42,530 nucleotides of DNA from a virus (lineage: Duplodnaviria; Caudoviricetes). Below, piece after piece: positions 1-42,530 of the stretch. Every line of letters starts with the position of its first letter. The first letter of the stretch is position 1. The DNA lies in IMG/VR virus record IMGVR_UViG_3300032277_002977, positions 1-42,530 of that record; one strand, written 5' to 3'. The notes beneath the pieces are model-generated. The model did not search any database, had not been told where the DNA came from, and saw only the letters and a list, made by a program, of their open reading frames with translations. The translations under genes were made by a program, and so were the position numbers.

Positions 1-303
1 TCAGGCGCAGAGCGCCATGTCCAAGTTCAAATGATCGATGGGCGGCATTTGCGCAGGCATAAATTCTTTGGAACGTTTTTCCCACTTTTTGTGGAAATAT
101 TCAGGCGCAGGGTCAATTCCTGCAAATGGTTCGCCATGCACGCGGACGCTTTCGCTGAGGTCCGCTTCAAGGGTAAGCAAAAAACGCGTCGGCAGATCAT
201 CCAAGTCTTCGGACTCCGCACCGATGTCGTACTCAAGGCACTGCGCGCACCATTGATGTCCATCCTTAAACACGACGACGCGGAGAGTTTCCACATCATT
301 CAT
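1..303 (-). CDS. HicB-like antitoxin-fold protein (probably host)
   Basis: ATG at 303 preceded by AGGAGGT; 'LRVVVFKDGHQWCAQCLEYDIGAESEDLDDL' resembles the HicB N-terminal fold. No HicA partner is inside the window. Confidence 0.55.
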   Translation of the reverse strand: MNDVETLRVVVFKDGHQWCAQCLEYDIGAESEDLDDLPTRFLLTLEADLSESVRVHGEPFAGIDPAPEYFHKKWEKRSKEFMPAQMPPIDHLNLDMALCA

Positions 304-511
304 GACTGATACCTCCTGATTGCAGCTTCCAATATCCACTGCTAATTCTTTATCTTCCGTTAAGCATAGCGGTTTTTTCTAAGACTATGCAAGCGGCGGG
401 ACCATACGGCACATTTTCGCCAAGTCAACTTGTACGATCAGATTATGGCTAAATTATGGGCGATGTAACGTTTCGATATGTTTCAATTGTGTGCCTTAAA
501 CAAACCGTAAT

Positions 512-1129
512 CTAAATCACATCAATTAAAACAGCGGCGAACCCTGTCGCAATCAGCACGCCGCCCGCGACACGATTGATGACTGTTGCCCAGCTCCCGC
601 GCCGTAACTTTCGCCCGACGTATCCGGCCAGCAGGACATAAACCCCGATTACCAGTATTGCCACAACGAGAAAGACGACCGTCAGCACGACAATCTGAAA
701 CAGTGCCGGTTGTGAGGGTTGAATAAACTGGGGGAAAAATGAAATCACGAAGATAAAACTTTTCGGATTCAGCAGCGTCGCGATAAATCCCTCACGCGCC
801 AGACCGAATGCCGTCGCCGCCGACTGCGAAGGTATCGCCCCCGCGCCGCCTGCCTGAAACATCCTGAACCCAAGATACACAAGATATCCAGCCCCGCTGA
901 TCTTGAGCGCATAAAACCCCGCCACCGACGTTTCCAGCAGCGTCGCGACGCCCAAATACGACAGGACGATCAAAATAATATCGGCGACGGCGATGGCCGA
1001 GACCGTCCCCATCGCCCGCAAACTGCCATGCGCCAGGGCGTGACTAACCACCAGCATGACCGTCGGGCCGGGTATGGCCACGATCAATGCGGTGGCCATG
1101 ATGAAACTCGTCAAGACCTCAATAGGCAT
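512..1129 (-). CDS. LysE/RhtB-family amino-acid exporter (probably host)
   Basis: 'AIPGPTVMLVVSHALAHG', 'LKISGAGYLVYLG' and 'GFIATLLNPKS' motifs; multiple hydrophobic segments. Confidence 0.92.
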   Translation of the reverse strand: MPIEVLTSFIMATALIVAIPGPTVMLVVSHALAHGSLRAMGTVSAIAVADIILIVLSYLGVATLLETSVAGFYALKISGAGYLVYLGFRMFQAGGAGAIPSQSAATAFGLAREGFIATLLNPKSFIFVISFFPQFIQPSQPALFQIVVLTVVFLVVAILVIGVYVLLAGYVGRKLRRGSWATVINRVAGGVLIATGFAAVLIDVI

Positions 1130-1286
1130 CAGGGGAGATTAGGCGAAAGCCCGAAAAACACAACCACGCTACAACCGGAAATGCCCACAGATGAAGAGAC
1201 GCTATTATTCCGCACCAACTACTGAATCAACCGCATACTTGGATCAAGCACTTTCGCGCTGGTTGGTGTTGGGTTACCTTGGAGAG

Positions 1287-2024
1287 ATGATTGAAGAACT
1301 TACCACTATTGCGGATGACATGGAGAAACTGCTCCCGCTTTTCGTAGAGAGCAGTGCGCTCGGTAAATTCCTACCTACGGAACATTCCGCAACTTTCAAG
1401 GCCCTCGCCCTTGAAGCAAAATCGATACTCGACGAGGAGCTTCGCCACGCAAATGACTTTTCTATGAACTTGATCCACGCGGTGAATACCGGCGCTGGCG
1501 GTTTCACTAGTGGGCCATCGTATGCCGCTGTTGAAGAGGCATCAAAAATTGTCCGCGCAGCAGTCCGTTCGATCGAACGCAAACGATCGCAACCACCCGT
1601 TTCACCATCCGGTGCGAAGCCCTATGTTGATCCGAATCGGATTACCTCACTGCAAGCCATCGGCAACACTCAATGGGATTTTGCCCGGCTCGTTGAGCTC
1701 TGCCGAGAGATCAATGTGGCGGCGGCTAACCGATGTCATATGTCAACCGCGATGCTGCTCCGCACTGTGCTCAACCACGTACCCCCGGTGCTCGGTTACG
1801 GCACATTCGCTGAGGTAGCTAATAACTACGGTGGCGCAAAGTCGCAGAAATCCTTCAAGGCTTCAATGCAGCGCCTCGAAAAATCGAGCCGGAACATTGC
1901 AGACATGCACCTCCATTCACCTATCAGATCACGTGAGGACGTGCCAACGGCCACTCAGGTGGACTTTGCGGCTGACCTTGATGTCCTCCTTGGGGAAGTG
2001 ATACGCGTGAGCCGCACAGCATAA
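1287..2024 (+). CDS. Accessory protein with putative C-terminal HEPN-like domain (candidate defence/Abi gene)
   Basis: ATG 1287 after GGAGAG; 'STAMLLRTVLNH' helix followed by an Rx5H motif (RNIADMH); oriented against the late operon at the prophage end. Confidence 0.55.
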   Translation: MIEELTTIADDMEKLLPLFVESSALGKFLPTEHSATFKALALEAKSILDEELRHANDFSMNLIHAVNTGAGGFTSGPSYAAVEEASKIVRAAVRSIERKRSQPPVSPSGAKPYVDPNRITSLQAIGNTQWDFARLVELCREINVAAANRCHMSTAMLLRTVLNHVPPVLGYGTFAEVANNYGGAKSQKSFKASMQRLEKSSRNIADMHLHSPIRSREDVPTATQVDFAADLDVLLGEVIRVSRTA

Positions 2025-2082
2025 GAATCCTCAACCCAGTTCGGGAATTGCGGTTTTGGCCGGACGCATTTACTTTAAGGGC

Positions 2083-2271
2083 ATGAATTACACCCACATC
2101 CACACCCGCCTATCGAACTCCGCCCCCGCCACAGACCGCGAAGTCCTACACAACGGGAAGATGATCGCCCGTATCTACAGGTACCCACACGGAGCCCAGA
2201 AAGGTTCATGGGGATGGTTTCTGCAATGGGGCTGCATAGGGAATAGCGGCATTGCTGACAGCCGGGCATGA
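2083..2271 (+). pseudogene. Small Trp-rich hypothetical protein, probably 3'-truncated at the junction with the dam fragment
   Basis: ATG 2083 after AAGGG; 'IARIYRYPHGAQKGSWGWF' looks like real coding sequence; the ORF ends abruptly inside the antisense strand of the dam fragment. Confidence 0.5.
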
Positions 2272-2735
2272 ATATCCTCAAGTTCGGCAACAATCGACGA
2301 CACATCAAACCGCCCCGGACGCCCCGGCGACACGCCGAAATTCCGGCCATGAACCTTGCCACCGTAGGCCGTCTTTTGCAGATAGAGAAACCGACCGGCG
2401 CGCTGGAAATCAGTGAGCGTATCCGGGTCAACCTGCATCAGCCGGTCAAACTCGACCCTGGACGTCAGGCGGAATTTCAGGAAGTCGATAAAATGGGGAT
2501 AGTGTTCCTGCAGGACGCGGAACAGGGTAATGACATCGCGGCTGATATCATTGATAACCTCGACCTTCGGGGCTTCGCTGCGCCGAAAGAAGATGCCGCC
2601 CATGCCGATGAACGGCTCCACATAGGTGTTATGCGGCACCGACTCGATGATCGGGATGATGCGCTCGGCAAGATTGCGCTTGCCGCCGATATAGGGCGCG
2701 GGCGGATTAACCGCCTTGACGGGTCTGGACTCCAT
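2255..2735 (-). pseudogene. dam: D12-class (Dam-like) DNA adenine methyltransferase, truncated before the DPPY catalytic motif
   Basis: 'PYIGGKRNLA', 'YVEPFIGMGGIF' and 'EVINDIS' motifs; similarity stops at 'IHARLS' and no DPPY follows. Confidence 0.88.
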
Positions 2736-2749
2736 GATTTCAACTTGTC

Positions 2750-2856
2750 ATTCTTGCCCCGCCGGTCGACCGGTGGCGGGATGGCCAGTGCTGGCCGGTA
2801 GTGGTCATGGGTGTTTGCGCACCCGGCTCGGGCTGTTAGCGCAGCCCGTCCCCCGC
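2750..2856 (-). promoter_or_regulatory. Multi-hairpin structured 5' leader of dam (candidate cis-regulatory RNA)
   Basis: Four consecutive stem-loops: GGGCTG/CAGCCC (2830-2847), GGGTG/CACCC (2809-2824), GGCCAG/CTGGCC (2783-2796) and CCCGCC..GGCGGG around CCGGTCGACCGG (2758-2780). Confidence 0.55.
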
Positions 2857-2876
2857 CTTATTCAGCGGCGTTCATC

Positions 2877-3356
2877 TCACCCACTTCTATTCTGTGGCGT
2901 TTTGCCTCCCCATTTTTCCAGCACACCCTTAGCAATATCGCCCATGTGTGGGGCGGCGAAGTAAAAGGCTAGTATCAACATAACTGCGGGTGACATATCA
3001 ACGGCGCTTTCCTTTGCAATGACCGAAACCATGTTGAGCTTTTCTGCTGTTACCGTGCCGGCGCTGTTTGTAAACACGGCCACCATATTGACCATTTGGG
3101 AAAGTAGATACATAGACAACCAGACACCCGTTATGGACAGCGCTATAAGCCGTCTAGCGAGGTTCTGGCCCTGAGTGGACTCCATCCACCTTACAACCAT
3201 CTGACGCGCCTCAGAGCGATCCCTAGCGGCGTCACCGGCCTTTTCCTCGTCGGTATAGACAAGGGCGTCCAGGCTGTTAGTCACGCCGTCAACAACTGAG
3301 CTTAGAGCCTTGTCGGTTCCGAATATTTTACCAATGACCGATCCGATGCCAAACAT
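2877..3356 (-). CDS. Holin-like membrane protein (3TM/GTA-type holin-like)
   Basis: 'VDGVTNSLDALVYTDEEKA' N-terminus, two TM segments and 'LILAFYFA'; lies in the lysis region. Confidence 0.65.
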   Translation of the reverse strand: MFGIGSVIGKIFGTDKALSSVVDGVTNSLDALVYTDEEKAGDAARDRSEARQMVVRWMESTQGQNLARRLIALSITGVWLSMYLLSQMVNMVAVFTNSAGTVTAEKLNMVSVIAKESAVDMSPAVMLILAFYFAAPHMGDIAKGVLEKWGGKTPQNRSG

Positions 3357-3526
3357 CACATAAACCCATCCGACCAAATACTGTTCCAGGCCCACATCAA
3401 CCCGCCAATACAGAGTAATGCAATTCCGGCACCAAGGGCACCACCCATCCATCCATTAACCCAGTACCCCACCGCACCCGGAACAAATATAATTCCGCAA
3501 AGAACAAGAGCTATTTTTAAAATCAT
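3356..3526 (-). CDS. 56-aa two-TM membrane protein (absent from the ORF track)
   Basis: TAAGGAG RBS, ATG at 3526, MILKIALVLCGIIFVPGAVGYWVNGWMGGALGAGIALLCIGGLMWAWNSIWSDGFM*; TGATG coupling to the next gene. Confidence 0.75.
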   Translation of the reverse strand: MILKIALVLCGIIFVPGAVGYWVNGWMGGALGAGIALLCIGGLMWAWNSIWSDGFM

Positions 3527-3616
3527 TGGTAATCTCCTTAATTATAACGGCCTCTCAGGCCGCGCTCAGTGTGGGTTTGTACGTTTATTGATACCGAGGT
3601 CGACGACAGAGCCGGG

Positions 3617-4102
3617 TTATTCCCCGACTCCATGACCGTACCAGTCGATCTTGAACTTCTCTGCCGAACCTTTACCCGCCACAGTGTTGAAAAATGCCTT
3701 GTAGTAATCGGCGTAACCGTCGATATCGCCGACGGCGGGCAACGCTTCCGGGCGACGGAAATAGATCATCCGGGCGACCGCCGTGGCGTAATATAGATTG
3801 GTGACGAGCTGAATATTCCAGTTCGGATTCGGCGCGATAAACCGGGACAGGCGCGTCTCGAACTCGGGTCGGAATTTCAGAAAATTGGTGTAGAGATCAA
3901 GATGCGTCGCCGCCTCGATCTGATAGAACCCGTAAGCCGGTCCGAGCGTTTCATCATCCGGCCCGGTGATCTGATCCAGCGCACTGAACCCGCTTTCCGT
4001 CGCCACCGTGCCCATCAGCAGATCCTCGGCAGATCGGCTATGCATCTCCATCGCCTCAAGCGTTGGCCGCACCACGAAAATTCGGAAGTGTTTCGGGTTC
4101 AT
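3617..4102 (-). CDS. Putative endolysin (lysozyme/lytic-transglycosylase-like fold)
   Basis: 'ATESG' catalytic-Glu-like motif and 'GPAYGFYQIE'; directly downstream of a holin. Confidence 0.7.
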   Translation of the reverse strand: MNPKHFRIFVVRPTLEAMEMHSRSAEDLLMGTVATESGFSALDQITGPDDETLGPAYGFYQIEAATHLDLYTNFLKFRPEFETRLSRFIAPNPNWNIQLVTNLYYATAVARMIYFRRPEALPAVGDIDGYADYYKAFFNTVAGKGSAEKFKIDWYGHGVGE

Positions 4103-4416
4103 GACTGCACCCCGCCTTTCTCAAGCAATTTTGTCAGCAGGTACTGGATACCGTAAGGGCCGAGCCAGCTGACAAACCCAACCAGACCATTGGCCGCCAT
4201 ACCTTGCCATCCCAGCACCGCCGCCAACCCGCCGCCAGCCAACGCTCCAAACACCGCCATCGGAACCTGCCACAGCAATTCCCATGACCAGAACTGACAC
4301 TTGCCGTCCTTGACCATCTTGCGATGCCAGAGCAACCGCCCCAGCAAGGCCGAAGGCAGAAACCCGGCCACCCCGGTGAGCATTTGCCGTAAGTCTTCAC
4401 CGACTCCGTCAAGCAT
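4099..4416 (-). CDS. Phage holin (LydA-like)
   Basis: 'GRLLWH...FWSWELLWQVPMAV...SWLGP' pattern, hydrophobic, ATGA-coupled to the endolysin. Confidence 0.8.
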   Translation of the reverse strand: MLDGVGEDLRQMLTGVAGFLPSALLGRLLWHRKMVKDGKCQFWSWELLWQVPMAVFGALAGGGLAAVLGWQGMAANGLVGFVSWLGPYGIQYLLTKLLEKGGVQS

Positions 4417-4766
4417 CAGACCACCCCGTATTTCATTAAAATCATGACGGCGAATACCCCCCCCCCTGGCAACGTGTCTTGTTCCATATCTTCCCAATTC
4501 TCCCCCGCCGCGATCAGACAGGTGATGCCCTGCGGGGTCGTCAACAGAATGGTCCAGGTGCCGGTCGGGGCGGTCAGGACCTCAAGGACGGAACCATTCG
4601 CCGCCAGCCCCATGGATTTTGGCTGTTCGGAATATTTATGTTTGAGCTGATCCATCAGCGACCCGCGTTCCCCACAGACCGGACCGGAGCGTTGCACCAT
4701 CTGTGCCTCTGCAGAATTGAGGCACAAAAAAACCGTCACAAGGACGGTATGGATCAGCAGACGCAT
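4416..4766 (-). CDS. Small secreted hypothetical protein
   Basis: Signal peptide ending AEA; two Cys ('VCGER', 'TCLIAAGENWE'); GGAGG RBS. Confidence 0.7.
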   Translation of the reverse strand: MRLLIHTVLVTVFLCLNSAEAQMVQRSGPVCGERGSLMDQLKHKYSEQPKSMGLAANGSVLEVLTAPTGTWTILLTTPQGITCLIAAGENWEDMEQDTLPGGGVFAVMILMKYGVV

Positions 4767-4778
4767 GACAGGGGCCTC

Positions 4779-4970
4779 CTATTTAGGCGCAGGTTTTCCG
4801 TTACGCTTGGCCTCGCGGGCGATGACACCCGGTAGTTCGGCATCAAGATCAGCGATCAGGGGTTTGCCCCCCAATCGATCTTGGTTAGCCTGCAGCAACA
4901 GCGCATCCAGTTGTTGTTGCTGCTCATGGATGGTTCTATTTTTTAAAAATCGTGTTCGTCTTGCACTCAT
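4779..4970 (-). CDS. Small hypothetical protein after the tail fibre (possible fibre chaperone)
   Basis: GGGAG RBS, 63 aa; assignment rests on position. Confidence 0.55.
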   Translation of the reverse strand: MSARRTRFLKNRTIHEQQQQLDALLLQANQDRLGGKPLIADLDAELPGVIAREAKRNGKPAPK

Positions 4971-4983
4971 CTACCCAACTCCC

Positions 4984-6609
4984 CTATGTCCACTGCAGAA
5001 CGACGCCGTGATCCTCGATATCCTTTGTGTTATACGTCGTCTCCACATGACGCATCGCCGTCCCGCTTGGTTGTGCTGAGAGATCAACGCTATCGTCTTC
5101 ATAGGCCCTGGTCCCATCCGCCAATGTTTCTTGCAGTACCAACGTTGCCTCAGAGACAACTATCCAGCTATGGGTGCCCGTGCCGTCATCGGTCAGGGTG
5201 ATCGGCGCGCCTGCCGAGGTTAACGCGACCCCAAAAGCGTTCGTCGTCGCATTCACAACAAAATAGGCAACACCCTTTAATAACCCTGCTGAAAGCGTCG
5301 TCGTCGATCCCAAAAACAGTCGGGCATCATTAGCCAGACCGTGCGCTGTTGAATTCAGCGCATTGGCATCCGTGGCAAATGCCGTCGTAAACGTCGCCCC
5401 GGCCCTAGATACCCAGGCCTTCAGGTCGGTGTTGACGGTGATGGTTTCATTTTCCTTTACCTGCACATGAACCCGCCCGGTGACCGGTGGGCTATCGGCA
5501 GTAAAGGACACCGACGACAGCGTCAGGTTTGCCGGCACACCGGCTTCATAAAACTCAACCTCCGAACAAACGTAAAATCCGCTACCGGCACCGGAGTTGC
5601 CGGAAAACTTAACCCGCAAGGCCTCGTAGGCCAGCGCACCCACCACTGTGCGGTCAACGACCAACCCTGTCGCATCACCACTTAACCCGCTAAGACTATC
5701 AATATCCGTCCATGTGCCATCATTGATGTTACTGCTGTCATCGGCACCCTGCAGCGTGCAGGTGACTATATCTGAATTACCTTGTATGAAATTTTCCGAG
5801 CTGGCATAGACTTTCCACTTGGTGACCGTCTTGGCCGTTCCCCAATCCTTGCCGACCTGTGTCACCGTATCACCTGCAGCACCTTGGGCCGAATTGGCGT
5901 TTGTCTGTGATGTGGTGCCGTCAACCGCCGCCGCATTACCGGCTCCACCGGTCATGTCGCCACCAACTGTCCCGCCACTAATCAATACATCACTACCCGC
6001 CGTCCCTGAATAGAAATCTCCGCCCGCGTTGTAACTCGCAGCGGCGCTGATCTCCGCATCGATATCCGTTTCATCCATAAACGGATCGGCAATACCGTCG
6101 ATCATGTTCAGCCGGTCTCCGGCATTCTCGGCGATCAACAGAAAGGCCAGGCGCATGTCGGTCTCGGATACGACAGACTGTTGCACGCCAATCTGTTTCG
6201 CCAACCACACCCCGTTTGCCGTAGCGTCATCAAGCAACTGAACCAGATAACTTTCCCCCGCTGATACTACGGCGACCACATCCGTGCCGCCATTATCCTT
6301 AATGGCGAAGGCAATGGTACCTGCGTTATTGATCGTCCAGGGCCGCCCCTCAACATCCGTCGTCGCATCCGGCAGATCAACCGCCTGTGCCGCCACCGTC
6401 ATCGTCACGGACTGAACTCGCGAATCTGCAACCGTCAGGGTCACACCCGTGGCGCTGGAGATTTCCCGCGCGCCATAGGTCAGGGTGTTTGACAGTCCGC
6501 CAGCATTCAGTGCCGCAAGGTCAATCTGAACTTGCGCGACGAAATCGGTAAATATAGCGCCGTAACTGTCACCCCGTTTCAGCGCGGCAGCGAGATCATA
6601 GGCCGTCAT
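4984..6609 (-). CDS. Tail fibre / receptor-binding protein with an F5/8 (discoidin)-like domain
   Basis: Thr/Ala/Gly-rich; 'KDWGTAKTVTKWKV..TLQGADD..WTDI..YEALRV..EVEFY' pattern; last large tail gene. Confidence 0.75.
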   Translation of the reverse strand: MTAYDLAAALKRGDSYGAIFTDFVAQVQIDLAALNAGGLSNTLTYGAREISSATGVTLTVADSRVQSVTMTVAAQAVDLPDATTDVEGRPWTINNAGTIAFAIKDNGGTDVVAVVSAGESYLVQLLDDATANGVWLAKQIGVQQSVVSETDMRLAFLLIAENAGDRLNMIDGIADPFMDETDIDAEISAAASYNAGGDFYSGTAGSDVLISGGTVGGDMTGGAGNAAAVDGTTSQTNANSAQGAAGDTVTQVGKDWGTAKTVTKWKVYASSENFIQGNSDIVTCTLQGADDSSNINDGTWTDIDSLSGLSGDATGLVVDRTVVGALAYEALRVKFSGNSGAGSGFYVCSEVEFYEAGVPANLTLSSVSFTADSPPVTGRVHVQVKENETITVNTDLKAWVSRAGATFTTAFATDANALNSTAHGLANDARLFLGSTTTLSAGLLKGVAYFVVNATTNAFGVALTSAGAPITLTDDGTGTHSWIVVSEATLVLQETLADGTRAYEDDSVDLSAQPSGTAMRHVETTYNTKDIEDHGVVLQWT

Positions 6610-7469
6610 GCGGTTAACTCCTGAATAATTGTGGAAAATGAATAATGAGCGGAGTTTTCCGACTTCGTCGGTTTCAACCCACCCGGTATCGCCATGCCGT
6701 AAATCGCCGTGCGGTACTGGTTGATATCAGTGGAGTCGGGAAACGGCAGCACCAGAAGATCGATAGAATGACCGACCACTCTTTGCATGTCGTTGTAATT
6801 ACCGAGCGCATCCGCTTCGTTCGAAAACTGGAACGGCAGGGTCAGTCGACGATGTTTGTCCGCCTTGTCGACCCAGATTCCACCATCCTCCATATCCACT
6901 TGTTTCGAACGATCCACCCACTCTAGTGTCCACCCGCGCGAAAAATTGTTTGATGGCTGCCATCCGACACCTGCAATCAGGCGACCCGCCTGCAGATAAC
7001 CATCAGAATTCCCGGAATCATCCACATCAAGGCGCAGGTAGAGTGCCTCATACGTCTGGCCCAGGCGGAAAATCGAATAATATTTATAGTCATTAAACTC
7101 GGTCAGCAGGGGAACGCCGCCAAACCCGTCCAGGTCCCAGCCGATTTCATCCCAACCGTAAATTTCCGGCCAGGCGTTGTGGGTGACATCGTAAACCGGC
7201 GAAGACATATCCGCATTATTCGACAACCGCACCCGAACCGTCGCCGCCGTACTCAAGTTATGGTTCCAGATCGCCACCGTCGACACCGATGTCAACGCAC
7301 TGAACGCCGCTTTCCACCATTCCCCGGTCACACCTGAAGTCCGCGCAACCTTCAACAACTTGCGGTTTTGCAGGTTAACCGCCCCCAGCGTCCCGGCTTC
7401 GGAACTGGCGCTCGTGACGGCATCGTCGACCTTGTTGTCATACAGGAACGTTACTTTTTCAGTCGCCAT
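6606..7469 (-). CDS. Minor tail (tip/distal) protein
   Basis: Position between hub and fibre; 'DSGNSDGYLQAGRLIAG' motif. Confidence 0.7.
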   Translation of the reverse strand: MATEKVTFLYDNKVDDAVTSASSEAGTLGAVNLQNRKLLKVARTSGVTGEWWKAAFSALTSVSTVAIWNHNLSTAATVRVRLSNNADMSSPVYDVTHNAWPEIYGWDEIGWDLDGFGGVPLLTEFNDYKYYSIFRLGQTYEALYLRLDVDDSGNSDGYLQAGRLIAGVGWQPSNNFSRGWTLEWVDRSKQVDMEDGGIWVDKADKHRRLTLPFQFSNEADALGNYNDMQRVVGHSIDLLVLPFPDSTDINQYRTAIYGMAIPGGLKPTKSENSAHYSFSTIIQELTA

Positions 7470-7471
7470 AT

Positions 7472-8986
7472 CTACCCCCACATCGTCAATTCAACTTCCG
7501 ACTGGGCGATATGCTCAACCAGTTCGACAACCAGAAAATTCTGACCAGTAGACAAACCAAACCGGGAATGGGAAACCCTGCAAGTCTCGCCGAGATCGTG
7601 GGCAAGAACCTGTGTTTTGACCACAACACCGACAACATCACGGGCGACCTTGTAGAGATCGAACTGCCGCGCCACTTCCGTTTCAGCTTCCGTCTTGTCA
7701 ACCAGCAAACCAGGCCGAGGGTTAGGGTCGAGGGCATTGGGTTGCCCACCCTTGCCGACACCGTCAAGTTTGATATCTGCATCGGACGCGCTGACCCGTC
7801 GGTATTCCTCACCAACAAAGTCCTTATAGGCATCTGTCGCCGTTGCATCCAGAACGTCCGATAGCTGCACCGTCCACGCCCGCCCGTAGTCAATCCTGCG
7901 TCGCCAGTGCACCGGTCCGAACGACACCACGTTAAGCGAATTATCCAGCATATCCGCCGTATCAATTTCAAAATCTGCTGTCACTGCCGGTTCAACAACC
8001 TGCCCGACCATCAATAACCCGGCACGGTTAAAGGTATAAAACGCCCCAACCGTGTCACAGATATCATCCAGAAGATCGAGCAACCCGGTCGCCGCCGTGC
8101 GGGAATAATATCCAATCGCCGCCGGTGCCGCGCTGTTCAGCGCCGTGAAACTGGCAGCATCCAGATCAGCCGGAACCAGACCGCCAAAGTCCGTCACCAG
8201 CCGTTCGACAATATCGGCCACCGTCGATACATATGCCCCACTGGTTTTTGATCCTTTAATATCCGCCGTAATCAACCCGGTTGGCGACGCCGTCAGGGTG
8301 ATCCGCCCATTCACCAGATCGACCGTGTAATTCGTCGTTAGTGTCAGTAACTTGCCATTGTCATAAACCGCCGTCACCGCTTCGATCTGACCGTCATGAA
8401 CGTCATAGACGTTGCTGCTTGAATCGACCCGCACCGGGGTGATGTTCAGACACTCTCCGAATGCAACCGGTTTTGGTTTATCTTTCAGGTCATCCCCGCC
8501 TTCGTTACCCCCCGTCCCCGCATAAAGCGTATCCTGTAGCAGTTTATCCAGCAGCGACTGTTTATCCCTGAGATCCAGAACATATCCATCCTTGGCCGAC
8601 ACCAGCGACCCCGACACCCCGTCGAAAATGATCTGGAAATCCGCATAAGCCGACCCCTTCAGGCCCGCTTTGATCACCACCGCCCGCCCGTCCCAGTGAA
8701 GATTGCGCCAGTCATCAATCTCACCCATATTCATAACGCGCAAATCCCCCATGTCCGGCAACGACCGACCGCCCAACTGACCGGGTTTGAACATCGACCG
8801 CCTGAACGTCAGATCGCGGGTCAACCGACCCTCGAAATAGGTGTTTGCCGGGGTTTCCGCCGGTCCTGTAACAAACCCCGCCGTCGCCACATATTTTGTC
8901 ACCACCGCTCCGGTGGACGGATCATAGGGCGACAGTTCCGCCACATAGACCCGGTGGGCGGTGATGTCGGTGAACACATCAGCCAT
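7472..8986 (-). CDS. Tail tip / baseplate hub protein
   Basis: 'YAGTGGNEGGDDLKDKPKPVAFGECLNITPV' motif; immediately after the tape measure gene. Confidence 0.75.
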   Translation of the reverse strand: MADVFTDITAHRVYVAELSPYDPSTGAVVTKYVATAGFVTGPAETPANTYFEGRLTRDLTFRRSMFKPGQLGGRSLPDMGDLRVMNMGEIDDWRNLHWDGRAVVIKAGLKGSAYADFQIIFDGVSGSLVSAKDGYVLDLRDKQSLLDKLLQDTLYAGTGGNEGGDDLKDKPKPVAFGECLNITPVRVDSSSNVYDVHDGQIEAVTAVYDNGKLLTLTTNYTVDLVNGRITLTASPTGLITADIKGSKTSGAYVSTVADIVERLVTDFGGLVPADLDAASFTALNSAAPAAIGYYSRTAATGLLDLLDDICDTVGAFYTFNRAGLLMVGQVVEPAVTADFEIDTADMLDNSLNVVSFGPVHWRRRIDYGRAWTVQLSDVLDATATDAYKDFVGEEYRRVSASDADIKLDGVGKGGQPNALDPNPRPGLLVDKTEAETEVARQFDLYKVARDVVGVVVKTQVLAHDLGETCRVSHSRFGLSTGQNFLVVELVEHIAQSEVELTMWG

Positions 8987-11900
8987 CAGGCAACCCGTCT
9001 CTGCGCCGCACCCGTCGCATAACTATTGGTGACGCCCGCCATTTGCCGCATTGACCTACTGACATCTTCACGCAACTTGCGGATTTCAGCCGTCATCAAC
9101 GTCACCGCCTCGACCACTTCCGAATTGTCGGGTTTATTCAGGGGCTCGCTCGGATTAACCGTGCCGGGCCGGTCGATAACGATACTCTCCGCCCGTTCCT
9201 CGCCGACGACAAATTCCTCTCCCGCCTGAAACCGCCCGCCCTTGCGCAATCCCCGCAGGACACGTGTCCCGGCAGACTCAACCGACCGGTACTGCCCCTC
9301 CAGGTCGGACTGATAGGACCCGAACCGCACGCCAGCCGCATCCTGGAACGGCTGCATATTCTCACGCGGTGATGTTGTCAGCGCATTTTGTGAAAACGCA
9401 CCATTATCCCCAAAATTAAAATCATTACCGGCGGAGCGTGTTCCGGCCCCTCCCGCACCAGGCAACCCAAAAGCTGAAGAAACTTTATCGAATCCCTTGT
9501 CAAGTTTCCCGAAGGCACCATCAACGACGGCTCCAATTGTTTTTCTACCGCTTAGAACATCGTAAACCGCCCCAGCCAACCCCGTACCAAATGGACCACT
9601 ATTATTCGCTATGCCGCTAGTCACCGCTTCCCGGCCAAGGTTTATCGCAAAACCGGCCAACAACGCTGAAGGCGTGAACATGGACAATATGCCGGTTAAT
9701 GCGCCCGCCGCCCTCGACCCAAAGAATCCCGTGTCTGTGCCCGCACCAAAAAATGATCCAATTTTGTCAAAAAATGAACCGCCCCGGCGATCAATTATAT
9801 TGCCTTCCTCGTCAAAAACGTTTTGCAGCACATCATCCGGTAACTGGAAACTGGCGTCATAATCTTCGTTATTGTCATTACCACCACGCGGGCTAGACCG
9901 TCCACCGTCCCAACCATCGAAGTCCCCCGCTGATCCGCCAAGACTGCCCGTGCCCGGCCCCTCGCTGTCAAAATCCCCGGCAGACCCACCCAGCGAGAAC
10001 CTTGGCAGACCGTCAGCACCAACCACTCCGCCCTGCGCAAAACCCGGAACCTGATTGTCGTTGATAGCATGCAGCATTGGCAGCCATTTTTTCGTCTGCT
10101 GCGCATTGATGATAAATTCCCCGTTCGAAACGAAGGCTGGGATGGAATCCGATGTCCCCGTCCCCGGGCCCCGCACTTTACCGCCATCGGCAAAGAACAA
10201 TCCTTTGACGAAACTCGCCGCGCCCGACACCACGTCGCCAATCACCGACCCGGCACCAGATGACCCCGATCCCAGACCCAGCACCCCGCCAACCGCACCA
10301 ATCAGGTCCTGCGCCGCCAGCCGCGCCAACCCGACTTTCATGGAATTGAGAAAGTCCGCCGTTGATACCTTGGCACCGGAAAAGAACTTGGTCAGCGCGT
10401 CCTCAATCCCGCCAAACGCCCCAACCAGAAACCGCCCGGCGTTTTCGCCGTACTTCGCCATTCCGTCGAAATAGTCCTGAGTGACAGCCGACGCCGAGCG
10501 CCCAAACATCTTTTCCTGCTGGCGTTCGAAATCACGGGCAACCTTTTCCTGTGTTGTCGACCGTTTCGCCGCATATTCCTTATCGATTGTCAGAAGCGCC
10601 GCCTGAAACTGTTTCTCTGTAATCAACCCCTTGCGCTTGAGTGCAAAAAATTTTTGTTCGTTTTTCACCCGCTCCCGCGCCAGCAGTTTCAGGGGATGCA
10701 GTTGCGCCTTTGCCGCCCGATCTTCCAGCGTCGTCAGTTCCTTGAGCGCCGCTTTTTTCGCCGCCACCCGCGACGTCGCTTCTTGTTTGGATTCACGGAC
10801 CAGACCCTTGACAAACTTCGCTTCCGCCGCCAGCGCCTTCGTATGATCCGCCTCCACAGCCGTCTGGTATTTGGCATCTGCCGCCGCCTGACGGGCCTGA
10901 CGTTTCAGGGCTTCTTCCGCCTCAAGCCGGGCATTGATCTCGCCCAGTTTCGCATGGGTCTTGGCCAGTTCCTGTTCTTTCAGTTCCCGCGACATTTTAA
11001 GCTGGTTGAGCTGGACTTGATCCGGTTGCTTGCCGTCAAGCGGACTGATCGCAAGCGCCTGCTTGCTGTAAATCTCATCAAGTTCCGCGCCCAGTTCCTT
11101 GGCCTCTGCCGTCAGCACCGCAAACTGGCTCTGTTCGCTGGGGAACATCGCGGCGTTGATACGGTCGACACCGCGCCCGAAATTTGCCATCAACACCGTC
11201 GCCGCGTCGACCGGACCATGATTTCCGATATTCTCAAGAAACAGCCCGACGTTTTCCGCCAGCGTGTCATAGGCCCCGGCCAGACCCCCGGCTTCCGCCG
11301 TACCGGCTCCGCCAACCTGTTTTTCCAGCGCCTGCAAAATCAGGTTCTGCGCCGCAGCCGCATCCCCAGACTCATGCAGTTTGCGGATCATCTGTTCCTG
11401 ACTGGCTGTGAACGACACCCCGACGCGACGAAGGTTCGACAATCCCCTGACCGGGTCTTCCATGGCTTTCGCCAGTTGCACGGTTGCCGATTCAATCGTT
11501 CCGAAGCCCAGCGCCGCCAAATCCTGCGCCGCCGTCAGGGTCCGTTTGAACGCATCCCCGGAAATCGAGCGGAACGTCAACAGTTGAGCCGCAGCGTTTC
11601 TGGCCCCACCAACACTGGCCAGCGTGCCCTTGCCGATAGAGATCGACAGCGCATCAATTTCCTGCGCCGTCTGCCCTGATGTATACCCCGTTGTCTTGTT
11701 GACCTGCTCGATCTTGAACATGGCCCGCTCGTACTCGCTGGCCCGCGTGATCGCCTTGCCCATTGCGAATACCCCGGACCCGGCGGCAAGTACAAATCCA
11801 CCCACCGCCAGCCCCGCCGTACCGGCCAGTGACGCGATGCCCGAAAATCTTGACGCTATCCCGCCGAGCGGCCCGTGCATCACCGCAGTGACCTGCGCCA

Positions 11901-12105
11901 TTTGCCGCAACGACCCCTGCAACTTGTTCGACGACCGGTCCAGCGTCAGCAACGCCTTGTTCGGCTTTGCCGTCGCGGTCGAAATCCCCCTGAGTGCGCC
12001 CTGCCCCGCCTTGCCGAATTTCCGAAGTTCCGCTATCGCGGCGGCGGAATCCTTCACCCCCAGTCGATAGTAGATTTCCTGTGCAGAATTCATGTTTCCA
12101 TTCAC
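8986..12105 (-). CDS. Tail tape measure protein
   Basis: 1039 aa, Ala-rich helical; 'QLAKAMEDPVRGLSNLRRVG' and 'FADGGKVRGPGTGTSDSIPA..SNGEFII' motifs. Confidence 0.92.
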   Translation of the reverse strand: MNGNMNSAQEIYYRLGVKDSAAAIAELRKFGKAGQGALRGISTATAKPNKALLTLDRSSNKLQGSLRQMAQVTAVMHGPLGGIASRFSGIASLAGTAGLAVGGFVLAAGSGVFAMGKAITRASEYERAMFKIEQVNKTTGYTSGQTAQEIDALSISIGKGTLASVGGARNAAAQLLTFRSISGDAFKRTLTAAQDLAALGFGTIESATVQLAKAMEDPVRGLSNLRRVGVSFTASQEQMIRKLHESGDAAAAQNLILQALEKQVGGAGTAEAGGLAGAYDTLAENVGLFLENIGNHGPVDAATVLMANFGRGVDRINAAMFPSEQSQFAVLTAEAKELGAELDEIYSKQALAISPLDGKQPDQVQLNQLKMSRELKEQELAKTHAKLGEINARLEAEEALKRQARQAAADAKYQTAVEADHTKALAAEAKFVKGLVRESKQEATSRVAAKKAALKELTTLEDRAAKAQLHPLKLLARERVKNEQKFFALKRKGLITEKQFQAALLTIDKEYAAKRSTTQEKVARDFERQQEKMFGRSASAVTQDYFDGMAKYGENAGRFLVGAFGGIEDALTKFFSGAKVSTADFLNSMKVGLARLAAQDLIGAVGGVLGLGSGSSGAGSVIGDVVSGAASFVKGLFFADGGKVRGPGTGTSDSIPAFVSNGEFIINAQQTKKWLPMLHAINDNQVPGFAQGGVVGADGLPRFSLGGSAGDFDSEGPGTGSLGGSAGDFDGWDGGRSSPRGGNDNNEDYDASFQLPDDVLQNVFDEEGNIIDRRGGSFFDKIGSFFGAGTDTGFFGSRAAGALTGILSMFTPSALLAGFAINLGREAVTSGIANNSGPFGTGLAGAVYDVLSGRKTIGAVVDGAFGKLDKGFDKVSSAFGLPGAGGAGTRSAGNDFNFGDNGAFSQNALTTSPRENMQPFQDAAGVRFGSYQSDLEGQYRSVESAGTRVLRGLRKGGRFQAGEEFVVGEERAESIVIDRPGTVNPSEPLNKPDNSEVVEAVTLMTAEIRKLREDVSRSMRQMAGVTNSYATGAAQRRVA

Positions 12106-12109
12106 TCAC

Positions 12110-12133
12110 AAAAAAGGCCGCCCGAAGGCGACC
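12110..12133 (-). terminator. Rho-independent terminator after the inserted lipoprotein gene
   Basis: Minus strand reads GGTCGCC-TTCG-GGCGGCC-TTTTTT. Confidence 0.85.
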
Positions 12134-12183
12134 GTGAACATATTAACTTCAGTATCTGGGCGGCTTAAACCAGGTGCCCTCCG

Positions 12184-12711
12184 TCAACCTCCTCCGCAGC
12201 GAAGCGCTTGAGCCGCCGCCATTTTCTTGCCAACACTCACAACACAGCCCGGCAATTCATCAGACCAGCGCGGGATTCTCCATCTCGTCATACAACGGGC
12301 TTCAGCACCAATCCGCAACGCGGCTTCATTGATCACCTTGTAGCACTTCTTTCGCATACACAGCGCCGTGCCGACATTAATATTCAGAGGTCGGTTTGGG
12401 TCGGTTCGTACCAACCCCGCCAAAAACCCGTCAACAAGCCCGCCGGCGGAAAACGAGCCCAGACCTCCATTGACAACACCATCAATGACGGCATGTTCAG
12501 CACCCTTGGAAAGGGTAGAGGATGTAACCTCCGAACCACCCCCTTGGTAATTCTCGATTTTACCTTCAGCATCAGCACGGCAATATGCCAGATCAGATTC
12601 AAACCGTCCTGTGTTGTCCACCTTCTCCATGTCAAACTGCGGCGGTGGATACCCCGCACACCCCGCCGCCGCCGCAAGGCCCGTAACCACCAGAACTATC
12701 CGTTTCCACAT
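12184..12711 (-). CDS. Accessory (moron) lipoprotein with a Gly-rich hydrophobic stretch
   Basis: MWKRIVLVVTGLAAAAG-C lipobox; inserted between the tail chaperone and TMP; has its own terminator. Confidence 0.75.
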   Translation of the reverse strand: MWKRIVLVVTGLAAAAGCAGYPPPQFDMEKVDNTGRFESDLAYCRADAEGKIENYQGGGSEVTSSTLSKGAEHAVIDGVVNGGLGSFSAGGLVDGFLAGLVRTDPNRPLNINVGTALCMRKKCYKVINEAALRIGAEARCMTRWRIPRWSDELPGCVVSVGKKMAAAQALRCGGG

Positions 12712-12764
12712 AACCACCCCCCGGTTGTGACCGGCTGAATGGTACCCTCTTTTTTTACGCCGTG

Positions 12765-13097
12765 TCACCCTTTTCCGAACCGGGCCTTGCGTTCTCTGAC
12801 CAGCGGGTTGACAGCCCCGTCCATCACCTGAAACGCCGCGATGGTTTTCGCCGCCTGATCAAGGTACCCGCCGCCACCCGGCATCACCCCGCGTTCCCGC
12901 CATAATGACCAGGCCTCGACAATGTCGCCCGCTTCCGCGCCGATCAGGTGCAGCGGATGAACCCGGAGGGATGGCCAGCCTATTTCCGCGAGGCCCCAGC
13001 GGTCTTCTTCCGGGGCCGGGTTTTCTTCGGTGTAGTCCGCGCCGTCGGCGAAGTCTCCGGGCCAGAGTCCCCAGGCGACGGCGAGACGGAGTTTTTT
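12765..13097 (-). CDS. gpT-like extension of the tail assembly chaperone, reached by -1 frameshift
   Basis: Slippery A-AAA-AAC at 13097-13091; the -1 frame is open for 110 codons (KKLRLAVAWG...MPGGGGYLDQAAKTIAAFQVMD...) to TGA at 12765. Confidence 0.85.
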   Translation of the reverse strand, partial: KKLRLAVAWGLWPGDFADGADYTEENPAPEEDRWGLAEIGWPSLRVHPLHLIGAEAGDIVEAWSLWRERGVMPGGGGYLDQAAKTIAAFQVMDGAVNPLVRERKARFGKG

Positions 13098-13681
13098 TCC
13101 TCACTCCCCGAAAGATACATCAGTTCGGCAATTCGCCAGTCCAGTTCATTCATGTGTTCCGGCGGAATACGAACCATGTCATCTTCGCTAAGCCCTCCAT
13201 GCCCGGAGATGACACCGACCGGCAATGTTGCGTCATCGTCGCCCACCCAGCCGACCACAAGGGCGCGCACTGCTTCCTGGGCATGTACGGACAAATAAAA
13301 CTCGTTATCCGCAAACTTCTGTGCATAAGGCTGCCATGCCCGCCGGATCAGGCTTTCCACTTCCTGAAATTCACTCAAGAGTCGCTCAGCCTTGACGCCC
13401 TTCTTTAGAACGCCATCGACGGCGGCGTAATAGGTTTCGATAACTGACCGAAGTTTTTCAACCTGCTCCGCATCGCCAATATTCCCAGCCAGTCCATCAA
13501 GTCCGGCCAGCAGCGATTCCCGCATGACGTCCGGCACCCAGTATTGAGCGCCCAGCGCCCGAACCTGGCGTCGGATCACTGCCCGGTCCGTGACTCCCGG
13601 CGTGCGGATTGAATACGTCCGCCGCCGCCCGGTGACCGGCGTGAATTCAACCAGCGCACCGGCTCTGTGTAAAATCTCCAT
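12980..13681 (-). CDS. Tail assembly chaperone (gpG-like)
   Basis: Follows the tail tube via TGATG; contains the 'EEKNS' slippery-site peptide. Confidence 0.8.
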   Translation of the reverse strand: MEILHRAGALVEFTPVTGRRRTYSIRTPGVTDRAVIRRQVRALGAQYWVPDVMRESLLAGLDGLAGNIGDAEQVEKLRSVIETYYAAVDGVLKKGVKAERLLSEFQEVESLIRRAWQPYAQKFADNEFYLSVHAQEAVRALVVGWVGDDDATLPVGVISGHGGLSEDDMVRIPPEHMNELDWRIAELMYLSGSEEKNSVSPSPGDSGPETSPTARTTPKKTRPRKKTAGASRK

Positions 13682-14862
13682 CAGTGAAAACACATCCACA
13701 GACCGGCATCGGCGCCCTGACCCTGAAACGGAATTTCTTCCGCCGCAAATCCGCTGTTATCGGATGGCGATCCGCCGGTATAACGTACCTGCGGCATCAG
13801 CAGGCTGACCCGGTTGCCCACCGTGCTGCCCCAGCGCATGATAATATCCTTGGGCGTCTGGTTGAAAAAATCGGACACGTTGTCGCGGGTTGTCAGGGCG
13901 GTCATGTTGGGAGAAATCGTGCCCGTCGTTTTACGCCGGATAATCCCCGCCGAATCATATCCGTATTGTGCCGCCGGATCATCCGCCTGGGCGATTTCAT
14001 TGCCAAGGTCAATCGTAAAACGATTGAACTTTACCGCAGACCCACCCAACAGGGATTCCGTGGCGATAAAAGCGACTGGCGACACAGTATCGAATGTCGC
14101 AGCGCCGGGGTGCGTCACATCCGTTGGTACTGATGGCAGGACGCCGGTAAACGTGAAATTCGCCTGGGCGATACCGCGTGTCGCGATTTCAAGGCTCATG
14201 TTACCGGCGGCACTTCTGACGCGCCGCAACCTTGAATCTGTCGCCGCTGCCGTCCCATGCTGATAGGACCACAGCGTCAACACCTCAAGCGCCGTCGACG
14301 CCGGACGGTACAGCACACAGGCCGGGATGGTATAGGTTGTCGTCACGTCAGGCGTCGTTGTCCAGGCCTTCGCCACTGTCGCCACCTTGGTCGTGCCGTT
14401 ATAAGCCGTAATCACCGCCGACTGACCGGTCCCGGTTCCACCATCAAGCTCAATCACCATACCCTTGTAGGCATCATCTGTTGTCGATGGACCTGACGCG
14501 GCGAGCGTAATGGTTGATGTCGCCCCCGCCTGCGCTGTGCCGGTCAAATCGCTGGCCAGCGTCGTTTCCGCCATCCCGCAGCCCCGATACAGCGCGGCAG
14601 ATTCCGGTGCAGTTCCACCTGTGCCCGAGCCCTTCAGTTTGGTGGCGAACGACTTGCCAACGGAACCGCCGCCGACAATCGGGTTACCGACATCAAGGGA
14701 CCCGGTATGCTCCGCATCCGTATCGAGAATATCGAAATTTGGCGAATACTGAATACCTTCAACCTTGATGGCATCAGACCCGACCGTCGGTGTTTCTTCC
14801 GTATCCGTTGCCGCCTGAACCTTGGCCAGCAACGTTTGATTTAGCGTGCGAAAATCGGACAT
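13681..14862 (-). CDS. Major tail tube protein with an internal beta-rich accessory domain
   Basis: 'LLAKVQ..TPT..DAI', 'LKGSGTGGTAPE' and 'WGSTVGNRV' motifs; position. Confidence 0.85.
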   Translation of the reverse strand: MSDFRTLNQTLLAKVQAATDTEETPTVGSDAIKVEGIQYSPNFDILDTDAEHTGSLDVGNPIVGGGSVGKSFATKLKGSGTGGTAPESAALYRGCGMAETTLASDLTGTAQAGATSTITLAASGPSTTDDAYKGMVIELDGGTGTGQSAVITAYNGTTKVATVAKAWTTTPDVTTTYTIPACVLYRPASTALEVLTLWSYQHGTAAATDSRLRRVRSAAGNMSLEIATRGIAQANFTFTGVLPSVPTDVTHPGAATFDTVSPVAFIATESLLGGSAVKFNRFTIDLGNEIAQADDPAAQYGYDSAGIIRRKTTGTISPNMTALTTRDNVSDFFNQTPKDIIMRWGSTVGNRVSLLMPQVRYTGGSPSDNSGFAAEEIPFQGQGADAGLWMCFH

Positions 14863-14865
14863 GGT

Positions 14866-15033
14866 TTAGGATTCCTGTTCTGATTTCTGGCCGCGATCTG
14901 CGGGCTTGGCTGATTTCTTGGGTGGAGTGAATGTATCGGCCTTTACCTTGACCGGGTCCGGGTCCGGCAGGCGAACCGCGCCTCCGGCAACACCGCCGCT
15001 GGAGGCGCGGCGATGTGAATTCTTTGACGTCAT
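14866..15033 (-). CDS. 55-aa low-complexity hypothetical protein (absent from the ORF track)
   Basis: AAGGAAG RBS, ATG 15033, open to TAA 14866, fills the gap exactly. Confidence 0.55.
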   Translation of the reverse strand: MTSKNSHRRASSGGVAGGAVRLPDPDPVKVKADTFTPPKKSAKPADRGQKSEQES

Positions 15034-15048
15034 CTGTCTTCCTTTCCG

Positions 15049-15492
15049 TCAGTTTGCGGCATAGGGATCGCTTTCCCCATGCTCGAAGTCGATTTCAAAA
15101 TCCAGAGTGAATTCTGCGTATGGTTTTTCCTGATCCTCACTGAGAATTGCCGGGTCAGACATTTCGGTATCTCGTACATCGATAGCCATCCCCCCCAGCG
15201 AAACATCGGCTATGAGTGCCTTAATCACCTTGCCCGAAACATCGTCAATGGCATCCGCCATGTCGTCCAGCGCCGCCGCCGTGACGTAACATTCAACGGC
15301 AACCGCCAGCGTTTTTACTGCCGTGCCGCTGTAAATGGTTTTCGCCACATGGCCGCCATCAATCTGGATGATACAGTTCATTTCAGCCGGTTCCGGTTCC
15401 CGGTCGAGGTTGCGGAAATAGGTCAAACCACCAATTGCCGTCAACGTCACCCCAACCGCGTCCAGGGCAAGTCCTCGTCTGGTCAACGCCAT
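15049..15492 (-). CDS. Tail terminator-like protein
   Basis: Acidic, about 147 aa, ends 'DPYAAN'; lies upstream of the tail tube. Confidence 0.7.
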   Translation of the reverse strand: MALTRRGLALDAVGVTLTAIGGLTYFRNLDREPEPAEMNCIIQIDGGHVAKTIYSGTAVKTLAVAVECYVTAAALDDMADAIDDVSGKVIKALIADVSLGGMAIDVRDTEMSDPAILSEDQEKPYAEFTLDFEIDFEHGESDPYAAN

Positions 15493-15494
15493 AA

Positions 15495-16178
15495 TCAGTT
15501 CCCCGGCCAATTGTTCAGAATATCGCGCCCCAGTTCTCGCTGGGCGCGTCGTTTGGCACCCTTCGCGTCAATCCGCCGGGGCAAGCGCACCTGCTTGACC
15601 AGGACAAACAGGGCAACGGAAACCCGCCGCCCGGTGATCGGCGAATAGTCGCCGCGTTTCTTCCGGGTCCGGACTTTCGAACGTTTCAGTCCCGCCGTCA
15701 GGTTGTCGGCCACCACCAGAATGTTGCCGCGTTTTGTTTTCACATAGCGTACCGCGCCGAACCGCCGGATCGCCGCGTCTATATTTGACCACTTGCGCGC
15801 ATTACCGGCCCCAGGGGCTGACTTTCGCCAGTTGGTATGGAGTCCCAGTTTGACTGCCGCAGGCAACGCCACCGGCATAAACTTGGCCCTGCGCACTCGG
15901 ATAACCGGGCCAATGGAAAACGCCGAATGCAGCCTCTTGGCTTTGGAAAATACCACCGACGCCGCGCTTATGCTGTCGCCGGATTTCGGGTAGTGCACAA
16001 CCCGCACCGCTTTTTCCAGTTTGCGCCCCAGACCCGCCGCACGGACCTGTGAACGAAAATCTTTTTGTAACCGAACCGCCCCGGTCCGCGTCCCCCGCGT
16101 TATCCCCGTCGCCGCCTTTTTGCGCTCCTGCTCGATATGTTTTTCAAGATCGCCCTTGAGCGCCAGAATCAATCTCAT
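15495..16178 (-). CDS. Neck / tail-completion protein
   Basis: Very basic; 'RSQVRAAGLGRKL' and 'LFVLVKQVRLPRRID' motifs; position. Confidence 0.7.
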   Translation of the reverse strand: MRLILALKGDLEKHIEQERKKAATGITRGTRTGAVRLQKDFRSQVRAAGLGRKLEKAVRVVHYPKSGDSISAASVVFSKAKRLHSAFSIGPVIRVRRAKFMPVALPAAVKLGLHTNWRKSAPGAGNARKWSNIDAAIRRFGAVRYVKTKRGNILVVADNLTAGLKRSKVRTRKKRGDYSPITGRRVSVALFVLVKQVRLPRRIDAKGAKRRAQRELGRDILNNWPGN

Positions 16179-16510
16179 GACACAGGATCACCAACCGGCA
16201 CCATCCATATCAGATCGTGCGCCTGCCCTTCCGCAGGGACCGCCAATTTCAGGACCGTGAAGGTCCGCCCGTCGGCAAGGGCAAACTGATCACCCTTGAC
16301 CGGAGCAATAGCAACGTCCGCTGTCTGCACTTCCAGCGACCAGGCAGAAACACCGTTGATCCCATGCGCGCCAAAATCATCACCGACAGAATCCCGACTG
16401 ACGGATACATAAATCCCGGTGACTGGGCTCCCGGTCACCGGTGTATAGTCTGCCAATTTGCCACCCCGGCGAAACGCCGCCAGCAGCATTCTGGATTCCG
16501 GTGTTGTCAT
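16175..16510 (-). CDS. Head-tail joining (head closure, FII-like) protein
   Basis: 111 aa, 'PVKGDQF' motif, directly after the capsid gene. Confidence 0.65.
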   Translation of the reverse strand: MTTPESRMLLAAFRRGGKLADYTPVTGSPVTGIYVSVSRDSVGDDFGAHGINGVSAWSLEVQTADVAIAPVKGDQFALADGRTFTVLKLAVPAEGQAHDLIWMVPVGDPVS

Positions 16511-16570
16511 GAAAGATATCCTGAAACAGGGACCGGGTTGTACCCCGGCCCCATGTGTCTCAGATCAGGC

Positions 16571-17590
16571 CTAAGCCCGCTTGGCTTTCATCAGCACCTT
16601 CGGACGGGTGCAGAAAGCCAGTGGGTTGCTTTGTACTTCCCAGTGAACGGCGCGATCATTGTTCTTGCCGTCCGGGTCCTGCAGAACATAGCGCGGCAGC
16701 CCGATGGTATTTACGGTCTGCTTTGTGTCTGCAGGTGCATTGCGCTGTTCCCAAAGACCGGGGACACCGACCGGAGCCAACTTACATTCATTGGTTGCGA
16801 TAGCCACCGATGACCCATCATCGGACCCTTGATAATTTTCGAAATCAATTCCTGCGTAATGGAAGGAACTGAACGTATGATCATCACGCAGGAATTGCCC
16901 GTCATTCCAGCGATCAAAGGCCGCCTTGACGTTGGCGTGCGCTTTTAGATCATCGTAAAAAGTATCACCGCAAAGTGCCCTGATCTTGAACTTTCCACTG
17001 TGCGGAAGTTTCAAGTTCGTCGTCATGGTCCGGCGGATAGCAGCACATTTTTTGGCTATATCCGTGGTATCGGTCGTAAGCGCGAAATTAACTTCCGTTT
17101 CCTGTGTCACATTGAATTCCGTAAACAGGTTGACCAGCACGGTCGTTCCATCCGCATCCAGGATAATTCCCTGAAACGCCCCCAAGCGGTGGTTTTCAAT
17201 GGTCAGGTCCATTTCCAGCCCAACCGTGTCCATTTCCTGATGCACGATTGATTCCATGGTCTGCATCTGACTTTCCGAACCAAATGCCCGCACCCCCTGC
17301 ACTTGATCGGCGTAAACGGTAACTGCTTTTTTGATATGCGGCACATCAATCAGCCGCAACTTGCGCTTTTTCGCCGTTTTCACCGGAGCCGCTTCGCCGC
17401 GCTTTGATGTCGCGATCAATGACAGCGTGGTGTCATTTTCTTCAATCGCCACATGCGTGGTCGATATGCCCATTTCATTGAAATTAACCAGTTCGCCAAC
17501 CCGGCCAGGCACATAGTCCTGCTTGTTGACGTACGCCGTCAGGGACATCATCCCGAAGGCGTCAGTTCCAAAAACATTCATGGTATCCAT
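16571..17590 (-). CDS. Major capsid protein (lambda gpE family)
   Basis: 'QVQGVRAFGSE', 'TIENHRLGAFQGIILDADG' and 'EVQSNPLAFCTRP' motifs. Confidence 0.93.
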   Translation of the reverse strand: MDTMNVFGTDAFGMMSLTAYVNKQDYVPGRVGELVNFNEMGISTTHVAIEENDTTLSLIATSKRGEAAPVKTAKKRKLRLIDVPHIKKAVTVYADQVQGVRAFGSESQMQTMESIVHQEMDTVGLEMDLTIENHRLGAFQGIILDADGTTVLVNLFTEFNVTQETEVNFALTTDTTDIAKKCAAIRRTMTTNLKLPHSGKFKIRALCGDTFYDDLKAHANVKAAFDRWNDGQFLRDDHTFSSFHYAGIDFENYQGSDDGSSVAIATNECKLAPVGVPGLWEQRNAPADTKQTVNTIGLPRYVLQDPDGKNNDRAVHWEVQSNPLAFCTRPKVLMKAKRA

Positions 17591-17650
17591 AATAAGTTCC
17601 TCTCAGATTGTTCCGTTAAACGCCTGACGCCGTCAGGCGGAAAATTGTGG

Positions 17651-18298
17651 TTAGCGTGAAATGATCCCGACCGTCGCGAGTTCCGCCTTACCGGTGGTGA
17701 TCTGCCCGGCGCTCGCACCGGTAAACCACTGCAACGCAGCCCCATCGACTTCCGCGTCGCGGGCGACAATCACCGCCGCTACATCGGCAAGGGTGGCGTC
17801 CACGTTGTCATAAAGAACGGCGATAGCCGTTTCGGAACCGTCCGTATTAGTCGGGTCGTATTCCTTGTATTTACCGGACCCGGCAACCACCGTGATGACG
17901 AAACCGTCACCGGCAACAAAGTCCGTCGCGCCATCCGCCAGGGTAAACGCAAGGCCACCCGCCGAGAATGCTGCCGCGACGTCACCTGTACCGATTTCAA
18001 CACCATCCGGACCTTCAACCGTGAACGCCCCGACATTGGTGCCAGGCTCCATAATGGTCAGCTTGTAGTCGCCTACAACGGCACCCGCCGACACAGTGAC
18101 GGCCCCCATTGCACCGTCACCGGTATTACCGGCTGCTGCGGCAGAAGTCGCCGTACCGTCCTTGGTAATTTTTCCAAGAACCGCCCCGGCTTTCAAATTT
18201 TCACCCGTAATTAGGGTGATTGATTCCCGCGAACGGCTCCCCGCCGATTCACTCACAATAAATTCACCAGTATGCTGGCCTTCAGTCAATTCAGTCAT
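17651..18298 (-). CDS. Head decoration protein (gpD-like) with an internal insert
   Basis: 'EFIVSESAGSRSRE..L..GAVLGKIT' and 'DGSETAIAVLY' motifs. Confidence 0.88.
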   Translation of the reverse strand: MTELTEGQHTGEFIVSESAGSRSRESITLITGENLKAGAVLGKITKDGTATSAAAAGNTGDGAMGAVTVSAGAVVGDYKLTIMEPGTNVGAFTVEGPDGVEIGTGDVAAAFSAGGLAFTLADGATDFVAGDGFVITVVAGSGKYKEYDPTNTDGSETAIAVLYDNVDATLADVAAVIVARDAEVDGAALQWFTGASAGQITTGKAELATVGIISR

Positions 18299-18320
18299 TT
18301 CAGTCTCCAATTTTTGTCAC

Positions 18321-18345
18321 AAAAAAAGGCGGCCAAAAGGCCACC
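18321..18345 (-). terminator. Rho-independent terminator after the protease/scaffold gene
   Basis: Minus strand reads GGTGGCC-TTTT-GGCCGCC-TTTTTTT. Confidence 0.75.
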
Positions 18346-18380
18346 ACGTTGGTGCGGATATGACCCGCGATTTACGCCTT

Positions 18381-19820
18381 TTAGCGCCGGGAGTTTTTCT
18401 CCATTGAGGCCTTTCGGCGACGGCCATAGATTTCCGATGCCGATAGGGTGACGGGCTGCTCGGCACCACCAAGATTATCGTGATGCCCATCGGTGACGGT
18501 ATCCGCATCCGCATCCGCCTTCAGGGTTTGCAGGTTTGCACGAACATCGGCAACACTGGTTTTATTGGCAATAAAGTCTGCCGCCTTCTCCGGCATGTTG
18601 GCCAAGGCGCAAAGCGACACGACCTCCGCCGCCTGCGCATACCCTTCGCCGCGAACGGCCTCCAGGTCGATCACTTCCGCGCCGCCGTCATTATCCGGTT
18701 TCACCGCTTCTGGCGTGGGGGTTTCCGTTGCCGCCTCCGCACCAGTCTCAACCTGCTGTTCTTCACCAGCCGCTGCGGTTTCAGGTGCAGTACCTTCTGC
18801 CGTCAGAGCGGGGTTGTCGTCTTTGGTTCCTTTGGTTTTCATGGGTGTCTCCATTGTCTGGGGGGGTTCACTATTTGCCAAAGCGGAGGCGGCCCCAGCC
18901 GAACCCGCCATCGCCACCCCGGAATGGGGCGCGTCCAGAAATTCTGAAAATTCCGCCAGGACTTGGCGGAACGGCATGACCGCATCAGCCAAGCCCGCAT
19001 CAACAGCATCCTGTCCAACAAAATAACCTGATTCCATTGCCCTGATTTGATCTGCTGACAAATCTGGACGGTTCAGTGTCACCAGATCGACAAACAGATC
19101 ATAGTTGCGGCGAACATCGGCCTGCAGAATTTTACGGGCCTCATCACCAAGTTCTTCGTGCGGATTAAAATCGTTTTTGCGCTCGCCGGAGAATATCGTT
19201 GTGTATTGAAAACCTTCTGCCCGGTCGCGGGCCGAACGATCCATGTGCATGGCAATAACGCCGATACTGCCAACCCCGCCCGTGCGCGGCAGCACCAACC
19301 GGTGCGCGGTCGACGCCAGCGCATAAGCTGCCGAATAGGCATGTTCATCGGCAATCGCCCATATCGGCTTAAGGTCACGTGCTTTGCGGAGGACATCGGC
19401 ACAATCAAAGGCTCCGCTGCATTCACCCCCGCCGCTGTCCGCATCATAAAGGATACCTCGGATTGTTGAATCAGTCGCCGCGTCCATGATCATGTTTTCA
19501 ATTTCACCGTATGACCACAACATTGAAGGCGGATTTGCTGATGCCGCGCGGTGCACCAGTGTTCCGTGAATATGCACCACCGCCACACCTCGATCCGTCA
19601 CCACATATGGCTTTCGGCTTTCGATGGCACCGGGTACCGCCGCCAGTTTGGTTGGCATCACATTACCGACCCCGGACAGGGCCTGACGGCTTTGCTCGAT
19701 AGTCAGGTCATCCAACCCCAGTCGCGACCCCAATGCGGCTGCGAACACGGCGGCCTTGTCGGGGTGGACCGCAAGCGGCGTATTGAACATCCTTGCCATT
19801 ACGTGGGGATAACTGGACAT
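18381..19820 (-). CDS. S49 capsid maturation protease with C-terminal scaffold (gpC/Nu3-like)
   Basis: 'DSGGG', 'AYSAAYALAS' and 'GSIGV' motifs; acidic low-complexity linker. Confidence 0.92.
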   Translation of the reverse strand: MSSYPHVMARMFNTPLAVHPDKAAVFAAALGSRLGLDDLTIEQSRQALSGVGNVMPTKLAAVPGAIESRKPYVVTDRGVAVVHIHGTLVHRAASANPPSMLWSYGEIENMIMDAATDSTIRGILYDADSGGGECSGAFDCADVLRKARDLKPIWAIADEHAYSAAYALASTAHRLVLPRTGGVGSIGVIAMHMDRSARDRAEGFQYTTIFSGERKNDFNPHEELGDEARKILQADVRRNYDLFVDLVTLNRPDLSADQIRAMESGYFVGQDAVDAGLADAVMPFRQVLAEFSEFLDAPHSGVAMAGSAGAASALANSEPPQTMETPMKTKGTKDDNPALTAEGTAPETAAAGEEQQVETGAEAATETPTPEAVKPDNDGGAEVIDLEAVRGEGYAQAAEVVSLCALANMPEKAADFIANKTSVADVRANLQTLKADADADTVTDGHHDNLGGAEQPVTLSASEIYGRRRKASMEKNSRR

Positions 19821-19834
19821 CTTGTTCCCTTTCT

Positions 19835-21400
19835 TCATGCCGACCGCCGCCGATGTTCTTCATCGTCGGGATGCTCAAGCTCAGTGTCGTCATCCGCTGA
19901 AGGAAGTTCACTGCCAGCGGCTCGCGCCTGCGTCACGCCCGCCCCGGAAACCTGTTCCGGATCACTGTCCAGAATAAGGCCCTGATCAATTCGGGCTTGA
20001 CGGTCCCGTGCCAGCTCTTCATCAATTTTCTTCGGATCATATCCGGACATCCGTATGGCCTCTGGCCGCGAAATCAACCCGGATCGAATAGCCTTGATCA
20101 GGGCAACCACTTCGCGCTGCGGGTCCGTCCACTTGAAACCGTTTGGTGTCCAGGACACGTCGTAATAGAGATGGGCGTTCTGTTTAAAGTCCGGCGCATC
20201 AATGCGGCCTGAAAATACGGCTTCTCGAATGAACCGCCGCCATGTCGGGCGGCAAAACTGGAAAATGAAAAAGCACCGCTGAAACTGCTCAACTTCGCGC
20301 CTGAACTCCAGTAATCCGGCCCTGATTGAACTGTAATTCACATCCGACAGATCACCGGTCATTTGCTCATAAGTCACGCCGGAACCGGAAGAAGCCCTGC
20401 GCAGCATCTGTTTGATAAAGTCATTCACCCCCGCACCCGTGTCGGGTGGTTGCGCAAGATTGGCGCTTTCTCCAGGTGCCAGCACAGGGATTGTTCCCGG
20501 CTGTAATTTCATGATCTCCAGAATACTATCAACAGCCTTTGTGCCGCCAAATGCAGGGCGTCCACCTTCATCGGCTTTTTTCTCGATAAACCCGGTGATC
20601 ATGGACGCGATTTTTGCACGAACCAGTTCCGCATCCTGATACTGGTCAAGTTCGTACAACGTCAGCAGCGCCGTCGCCAGTCCTGTAACGCCGCGCACCT
20701 GACCTGGTCGCAGTGGACGGTACACATGCGCGACGTTTGCTGCGGCCACAGGTACTGGTCGCCCGTTGTTGCCAATGGCCCACGCGCTGTCACCGGGGTG
20801 ATTGCGATAGATATGATACCCGACCCGACGCCCGACAGCGTCAAACTCGACACCCGCGCGGACTTGATTGCCGTTGGCCAGGCGTCTGGATTCCTCCAAA
20901 GGCACCATTTCCGATTCCAGCAGTTGAACCTGAAACGGCACGTACAATCCATCTTCCGGACGCCGCGCCCGAAACCGCCCGAAACAGTCACCGCCTTCCA
21001 TCATGGATCGGACAGCCAGCGCCTGCAGGCCAAAATAATTGGTGACATTGTCCGCATCCGCTTCATCGCACCAACGGCTAAAAGCGTCATCAATACTGGT
21101 TTGCACAGCGGGGTCTGGATGCTGTGAATTTGGGCGGATACCCGTACCTATGGCATTCGAGACATATCGCCCAAGTGCTTGATCGGCATAAGGGCTTTTC
21201 CGCGCCGTGTCTCGCGCCCTGCGGCGAAGCGTTGAGCCGTTACCTTGCAGAATGGCGGTAATGGCTTCCGCGCCGGGGTTCCACCCGGACAACCGCACAC
21301 TGTTGCTGGCCGCATCGTAGGACGGGGTCGCTGCCGAGGACTTTACCAGAAAACTGGCGGCCCCAATCAAACCGCGTGCGAACTGATCCCGAATACTCAT
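19835..21400 (-). CDS. Portal protein, lambda family
   Basis: 'RPGQVRGV' and 'TGDLSDVNYSSIRAGLLEF' motifs. Confidence 0.95.
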   Translation of the reverse strand: MSIRDQFARGLIGAASFLVKSSAATPSYDAASNSVRLSGWNPGAEAITAILQGNGSTLRRRARDTARKSPYADQALGRYVSNAIGTGIRPNSQHPDPAVQTSIDDAFSRWCDEADADNVTNYFGLQALAVRSMMEGGDCFGRFRARRPEDGLYVPFQVQLLESEMVPLEESRRLANGNQVRAGVEFDAVGRRVGYHIYRNHPGDSAWAIGNNGRPVPVAAANVAHVYRPLRPGQVRGVTGLATALLTLYELDQYQDAELVRAKIASMITGFIEKKADEGGRPAFGGTKAVDSILEIMKLQPGTIPVLAPGESANLAQPPDTGAGVNDFIKQMLRRASSGSGVTYEQMTGDLSDVNYSSIRAGLLEFRREVEQFQRCFFIFQFCRPTWRRFIREAVFSGRIDAPDFKQNAHLYYDVSWTPNGFKWTDPQREVVALIKAIRSGLISRPEAIRMSGYDPKKIDEELARDRQARIDQGLILDSDPEQVSGAGVTQARAAGSELPSADDDTELEHPDDEEHRRRSA

Positions 21401-21401
21401 C

Positions 21402-21614
21402 TCATACACCCTTACTGGTGGTCACCTGAACAAACCGGGTCGGCTGCGCGGTTGTGCTTCCACCCTCGACATCTGCAGCAACGGTTTGAATGGCCTTTTC
21501 CAACTCGTCCAACGACCGATAGGTCACCTTCTTGTCGCCGAGCTGAAATGACAGTTCTCCTGACGCAAATGCGTTCCGTAACTCAGTCAGTTGAGCCGCT
21601 GTATAAATCGCCAT
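21402..21614 (-). CDS. gpW-like head-tail joining protein
   Basis: 70 aa, 'GDKKVTYRSLDEL' motif, between terminase and portal. Confidence 0.85.
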   Translation of the reverse strand: MAIYTAAQLTELRNAFASGELSFQLGDKKVTYRSLDELEKAIQTVAADVEGGSTTAQPTRFVQVTTSKGV

Positions 21615-21625
21615 TAAATGTTTCC

Positions 21626-23707
21626 TTAACTGCCTCGCACCGCCATCCCGCCCGCTCCCCGGACCTGGACCTGTGGTGTTTCAGTCGTATTTGTGTTTGG
21701 TTCCGCCACCTCGTCACTCTGACTGGTGGGCGCAGATGGTTTAACTATGGCCGTCAATAGATCGCCTTGCGCCTGTTTCGGCGGCGCACCTCTTTCTGCC
21801 GCCAAACCCGTCCAGTCATCGGCGGTCATCTTGGATACGCCAAGGTGTTCCGCGAGGGCACGATTGTAGATATCACAATCCAGATAGTGATTGTCCCCGG
21901 TCTGCATCCAGACCTGCTCAACCTGCCCGTTAGGTTTGGAGCGTTTTTTCAGATACTCCGCCGTCAGTTCCTTGAAATATTTTTCATCATGAAACAACGA
22001 ATGATGACTGAACCCTGGCGGATAACTTTCGGCACCGTCCTTGATGCCATCCTTGCGGAGCGAAGCATAAAGCGCCGACTTCAGCGAAAAGGTTCCGACC
22101 GGCCATAAATCAACACCTCGACGGATTTTACGGCCCCCGAAGGTAATGTCCTGTTTTGTCGGCGTCCCCAACGCCGGGGCCCCCCAGCCATGCCGACCAT
22201 CCAGCGCCATCGCCTGTGGATGCGCCCGAACCCAGGTATAGACCTGGTTGGTATTGTATCCTGCATCAACACCAAACAGATCGACCGGCCAGACATTCCC
22301 GTAGGCATCCGGGTACCGCCGTTCATAGACTTCGGTCAGTTGTTTCCAGATGTCGCTTTCCGGGTCCGCCGTGTCACCACTCAGGTGACCAATATCGATT
22401 GACCAGGTCGTATGATATTCGCCGTGCGCCTTAATCTCATAACGGGCGTAAGTCGCCCCGATATCGACTGCCGCCGTGAAAATCAGACCGCCAACGGGTA
22501 TTTGTCGGGCTGGGTAATCTTCGCGGCGGGCAAACAGGCGTTGCCATTTTGGCGCATCGCCCTTTTCTTCCCAAGGCTCCCCAAGAGCCTGCTGCACAAA
22601 CGTCTTCAATTCATCCGGCTTGTCCTTACAGCCGAAAAACTCAACCATCATGTCTTCCCAAGCGACAAACGGCGAATAAGCCTGCCACACGTGGTAACTC
22701 GGTTGCCGCCCACCCTCGGACCGGTTTTGCCAGTCCGCAATATCTTCCGGCGCGATCACATCCGGTGGCGCTTCGCCCGTTTCCGCGTCCGGATAACACG
22801 GAACCCATTTATGGTTTGGCACGGCGGCGATCATCGCCTTTTTCTCGTGATGCTCTATCGTCCCGTTACAATGGCGGCATTCGTAGTAGGTGCCATAGGG
22901 CGGCGACTTCTGGCGAACCTTGACCTGTTTGAACACCAGGTTCTGAAACCAGCCACAGCGCGGACACGGTACGTAATATCGGGACTGGGTCCCGGCCTCG
23001 TATTTTGCCGTTATCCGGCACGACCCGAGAATGCCTGGTGTCGAGATATAGACGTGCTTGTCACCGACCGTGTCGCGGTACGCCTTCGCCCGGTTCTCCG
23101 CCTGCTTCATCGGATCGCCGCGCCCACCCGTGTCCCAGGGCCATTCGCTGATCTCTTCGTAGATAATCACGCGGGCCGAAATCATCTGCAGACCGACCGA
23201 CGAATTGGCCCCGGTGATCATCGCGAAACCACCCTTGAACTTTTTCATCGCCGTTGTTGAACCGGTGGCATCCCGGCTTTTGACATCCAGCACCCGCCGC
23301 CTTAGTGACGGTGTTTCCGTGATCGCCGGTTGCAGCTTGACCCGGTTGTATTTTTTGCCTTCATCAATGGTCGGAAGAATGATCAGCATCGAACACGGCG
23401 TATCGACCACGATCTTGCCAAACAGGTTCAGACCATTTTCAGACCCACCCGTCTGCGCTGACTTCGCCAGTGCTATTTCACGCGCCGGGTCGGACAACGT
23501 CATCCGGTTCATGGGCTCGATCCAGAACGGGCAAAGATCGTTTGACCAAGGTCCTGGAAACGGCGACCCGCTTTCCGCTGCGACCCGGCGCTCATCAGCA
23601 GCCCATTCACTGACCGTTCGTTCCGGCGGCATGTCGAACGCCGCGATAAAACTCTCAAACACAACAGCGCGAGGGTCGGCCAGGCCCGGCAGATCAAGCG
23701 GCATCAT
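21626..23707 (-). CDS. Terminase large subunit (GpA family)
   Basis: 'KSAQTGGSE' Walker A, 'ISTP', CxxC zinc motifs and 'NHYLDC' nuclease motif. Confidence 0.95.
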   Translation of the reverse strand: MMPLDLPGLADPRAVVFESFIAAFDMPPERTVSEWAADERRVAAESGSPFPGPWSNDLCPFWIEPMNRMTLSDPAREIALAKSAQTGGSENGLNLFGKIVVDTPCSMLIILPTIDEGKKYNRVKLQPAITETPSLRRRVLDVKSRDATGSTTAMKKFKGGFAMITGANSSVGLQMISARVIIYEEISEWPWDTGGRGDPMKQAENRAKAYRDTVGDKHVYISTPGILGSCRITAKYEAGTQSRYYVPCPRCGWFQNLVFKQVKVRQKSPPYGTYYECRHCNGTIEHHEKKAMIAAVPNHKWVPCYPDAETGEAPPDVIAPEDIADWQNRSEGGRQPSYHVWQAYSPFVAWEDMMVEFFGCKDKPDELKTFVQQALGEPWEEKGDAPKWQRLFARREDYPARQIPVGGLIFTAAVDIGATYARYEIKAHGEYHTTWSIDIGHLSGDTADPESDIWKQLTEVYERRYPDAYGNVWPVDLFGVDAGYNTNQVYTWVRAHPQAMALDGRHGWGAPALGTPTKQDITFGGRKIRRGVDLWPVGTFSLKSALYASLRKDGIKDGAESYPPGFSHHSLFHDEKYFKELTAEYLKKRSKPNGQVEQVWMQTGDNHYLDCDIYNRALAEHLGVSKMTADDWTGLAAERGAPPKQAQGDLLTAIVKPSAPTSQSDEVAEPNTNTTETPQVQVRGAGGMAVRGS

Positions 23708-24248
23708 TAATACTGCCGACCTTTTCCCGTTCAAGTTTACTTGTCAGTTCGACCCCGAACTCCGAAAATGCCTTGGCAAATCCCTGTTCCAGTATCCGTC
23801 TGATTTCCGGGGCGCTGGTCTTCGACGCCAGGATGTCAGCCTGTTCTGAGATCATTCGCAGCACGCTGTTTTTCAGGTACTCAGCGGCCTCGGTTATCGG
23901 GTCATCAATCCTTGCCACTTCCACAAGCTGGCCCAACGCCTGGGCGTTTCGCATTCGCCGATAGACGATATCCTGATCAAGATGTTCGGCGCGTTTGGCG
24001 CTAAGTGTTTCACCATCACCATCAGGTGATACACCAGGTGTGGCACCGCTCCAGTTTTGTTGCTGCGCTTCGTTAACATTGCCGACCCTGTGTTGGCGGA
24101 CCTTTTCGACGTCGACCAACTTTCTATTGCCTCGGGTTTCCTCAATCAGATGTGAGTGTTCTTTTAGATATCGCCCAAGCGTGCTTTTGTTGATCCCAAG
24201 CACCAGCGCCGCAGCGGATATACTCACCAGTTCCGTTGCATCGACCAT
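23694..24248 (-). CDS. Terminase small subunit (Nu1-like)
   Basis: N-terminal HTH 'SISAAALVLGINKSTLGRY', 'GQLVEV' motif; upstream of TerL. Confidence 0.8.
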   Translation of the reverse strand: MVDATELVSISAAALVLGINKSTLGRYLKEHSHLIEETRGNRKLVDVEKVRQHRVGNVNEAQQQNWSGATPGVSPDGDGETLSAKRAEHLDQDIVYRRMRNAQALGQLVEVARIDDPITEAAEYLKNSVLRMISEQADILASKTSAPEIRRILEQGFAKAFSEFGVELTSKLEREKVGSINDAA

Positions 24249-24279
24249 CAAAATTTACCTGAAAAAAAATCCCAGCTCC

Positions 24280-24384
24280 CGCGTGCAACGAAGTCGTTGC
24301 ACGTTGCATCAAAATTCAAAACTCCAAACTAGAAAACCCAAACCCCTCTGCCACCCGTATATATTTTAGGTCTAGGAAGGACCC
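24280..24384 (-). promoter_or_regulatory. Lambda-like cos packaging site (cosQ-cosN-cosB-like)
   Basis: Minus strand reads GGGTCCT(24384-24378)..TACGGGTGGCAGAGGGGTTTGGGTTTT, paralleling lambda GGGTCCT..TACGGGGCGGCGACCTCGCGGGTTTT; TGCAAC/GTTGCA repeats at 24283-24308. Confidence 0.7.
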
Positions 24385-24484
24385 AAAAAGGTGTCATGGA
24401 TCACATCCCAACCAGGAGCCGCAGGGCCAGACAGCCAGTGTCGGGCGTTACCCGACTGGCTACATCGGTTTTCTCCACTGCATT

Positions 24485-24518
24485 AAAAAACCCGCCGCCG
24501 ATATTCTCGGGAGCGGGT
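24485..24518 (-). terminator. Rho-independent terminator (tR'-like) ahead of the late operon
   Basis: Minus strand reads ACCCGCTCCCGAGAATATCGGCGGCGGGTTTTTT. Confidence 0.75.
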
Positions 24519-24567
24519 CAACACCTGTTTGTGTGTCCGGGAGTTTGTCAAATGCTTGGGGAACTTG

Positions 24568-25164
24568 TCAAGTCTCTTGTTCCAGCCACGGCGCTGCAGA
24601 TACCGCTGGGCCATGCACGGCATAGCGTTTGAGGCCCTGCACATCGTCACTCAACATCACCAGCCCCTCATACCACAGCCCATACTCGGCCCGCGCCAGG
24701 CGAATCACTTCCGGCCTGTCCTGCAGCACCACCCTGCACATCAACGCCCGCATGCGCCCGTCATCGTCCTTGAACGACTCACTCGTTATCGCTTCTTGCT
24801 CGGAGCTGCCCCGCTTCTTGCGCCAACCGTCCGCCGGTTCGTAATGCGGCCACGCGCCTTCCATCCAGTCCGGCCTCGCGCCCATACGCCCGTAGATCAT
24901 CAGCAACACCCCGGTATCCCCCATCGCCGACACCACATCATGCACCCGCTCGGCATCCTCATTCACCGGATATCCCCCGCCGCCGCCATCAACCCGACAT
25001 CCCAGGCGCGCAACCTCGGCCAGCGCACTGGTTGATCCATACCCCACCGGACCATAATCCTCATGCCGGATACAGTTCCCCCCGGCCAGCTGATCGCGGT
25101 AGACCCACACCAGCAGCCGTTCAACATCAATCACCTCGCGGATATCAACTACAGCGCTACACAT
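24568..25164 (-). CDS. Hypothetical protein in the late-regulator (Q-like) position
   Basis: GGGGAG RBS; last gene before cos; followed by TTGACA hexamers (24571-24566 and 24551-24546) and a terminator. Function inferred from synteny only. Confidence 0.55.
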   Translation of the reverse strand: MCSAVVDIREVIDVERLLVWVYRDQLAGGNCIRHEDYGPVGYGSTSALAEVARLGCRVDGGGGGYPVNEDAERVHDVVSAMGDTGVLLMIYGRMGARPDWMEGAWPHYEPADGWRKKRGSSEQEAITSESFKDDDGRMRALMCRVVLQDRPEVIRLARAEYGLWYEGLVMLSDDVQGLKRYAVHGPAVSAAPWLEQET

Positions 25165-25309
25165 TCAAACTCCCCAAACACCCCTCATATACGCGTCACC
25201 TCTGGTGCTTTGTCGACTGGATGAAAGGTCGCGTGCTGCACCTTTTGATAGATATTAAAAATTAATGTATTCAATTAGTAGTATGTCCCGGACCTGCATC
25301 GCAATATTA

Positions 25310-25332
25310 ATAAATTCTTTGTAAGAATTTAT
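25310..25332. promoter_or_regulatory. Perfect 10-bp inverted repeat, candidate operator
   Basis: ATAAATTCTT-TGT-AAGAATTTAT in an AT-rich intergenic region. Confidence 0.5.
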
Positions 25333-25350
25333 ATTATCAACGTCTTGTTA

Positions 25351-26100
25351 TCATGGTGGAAATTTCTTGATTGAACGAAGCTTGCATACCTTCAACGCAG
25401 GCGTTTCATCCAGCATCTGCACAAAGACCTGGACCCAGACCAGTTCATTGTTCGGTCCATTGATTTCCATTTGCGTATCAATCGGCCCGCCACCAACACC
25501 CATCCGATAGAACGATTGCGTCGCCTCCTTCTGGGCCGCCTCCAAACCGCCCCGGCGGTGCAGGTTATCGGCGTGCGCCAAATCAAAGATACTGTCGCCG
25601 ACCGCCAGATACCTGAACTCATCCGTGAACGGCTTTTCAATCCGGGTAACGATGTTGCGCTCATTGTAACAAAAGGCGGTTGTATAATTATGTTCAGCCG
25701 ACTCCCACACCTTGAATTCCGGGGTGTTGGCAATCGCCTGCCGGGCATGAACATGACCCAGATAGTTGTCATAATAGGCCGCCGACAGGGTGATCGGCCC
25801 GCGCGGATGGTGTTTGTCCACATACTCAAGCAGGTTTTCGCCGATCAGCGCATTAATCACCGCCATCGCCGCCGGAAGATGGTTATACGAATAGGGGATC
25901 AGCGTTTCCGCCAAAGGTTTGCGATACAGCGTTTCCCCCTTCAGGTTTTTGTATAGCGCCACATCCAGAACTTCGATGACACCGCGCCGACCCGCCAACG
26001 CCGGATAGCGCTGAACGAACACCCGATCCATCTTGAGCTGTTCGGCGCGAACGTTCAGATGCTGTTTGACTTCCGGCAGGTTCTTGACGAAATCATTCAT
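25351..26100 (-). CDS. Putative one-component regulator: N-terminal winged-helix-like domain plus C-terminal PAS domain
   Basis: 'CYNERNIVTRIEKPFTDEFRY.AVGDSIFDLAHADN' and 'MEINGPNNELVWVQV' match the PAS/PAC consensus by eye; 'GETLYRKPLAETL...VINALIGENLLEY...PITLS' is MarR-like. Confidence 0.6.
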   Translation of the reverse strand: MNDFVKNLPEVKQHLNVRAEQLKMDRVFVQRYPALAGRRGVIEVLDVALYKNLKGETLYRKPLAETLIPYSYNHLPAAMAVINALIGENLLEYVDKHHPRGPITLSAAYYDNYLGHVHARQAIANTPEFKVWESAEHNYTTAFCYNERNIVTRIEKPFTDEFRYLAVGDSIFDLAHADNLHRRGGLEAAQKEATQSFYRMGVGGGPIDTQMEINGPNNELVWVQVFVQMLDETPALKVCKLRSIKKFPP

Positions 26101-26810
26101 CACCCCGCCTCCGCCAGCAGGCCGCCACGAACAGAATTCATCAGATCATCATAGGTCATCCAGCACATCCAGGCCTCTAGCGGCACATCCCGGCTTGGCC
26201 GCACCCAGTTAACCACATCAGGTTCAAAGTGCCGGTATCCATAGGAAATTATCGTACCGTTATTGACCAGCGGCGGGTAACCGAAACCATAAATGAAATC
26301 CGGCTGGAAATGGGCCAGCGCCAGACTGGTGGCAAGTTTGGGCAGCAACCCGGCAAGGCCTTTACCCCGGAATCCGTTATCTCCGGGTTTCAGCCATATT
26401 TCCCCATGGAAACACACCCGACCGGTTATGGTTTTTGCAATATGGGCAAAGGACCGGCAGTTCTCCCCAGGTTCCGCGCTGACCGAAGGATCAAAATAAA
26501 ACGCCTGCAACGTCTCAAGCTCCCGCGCCAGATTTGTCCCGGTCAGATCATCCAGCCGCACCGCCTGCAAATGCACGACATCGCCCGCCTTGTCGGTGCC
26601 CTTGATCCAGAACCCGTTGTCCGGCCCGATATGGTGATGCAGCGGATTAAACATCGCCGTTGGATAAGGTTTGTCTTCCAGGGTTTCACATAACCGCACC
26701 AGATACCCAAAATCGGTTCGCAGCTCCAACGTAATTCCGGCGTCGTTAATCAGTCTCTCCAGCTGTCCGACCCGTCTGGACACGTCAAGGGGGTTAATTA
26801 CATCGCTCAT
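26100..26810 (-). CDS. GNAT-fold acyltransferase-like protein
   Basis: Acyl-CoA-binding motif A-like 'GEIWL..FRGKGLAGLL' and motif B-like 'SYGY'; TGATG-coupled to the PAS regulator. Confidence 0.6.
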   Translation of the reverse strand: MSDVINPLDVSRRVGQLERLINDAGITLELRTDFGYLVRLCETLEDKPYPTAMFNPLHHHIGPDNGFWIKGTDKAGDVVHLQAVRLDDLTGTNLARELETLQAFYFDPSVSAEPGENCRSFAHIAKTITGRVCFHGEIWLKPGDNGFRGKGLAGLLPKLATSLALAHFQPDFIYGFGYPPLVNNGTIISYGYRHFEPDVVNWVRPSRDVPLEAWMCWMTYDDLMNSVRGGLLAEAG

Positions 26811-26904
26811 AATCAGGCTCCGCTTTACTATTTCTGTGAGAATTAAATATGGGCAAACCAGTTAATCATTTAACCCGAATCCTCTCAACCCTGCCGAAAT
26901 TACC

Positions 26905-27136
26905 GAACTGTCCAAACTATCCGAACCCTCAGAAACTATCAGTTTTATAACTCCTTGTTTTTCTTGTCTTTTTAGAGGGTTCTGATAGTTCAGATAGTTT
27001 CCCCGACCCGCTCATGCACGCGCCCACGCACATACGTGCCACCTTGGGGAAACTATCTGAACTATCTGGACTATCAGAAAACCGTTTGATTTCAACATCT
27101 TAAAACACCTGATAGTTTCAGATAGTCCAGATAGTT
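26905..27136. repeat. Iteron array, likely replication origin
   Basis: About 11 copies of AACTATC(T/A/C)G in alternating direct and inverted clusters around AT-rich spacers, directly downstream of the helicase gene. Confidence 0.8.
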
Positions 27137-27189
27137 TGAGACCTCTCAACACAACATCTTGGGTCTGAATGTAGCAATATGCATATTCA

Positions 27190-28728
27190 TCACAACGGCC
27201 CGTCATCCGGCGGCGGCTCCGGCCCGACCGGCCCGGACCCATTTACCGCCCCGTCTTCAATCCCCGAAAACGCCTCGATCACCTCATCAAGCAGTTCAAG
27301 CCGGTAGGTCACGTACCCCGTTGACTTGCTGGTCTCCAGCCCCTTGTCTTTAAGGATTTTGCCGAACCGCGTGATGTTCCCAGCATCCAGCCCGCTGGCC
27401 TTGCACCACAACTCATAGGCCGCATAGATTTTCCCGGACCTCAGCCATCTGGTGGTTTGCCGGGACGTGCATTCCGTCAGGAAATTACCCACCGGATCAC
27501 TTTCCGCCCGGTAACTGTCGGTCGCATCCCGCACCGCTTGGGGCACCCGCAACCCGACCTCCTGCCAGTCCTCATACCCGGCGATCAGCCAGTTCAGAAT
27601 GCCCGGCAGCTCGTCCGCCAACGCCGCAAACAACGGCCCCACATCGGCCTCATCCACCTTGCCCTTAAACTCAACCATCAACAATCTGCGCCAGATGCCG
27701 TCATCACCACCCCGGATACTCGGTTTCGGGTTAAACGACAGCACCAGTTTGAACTGCGGATAAAACTCGAAAAACGGCTCGTTCAAATTTCGCGCCGTCA
27801 TCGCTTCGCCGCCGGTCATCGTCTTGATCATCGACTCCGCCAACCGCGACCCGGTCTCCGGTTCAGACGCCCGCACGAACCGCGCCCCCGGCAACCGCGC
27901 AATATCGGGCGTCGCATCGCCGCCGCCGCCCCGGTCATTATGCAACAGAGACCGGAACGGCAGTCCCATGGCATAATCCCCCAAAAGTTTCGCCAGGCAT
28001 TCCAGCAACGATGATTTGCCGTTGCCGCCATCGCCGTGCAACAGCAACACAACCTGCTCCGTCGTGTGCCCGGTCATCATGTAACCGAAAAACCGCTGAA
28101 TAAATTCGCGGACGTCCCGGTCCGGCAAAATCTTCTCAAGAAACGCATCGAAAACCGGACACCCCGCCTCCGGCACATAACGCACCGGGGCCAGCCGCGT
28201 CAGCAGATCATCGCGATGATGACTGCGGATTTCGGTCTTCGGTCCCAACACCAAGGTGCCATTTTCAACGCACAGTAAATCCGCCAACTGATCAAGATCA
28301 TCCACCTTGCACGTCAGATGTGGAGCCGCCTCACGCTGCATGGCCGCAATCGGCCCGGAGTTTCCCGACGTCTTGGCAAACTTTCTAAGCGCCGCAATCC
28401 ACTCAACCTGATCACCGGCGTTTTCCTTCAGCCACTTGGCCTCCGTCCGGATCAGCCGCGCCGTTTCCTGCGCCAGTATCTGGGCCATGCGCGGCCCATC
28501 GTCTTCCGACCAGCGCCGCCCGTCAAACCAGAACCAGCCCCGCCCCGGCACATACATCAGGTCTTCGCCAAACCGCACCTGCAACCGCTCGGCGTTACCC
28601 AGATCGTTCAAGGACTTCCGCGCACATGTGCCGTCGACGGTGCCGTCAAAGTCGTCGCCGATATCCAGCACGAACTCAGGGACCCCGGTTTTTTTCTTTT
28701 TCTTCTCATCCTTAAACGGCGTCGGCAT
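27190..28728 (-). CDS. P4-family/D5-type SF3 helicase (no primase domain evident)
   Basis: 'NDLGNAERL', 'WFDGRRW', Walker A 'GDGGNGKS' and 'DDGIWRRL' motifs. Confidence 0.93.
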   Translation of the reverse strand: MPTPFKDEKKKKKTGVPEFVLDIGDDFDGTVDGTCARKSLNDLGNAERLQVRFGEDLMYVPGRGWFWFDGRRWSEDDGPRMAQILAQETARLIRTEAKWLKENAGDQVEWIAALRKFAKTSGNSGPIAAMQREAAPHLTCKVDDLDQLADLLCVENGTLVLGPKTEIRSHHRDDLLTRLAPVRYVPEAGCPVFDAFLEKILPDRDVREFIQRFFGYMMTGHTTEQVVLLLHGDGGNGKSSLLECLAKLLGDYAMGLPFRSLLHNDRGGGGDATPDIARLPGARFVRASEPETGSRLAESMIKTMTGGEAMTARNLNEPFFEFYPQFKLVLSFNPKPSIRGGDDGIWRRLLMVEFKGKVDEADVGPLFAALADELPGILNWLIAGYEDWQEVGLRVPQAVRDATDSYRAESDPVGNFLTECTSRQTTRWLRSGKIYAAYELWCKASGLDAGNITRFGKILKDKGLETSKSTGYVTYRLELLDEVIEAFSGIEDGAVNGSGPVGPEPPPDDGPL

Positions 28729-28912
28729 CCTCGCCCTTTCCCGGTTCAACATCCCGGTTGTGGTGGCTCAAAACCTCACACAGCATCATCCCAACCGCCT
28801 GCAACTGCCCGCCGATGCGCTGCAATTCGCTGGCGGTCTCGATCAGCGCCAAACCTAAATCCTTATTTTCACCCCGTGCGGTATCATCCTCTGAAACAGC
28901 GCCCGACATCAC
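28712..28912 (-). CDS. Hypothetical protein
   Basis: 66 aa, overlaps both neighbours. Confidence 0.55.
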   Translation of the reverse strand: MMSGAVSEDDTARGENKDLGLALIETASELQRIGGQLQAVGMMLCEVLSHHNRDVEPGKGEDADAV

Positions 28913-29712
28913 GCCACCTCCGGCAACGCATGCCAGTCCTCATCCTCGGCAATCATCACCTCGGCCCGCGCCGGAGGCGGCGTCGTGCGTTTCATCGCCG
29001 CATCCACGATGGTCGCGTGATCCCGGTCATCACAGATGATTTCGGGGACGCCCCGCAGCACCTCGCGCAGTACCATTTCCTTGTTTTCGAGATCCGGCGC
29101 GATCAGCACCGCCCCCCGGCAACCGCCCTTCAACCAGTTGAGCGGTGTTGAAAACAACCGCAGCGGCCCCGGCTTTGTATCCTCAGTACCCCCCGGCCAA
29201 TCATCTCCAGATACACCAACGCCCAGCGCCCGGTTGACTTCCCATTCGCCGAGCCAGTTTACCCCGCCTTTCCCGCACCAGCGCTGGCCACCGTTTCTCA
29301 TATACCAGCGCGCCGGGTCGCGGGCATCGAACGCCAGCAGATCAAGCAGCGCCGGTCGGGTTCGATAAAACGTGTCATAAACCGAATGCAGCCCGGACCA
29401 CACACCCAGGATAATCGCCTCGAAATCCCGACCGTCATCCAGCGCGCCCGGAAGATACGTCGGATCATCCCCGTCATGGCCGGGCCACACCCGCGCCACG
29501 CCCCAGCCGCCCGCCGCCAACCGCGAAGCGTTGGTGATACCCTGAACCTGCGTCAGCCAGCATTGTTGTTTCCACGACAGGGCGACCTCCGCCTTGTCCA
29601 ACTCCAAGTGCAGGTCGCGCACCCGGCATCGCGGGCAACTGGCGTCCGTGCGATGCGCCGTATCCAGAAACCGGTTGCGGTCGCGAAGCCGCTGGCGAGC
29701 CTGCACCGTCAT
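28909..29712 (-). CDS. Hypothetical replication-associated protein (possibly primase-derived)
   Basis: Upstream of a primase-less helicase; CxxC near the N-terminus; 'LRLFSTPLNWL..GCRGAVL' motif. Confidence 0.55.
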   Translation of the reverse strand: MTVQARQRLRDRNRFLDTAHRTDASCPRCRVRDLHLELDKAEVALSWKQQCWLTQVQGITNASRLAAGGWGVARVWPGHDGDDPTYLPGALDDGRDFEAIILGVWSGLHSVYDTFYRTRPALLDLLAFDARDPARWYMRNGGQRWCGKGGVNWLGEWEVNRALGVGVSGDDWPGGTEDTKPGPLRLFSTPLNWLKGGCRGAVLIAPDLENKEMVLREVLRGVPEIICDDRDHATIVDAAMKRTTPPPARAEVMIAEDEDWHALPEVA

Positions 29713-30491
29713 ACCGCCACCCCGAACAGGCCGATGTCCAATTCACCCCTGATTTCACGCAGCCGCCGACACGCCGTCTCGTAAATCGCCGCGTCCTTTT
29801 CAATGCCGATGAACCGCCGCCCCTCTTTCAGCGCCGCCACCCCGGTCGACCCCGACCCCATGAACGGGTCCAGAACCAGATCGCCCGGTTGTGAGGATTG
29901 GCGGATGTAGTTCGCCATCAAACGCCACGGCTTCTGGGTCTTGTGGCGGCTGTCTGCCCCGCGCGGGGCGCGCATCCTGATCGTCTGTTGCTGCGACGGG
30001 TCATTGATGGTCCGCGCCCGACCCTTCCAGCAGTACAGCACGAATTCATTGTTTTTCATGTAAAACTTGTTCGCCGTCGGCGATATCTTGTCCCAAGGCA
30101 GCAGATTATGATGTTTGAAGCCCACCGCCATCGCCGCGTTCCAGCAGGGGAAAACCTCCTTGTCGTTGGCCATAAAATAGGCGTCGGCGTCGGCCTTCAG
30201 CGCCGCAAAGGCCAGCCCCATCCAGTCGGCCCATTTCACATCGCAGAGCACAATATCGCCGTCGTTGGCGTAGGTCGCCGCATCGAACTTGCCGCGCATG
30301 GGAATTTGAGTTTTTGAGGGCTTGCCGACCCCGCCGGATGTCAGCTTGTACGGCGCATCGACGGCCAGCAGATCGGCCTTTTCATCAAGCCCCGGCAGAA
30401 CCTCCAGACAGTCGCCCAGATAGAGTGTCGCGCCGCCAATTGTTTGGCATGGAATGGATGACTCGATCTGTTCAACCCGCGCCCCGCTCAT
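29709..30491 (-). CDS. N6/N4 DNA methyltransferase (beta class)
   Basis: 'LYLGDCLEVL', motif IV 'DAPY', 'HKTQKP' and motif I 'VLDPFMGSGSTG'. Confidence 0.92.
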   Translation of the reverse strand: MSGARVEQIESSIPCQTIGGATLYLGDCLEVLPGLDEKADLLAVDAPYKLTSGGVGKPSKTQIPMRGKFDAATYANDGDIVLCDVKWADWMGLAFAALKADADAYFMANDKEVFPCWNAAMAVGFKHHNLLPWDKISPTANKFYMKNNEFVLYCWKGRARTINDPSQQQTIRMRAPRGADSRHKTQKPWRLMANYIRQSSQPGDLVLDPFMGSGSTGVAALKEGRRFIGIEKDAAIYETACRRLREIRGELDIGLFGVAV

Positions 30492-30733
30492 AAGTCAGCA
30501 TCCCCCGGAATTTTGGCCTGGAATTTTTTTGCCAGCTCATGACGTCTGGCGGCTTCGCTGACCAGGGTTTTCAGATCGGGCAGATCGGCGGGCGTCAACA
30601 GCGTCGAGATCGACACCCGCCCGACGCTCTGGGTGATTGAGATCGCGCCCGACGGCTCCACCGTGAACGCCACCCCGGCGTTTTCAAACCGCACACGCTC
30701 CAGGGCGTTGTGTTCATCGGGGCCTTTGGGCAT
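30488..30733 (-). CDS. Hypothetical protein
   Basis: 81 aa, start and stop coupled to both neighbours. Confidence 0.65.
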   Translation of the reverse strand: MPKGPDEHNALERVRFENAGVAFTVEPSGAISITQSVGRVSISTLLTPADLPDLKTLVSEAARRHELAKKFQAKIPGDADL

Positions 30734-31038
30734 CAGACATCCCCCACCAATCCAGACAAACGCCGCGCCCGGACCAGTAACGCCGCCATACGCTGCGAGA
30801 CAACCGCTGCCCGCCGGTTCAGCTCATCCATCCGTTTAACCCGGCCCACCGAAGAAGCCACCGAAAAAAGCCCCGAGCGACCGTCGTCGGTGTCGCTCGG
30901 GGTTAGGTTCACAGGGAGGCTTTCCACCCGTGGACGGGTGGAGACGGAAGGTTTCGGAGGAGAGAACCCGCCGCCTGTCCCGGTGCGCCCGGCACCGGAA
31001 TTCTGTTTGATCATGTGAGTGCGCATGTCTTGCGTCAT
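30733..31038 (-). CDS. Hypothetical protein
   Basis: ATG 31038 coupled to the upstream peptide; TGATG-coupled downstream. Confidence 0.5.
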   Translation of the reverse strand: MTQDMRTHMIKQNSGAGRTGTGGGFSPPKPSVSTRPRVESLPVNLTPSDTDDGRSGLFSVASSVGRVKRMDELNRRAAVVSQRMAALLVRARRLSGLVGDV

Positions 31039-31130
31039 GGCAGACCGCCAAAATAAAACGACGCCACCAGAACAGCGCTGACCAGCACCCCGCTCAAGCC
31101 GAAGGCCAATATCAGGGGCCGCCCGCTCAT
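31035..31130 (-). CDS. 31-aa single-TM peptide (absent from the ORF track)
   Basis: MSGRPLILAFGLSGVLVSAVLVASFYFGGLP*; ATGA overlaps at both ends. Confidence 0.6.
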   Translation of the reverse strand: MSGRPLILAFGLSGVLVSAVLVASFYFGGLP

Positions 31131-31540
31131 GCCCGCACCACCGCCAGTGCAGGCCCATATGATGCAGGCCCGTATGATACGGGCTCAAGCGCCGCCTCAA
31201 TCTGTTCAACAACAACCCGAAGCGCCGCCGCCACCGTCCGGCAGCAGCCCTCCAGCAGACGCGCCCGGCCTTCTTCCCGACCGGGCGTCATCGCCCCGTC
31301 ATCAATCATCCGCCCGCGCAAAAATTCACTCAGCGGCACCCCGTATCCGGCCCGGCAATGCGCCGCCTCCAGGCGATACACCGTCTCCAACACCCGCCAG
31401 TCGCGGCGCATAGGATTGCACAACTGGCGCAGCCGCGACGTCGACACCCCGGCGGCCTCCGCCGCCGTATCGGCCCCCAGCCGCGCCACCATGGCGCTTA
31501 AGAGTCCAGGAACGGTTTCAGGATCGCGGGCGTAGGTCAT
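31127..31540 (-). CDS. CII-like HTH regulator
   Basis: 'GADTAAEAAGVSTSRLRQLCNP' HTH; downstream of cro; GGAGG RBS. Confidence 0.65.
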   Translation of the reverse strand: MTYARDPETVPGLLSAMVARLGADTAAEAAGVSTSRLRQLCNPMRRDWRVLETVYRLEAAHCRAGYGVPLSEFLRGRMIDDGAMTPGREEGRARLLEGCCRTVAAALRVVVEQIEAALEPVSYGPASYGPALAVVRA

Positions 31541-31677
31541 CGCACCCCTCCTAACATCGCGCCGACATTTGGGACTATGCCGCCACGGGCGAGGTCGTCA
31601 GGATGAAACTTGTCATCAGCCACGGGGACTTGAGGATATGACTGGTTTATTTCAGATTGATGTTTTGAGTTTTCCAT
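31537..31677 (-). CDS. 46-aa hypothetical peptide (absent from the ORF track)
   Basis: TGATG-coupled to cro and ATGA-coupled to the CII-like gene. Confidence 0.5.
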   Translation of the reverse strand: MENSKHQSEINQSYPQVPVADDKFHPDDLARGGIVPNVGAMLGGVR

Positions 31678-31943
31678 CATGCGGCTTCCTTACCAAGAAA
31701 CCCACCAGACGCCGCGAGTCGGGCCAACAGGTGCAGGGTAATGCTGTCAATCCCCCGCGCCGACGAACCATTAACCAACGCGCTCCAGATATCTCGATCC
31801 CGCGACCGCGCCGGAATGCTGTTGTGATGTCGCCAACTGCCGACGGTGCCCACAGGCACTTTGACGTCGTGCGCCAGCGCTTCATAAGACGGCCAGCAGT
31901 CAATCAGATCGCGAAAAGTTTTGATGGTGGGTTGGTCAGCCAT
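31677..31943 (-). CDS. cro: Cro-like HTH regulator
   Basis: 'DLIDCWPSYEALAHDVKVPVGTVGSWRHHNSIP'; divergent from the repressor. Confidence 0.8.
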   Translation of the reverse strand: MADQPTIKTFRDLIDCWPSYEALAHDVKVPVGTVGSWRHHNSIPARSRDRDIWSALVNGSSARGIDSITLHLLARLAASGGFLGKEAA

Positions 31944-31955
31944 AACTCAACAAAT

Positions 31956-32023
31956 ATTGATATTTTCAATTTATGTCAAGATGAAATTGATTTCATCAAT
32001 TTTCATAACCTTGATATGGCAAG
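31956..32023. promoter_or_regulatory. OR-like operators and PR promoter
   Basis: ATTGA-N5-TCAAT palindromes at 31956-31970 and 31986-32000, degenerate copy near 32010-32023; TTGACA on the minus strand at 31979-31974. Confidence 0.8.
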
Positions 32024-32064
32024 GAAAACTGCCAAAATTAGTATTATTCCGCCACAGGAAACAC

Positions 32065-32790
32065 ATGATGAATTTTAATTCCACTGCTGAACGGTTGAAA
32101 TTGGCGCGCACATGCGCCGGATTCCGCACCGCCAAGGAATTCGCGGACAAGCACGACATACCCCAGCCGACCTACGCCCAGTACGAAGGCACCGGCAAGT
32201 CAGGGCGGGAATTGACACTAAACACAGCCCGCGAATATGCCGCGCATCTTGGCAATTGCTCCGCCGCATGGCTGTTGACCGGCGAGGGAGAGGCACCCGA
32301 ACAAAAAGACCCAGCACCGACGGCAGCCCAGAAAGAACGTAGCGAAGCAAAAACGGCACTTGAAAAGGCCATCACCAAAGACCCGGATCACCCGCAAAAT
32401 AACCGTGATAAAAAATTCCTGACCGAACTGCGCGAGGAGCAGGCCACCTTCGAAGGCCCGGACAACGCCGATGAACTGCTGAAGGCCCTGTATCCCGCCC
32501 ATCCCCGCGCCGCTTGGATCAAGGCCGGGTCCATGGCGCTGAACCTGCGCGGCATTCTGCCCGGTGACTATCTTGTTTATGACCCGGACATAACCTTCCG
32601 CCCCGGCGTCGATGTGGTCCTACAAGTCGCCGACCCCCAGACCGGCAGCGCAAAAACCCTGCTCCGCCATTTCACCGGCGCAAGTTTTACTGGCATGACC
32701 AGTCTGTCAAAAATCCCTGAAACCGAATATGCCCCTGACCACATGACCGTCTACGGCGTCATTGTCCGGGTCTACCGGGAAAGTTCTTGA
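32065..32790 (+). CDS. cI: CI-like repressor (XRE HTH plus degenerate S24 domain)
   Basis: 'ERLKLAR..AGFRTAKEFA...TYAQYE', 'AAWLLTGEG'; C-terminal 'GSM..GILPGDYLVYDP' and 'VYGVIV'. Confidence 0.88.
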   Translation: MMNFNSTAERLKLARTCAGFRTAKEFADKHDIPQPTYAQYEGTGKSGRELTLNTAREYAAHLGNCSAAWLLTGEGEAPEQKDPAPTAAQKERSEAKTALEKAITKDPDHPQNNRDKKFLTELREEQATFEGPDNADELLKALYPAHPRAAWIKAGSMALNLRGILPGDYLVYDPDITFRPGVDVVLQVADPQTGSAKTLLRHFTGASFTGMTSLSKIPETEYAPDHMTVYGVIVRVYRESS

Positions 32791-33162
32791 TTACCCAGTC
32801 CCGCAGGCCTCGATAACCTGTATTGCCGCTGCGACCGTATCGACCGGATCACCCCACACCGTCATCCGCGACCGCATCTCAAACGCCGACCCTGCCCCCT
32901 CTCTGGTCAACGTGGCCTCCCACAGGGGATGAACAAACCCCTGCTCCCCAAGTGAAAACTGCAGTTTGACGACACTGCCGTCCGCAGTGGCAGAATTCCT
33001 GATGTTCCAGTCACCCGCCGTTCTGTCCGTAAAGCAGAACGCGATATCCCCCGGCGACCCGCTCAACAGGCTTTCATGAACCGGCGATGATGCACGAATA
33101 GTCGAAAGTTCAGCGCATCCGCCCATCGCAATCACCGCCAGAAGCCCGCCCCGCAAACGCAT
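32791..33162 (-). CDS. Small lipoprotein in the immunity region
   Basis: MRLRGGLLAVIAMGG-C lipobox; GGGGAG RBS. Confidence 0.7.
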   Translation of the reverse strand: MRLRGGLLAVIAMGGCAELSTIRASSPVHESLLSGSPGDIAFCFTDRTAGDWNIRNSATADGSVVKLQFSLGEQGFVHPLWEATLTREGAGSAFEMRSRMTVWGDPVDTVAAAIQVIEACGTG

Positions 33163-33269
33163 CCTCACCACCCGACTCCCCTTAATGCTGTTTATTACCA
33201 CTCAGCTTACCACTGCCGGGCAAAATCAAGCAAATACCTCCATTTCAAAGCATATCAATCCGCAAAATA

Positions 33270-33323
33270 ATTGATATTTTCAATTTTTAATTGACAAATA
33301 AATTGATAATTGCAATATTCAAT
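33270..33323 (+). promoter_or_regulatory. OL-like operators and PL promoter
   Basis: ATTGATATTTTCAAT (33270-33284) is identical to the site at 31956; variants at 33302-33323; TTGACA at 33291. Confidence 0.8.
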
Positions 33324-33349
33324 TTACCGAACGTTTTTGGAGCCACCCA

Positions 33350-34198
33350 ATGCCAACCCAAACAATCACAACCCACCGTCAACAAGTCGACAACCTGATC
33401 AGCCGTGGCGCGCTGTTTGTCATCAATCACAGCGGCGGCAAGGATAGCCAGGCAATGGATGCCGTTTTGCGGAAAATTGTCCCAGCCGCCCAGATCGTTC
33501 GGGTTCATTGTGATCTTGGTGACGTTGAGTGGATGGGCGTGAAAGAACACATCAGCGCCAACATCAACGGAGCCGACCTCCATCTGGCTCATGCCATCTA
33601 CAAGGACGGATCACCGAAAACCTTTCTCAACATGGTCGCTAATCGTCACCAGAAAAATCTGGAAAAGGGCAAGAATGTTTCGCCATGGCCATCAAGCGGT
33701 TGCCGGGAATGCACCAGTGATCTGAAAACCGGTCCCGGCAACAAAGTTATCCGCCGCCTGTCCAATGAAACGGGGCGTAAGATCATCGTTTCGTGTTTTG
33801 GTTTCCGTGCCGAGGAAAGTGACCGCCGCGCTGCCAAGGTCCAACTGGGACTGGACGCCAAGAACTGCACCGCCGGTCGGGAATGGTACGAATTTTCCCC
33901 CATCCATGACCTGACCACTGAACAGGTGTTTCAGGTGATCGCGCAAGCCGGTCAGAAACCGCACTGGGCCTATCAACGCAATGACCGTTTATCCTGCGTC
34001 TTTTGTGTCTTCGGCAGCTTAGGTGACCTGCGCCACGGCGCGGAACAGCGCCCGGAACTTTATCGCCAATACGTCGAACTAGAACATGCCACCGGCAAGA
34101 CCATCCGCCACGGCAAAACCCTGGAACAGGTCACCGGAATCTATCTGAACCCGTTGGCACCTGCCAACCATTTGGCATGGGCCAAAATAGCCGCGTGA
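33350..34198 (+). CDS. PAPS-reductase-family (PP-loop) protein
   Basis: 'HSGGKDS', 'RECTSDLKTGP', 'GFRAEES.RR' and 'RLSCVFC' motifs. Confidence 0.88.
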   Translation: MPTQTITTHRQQVDNLISRGALFVINHSGGKDSQAMDAVLRKIVPAAQIVRVHCDLGDVEWMGVKEHISANINGADLHLAHAIYKDGSPKTFLNMVANRHQKNLEKGKNVSPWPSSGCRECTSDLKTGPGNKVIRRLSNETGRKIIVSCFGFRAEESDRRAAKVQLGLDAKNCTAGREWYEFSPIHDLTTEQVFQVIAQAGQKPHWAYQRNDRLSCVFCVFGSLGDLRHGAEQRPELYRQYVELEHATGKTIRHGKTLEQVTGIYLNPLAPANHLAWAKIAA

Positions 34199-34214
34199 AA
34201 ACAGGAGCCACCCG

Positions 34215-34523
34215 ATGACCGCCACCATCCACCCCTTTCCGTTTATCCAGACCCGGTTCCTCCCGGACCCGCCTGCCGATCCGCAAACCTTGATCGCCGA
34301 TTTCGGGCACCCCCACTGGCCCGGCTGGAAATGGTTGATGTGGCTGCTGCTGGTCCTGCAGGTCGCCGCCTTTCTCAATACCCAGCCCATGGCCCGGACA
34401 CCGCGCCTCACCGGCGGCGGGGCGCGGCTGGTCCGTGGCGCAACCCGCAATTCCTCATCGCGCACCGGGTCGCGCATCCCCTCACGCACCAGCCGCAAAC
34501 TTTCTTCAACCACGATCAACTAA
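34215..34523 (+). CDS. Hypothetical protein with one TM segment
   Basis: AGGAG RBS, ATG 34215; the 3' reading frame is uncertain. Confidence 0.45.
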   Translation: MTATIHPFPFIQTRFLPDPPADPQTLIADFGHPHWPGWKWLMWLLLVLQVAAFLNTQPMARTPRLTGGGARLVRGATRNSSSRTGSRIPSRTSRKLSSTTIN

Positions 34524-34557
34524 CGCTCATCAACCCCTCTGGGAAAAGGACCGTTCC

Positions 34558-35067
34558 ATGCCAAACGAAACCACAAAATCCGAAATCTCACAACACGGCC
34601 TCGTCACCCCCGAACAGGCGCTGGCCGCGCATTCCGCCGAGGAAAAACAGCGCTGGGACGCCGTCTCGAAATCCGCCACCCGGTATTTCAACAGCGGTGG
34701 TGAAACCCTGGCCCTGGCATGGGCCAGACAGCAACGCGACCTCACCCTGTTCATCACCGGCGACAGTGAAGTCGCCAAACGACAGGGCGAAGCTGTTTTG
34801 ACCCGCTGCCGCGAGCAGGGCTTCCGCCCCGATGTCACCCCCCAGTCTCACGCCATCCCCATACACGCACCCCGGCGCAGCACCTACGAACAGCGCCAGT
34901 CGGGCAAACCGAAAGCCGATAACGACCGCAGCAGGCAGCGCAAGTGCCTGACCTGCGGGGGACACTTTTTATCGGAAGGCCCGCACAACCGCCGGTGCAA
35001 TTCCTGCACCAACCAGCTCCACGATACCGGATCGCCCGGCCAGATGATCGAACAGATGGCGGTCTGA
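34558..35067 (+). CDS. Hypothetical protein with a C-terminal zinc finger
   Basis: AAGGA RBS; 'RKCLTCGGHFLSEGPHNRRCNSC'. Confidence 0.7.
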   Translation: MPNETTKSEISQHGLVTPEQALAAHSAEEKQRWDAVSKSATRYFNSGGETLALAWARQQRDLTLFITGDSEVAKRQGEAVLTRCREQGFRPDVTPQSHAIPIHAPRRSTYEQRQSGKPKADNDRSRQRKCLTCGGHFLSEGPHNRRCNSCTNQLHDTGSPGQMIEQMAV

Positions 35068-35188
35068 TGTTCTGCCGCCTTCTCAGACAGTTTTCCCGCT
35101 GGCGCTTCCGCCAGTCCCTCAAACGCCGCCGCCACAGCGCCAAGAAATCGACATGGATCAAAATCTCCAAACCAAGGACATGGAATTT

Positions 35189-35950
35189 ATGACTGATACT
35201 TTCAACCCCGAAGACCGCCGCATCACCACGCAGGCCAAATATCTGGCCATGCTGCTGCCGTTCATGTCGAAGCAAGAAACACGTTATTATCTGAATGGAA
35301 TTTATGTCACCCCGCATCCGGCGGATGATGGGATATTGCTGGTCGCCACGGACGGCCACCGCATGGGCATTATTCATGACCGGGACGGCTCATGTGAACA
35401 CGGCCCCTGGACCTGCACAATCCCCAAGCGCGCAACGGCGACCTTGAAAATTCGCCCAGGCGTCAAAAATCTGCATACCAAACCCTGTCTCGCCCATTTC
35501 TGCGGGCAGGCGCTGTTCATAACCTCGTTCGGCTTTGAACCCGACGACGACCCCACCAGCTTTGGCGCTCACCACCTGATCGGCTGCCACGCCGGGGCGA
35601 TTAATGGGACCTATCCCGAATGGCAGAAAGTCGTCCCGACCGGCATCGGCAAACGCACCGCGAAGCACCTGAGTTTCAATCCGACCTACCTTGCCGACTT
35701 CAAGCAAGTCGCACGCTTGTCCGGGATTGATCACCCTGTCGTTACCATCTTCGCACCGGACACCCCAAACGGGCCCAGCCGCATTCTTGTTCAAAATGTC
35801 CCGGAGTTTGCCGGAGTGATCATGCCGTGCCGCGAAGAGGGTGTTCTGGACCAGCGCTGGCTGGATCAGGCGATCACCAAGCTACGGAAACCAAAAAAAC
35901 AGACGAAACCAAAACGCAAGATCGCCACTCCAGCGAAAAAGGCCGCGTGA
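35189..35950 (+). CDS. DNA polymerase III beta-clamp-like protein (partial clamp fold)
   Basis: 'ETRYYLNGI', 'LVATDGHRM', 'GTYPEWQKVVP', 'FNPTYL' and 'VIMP' motifs. Confidence 0.8.
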   Translation: MTDTFNPEDRRITTQAKYLAMLLPFMSKQETRYYLNGIYVTPHPADDGILLVATDGHRMGIIHDRDGSCEHGPWTCTIPKRATATLKIRPGVKNLHTKPCLAHFCGQALFITSFGFEPDDDPTSFGAHHLIGCHAGAINGTYPEWQKVVPTGIGKRTAKHLSFNPTYLADFKQVARLSGIDHPVVTIFAPDTPNGPSRILVQNVPEFAGVIMPCREEGVLDQRWLDQAITKLRKPKKQTKPKRKIATPAKKAA

Positions 35951-35975
35951 TCACCAACATAAGGAACTGGAATTC

Positions 35976-36386
35976 ATGACTGAGTACCGCCGCGTTATTC
36001 TCGAAAGCCCGTTCGCAGCCCCGACCACCGCAGGCGTGCGCCGCCATATCGCTTATGCCCGCGCCTGCATCAGGGATTCCCTTGATCGCGACGAGGCCCC
36101 CTTCGCCAGTCACCTTCTTTACACCCAGCGCGGCATTCTCAACGACCGCAACCCGGACGAACGAAAGCGCGGCATTGACGCCGGTCTGGCCTGGGGGACG
36201 GAAGCCGACTTGACCGTCGTTTATATCGACCTCGGCGTCACACAGGGCATGCTTCAGGGCATTGAACGCGCCATGACCGAGGGCCGACCGGTCGAACAGC
36301 GCTCATTGCCGGACTGGGCCGACAACCCCAGGCAGGTCCTGAAAACTGGCGCGGCCAACGAAGACACCCCGCCAGAGGCCGCCTGA
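35976..36386 (+). CDS. Nucleoside-deoxyribosyltransferase-like phage protein
   Basis: 'VILESPFA', 'EAPFASHLLYTQ' and 'VVYIDLGVTQGM' motifs. Confidence 0.65.
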   Translation: MTEYRRVILESPFAAPTTAGVRRHIAYARACIRDSLDRDEAPFASHLLYTQRGILNDRNPDERKRGIDAGLAWGTEADLTVVYIDLGVTQGMLQGIERAMTEGRPVEQRSLPDWADNPRQVLKTGAANEDTPPEAA

Positions 36387-36496
36387 TGGAACAGACACTA
36401 ATACTGGCCCAGACCTTCATCCCCGTTCTTGGGTTTACGCTGGCCGCCCTCTGGCTGATCAGCCGCCCCGGCGCTTGCCGTGCGGTCTGGGACTGA
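36386..36496 (+). CDS. 36-aa membrane peptide (absent from the ORF track)
   Basis: TGATG coupling; MEQTLILAQTFIPVLGFTLAALWLISRPGACRAVWD*. Confidence 0.5.
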   Translation: MEQTLILAQTFIPVLGFTLAALWLISRPGACRAVWD

Positions 36497-36500
36497 GCCG

Positions 36501-36950
36501 ATGCCTTTTGACCTCACACCAGATCAATGCCCCACCGCGCGACGCATGGGAGTTGCCATCATGATCAAAAACCAGCACCCGTCCCTGGACTGCCCAAACT
36601 GCGACAAGCGCTTCACCCCGACGCGCCGCAACCAGACCTGTTGCTCCGCCGACTGCCGCCGCCAGCATGAGACCCGCAAGCGCCAGATCAGACGACAGAA
36701 ACCACCCGCCAAGGCGACCTGCGACTGGTGCGAAACCGTCTTCACCCCGAAACCCGGCCAGAAATATTGCAGCCCCGACTGCCGCCGCGCCGAGGATGAT
36801 TTTTGCAAGGCCTGGGGACGGCGGCTCTATGACATCGTCATCAAATGGCGCTACCGGGGCCGCAAGTCCAGCCTCAGCGCCGCCTGCCAGATTTTCGCCC
36901 GCATGTGGCAAGCCCGCAAACAACAGATCAAAGGAAAATCCGATGCGTGA
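36501..36950 (+). CDS. Tandem zinc-finger protein
   Basis: Two CxxC..FTP..CSxDCRR repeats. Confidence 0.7.
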   Translation: MPFDLTPDQCPTARRMGVAIMIKNQHPSLDCPNCDKRFTPTRRNQTCCSADCRRQHETRKRQIRRQKPPAKATCDWCETVFTPKPGQKYCSPDCRRAEDDFCKAWGRRLYDIVIKWRYRGRKSSLSAACQIFARMWQARKQQIKGKSDA

Positions 36951-37224
36951 ACGGATCATACAAGCAATCCATAAAACGTGGTGGAAGAACCCGGTGATGG
37001 GATCGTGCGGTGCCGAAATTGCTGACGCCGTACTCAACGTCATGAAAGACCGTATCACAGCGGAACAAATCGGGCGCACCATTCTTGATGAATTGACAGC
37101 ACGGGAAGTGCTGCATGACATGAATGTTCATGAAGAATGGGAACTAAAAATGGTTATGGGCGAAGTCGCTTTAAATCAAATGTTCCCACAACGCAACAGT
37201 GAGGCCGACAATGCCAGCGATTAA
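36943..37224 (+). CDS. Hypothetical protein
   Basis: AAGGA RBS, ATG 36943. Confidence 0.6.
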   Translation: MRERIIQAIHKTWWKNPVMGSCGAEIADAVLNVMKDRITAEQIGRTILDELTAREVLHDMNVHEEWELKMVMGEVALNQMFPQRNSEADNASD

Positions 37225-37603
37225 TTTTCTCCAACGCTATGCGCCCGCCATTTTGGTAGGCACAAAACACCAGACGATCCGCAAACCTAGGGCCGATCAC
37301 CGACCTCATGCAACAATCGGCGCGAAGCTATTTCTCTATACTGGGATGCGTTCAAAATCCTGCAAGAAATTGTTCGAGACGGTCTGCACAAACACCAGTC
37401 AGATCGTTATCGATAACGACCCATACCGAGTAATCGTCAACGGCGTTGAGGTTCAGGACGAAGATAGATTCGCCCAAGCAGACGGCTTTCCAAGTGTCGC
37501 TGAACTGTTTGATTTCTTCGAAGAAACCCACGGCCTGCCCTTCCACGGAACCCTAATCGAGTGGGAACCACCAACCTCCGTGGAGCGGGAGAAACGGGAA
37601 TGA
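37211..37603 (+). CDS. ASCH-domain protein
   Basis: 'GTKHQTIR', 'LYTGMR' and 'FAQADGF' motifs. Confidence 0.8.
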   Translation: MPAINFLQRYAPAILVGTKHQTIRKPRADHRPHATIGAKLFLYTGMRSKSCKKLFETVCTNTSQIVIDNDPYRVIVNGVEVQDEDRFAQADGFPSVAELFDFFEETHGLPFHGTLIEWEPPTSVEREKRE

Positions 37604-37908
37604 GTGATTGCGGCGAATGCGCAAACGACAACAGCATTCGGTGTCCTGAGTGTCCACACGGACCCTGGATGCTAATTGATAGCGCGCCAAAAGACGGCAC
37701 CCGCGTTTTGGTCTGGGTGCTCGCCATACCGGAGCTTCATCCAGACAGTTATTCCTCGGCATCTATTGCCGAATGGATAGACCACAATGGTGGTGGGTGG
37801 ACGTGGCACGGGCTGGCCGGAACGATAACCCATTGGATGCCTTTGCCGGATGGACCTGAATATCCCGATGAAGAAGAAATCTCCGTTTCCGGGTCTGGTG
37901 ACGAATAA
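37600..37908 (+). CDS. DUF551-like phage protein
   Basis: 'W..IDSAPKDGTRVL' and 'THWMPLP' motifs. Confidence 0.8.
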   Translation: MSDCGECANDNSIRCPECPHGPWMLIDSAPKDGTRVLVWVLAIPELHPDSYSSASIAEWIDHNGGGWTWHGLAGTITHWMPLPDGPEYPDEEEISVSGSGDE

Positions 37909-38204
37909 TGTATCGGCCTTGCGTAAATAACTTAGATGACGGGTGCCTTTTGGACGGAGTTCCATGTGTTTTTGATTGCCCCTTATTCGAGAAAGACGAA
38001 GCAACACCTAGCGTTGACGACCTTACAAACTATTGGGATCAGATGATCAAAGAGGTTTCGGGCAAGCGAACCGGGTTTGAAGGCGAAACAGCCACAAGCG
38101 GCAGAACTCCACCATTCCCGATTGCTGTCCCAAAACCTCAAAATTGCACAAACCCGAAAACGGATGAGATTCCGGGAGTGGGAGAAAGGAGCGAAAATGA
38201 CTGA
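37908..38204 (+). CDS. Hypothetical Cys-containing protein
   Basis: TAATG coupling to the upstream gene. Confidence 0.55.
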   Translation: MYRPCVNNLDDGCLLDGVPCVFDCPLFEKDEATPSVDDLTNYWDQMIKEVSGKRTGFEGETATSGRTPPFPIAVPKPQNCTNPKTDEIPGVGERSEND

Positions 38205-38295
38205 ATTACATCTATTTTTGTTTTGTCTGTCAGGGAGCGCGGCGGGCGTACTGGCGGTCACTATTTGGTTTCTGCAATGAGGGAGTAGAGGGATT

Positions 38296-38433
38296 ATGCG
38301 GTTAAAGATTTTACGCTTGATAGGTGGTGTTCACGACTTCCGGTGGTTTGGTGTGTGTATTCATGACGGCGGATTTTTTGTTTATCGAATCACATACGAA
38401 CGCGGCTGGATGTTTCGCACAAGGTTTAACTAA
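38296..38433 (+). CDS. 45-aa hypothetical protein (absent from the ORF track)
   Basis: GAGGG RBS; MRLKILRLIGGVHDFRWFGVCIHDGGFFVYRITYERGWMFRTRFN*. Confidence 0.45.
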   Translation: MRLKILRLIGGVHDFRWFGVCIHDGGFFVYRITYERGWMFRTRFN

Positions 38434-38485
38434 CGAGCGTTGCCGAGATACCGGCATCGGAACAATCGAGCCCATGGATAACACG

Positions 38486-38662
38486 ATGAAAATTATACTT
38501 GAAGCCGATGAAATAAATGCTGCGTTACGCGAGGTAGCGGCAGAAAAGGTGCGATCCGTTTTTGAATTTGGCGAAGACGATTGCTGTTTTGAAGTTGTAG
38601 ATGAGTCCGGCAACGACGTTCTGATCGATGATATCAGTTTCGTCTGCACGGTTTCATCATAG
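38486..38662 (+). CDS. Small acidic hypothetical protein
   Basis: MKIILEADEINAALRE..., 58 aa. Confidence 0.55.
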   Translation: MKIILEADEINAALREVAAEKVRSVFEFGEDDCCFEVVDESGNDVLIDDISFVCTVSS

Positions 38663-38686
38663 CCCACCAATGAGGGTGAACTGACA

Positions 38687-38893
38687 ATGGCGGCGGAAAT
38701 TTATATTTTTGAGAACGGGCAGCGTTGTGGTGTTGGCGTCAAGAGCGACTACACAATTTGCGGAGACGCCCCGGAGGAAGATGTTGACGGCTTCAGGGAA
38801 TATCAGCAGGCAATCGGGACGATTAACTGCCCAGACTGCATTGCGCATATCGAATGGATTAAATCACTGCGCCGATGGAAGGCGCACTCTTAA
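38687..38893 (+). CDS. Small Cys-containing hypothetical protein
   Basis: 'TICGDA..INCPDC'; GAGGG upstream. Confidence 0.6.
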   Translation: MAAEIYIFENGQRCGVGVKSDYTICGDAPEEDVDGFREYQQAIGTINCPDCIAHIEWIKSLRRWKAHS

Positions 38894-38921
38894 GGGAGCC
38901 TCTAACGAAAGGAGTTGAACG

Positions 38922-39068
38922 ATGATGGATTCAAAGCAGATCAAAACGATGTCCACCAAGGTGGTGAATGATACAGCGAAAAAGCTGGTAGAACCAGAAA
39001 CGGGGAACCGCGCCGCACGCCGAAAAGAAAAGGCCCTGAAGAAGAAAAAAAGACGGAGGGCCGCATAA
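38922..39068 (+). CDS. 48-aa Arg/Lys-rich peptide (absent from the ORF track)
   Basis: AAGGAG RBS; ends ...GNRAARRKEKALKKKKRRRAA*; TAATG-coupled to the next gene. Confidence 0.7.
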   Translation: MMDSKQIKTMSTKVVNDTAKKLVEPETGNRAARRKEKALKKKKRRRAA

Positions 39069-39331
39069 TGTCAGAGATAACGCTTGGCGATGCACCGATT
39101 GAAGACAAACAGCGGGACGTGATGAACGCAGTGGCCGAGGGCCTTGACAAGGTTTTCAACGGTGATGGCAAAAAGGAGACCGGGTTTGTCCTGCTGGTTT
39201 TTCCGTATGACGGACACGAGGGCCGCGCCAACTATATCTCTAACGGTGCAGATCGAGCGGATGTTGTCACGCTCATGAAAGAGCAGATTGCACGATTTGA
39301 AGGTCAGCCCGAACTCAGCGGGTCGGCGTAA
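39068..39331 (+). CDS. Hypothetical phage protein
   Basis: 'GFVLLVFPY..GRANYISN..RAD' pattern; GGAGGG RBS. Confidence 0.7.
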   Translation: MSEITLGDAPIEDKQRDVMNAVAEGLDKVFNGDGKKETGFVLLVFPYDGHEGRANYISNGADRADVVTLMKEQIARFEGQPELSGSA

Positions 39332-39354
39332 CCGACTAAGAGGGGTAATCGAGA

Positions 39355-39537
39355 ATGACTTTAAAAAGAGGTCGAGACCTCACACGAGACGAGTTTTTGG
39401 AAATTAAAGGCGACCGCAAACCCGATGATGAAACCCACGATGCAGAGAGTGCAATGCTGTACTGGAATATTGACGGGAAGACGTACGTTGAACAGCAGCA
39501 CGATATTGGCGGCTGCGAATGGTTTGTAGCGGAATAG
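39355..39537 (+). CDS. Hypothetical protein
   Basis: 60 aa, GAGGGG upstream. Confidence 0.55.
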   Translation: MTLKRGRDLTRDEFLEIKGDRKPDDETHDAESAMLYWNIDGKTYVEQQHDIGGCEWFVAE

Positions 39538-39551
39538 AGGGCGTAACGAAA

Positions 39552-40220
39552 ATGACGAGATCGAGCGCGGAATATGAGATTAGAGAGGCGGTGGTCCAAA
39601 GGCTTCGTGACGAATTTCCGTCTGGTCGAATCATTCATGAACTGAACTGTGAGCAGGGCCGCAATAGAATTGATGTTGCGTGTGTTACCCCCTCACTAAT
39701 TATTTCTGTCGAAATCAAATCAGAAAAAGACACGCTGAAACGCCTTGCTGATCAAGTGAGGTCATTCCAATCGTGTAGTCACTTCGTCATTGTCGCTGCC
39801 CATGAGATTTTTTTTGAGGAATTCACTTACAACAATGGGCTTCCAGGATTTCGACCAAATACAGAGCTATTTAAGGGTAGCGAACAATCTCAGTTATGGC
39901 TTTACCCACGCCCAGACGAAGTTCTCAAAAATCGGTACCAGTGGCGCGCCCTTGATATTCGAAGAGCCGCATTGATCGATACTCGCGCATTAATGCGGCT
40001 GATGTGGGCCGATGAGCTTCGCATGACAGTTAGGAATGCCGGTATTCAGATAACCGGCATTGCCCGTGCTTCCAAAGATCATTTAACAAAAGTTCTGTGG
40101 TCACAGCTTACCGGCGCAGAAATCACAGCGGCCACTTGCAGGTACTTACGCGCCAGAGAGTTTGCGGAAGCAGACCCTCGCATCGGATTGGAACCGGCAC
40201 CTGACCTATTGGTGTCTTAA
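39552..40220 (+). CDS. PD-(D/E)xK nuclease-fold protein (MmcB/sce7726-like)
   Basis: 'IIHE..RIDVA..VEIKSEKDTLKRLADQ' motif. Confidence 0.75.
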   Translation: MTRSSAEYEIREAVVQRLRDEFPSGRIIHELNCEQGRNRIDVACVTPSLIISVEIKSEKDTLKRLADQVRSFQSCSHFVIVAAHEIFFEEFTYNNGLPGFRPNTELFKGSEQSQLWLYPRPDEVLKNRYQWRALDIRRAALIDTRALMRLMWADELRMTVRNAGIQITGIARASKDHLTKVLWSQLTGAEITAATCRYLRAREFAEADPRIGLEPAPDLLVS

Positions 40221-40241
40221 AGGAGCGTTAACAGGAGATAT

Positions 40242-40317
40242 GCGGACATGAGCGTAATTGGCAACGCCCCAGCCTTCCAAGCTGGCGATCCGGGTTCGAG
40301 CCCCGGTGTCCGCTCCA
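40242..40317 (+). tRNA. tRNA-Gly(TCC)
   Basis: Acceptor GCGGACA/TGTCCGC, D-stem GCGT/ACGC, anticodon arm CCAGC-CTTCCAA-GCTGG, T-arm CCGGG-TTCGAGC-CCCGG, discriminator T, encoded CCA. Confidence 0.92.
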
Positions 40318-40325
40318 ACCCATCA

Positions 40326-40988
40326 ATGAGCATTGAAAGGGAAAGAAGCCTGAATGAACTGGAAGTTGACGAAACGTCTGAATTCCTGATCGGATACGCG
40401 AGGGTGTCTACGACAGATCAGCATTTGCATTTGCAGATGGATGCGATGACAGCGGCGGGGATATCCGAGGACAGGATATACAAGGAATACAAGTCCGGGG
40501 CGACCACCAAGCGTCCGGAGTTTGAGGCCTGCCTGAAAGCGCTCAGGGGGGGGGATACGCTTGTTGTGTGGCGTCTGGATCGTCTGGGGCGATCTCTTCC
40601 CGATCTAATCCGTATCCTATCCGACCTCAAGGAACGCGGCATCAAATTTCGGTCATTGAACGAAATGATCGACACATCTTCGCCCATGGGCAATTTCATA
40701 TTCCATATCTTCGGTGCGGTTGCTCAATTCGAACGCGACCTTATTTCCGAACGCACCAGGGCGGGTTTAGCTGCTGCCAAATTGCGCGGCCATGTCGGGG
40801 GGCGCAAATCCACAGTGACGCCGGACAAGTTGCGCGCCGCGCGGATCATGCTGGAGGACGGACTCAAGACACATACGGCGGTTTTCAAAGCGCTTGGTAT
40901 TTCCAGTTCGGCCTATTACCGGGCGGCGGCGAAGGCGCGGGACGCGGCGGAAATCGTGGACGAGATGACAAGGGGTGAGGTGAACTAG
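40326..40988 (+). CDS. Small serine recombinase (resolvase/invertase family); start uncertain, frame open from 40248
   Basis: 'IGYARVST.DQ', 'GDTLVVWRLDRLGRS', 'FERDLISERT.AGL' and a C-terminal HTH. Confidence 0.93.
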   Translation: MSIERERSLNELEVDETSEFLIGYARVSTTDQHLHLQMDAMTAAGISEDRIYKEYKSGATTKRPEFEACLKALRGGDTLVVWRLDRLGRSLPDLIRILSDLKERGIKFRSLNEMIDTSSPMGNFIFHIFGAVAQFERDLISERTRAGLAAAKLRGHVGGRKSTVTPDKLRAARIMLEDGLKTHTAVFKALGISSSAYYRAAAKARDAAEIVDEMTRGEVN

Positions 40989-41065
40989 ATGGATGTTGTG
41001 ATTTTGACGCGGCGTGAGGACGATAGCCTTCAAGTAGAGCTAGACGAGGACTAACAACAGACACC

Positions 41066-41350
41066 ATGCCCATCCCCTCCGACACTGACTCCAGGACGAA
41101 AAAACAGGCTGTTATGCCGGACTGGCCGCGCGGACTGTCTGAACCTTTGGCTGCTCTTTATGTCGGCGTTAGCGTCACCAAATTTCGAGATGAGGTCAAG
41201 AACCGGGTCTGGCCGGAAGGCGAACGTCGGGGCGGACGTATCATATATGACAAAGAACTTCTCGACCGAGCGTTTGACAAGCGTAGCGGCATTGTGGAAA
41301 CATCCATCGACCTTGACGCAGAGTTCGAGATCCCGCATGGCACCGATTAA
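41066..41350 (+). CDS. Excisionase-like HTH protein
   Basis: 'WPRGLS...AALYVGVS...F...V...WP' pattern; overlaps the integrase start. Confidence 0.75.
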   Translation: MPIPSDTDSRTKKQAVMPDWPRGLSEPLAALYVGVSVTKFRDEVKNRVWPEGERRGGRIIYDKELLDRAFDKRSGIVETSIDLDAEFEIPHGTD

Positions 41351-42530
41351 GATTCCCAACATGAGGCCAAAGCCGCTTGAAACTGGCGGGGTCGGTTACT
41401 ATTGGGAAGTCCCCAGCAAGGACCGAAAAAAAGGCTGCCCGCACGAAAGCGAACCCCTTGGTACCGACCTGTCGGAAGCCATCGCGCGGTCGGAATTTCT
41501 AAACACAATGTTAAGGGAATGGCGGCGCGGCGAACCAGCCACCACCGGACCCGCCCCCGGCACCGTCGCGTGGCTTTTCAAACAGGTAGAATCCCACCCC
41601 AAGTTTCTGAAAACCGCCGCCGCCACCCAGCACGGATATAAAAAGGGTTTCCGCCTGATCGAGTCGTTCATATTACCCAAAAGCCGCACACCGTTTGGAA
41701 AGGTTCCGGCCCGAGCCGTTCAGGAACGTCACGTCGATTACCTGTACGAGGGCCTGCAGTGGGTCGATGATGTTGGCGATGACGGCAAAGAAATCAAGCG
41801 CCGCCGGTTATCGTCGGCAAACGCCGCCATGCGTGCGGCGCGGCGGGCCTGGTCAATTGGGAAACGCGCCGGATGGGTCGGCAGTGACAACCCGTTTCTG
41901 AAAATGGAACTCGAAGCCACCGGCGGAGAAACCCGCGCCGCGACACGGGCGGAAGTTGAAACCTTTATCGCCAAAGCCGATGAAATGGGCAGGCCGTCCA
42001 TGGCCCTTGCGGCAATGCTGGCGTTTGAATTATGCCAGCGTGAGAATGATGTAATCGGCACCATCACCTGGAACCATTACCGACCAGGCGTTGAAATCAA
42101 GGTCCGCCAGCACAAGACCAAACAATGGGTCTGGGTGCCCCTTTATGACGAGGAAGGCGAACTGTTCCCGGAATTGACCGAACGCCTTGAAAGCACCCCA
42201 CAACGCGGCACGTTGCTGGTCATGAGGGACCGACCTGACCAAAGAAAGAAGGTTTTTCTTCCCTACAAACAGGACCACTTCCAGCACCTCTATCGAGACA
42301 TCGCCAACGCCGCCGGACTGTCAAAAGAACTGAAATTCATGGGCTTCCGCCATGGCGGCCTGACGGAACTGGGCGACGCCGGGGCGACCCACAAAGAATT
42401 GCAATCCCACAGCGGCCATAAAACCGTCCAGCAGCTTGAAGTCTACACCAAATCCACCACCGTGCAGGCCGGAAATGCGGCGCGAAAACGCCGGGCTTTT
42501 AGAACGAAATCAGCACAAAGTTCGGAATGA
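41337..42530 (+). CDS. int: Tyrosine integrase
   Basis: 'CQRENDV', 'QHKT', 'FRHGG' and 'SGHKT...VY' catalytic residues. Confidence 0.92.
   Translation: MAPIKIPNMRPKPLETGGVGYYWEVPSKDRKKGCPHESEPLGTDLSEAIARSEFLNTMLREWRRGEPATTGPAPGTVAWLFKQVESHPKFLKTAAATQHGYKKGFRLIESFILPKSRTPFGKVPARAVQERHVDYLYEGLQWVDDVGDDGKEIKRRRLSSANAAMRAARRAWSIGKRAGWVGSDNPFLKMELEATGGETRAATRAEVETFIAKADEMGRPSMALAAMLAFELCQRENDVIGTITWNHYRPGVEIKVRQHKTKQWVWVPLYDEEGELFPELTERLESTPQRGTLLVMRDRPDQRKKVFLPYKQDHFQHLYRDIANAAGLSKELKFMGFRHGGLTELGDAGATHKELQSHSGHKTVQQLEVYTKSTTVQAGNAARKRRAFRTKSAQSSE

What the first reader, a model, noticed from the sequence alone, without database searches (positions are those of the whole stretch)
25351..26810. 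Phage-encoded acyltransferase plus wHTH-PAS receptor cassette upstream of the late regulator: candidate small-molecule signalling system
Seen in the sequence: two TGATG-coupled genes bounded by AT-rich intergenic DNA, between the replication origin and the gene in the Q-like position. The 236-aa gene has a GNAT acyl-CoA-binding motif (FRGKGLAGLL...SYGY). The 250-aa gene has a PAS/PAC-like C-terminus and a MarR-like winged-helix N-terminus. Established knowledge: LuxI and FeeM-type N-acyl signal synthases have the GNAT fold, PAS domains bind small ligands, and phages tune lysis-lysogeny through signals (arbitrium; the PAS-HTH receptor VqmA of phage VP882). Inference: this pair makes and senses an acylated signal and controls late or lytic expression. 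I do not recognise this pairing as a described system.
Basis: partly seen in the sequence, partly recalled or inferred. Interest (0 to 1): 0.9.

Follow-up and report, generated by a model that had tools for sequence, protein, structure and literature searches.

The report
Prophage acyltransferase with swapped PAS regulator
This marine prophage carries an unnamed acyltransferase-fold enzyme whose relatives almost always sit next to a PAS (small-molecule sensor) gene, here paired with a rare DNA-binding protein predicted to have a different PAS domain; the pair likely makes and senses a small acylated molecule, but control of the virus's late genes is untested.

Summary
Both genes are real and overlap by TGATG. 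The 236-aa protein has a GNAT fold (pLDDT 92) with an intact RGxGL CoA-binding motif. It is not LuxI and only loosely FeeM-like. The 249/250-aa protein has a MarR-like winged helix and a probable PAS domain of a very rare family (4 representatives among 1.84 billion).

The enzyme family is mainly chromosomal in marine Alphaproteobacteria. In 79 of 80 genome loci it adjoins a PAS-fold gene: 78 PAS_5-like, 1 of the window's type. One more locus shows the window's exact pair directly and two more are inferred. Two other phages carry the module beside their repressor. In this window the partner is a different PAS lineage, 5 kb from cI. A perfect 23-bp palindrome lies between the pair and the gene in the Q-like position.

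Best reading: a host-derived make-and-sense module with LuxI/LuxR-like logic, acting as a prophage accessory (about 0.4). Late-gene control is speculative (about 0.2), and the neighbour's identity as Q is unproven. Product, ligand and target are unknown. My searches found no paper on it; this scan has flagged the PAS_5 form repeatedly.

The parts
26100..26810 (-). GNAT-fold acyltransferase-like protein, 236 aa, unnamed alphaproteobacterial family; motif A RGKGL at 148-152; conserved beta4 H135-G136-E137-x-W139; F134 where most relatives have Tyr
25351..26103 (-). Regulator of 249 aa (ATG at 26100) or 250 aa (GTG at 26103): MarR-like winged helix (about residues 1-128) plus probable PAS domain (about 129-250) of a rare lineage
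25310..25332 (.). Perfect 10-3-10 palindrome 18 nt past the regulator's stop codon; candidate operator (inferred)
   Evidence: unique in the window at up to 3 mismatches; an arm of 10 reached by 1 of 1000 shuffles of 25165-25350
25333..25362 (-). Weak sigma70-like promoter (TTTCCA-18-GATAAT, 9 of 12) whose -10 abuts the palindrome and points at the Q-position gene; not above chance by itself
   Evidence: 4 sites found, 2.3 +/- 1.6 expected
25165..25350 (.). AT-rich intergenic region between the cassette and the Q-position gene; no terminator-like site found
26811..26896 (.). AT-rich leader of the cassette with a GGAG Shine-Dalgarno 7 nt before the GNAT ATG; its 5-4-5 inverted repeat (26861-26874) is chance level
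   Evidence: (420 of 1000 shuffles)
26897..27138 (.). Origin-like array of direct and inverted repeats downstream of the primase gene (context)
24568..25164 (-). 198-aa gene upstream of the putative terminase small subunit, in the Q-like position; function unassigned (context, candidate target)
   Evidence: phrog_9306, unknown function, E 3.7e-21; 1 relative; no Pfam or PDB match
27190..28752 (-). D5/P4-type primase-helicase (context)
31921..32790 (+). CI-like repressor, 5 kb from the cassette (context); its N-terminal HTH is 47% identical over 77 aa to the HTH gene that precedes the same pair in L004

Best explanation
The two genes form a coupled enzyme-plus-regulator cassette, likely captured from a Rhodospirillales host, in which the GNAT-fold enzyme likely acylates a small amine with an acyl-CoA and the predicted PAS domain of the partner would bind that product and switch its winged helix on or off DNA. 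Shown: the genes, their overlap, the enzyme's fold and CoA-binding motif, the family's link to PAS genes, and the enzyme's place inside a host clade. Predicted: the wHTH (good) and the PAS (moderate). Inferred: catalysis, a small-molecule product, the product being the PAS ligand, and its diffusion between cells. The most likely DNA target is the palindrome at 25310-25332, which would give the cassette control of the Q-position gene. That last step I put at only about 0.2; autoregulation or host targets are as plausible.
For: GNAT model pLDDT 92; top VIA matches all GNATs, best Z 11.2, rmsd 2.7, 138 aligned. Nearest named Atlas structures: Acetyltransf_1 (TM 0.66) and FeeM clusters (TM 0.57-0.58). 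A FeeM profile aligns over 156 columns (E 9e-4). R148 is kept in 168 of 174 family members, G151 in 140, E137 in 145, W139 in 170, so the family looks catalytically constrained. PAS-fold neighbour in 79 of 80 genome loci (1 truncated), in 67 of 79 non-self metagenome loci (11 truncated, 1 without), and in 22 of 30 loci from an even class-wide sample. The common partner's C-domain matches a PAS_5 profile at 95.9%, controls 0.3%. The output part varies (LysR-HTH, unnamed N-domain, none, XRE-like, MarR-like) while PAS stays. The window's PAS does not align to the PAS_5-like partner (2.5%), so the sensor lineage was replaced while the pairing was kept. The same pair occurs in L004 and, by matching contig lengths only, twice more. 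Two other phages hold repressor-PAS-GNAT at the immunity region, the layout of the tested xre-luxR-luxI switches (PMC13345283). Convergent gene ends overlap in 22 of 26 loci, recalling esaI/esaR-type pairs (recalled).
Against: No product, ligand, binding or expression data. The enzyme does not align to LuxI (0.4%), and the best profile match is generic GNAT (83% over 66 columns). PDB searches do not single out FeeM or LuxI: FeeM is rank 16 and EsaI rank 46, and neither is in the VIA top 50. The PAS half folded poorly (pLDDT mostly under 50); Foldseek PAS hits had E 0.04-0.09; the PAS_4 profile gave 7.5%. The enzyme occurs without a detectable PAS partner in 4 of 4 rhizobial plasmid loci examined (of 29 records), in L001, in L189 and in 8 of 30 class-sample loci. 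The phage copy has F134 where 151 of 174 have Tyr, and a longish branch. The palindrome is not conserved in L004 (best match 6 mismatches). Loci are related, so counts are not independent, and the partner profile was built from 75 of these neighbours.
Confidence: 0.4

Rival explanations
1. Sense-and-modify cassette: the PAS regulator detects an outside or host molecule (a toxin, a metabolite or another organism's signal) and de-represses the GNAT, which inactivates it by acylation. The prophage carries it as a host-fitness accessory.
For: MarR-like regulator plus GNAT is a common detoxification pairing (recalled). The family keeps a canonical CoA-binding motif. Top structural matches are small-molecule and protein N-acetyltransferases. 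An MFS transporter follows the enzyme in 23 loci. Stand-alone copies on rhizobial plasmids fit an enzyme useful by itself.
Against: In 69 loci the PAS gene is convergent with the enzyme, not divergent as usual for inducible detoxification. Stand-alone PAS partners have no DNA-binding part. Two phages place the module behind cI. The 23 MFS loci look like one lineage.
Confidence: 0.25
2. Protein-level control: the GNAT acylates or binds a regulator (the PAS partner, an XRE or a phage repressor), or is an acyl-CoA sensor with little catalysis. No diffusible signal is made.
For: Protein N-acetyltransferases (Naa60, NatD) head the Foldseek list. An XRE gene lies within 2.5 kb in 59 of 80 genome loci. 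Stand-alone PAS partners must act through protein contacts.
Against: Replacing the partner with an unalignable PAS lineage is harder to explain with a fixed protein interface than with a shared small ligand. This window's cassette has no XRE.
Confidence: 0.15
3. Toxin-antitoxin, abortive-infection or Mom-like DNA-modifying system, with the partner as antitoxin or trigger.
For: Two coupled genes at an accessory-gene position. Other phage copies lie in the slot behind cI where lambda keeps rexAB (rexAB position recalled). tRNA-acetylating toxins appear among the tied GNAT matches (Z 9.5-10.6).
Against: No PADLOC match for either protein or four relatives. The enzyme stands without partner in several loci. 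The convergent layout and stable single chromosomal copies are unlike type II TA. The enzyme is 236 aa, longer than the 154-180-residue toxin chains matched.
Confidence: 0.1
4. A passenger: a host regulatory cassette picked up by the prophage that is drifting and has no effect on phage or lysogen.
For: No other phage with this exact pair was found. F134 substitution and a longish branch. The window's regulator has one PAS domain where three relatives have two.
Against: Both frames are intact and coupled, with good ribosome-binding sites. GC and GC3 are within the range of the phage genes. All other conserved positions checked are kept.
Confidence: 0.1

Closest known systems
Prophage hth | xre-luxR-luxI quorum-sensing switches of Roseobacter phages (Bunsick et al., bioRxiv 2026, PMC13345283; I read the abstract, introduction, section 14 and search passages)
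   Same: Alphaproteobacterial prophage carrying a GNAT-fold enzyme beside a ligand-binding regulator, as an exchangeable cassette. Relatives in phage vB_LagS-V1 and L363 sit behind the repressor, and L004 has the order HTH-enzyme-receptor.
   Different: The enzyme is not LuxI and the receptor is not LuxR. No XRE in this cassette. It lies between the origin and the late region, while the phage keeps a separate cI/cro pair. 'GNAT' and 'acyltransferase' occur 0 times in that paper.
VqmA(Phage) of vibriophage VP882 (PMC8284805, PMC12802170; search listing and abstract starts only)
   Same: Phage-borne regulator joining a PAS domain to a DNA-binding domain.
   Different: VqmA is PAS then LuxR-type HTH (recalled) and reads a host autoinducer. 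Here the order is wHTH then PAS, with a co-encoded enzyme.
[quoted passage not shown]
   Same: Similar size and GNAT layout; full-length but weak profile alignment (23%, E 9e-4); nearest named full-length structural family in the Atlas after generic GNAT.
   Different: No Pfam FeeM hit; the catalytic Glu register is not established; keeps a canonical RGxGL CoA motif; paired with PAS regulators.
PAS_5 (PF07310) proteins of Alphaproteobacteria
   Same: The usual partner of this enzyme family carries a PAS_5-like domain (95.9%; over the Pfam cut-off in L215 and L218).
   Different: The window's own PAS does not align to PAS_5 (0.4%).
Qst acyltransferase of Pseudomonas phage LUZ19 (10.1101/577908; abstract start only)
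   Same: Phage-encoded acyltransferase that touches quorum sensing.
   Different: Lytic phage; acts on the host enzyme PqsD; no receptor partner. Sequence relationship not tested.

Membership tests
GNAT superfamily | GNAT fold | tested here: met
   AF2 pLDDT 92; Foldseek E 1e-6 to GNATs; VIA Z 11.2, rmsd 2.7, 138 aligned
GNAT superfamily | Motif A (R/Q-x-x-G-x-G/A) for CoA pyrophosphate binding | tested here: met
   RGKGLA at 148-153; R148 in 168 of 174, G151 in 140 of 174; generic GNAT profile 83% over this region
GNAT superfamily | Acyl-transfer activity | not testable with these tools
   needs an enzyme assay
LuxI acyl-homoserine-lactone synthases | Sequence match to Autoind_synth and its conserved R/F/W/E/D/D/R/E/R set | tested here: not met
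   no Pfam hit; family profile against a 20-sequence LuxI profile 0.4%, 35 columns; LuxI signature listed
LuxI/LuxR pairs | Adjacent LuxR (autoinducer-binding domain plus GerE HTH) | tested here: not met
   partner has an N-terminal MarR-like wHTH and no Pfam match
[quoted passage not shown] | Match to PF21926 | tested here: not met
   no hit for the window protein; best in a distant relative E 0.076, under the cut-off
[quoted passage not shown] | Catalytic beta4 glutamate (Glu95 in FeeM; PMC4897644) | tested here: inconclusive
   In the low-probability alignment the acidic column faces F134/Y, and the conserved E137 lies three residues on. That column is itself mixed (D 9, S 4, E 3 of 18).
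MarR-like winged helix | wHTH fold with MarR-type flanking helices | tested here: met
   VIA Z 9.2, rmsd 3.1, 121 aligned to YusO, with MarR proteins filling the top ranks; Atlas TM 0.63 by target. Fold only; no Pfam MarR hit.
PAS domain | PAS fold in residues 129-250 | tested here: inconclusive
   Atlas features 0.91-0.92 with 10 of 10 named hits in one family or clan, and structural matches over residues 137-249; own model low confidence; Foldseek PAS hits E 0.04-0.09; PAS_4 profile 7.5%
PAS domain | Binds a small ligand | not testable with these tools
   needs binding data
Prophage xre-luxR-luxI switch | Module replaces cI/cro and sits at divergent lysis/lysogeny promoters | tested here: not met
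   the window has its own CI-like gene 5 kb away and no XRE in the cassette
Catalogued defence / toxin-antitoxin systems | Match to a PADLOC model | tested here: not met
   0 families for both proteins; this does not exclude an uncatalogued system
Lambda Q-type late antiterminator (neighbour 24568-25164) | Sequence match to Q families | tested here: inconclusive
   only phrog_9306, unknown function; no Pfam or PDB match; not folded

The most novel reading that the evidence does not exclude
The GNAT-PAS module is an undescribed, class-wide chemical signalling system of Alphaproteobacteria, a non-LuxI synthase with PAS receptors, that phages have captured several times. In this prophage a MarR-PAS receptor reads the signal at the palindrome before the late regulator, so population density gates commitment to virion production after replication has started, rather than at the cI/cro switch.
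Probability: 0.15. Interest if true: 0.9.

Novelty: new variant of a known kind. Interest (0 to 1): 0.58.

Why it matters
If the pair makes and senses a signal, it adds a new class of autoinducer chemistry and receptor to marine Alphaproteobacteria (27 of 401 sampled genomes carry the enzyme) and to phage decision-making. This copy is useful because one protein holds both sensor and DNA-binding domain and a candidate operator lies next to it. A two-gene reporter plus LC-MS can therefore test the whole family. The swap of sensor lineage around a conserved enzyme is itself an argument for a shared small ligand.

Tried and rejected
Family libraries: Pfam, PHROGs and PADLOC gave no hit for either protein; NCBIfam gave one chance-level hit (E 0.13). 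PDB sequence searches with the enzyme alignment, the partner alignment and the Q-position protein found nothing useful.

Searches for the wHTH-PAS protein: only itself in the word-indexed search, none in viral contigs, 1 of 301 genomes of the order.

Related phages, sought through the Q-position gene to show an empty site: none found. The reading as an inserted accessory cassette is therefore inferred, not shown.

Complex prediction of the two window proteins: no answer, no evidence either way.

Sequencing runs: no RNA holder listed. The one DNA run may be the source and showed no joint skipping the cassette.

Host chromosome: the contig behind L119 is not held for whole-record search, so whether the host has its own copy is open.

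Sequence motifs: the palindrome does not recur near cI/cro or in L004 and L082. As RNA the region folds no better than shuffles (z 0.95) and no terminator was called. No CtrA-type TTAA-N7-TTAA box (motif recalled) flanks the cassette.

A single origin of the enzymes paired with wHTH-PAS was rejected (p-AU 0.003; the group was chosen after seeing the first tree).

Literature: 8 searches found no description of this pair. The library lacks most subscription journals, and the vB_LagS-V1 genome paper was not found. No supplements were opened.

Full report
OBSERVATION. The window is a lambdoid-type prophage with terminase, tape measure, D5-type primase, CI-like repressor and integrase. It lies on a 956,587-base metagenomic contig (L119). 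Two minus-strand ORFs fill 25351-26810: 236 aa (26100-26810) and 250 aa from GTG or 249 aa from the ATG at 26100. The first gene's stop overlaps that ATG (TGATG), with GGAGG 7 nt upstream. Both flanks are AT-rich, and the genes' GC and GC3 (0.54-0.55; 0.62-0.65) fall within the range of the phage genes. An origin-like repeat array lies at 26897-27138.

THE ENZYME. No Pfam, PHROG, NCBIfam or PADLOC family names it. It has 30 relatives at 37-65% identity and belongs to large unnamed Pseudomonadota clusters. The AF2 model (pLDDT 92) is a GNAT. Foldseek ranks Naa60, NatD and SpeG first, FeeM 16th and EsaI 46th; VIA gives a flat list of GNATs from Z 11.2. Structure therefore gives the fold, not the subfamily. 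Profile comparison of 174 family members gave 83% to generic GNAT (66 columns around motif A), 23% to FeeM (156 columns, E 9e-4), 5.7% to Acetyltransf_5 and 0.4% to LuxI. Motif A is intact, and H135, G136, E137 and W139 on the central strand are conserved. I infer an active acyl-CoA-using enzyme. The phage copy has Phe at 134, where 151 of 174 have Tyr and 9 have Phe.

THE REGULATOR. It belongs to a very small family: 4 representatives among 1.84 billion proteins, itself included, and 1 of 301 genomes of the order. The N-terminal half models well and matches MarR proteins (Z 9.2, rmsd 3.1, 121 aligned). The C-terminal half models poorly. The Atlas points to PAS by features and by structure over residues 137-249, and Foldseek gives weak hits to ARNT/HIF, FixL and a LuxR-family PAS. 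Three relatives carry this domain twice in tandem. I treat PAS as probable.

NEIGHBOURHOODS. I fetched 80 genome loci (the best of 123), 80 metagenome loci (the best of 159), and phage and plasmid records. In the genome loci, 49 have an upstream LysR-HTH protein and 29 a convergent protein. Both share a C-terminal domain that matches a PAS_5 profile at 95.9%, with controls at 0.3%. One locus (L004) has the window's type of partner, and one is cut off by the contig end. An XRE gene lies within 2.5 kb in 59 of 80. Of 79 non-self metagenome loci, 67 have the PAS partner, 11 are truncated and 1 lacks it. In an even sample of the class, 27 of 401 genomes have the enzyme, and 22 of 30 fetched loci have a PAS-type neighbour within 1.5 kb (three of the 30 repeat other loci). 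These genomes hold 4-23 PAS_5 matches each, so by a rough hand estimate chance adjacency is about 1% or less. The loci are kin and the partner profile was built from them, so the counts overstate independence. None of the 80 genome loci matched a structural, replication or integration gene of this prophage; apart from generic LysE hits, the only match was L004's HTH to CI. The enzyme stands without a detected PAS partner in 4 of 4 rhizobial plasmid loci examined, of 29 records.

THE EXACT PAIR. L004, a Rhodospirillales MAG, has HTH, enzyme (57%) and wHTH-PAS-PAS (40%) in one direction. The same genome also has the canonical triad elsewhere. The window's PAS does not align to PAS_5 (0.4%) or to the usual partner (2.5%), so the sensor was replaced by another lineage. 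In trees the window's enzyme sits in a clade of Rhodospirillales relatives that is otherwise chromosomal where the context is known (support 96, quick tree). It does not group with the other wHTH-PAS-paired enzymes (p-AU 0.003, group chosen after the first tree). This means two recruitments or a later swap.

PHAGE COPIES. Four phage records hold the enzyme: this window, Labrenzia phage vB_LagS-V1, L363 and L001. In vB_LagS-V1 and L363 a PAS gene follows the CI-like repressor and converges on the enzyme. L001 has no partner. These copies do not group together in the tree, though two have long branches. No other phage with the window's exact pair was found.

CIS ELEMENT. A perfect 10-3-10 palindrome (25310-25332) lies 18 nt past the regulator's stop. 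It is unique in the window and was reached by 1 of 1000 shuffles of that intergenic region; the window has four perfect inverted repeats with arms of 9 or more. A weak promoter-like site on the minus strand ends beside it (not above chance). An operator just downstream of a -10 box is where MarR-type repressors often bind (recalled). Against this, the palindrome is not conserved in L004, and the downstream gene is Q-like by position only.

MECHANISM. Most likely (0.4) the enzyme makes a small acylated molecule that the PAS domain binds, switching the winged helix. The strongest argument is evolutionary: a conserved enzyme keeps a PAS neighbour while the output domain, the gene order and even the PAS lineage change, and phages place the module behind their repressor, as in the tested xre-luxR-luxI switches (PMC13345283). 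Rivals are sense-and-inactivate (0.25), protein acylation or binding (0.15), toxin or defence (0.1) and passenger (0.1). That this copy controls the late gene is about 0.2.

COMPARISON AND NOVELTY. It would work like LuxI/LuxR but is a member of neither family; FeeM membership is not met by sequence and is inconclusive at the catalytic residue. Eight literature searches found no description. Papers seen: PMC13345283 (abstract, sections 3 and 14, passages), PMC4897644 and PMC9654057 (passages), and the rest as listings only. Unchecked notes from this scan report the PAS_5 form in several other prophages and chromosomes; they are not independent support. What this window adds is the rare MarR-PAS partner, the position outside the immunity region, and a candidate operator.

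VERDICT. A real, undescribed enzyme-sensor module, mostly of host origin, in an unusual phage variant. Signalling is plausible and cheaply testable; late-gene control is a lead. Interest 0.58.

Noticed in passing
window 39519-40220 (+): Low-GC (48%) NERD-domain gene with a PADLOC match (PDLC02989 'cll', E 3e-9) beside the resolvase and integrase; possible defence accessory gene.
   Followed up: no
window 512-1129 (-): LysE-type exporter at the prophage's left end. LysE homologues also lie within the fetched flanks of the enzyme in 14 host loci; this may be generic similarity.
   Followed up: partly
window 24282-24303: Second perfect palindrome (10-2-10) just upstream of the putative terminase small subunit gene; candidate packaging or late-promoter site.
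   Followed up: no
window 2175-2735 (-): Dam-like D12 methyltransferase covering only profile positions 1-121 of 253; possibly truncated or frameshifted. A second methyltransferase lies at 29709-30491.
   Followed up: no
window 33350-34198 (+): PAPS-reductase-like gene, 47% identical to the one directly beside the GNAT gene in phage vB_LagS-V1.
   Followed up: no
window 1-339 (-): 112-aa gene that looks HicB-like (recalled, not searched).
   Followed up: no
L004 7499-7987 (+): HTH gene directly upstream of the same enzyme-regulator pair, 47% identical over 77 aa to the window's CI N-terminus; hints at a phage origin for that chromosomal copy.
   Followed up: partly
L083-L086 (rhizobial plasmids, including pNGR234a 227072-227821): A clade of partner-less enzyme copies among IS elements on rhizobial plasmids, in two cases near ATP-grasp or biotin-carboxylase-like genes.
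   Followed up: partly
L121, L193, L204, L081: Variants of the module: two PAS genes in tandem (L121, L193), two enzymes in tandem (L204), and a 547-aa ORF with the enzyme at its C-terminus (L081).
   Followed up: no

Follow-up and report, generated by a model that had tools for sequence, protein, structure and literature searches.

A phage tRNA-Gly variant with a three-base connector, apparently conserved as an RNA structure, ahead of a serine recombinase gene

In mitochondrial tRNA punctuation, the processing of tRNAs frees the adjacent genes, and in tRNA-Gly the bases C35 and C36 act as identity elements. Departures from the canonical cloverleaf have been described in several forms: allo-tRNAs come in 8/4 and 9/3 forms (accessible text of PMC5389517), and tRNA-Pyl and mitochondrial tRNA-Ser(UCN) have a 1-nt connector between the acceptor and D stems (accessible text of PMC7609411). 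As to where phages keep their tRNA genes, a single tRNA near a tyrosine integrase is an arrangement known from actinophages (accessible text of PMC10865867).

The DNA analysed here (the window, 42,530 nt) is the entire IMG/VR provirus record IMGVR_UViG_3300032277_002977, 72% complete according to CheckV. Its matches to phrog families describe a lambda-like gene set with head, tail, primase, repressor and integrase genes, and those integrase relatives whose source is named point to an alphaproteobacterial host. In the distal part of the plus-strand early region, an upstream phage gene is followed by the tRNA, a serine recombinase, a small DNA-binding gene whose product we infer from its position to be excisionase-like, and the integrase (Table 1). 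No promoter-like or terminator-like sites were found between 39400 and 41400, where the counts were at chance level. A 21-codon ORF (40989-41054) begins on the base right after the recombinase stop, has a strong Shine-Dalgarno (SD) sequence (GGTGAGGTG) within the recombinase 3' end and ends 11 nt upstream of the SD-less start of the excisionase-like gene; it may encode a coupling peptide. Elsewhere in the provirus, the left end (1-2024) holds accessory-looking genes, namely a small ORF (1-339), a phrog_16154 gene (512-1129) that we take to be a LysE-like transporter and an unassigned ORF of 277 aa (1191-2024). The early region at 33350-36386 carries genes resembling those of PAPS reductase, sliding clamp and nucleoside 2-deoxyribosyltransferase, and two DNA methyltransferase genes lie in other parts of the window. 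At 26913-27138, just 3' of the primase gene, CTGATAGTT/AACTATCAG repeats in direct and inverted orientation lie clustered and are likely the replication origin.

Table 1. Features of the tRNA-recombinase-integrase region, in window coordinates
Feature	Position	Strand	Remarks
Upstream phage gene, phrog_984, without assigned function	39552..40220	+	21 nt between the TAA stop and the tRNA
First AGGAG, right after the upstream stop	40221..40225	+	14 nt from ATG 40240
CAGGAG, SD-like	40232..40237	+	2 nt from ATG 40240; 10 nt from ATG 40248
Minigene ATG-CGG-ACA-TGA, 3 codons	40240..40251	+	Poorly placed SD
tRNA-Gly(UCC), 76 nt, encoded CCA	40242..40317	+	ARAGORN, Rfam RF00005
26 open codons through the tRNA, in the recombinase frame	40248..40325	+	Possible extension, sequence only
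3-nt connector UGA between acceptor and D stems	40249..40251	+	Canonical connector is 2 nt; one base more
Weak hairpin over ATG 40326, -5.9 kcal/mol	40319..40341	+	Predicted
Small serine recombinase, Pin/Hin invertase-resolvase type, 220 aa	40326..40988	+	ATG 40326, 8 nt after CCA; alternative start CTG 40350
Small DNA-binding protein, phrog_25900	41066..41350	+	Precedes the integrase
Tyrosine integrase, 397 aa	41337..42530	+	att site past the window end

A preliminary description of this region had noted both the tRNA-Gly and its three-base connector, and both were borne out. ARAGORN called a single tRNA in the window, Gly(TCC) at 40242-40317, which scored 59.5 bits against Rfam RF00005 (cut-off 29) with one inserted base, located in the connector; the ARAGORN parse of identical arms in relatives likewise gives the connector as 'sss'. 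In place of the canonical two bases (8 and 9) there are three, UGA, and the D stem has 4 bp (GCGU/ACGC, counted from the conserved D loop). The tRNA-Gly identity bases are present, C35/C36 as well as G1-C72, C2-G71, G3-C70 and U73, the acceptor set being that given in the accessible part of PMC8629427. The minimum free energy fold of 40215-40345 loses the cloverleaf and was not taken as evidence. Over 31314-42530 the window agrees letter for letter with a Logan contig from run X1 (perhaps the source data), so that the extra base is not the slip of one assembly. Glycine is encoded 740 times in 21 phage genes, by GGA in 93 and GGG in 218 cases (phage genes only), and the tRNA most likely adds to, or protects, the pool that reads GGA/GGG.

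The same tRNA shape recurs in other sequences. A metagenome scan with a tRNA-Gly pattern that left four D-stem bases free yielded seven loci (L172-L178). Of these, L173 comes from the contig of the window itself, and the remaining six resemble the window at 80-86%, within the tRNA only. Despite the four free D-stem bases, UGA together with GCGU/ACGC was present in all seven. Two further Gly members are L188 and L270/L296, the latter pair being one phage. Over the six distinct Gly sequences, 126 of 126 stem cells pair, two-sided changes are seen at 6 of the 21 stem pairs, and covariation reaches 0.362 as against 0.144 when shuffled and at most 0.089 when slid, kinship inflating the shuffle test. 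The D stem is invariant across the six aligned sequences and is therefore backed by pairing only.

Other isotypes share the feature. A viral scan with the D arm alone gave 43 matches, four of them tRNAs (Gly, Thr, His and Lys) that each start exactly 7 nt upstream of the TGA; the Thr, His and Lys genes with UGA and GCGU/ACGC lie within tRNA arrays (L183, L189, L205), and in the Thr and Lys genes the register stops after 10 codons. A broad connector scan returned 120 viral matches from 7 of 64 parts, of which 79 had good anticodon and T stems; among these the connector was of 3 nt in 13 and of 2 nt in 9, the remainder falling in other registers, so mostly noise was captured by this pattern. The 13 well-formed tRNAs with a 3-nt connector, L270 and L296 among them, comprise several isotypes and several connector sequences. 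Those found in arrays (L183:1494-1569, L189, L205, L319, L274 and L225; Thr, His and Lys) have UGA and the same D stem in three cases and UAA in two Lys(UUU) genes. The form is nevertheless rare: in a sample of 131 neighbour tRNAs, unselected and with 4 bp in the D stem, the connector has 2 nt in 122 and 3 nt in at most three. The Gly pattern had no match in 401 genomes of the class of G002, two stricter tRNA patterns produced zero and one unrelated match on viral sequences, and no family member is among the matches listed for annotated phages and plasmids, the best of which begin after the connector or are about 80% alike.

Genes adjoining the Gly tRNAs match phage families in 7 of 8 scanned loci, and the neighbours include tail, terminase, pyrophosphatase and unassigned genes as well as other tRNAs; in L188, itself a viral record, they gave no phage-family match. 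As judged from these alignments, the tRNA-Gly variant is conserved as an RNA structure in unrelated phage-like loci, and it belongs to a small class of three-base-connector tRNAs in phages, apparently not described before, that spans Gly, Thr, His and Lys. Such a class would bear on how much departure at position 8-9 is tolerated by the P-site, synthetase, RNase P and modification enzymes, and also on whether phage tRNAs, which reportedly act as counter-defence, change shape to escape host tRNA-targeting defences. Our guess, a speculative one, is that the extra base is tolerated by the translation machinery and alters recognition by host tRNA-targeting or tRNA-modifying enzymes. No class of this kind is described in the literature searched, mostly without subscription journals and supplements and including the accessible parts of PMC7609411, PMC5389517, PMC8629427 and PMC11441406.

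The preliminary description had gone further, noting that the extra base creates the ATGA overlap ahead of the recombinase and naming conservation of the tRNA-recombinase arrangement, with its shared frame, as a check. Comparison bore out neither an extra base made for the overlap nor a conserved adjacency. The eight other Gly loci keep the base, with TTG at bases 7-9 in five and ATG in three, and none of the eight has an SD before these bases. No recombinase stands behind the tRNA in any of the seven with usable flank (L175 ends 25 nt after it), so the extra base predates the recombinase and does not depend on it. Conversely, no tRNA lies within 450 nt upstream of the recombinase in 160 relative loci (80 viral and 80 from genomes, the best 80 of 335 and of 570 in partial scans), a test at the level of the family, since relatives with DNA context are only 39-58% identical. 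Four tRNAs occur in the viral and four in the genome loci, the nearest 484 nt upstream. The closest recombinase proteins (56-66% identical) come as protein sequence only, without DNA context. Single-protein scans of viral contigs with the recombinase and the integrase found no relative, no sister phage was found, and none of eight viral relatives of the upstream phrog_984-type gene is then followed by a tRNA within 1 kb. Stops and frame breaks in the homologous tRNAs, named beforehand as evidence against a dual function, do occur: in five of the eight loci the frame stops inside the tRNA (L188, a 75-nt member) or 1-15 codons past the CCA (1 in L178, 4 in L270/L296, 7 in L172 and 15 in L176), and in the others it continues across the following tRNA for 37 codons (L177), past the contig end (L175) or for 87 codons (L174).

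Within the window itself, the reading of the start region was partly upheld. The minigene, the ATGA overlap of its stop with ATG 40248 and a frame without stops from there through the tRNA into the recombinase (ORF 40248-40988, 246 aa) are all as first read. The AGGAG said to serve as ribosome binding site of ATG 40240 is misplaced for that purpose, with motifs 14 and 2 nt away. Expressing SD strength as the computed duplex energy with the anti-SD motif, ATG 40248 has -6.2 kcal/mol at 10 nt, the best of any in-frame start, and CTG 40350 has -4.3 at 7 nt through AAGGGA (40337-42); ATG 40326, correctly noted to have no binding site, has 0 kcal/mol, and ATG 40240 arrives at -7.8 only by extended imperfect pairing 11 nt away. 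The SD is thus spaced to the start of the read-through frame and not to that of the minigene. With the second AGGAG placed 10 nt before ATG 40248, translation can do without the minigene; as translation entry it was rejected on SD spacing, and it is likely incidental. For comparison, 15 of 17 correctly framed plus-strand ORFs (ORF 40990 left out) have an SD of -4 or better for some start, a count inflated by picking the best one. The opening cost, with tRNA tertiary structure ignored, is 9.6 at 40248 and 10.8 at 40326, neighbours ranging from 5.9 to 19.2 kcal/mol; on the 3' fragment that tRNA removal leaves behind, 40326 costs 5.5 instead of 10.8 kcal/mol.

Open frames through tRNAs are frequent in themselves. 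At least one stop-free sense frame exists in 201 of 267 distinct tRNAs from the loci covered. Of the 206 with enough flank, a start near the 5' end reads through in 94 (an SD accompanies 4 of these), the frame stays open for 80 codons past the tRNA in 5, and SD, start and 80 open codons are combined in none, many tRNAs in this sample being array tRNAs. The recombinase side is similar, with 48 or more open codons ahead of GYAR in 19 of 151 relatives, so that each part taken singly is common. The combination of SD, start and open frame is uncommon, yet not rare enough to stand out of a search of this size.

The recombinase matches PF00239 (2e-46; residues 48-182 of the 246-aa ORF) and the DNA invertase family phrog_125 (3e-68), and keeps the Ser nucleophile and RLDR motif of the PF00239 catalytic domain. 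No hix/gix-like crossover site was matched in the window (provirus 72% complete), nor was any clear repeat pair or invertible segment seen there. Homologous recombinases mostly begin at the catalytic motif, with short variable extensions: a start lies within 6 codons of GYAR in 123 of 151 relatives, 54 of these 123 having an SD of -4 or better, and in the remaining 28 the nearest start is 7-23 codons upstream, like ATG 40326 (22 codons). An SD is lacking at the start of 75.4% of Caulobacter genes (accessible text of PMC4117421). The earlier suggestion of the tRNA as an N-terminal extension gating the recombinase finds no support as a conserved design; what remains of it is that, here, no in-frame start has a better SD than ATG 40248, and that at two other family loci (L174, L270/L296) a plausible frame passes through the tRNA into the gene behind it.

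We therefore favour, with moderate confidence, a conserved phage tRNA variant, likely used as a tRNA, a recombinase that likely starts at ATG 40326 and a through-frame that is probably a by-product. The 3-nt shape recurs in tRNAs from several phage-like sequences that are unrelated, so the window's tRNA likely functions in the ordinary way. The tRNA-Gly would be co-transcribed with the early operon, there being no promoter-like or terminator-like site found nearby, and host RNase P and a 3' nuclease would cut it out of the transcript. Host GlyRS would then charge it for reading GGA/GGG, and the recombinase would initiate at the SD-less ATG 40326, eased once the tRNA is removed; CTG 40350 is a second candidate start.

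It seems doubtful to us that ribosomes instead cross the tRNA. On that account, where no SD fits, they would start at AUG(7-9) or just upstream and traverse the unprocessed tRNA, giving either an in-frame fusion, as for this recombinase, or an ATGA stop with reinitiation, as for the terminase of L270/L296; the transcript would be mRNA or tRNA, with folding or cutting setting the level of the downstream gene. In the window, CAGGAG precedes ATG 40248 by 10 nt while ATG 40326 is SD-less, in a phage most of whose early genes have an SD-like start (the 15 of 17 given above, best start picked), and the opening cost at 40248 is no worse than at 40326; however, an unrelated TTG frame in the window also ends in ATGA at 40326, which shows that such overlaps arise easily. 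In L270/L296, ATG(7-9) follows the stop of the upstream gene by 10 nt; from there the frame passes through the tRNA and ends in a TGA that shares bases with the ATG of the SD-less terminase, located 10 nt past the CCA. Coupling at ATGA is common in experiments (accessible text of PMC6728339). In L174, an ATG with a strong SD (GAGGAGG-ATG), placed 12 codons upstream of the tRNA, shares this register, which stays open for 87 codons past the CCA, but the downstream gene has its own SD. These crossing frames are post hoc, two or three in number, and differ in downstream gene and geometry. More generally, among 306 tRNAs a long ORF starts within 30 nt in 22 and within 14 nt in 9 (one of the 9 with an SD). 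The crossing frame is present in 6 of the 9 near cases (5 of 8 without the window), as compared with 3 of 13 farther ones and a null of 226/873 (26%), yet the nine include related loci and unverified ORFs, and a rough binomial p is 0.03-0.08. Conservation of the tRNA by itself keeps the register open, and the register is broken in the 75-nt L188; changes within the family track base pairs rather than codons. Ribosomes relayed across a tRNA would, if real, represent a new type of translational control; translation across tRNA genes is not described in the literature searched, mostly without subscription journals and supplements. It is unlikely, in our estimation, that the UGA connector, AUG(7-9) and open register form a phage tRNA chassis droppable into packed operons and crossed by ribosomes, with processing or host-defence cleavage switching an SD-less gene.

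Two of these loci have features of their own. The tRNA-Gly at L270:389-483 (equivalent to L350:1496-1590; L296/L349 are the same phage) lies between a 65-aa gene, from which it is separated by 4 nt, and the gene for the terminase large subunit. At L174:72-455, a gene-start cassette of some 25 nt recurs behind both the tRNA and the gene that comes next, as if inserted.

Less probable still is a tRNA-dependent lysogeny, in which integration disrupts a host tRNA-Gly(UCC) and the phage copy, 1 kb before the integrase, replaces it, the recombinase being a bystander. This concerns the purpose of the tRNA and is compatible with independent initiation of the recombinase. The single tRNA near a tyrosine integrase recalls the actinophage arrangement, integrase relatives adjoin tRNA 3' ends, and the Logan contig ends 105 nt past the integrase stop. 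However, in the one full example (L343, with a 51% identical integrase) an intact tRNA-Lys(CTT) lies 79 nt past the stop, the ordinary arrangement, and the contig of another integrase relative ends in a tRNA-like 3' end; an intact tRNA-Lys and a tRNA-like 3' end beside integrase relatives favour ordinary integration. Furthermore, no tRNA-Gly remnant was found at the window's left end, and other members of the tRNA family sit in tail, terminase or array contexts. The 60 kb beside an integrase relative in G157 held no match to the recombinase or structural genes of this phage. Repeated TGTCGGAA/TGTCAGAA-like motifs occur at or just past integrase ends (window 42519-42530, L343:2745-2780 and L342:1195-1235), with a tRNA 3' end 80-100 nt beyond them, and are probably arm-type att sites.

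Finally, the extra base could stem from faulty assembly or from the decay of a tRNA gene that is dead, which would suit the rarity of the 3-nt connector (at most 3 of 131) and the absence of the pattern from the 401 genomes. This origin is highly improbable and largely refuted by the identical second assembly and by family conservation: nine Gly loci and three other isotypes have the same base at the same place, every stem is intact, changes in the stems are compensatory, and the CCA and the identity bases are preserved.

Returning to the preferred reading of a conserved tRNA variant in ordinary use, its nearest counterpart is the canonical tRNA-Gly(UCC) (RF00005; E. coli glyT type, as in L171), with which the window tRNA shares the 7/4/5/5 stems, UCC, a 4-nt variable loop, G1-C72, C2-G71, G3-C70, U73 and an encoded CCA. 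It differs in having UGA for two bases and a D stem, GCGU/ACGC, that is fixed across isotypes, and the type comes from phage-like loci and not from the 401 genomes of the class of G002. Other non-canonical phage and bacterial tRNAs are also cloverleaf variants, some of them in alphaproteobacterial phage tRNA clusters, as far as the accessible sources go; in contrast to the allo-tRNAs, tRNA-Pyl and mitochondrial tRNA-Ser(UCN) as there described, the acceptor branch here has the canonical 7/5 form and the connector is lengthened instead of shortened. The recombinase shares with the Pin/Hin/Gin invertases and Tn3-type resolvases the GYARVS catalytic start, RLDRLGR, a length of about 200 aa and a C-terminal helical DNA-binding part, but it has a 22-codon leader before GYAR and, unlike the 160 relatives, a tRNA upstream. 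With tRNA-dependent lysogeny (accessible text of PMC10865867) the provirus has in common a temperate phage, a tyrosine integrase and a nearby phage tRNA, whereas the integrase relative examined keeps an intact tRNA-Lys and the att site lies beyond the window. Termination-reinitiation at ATGA overlaps (accessible text of PMC6728339) shares the ATGA; here a tRNA gene would contain the upstream frame. The layout also resembles mitochondrial tRNA punctuation, in that a tRNA likewise abuts an SD-less gene that tRNA processing could free.
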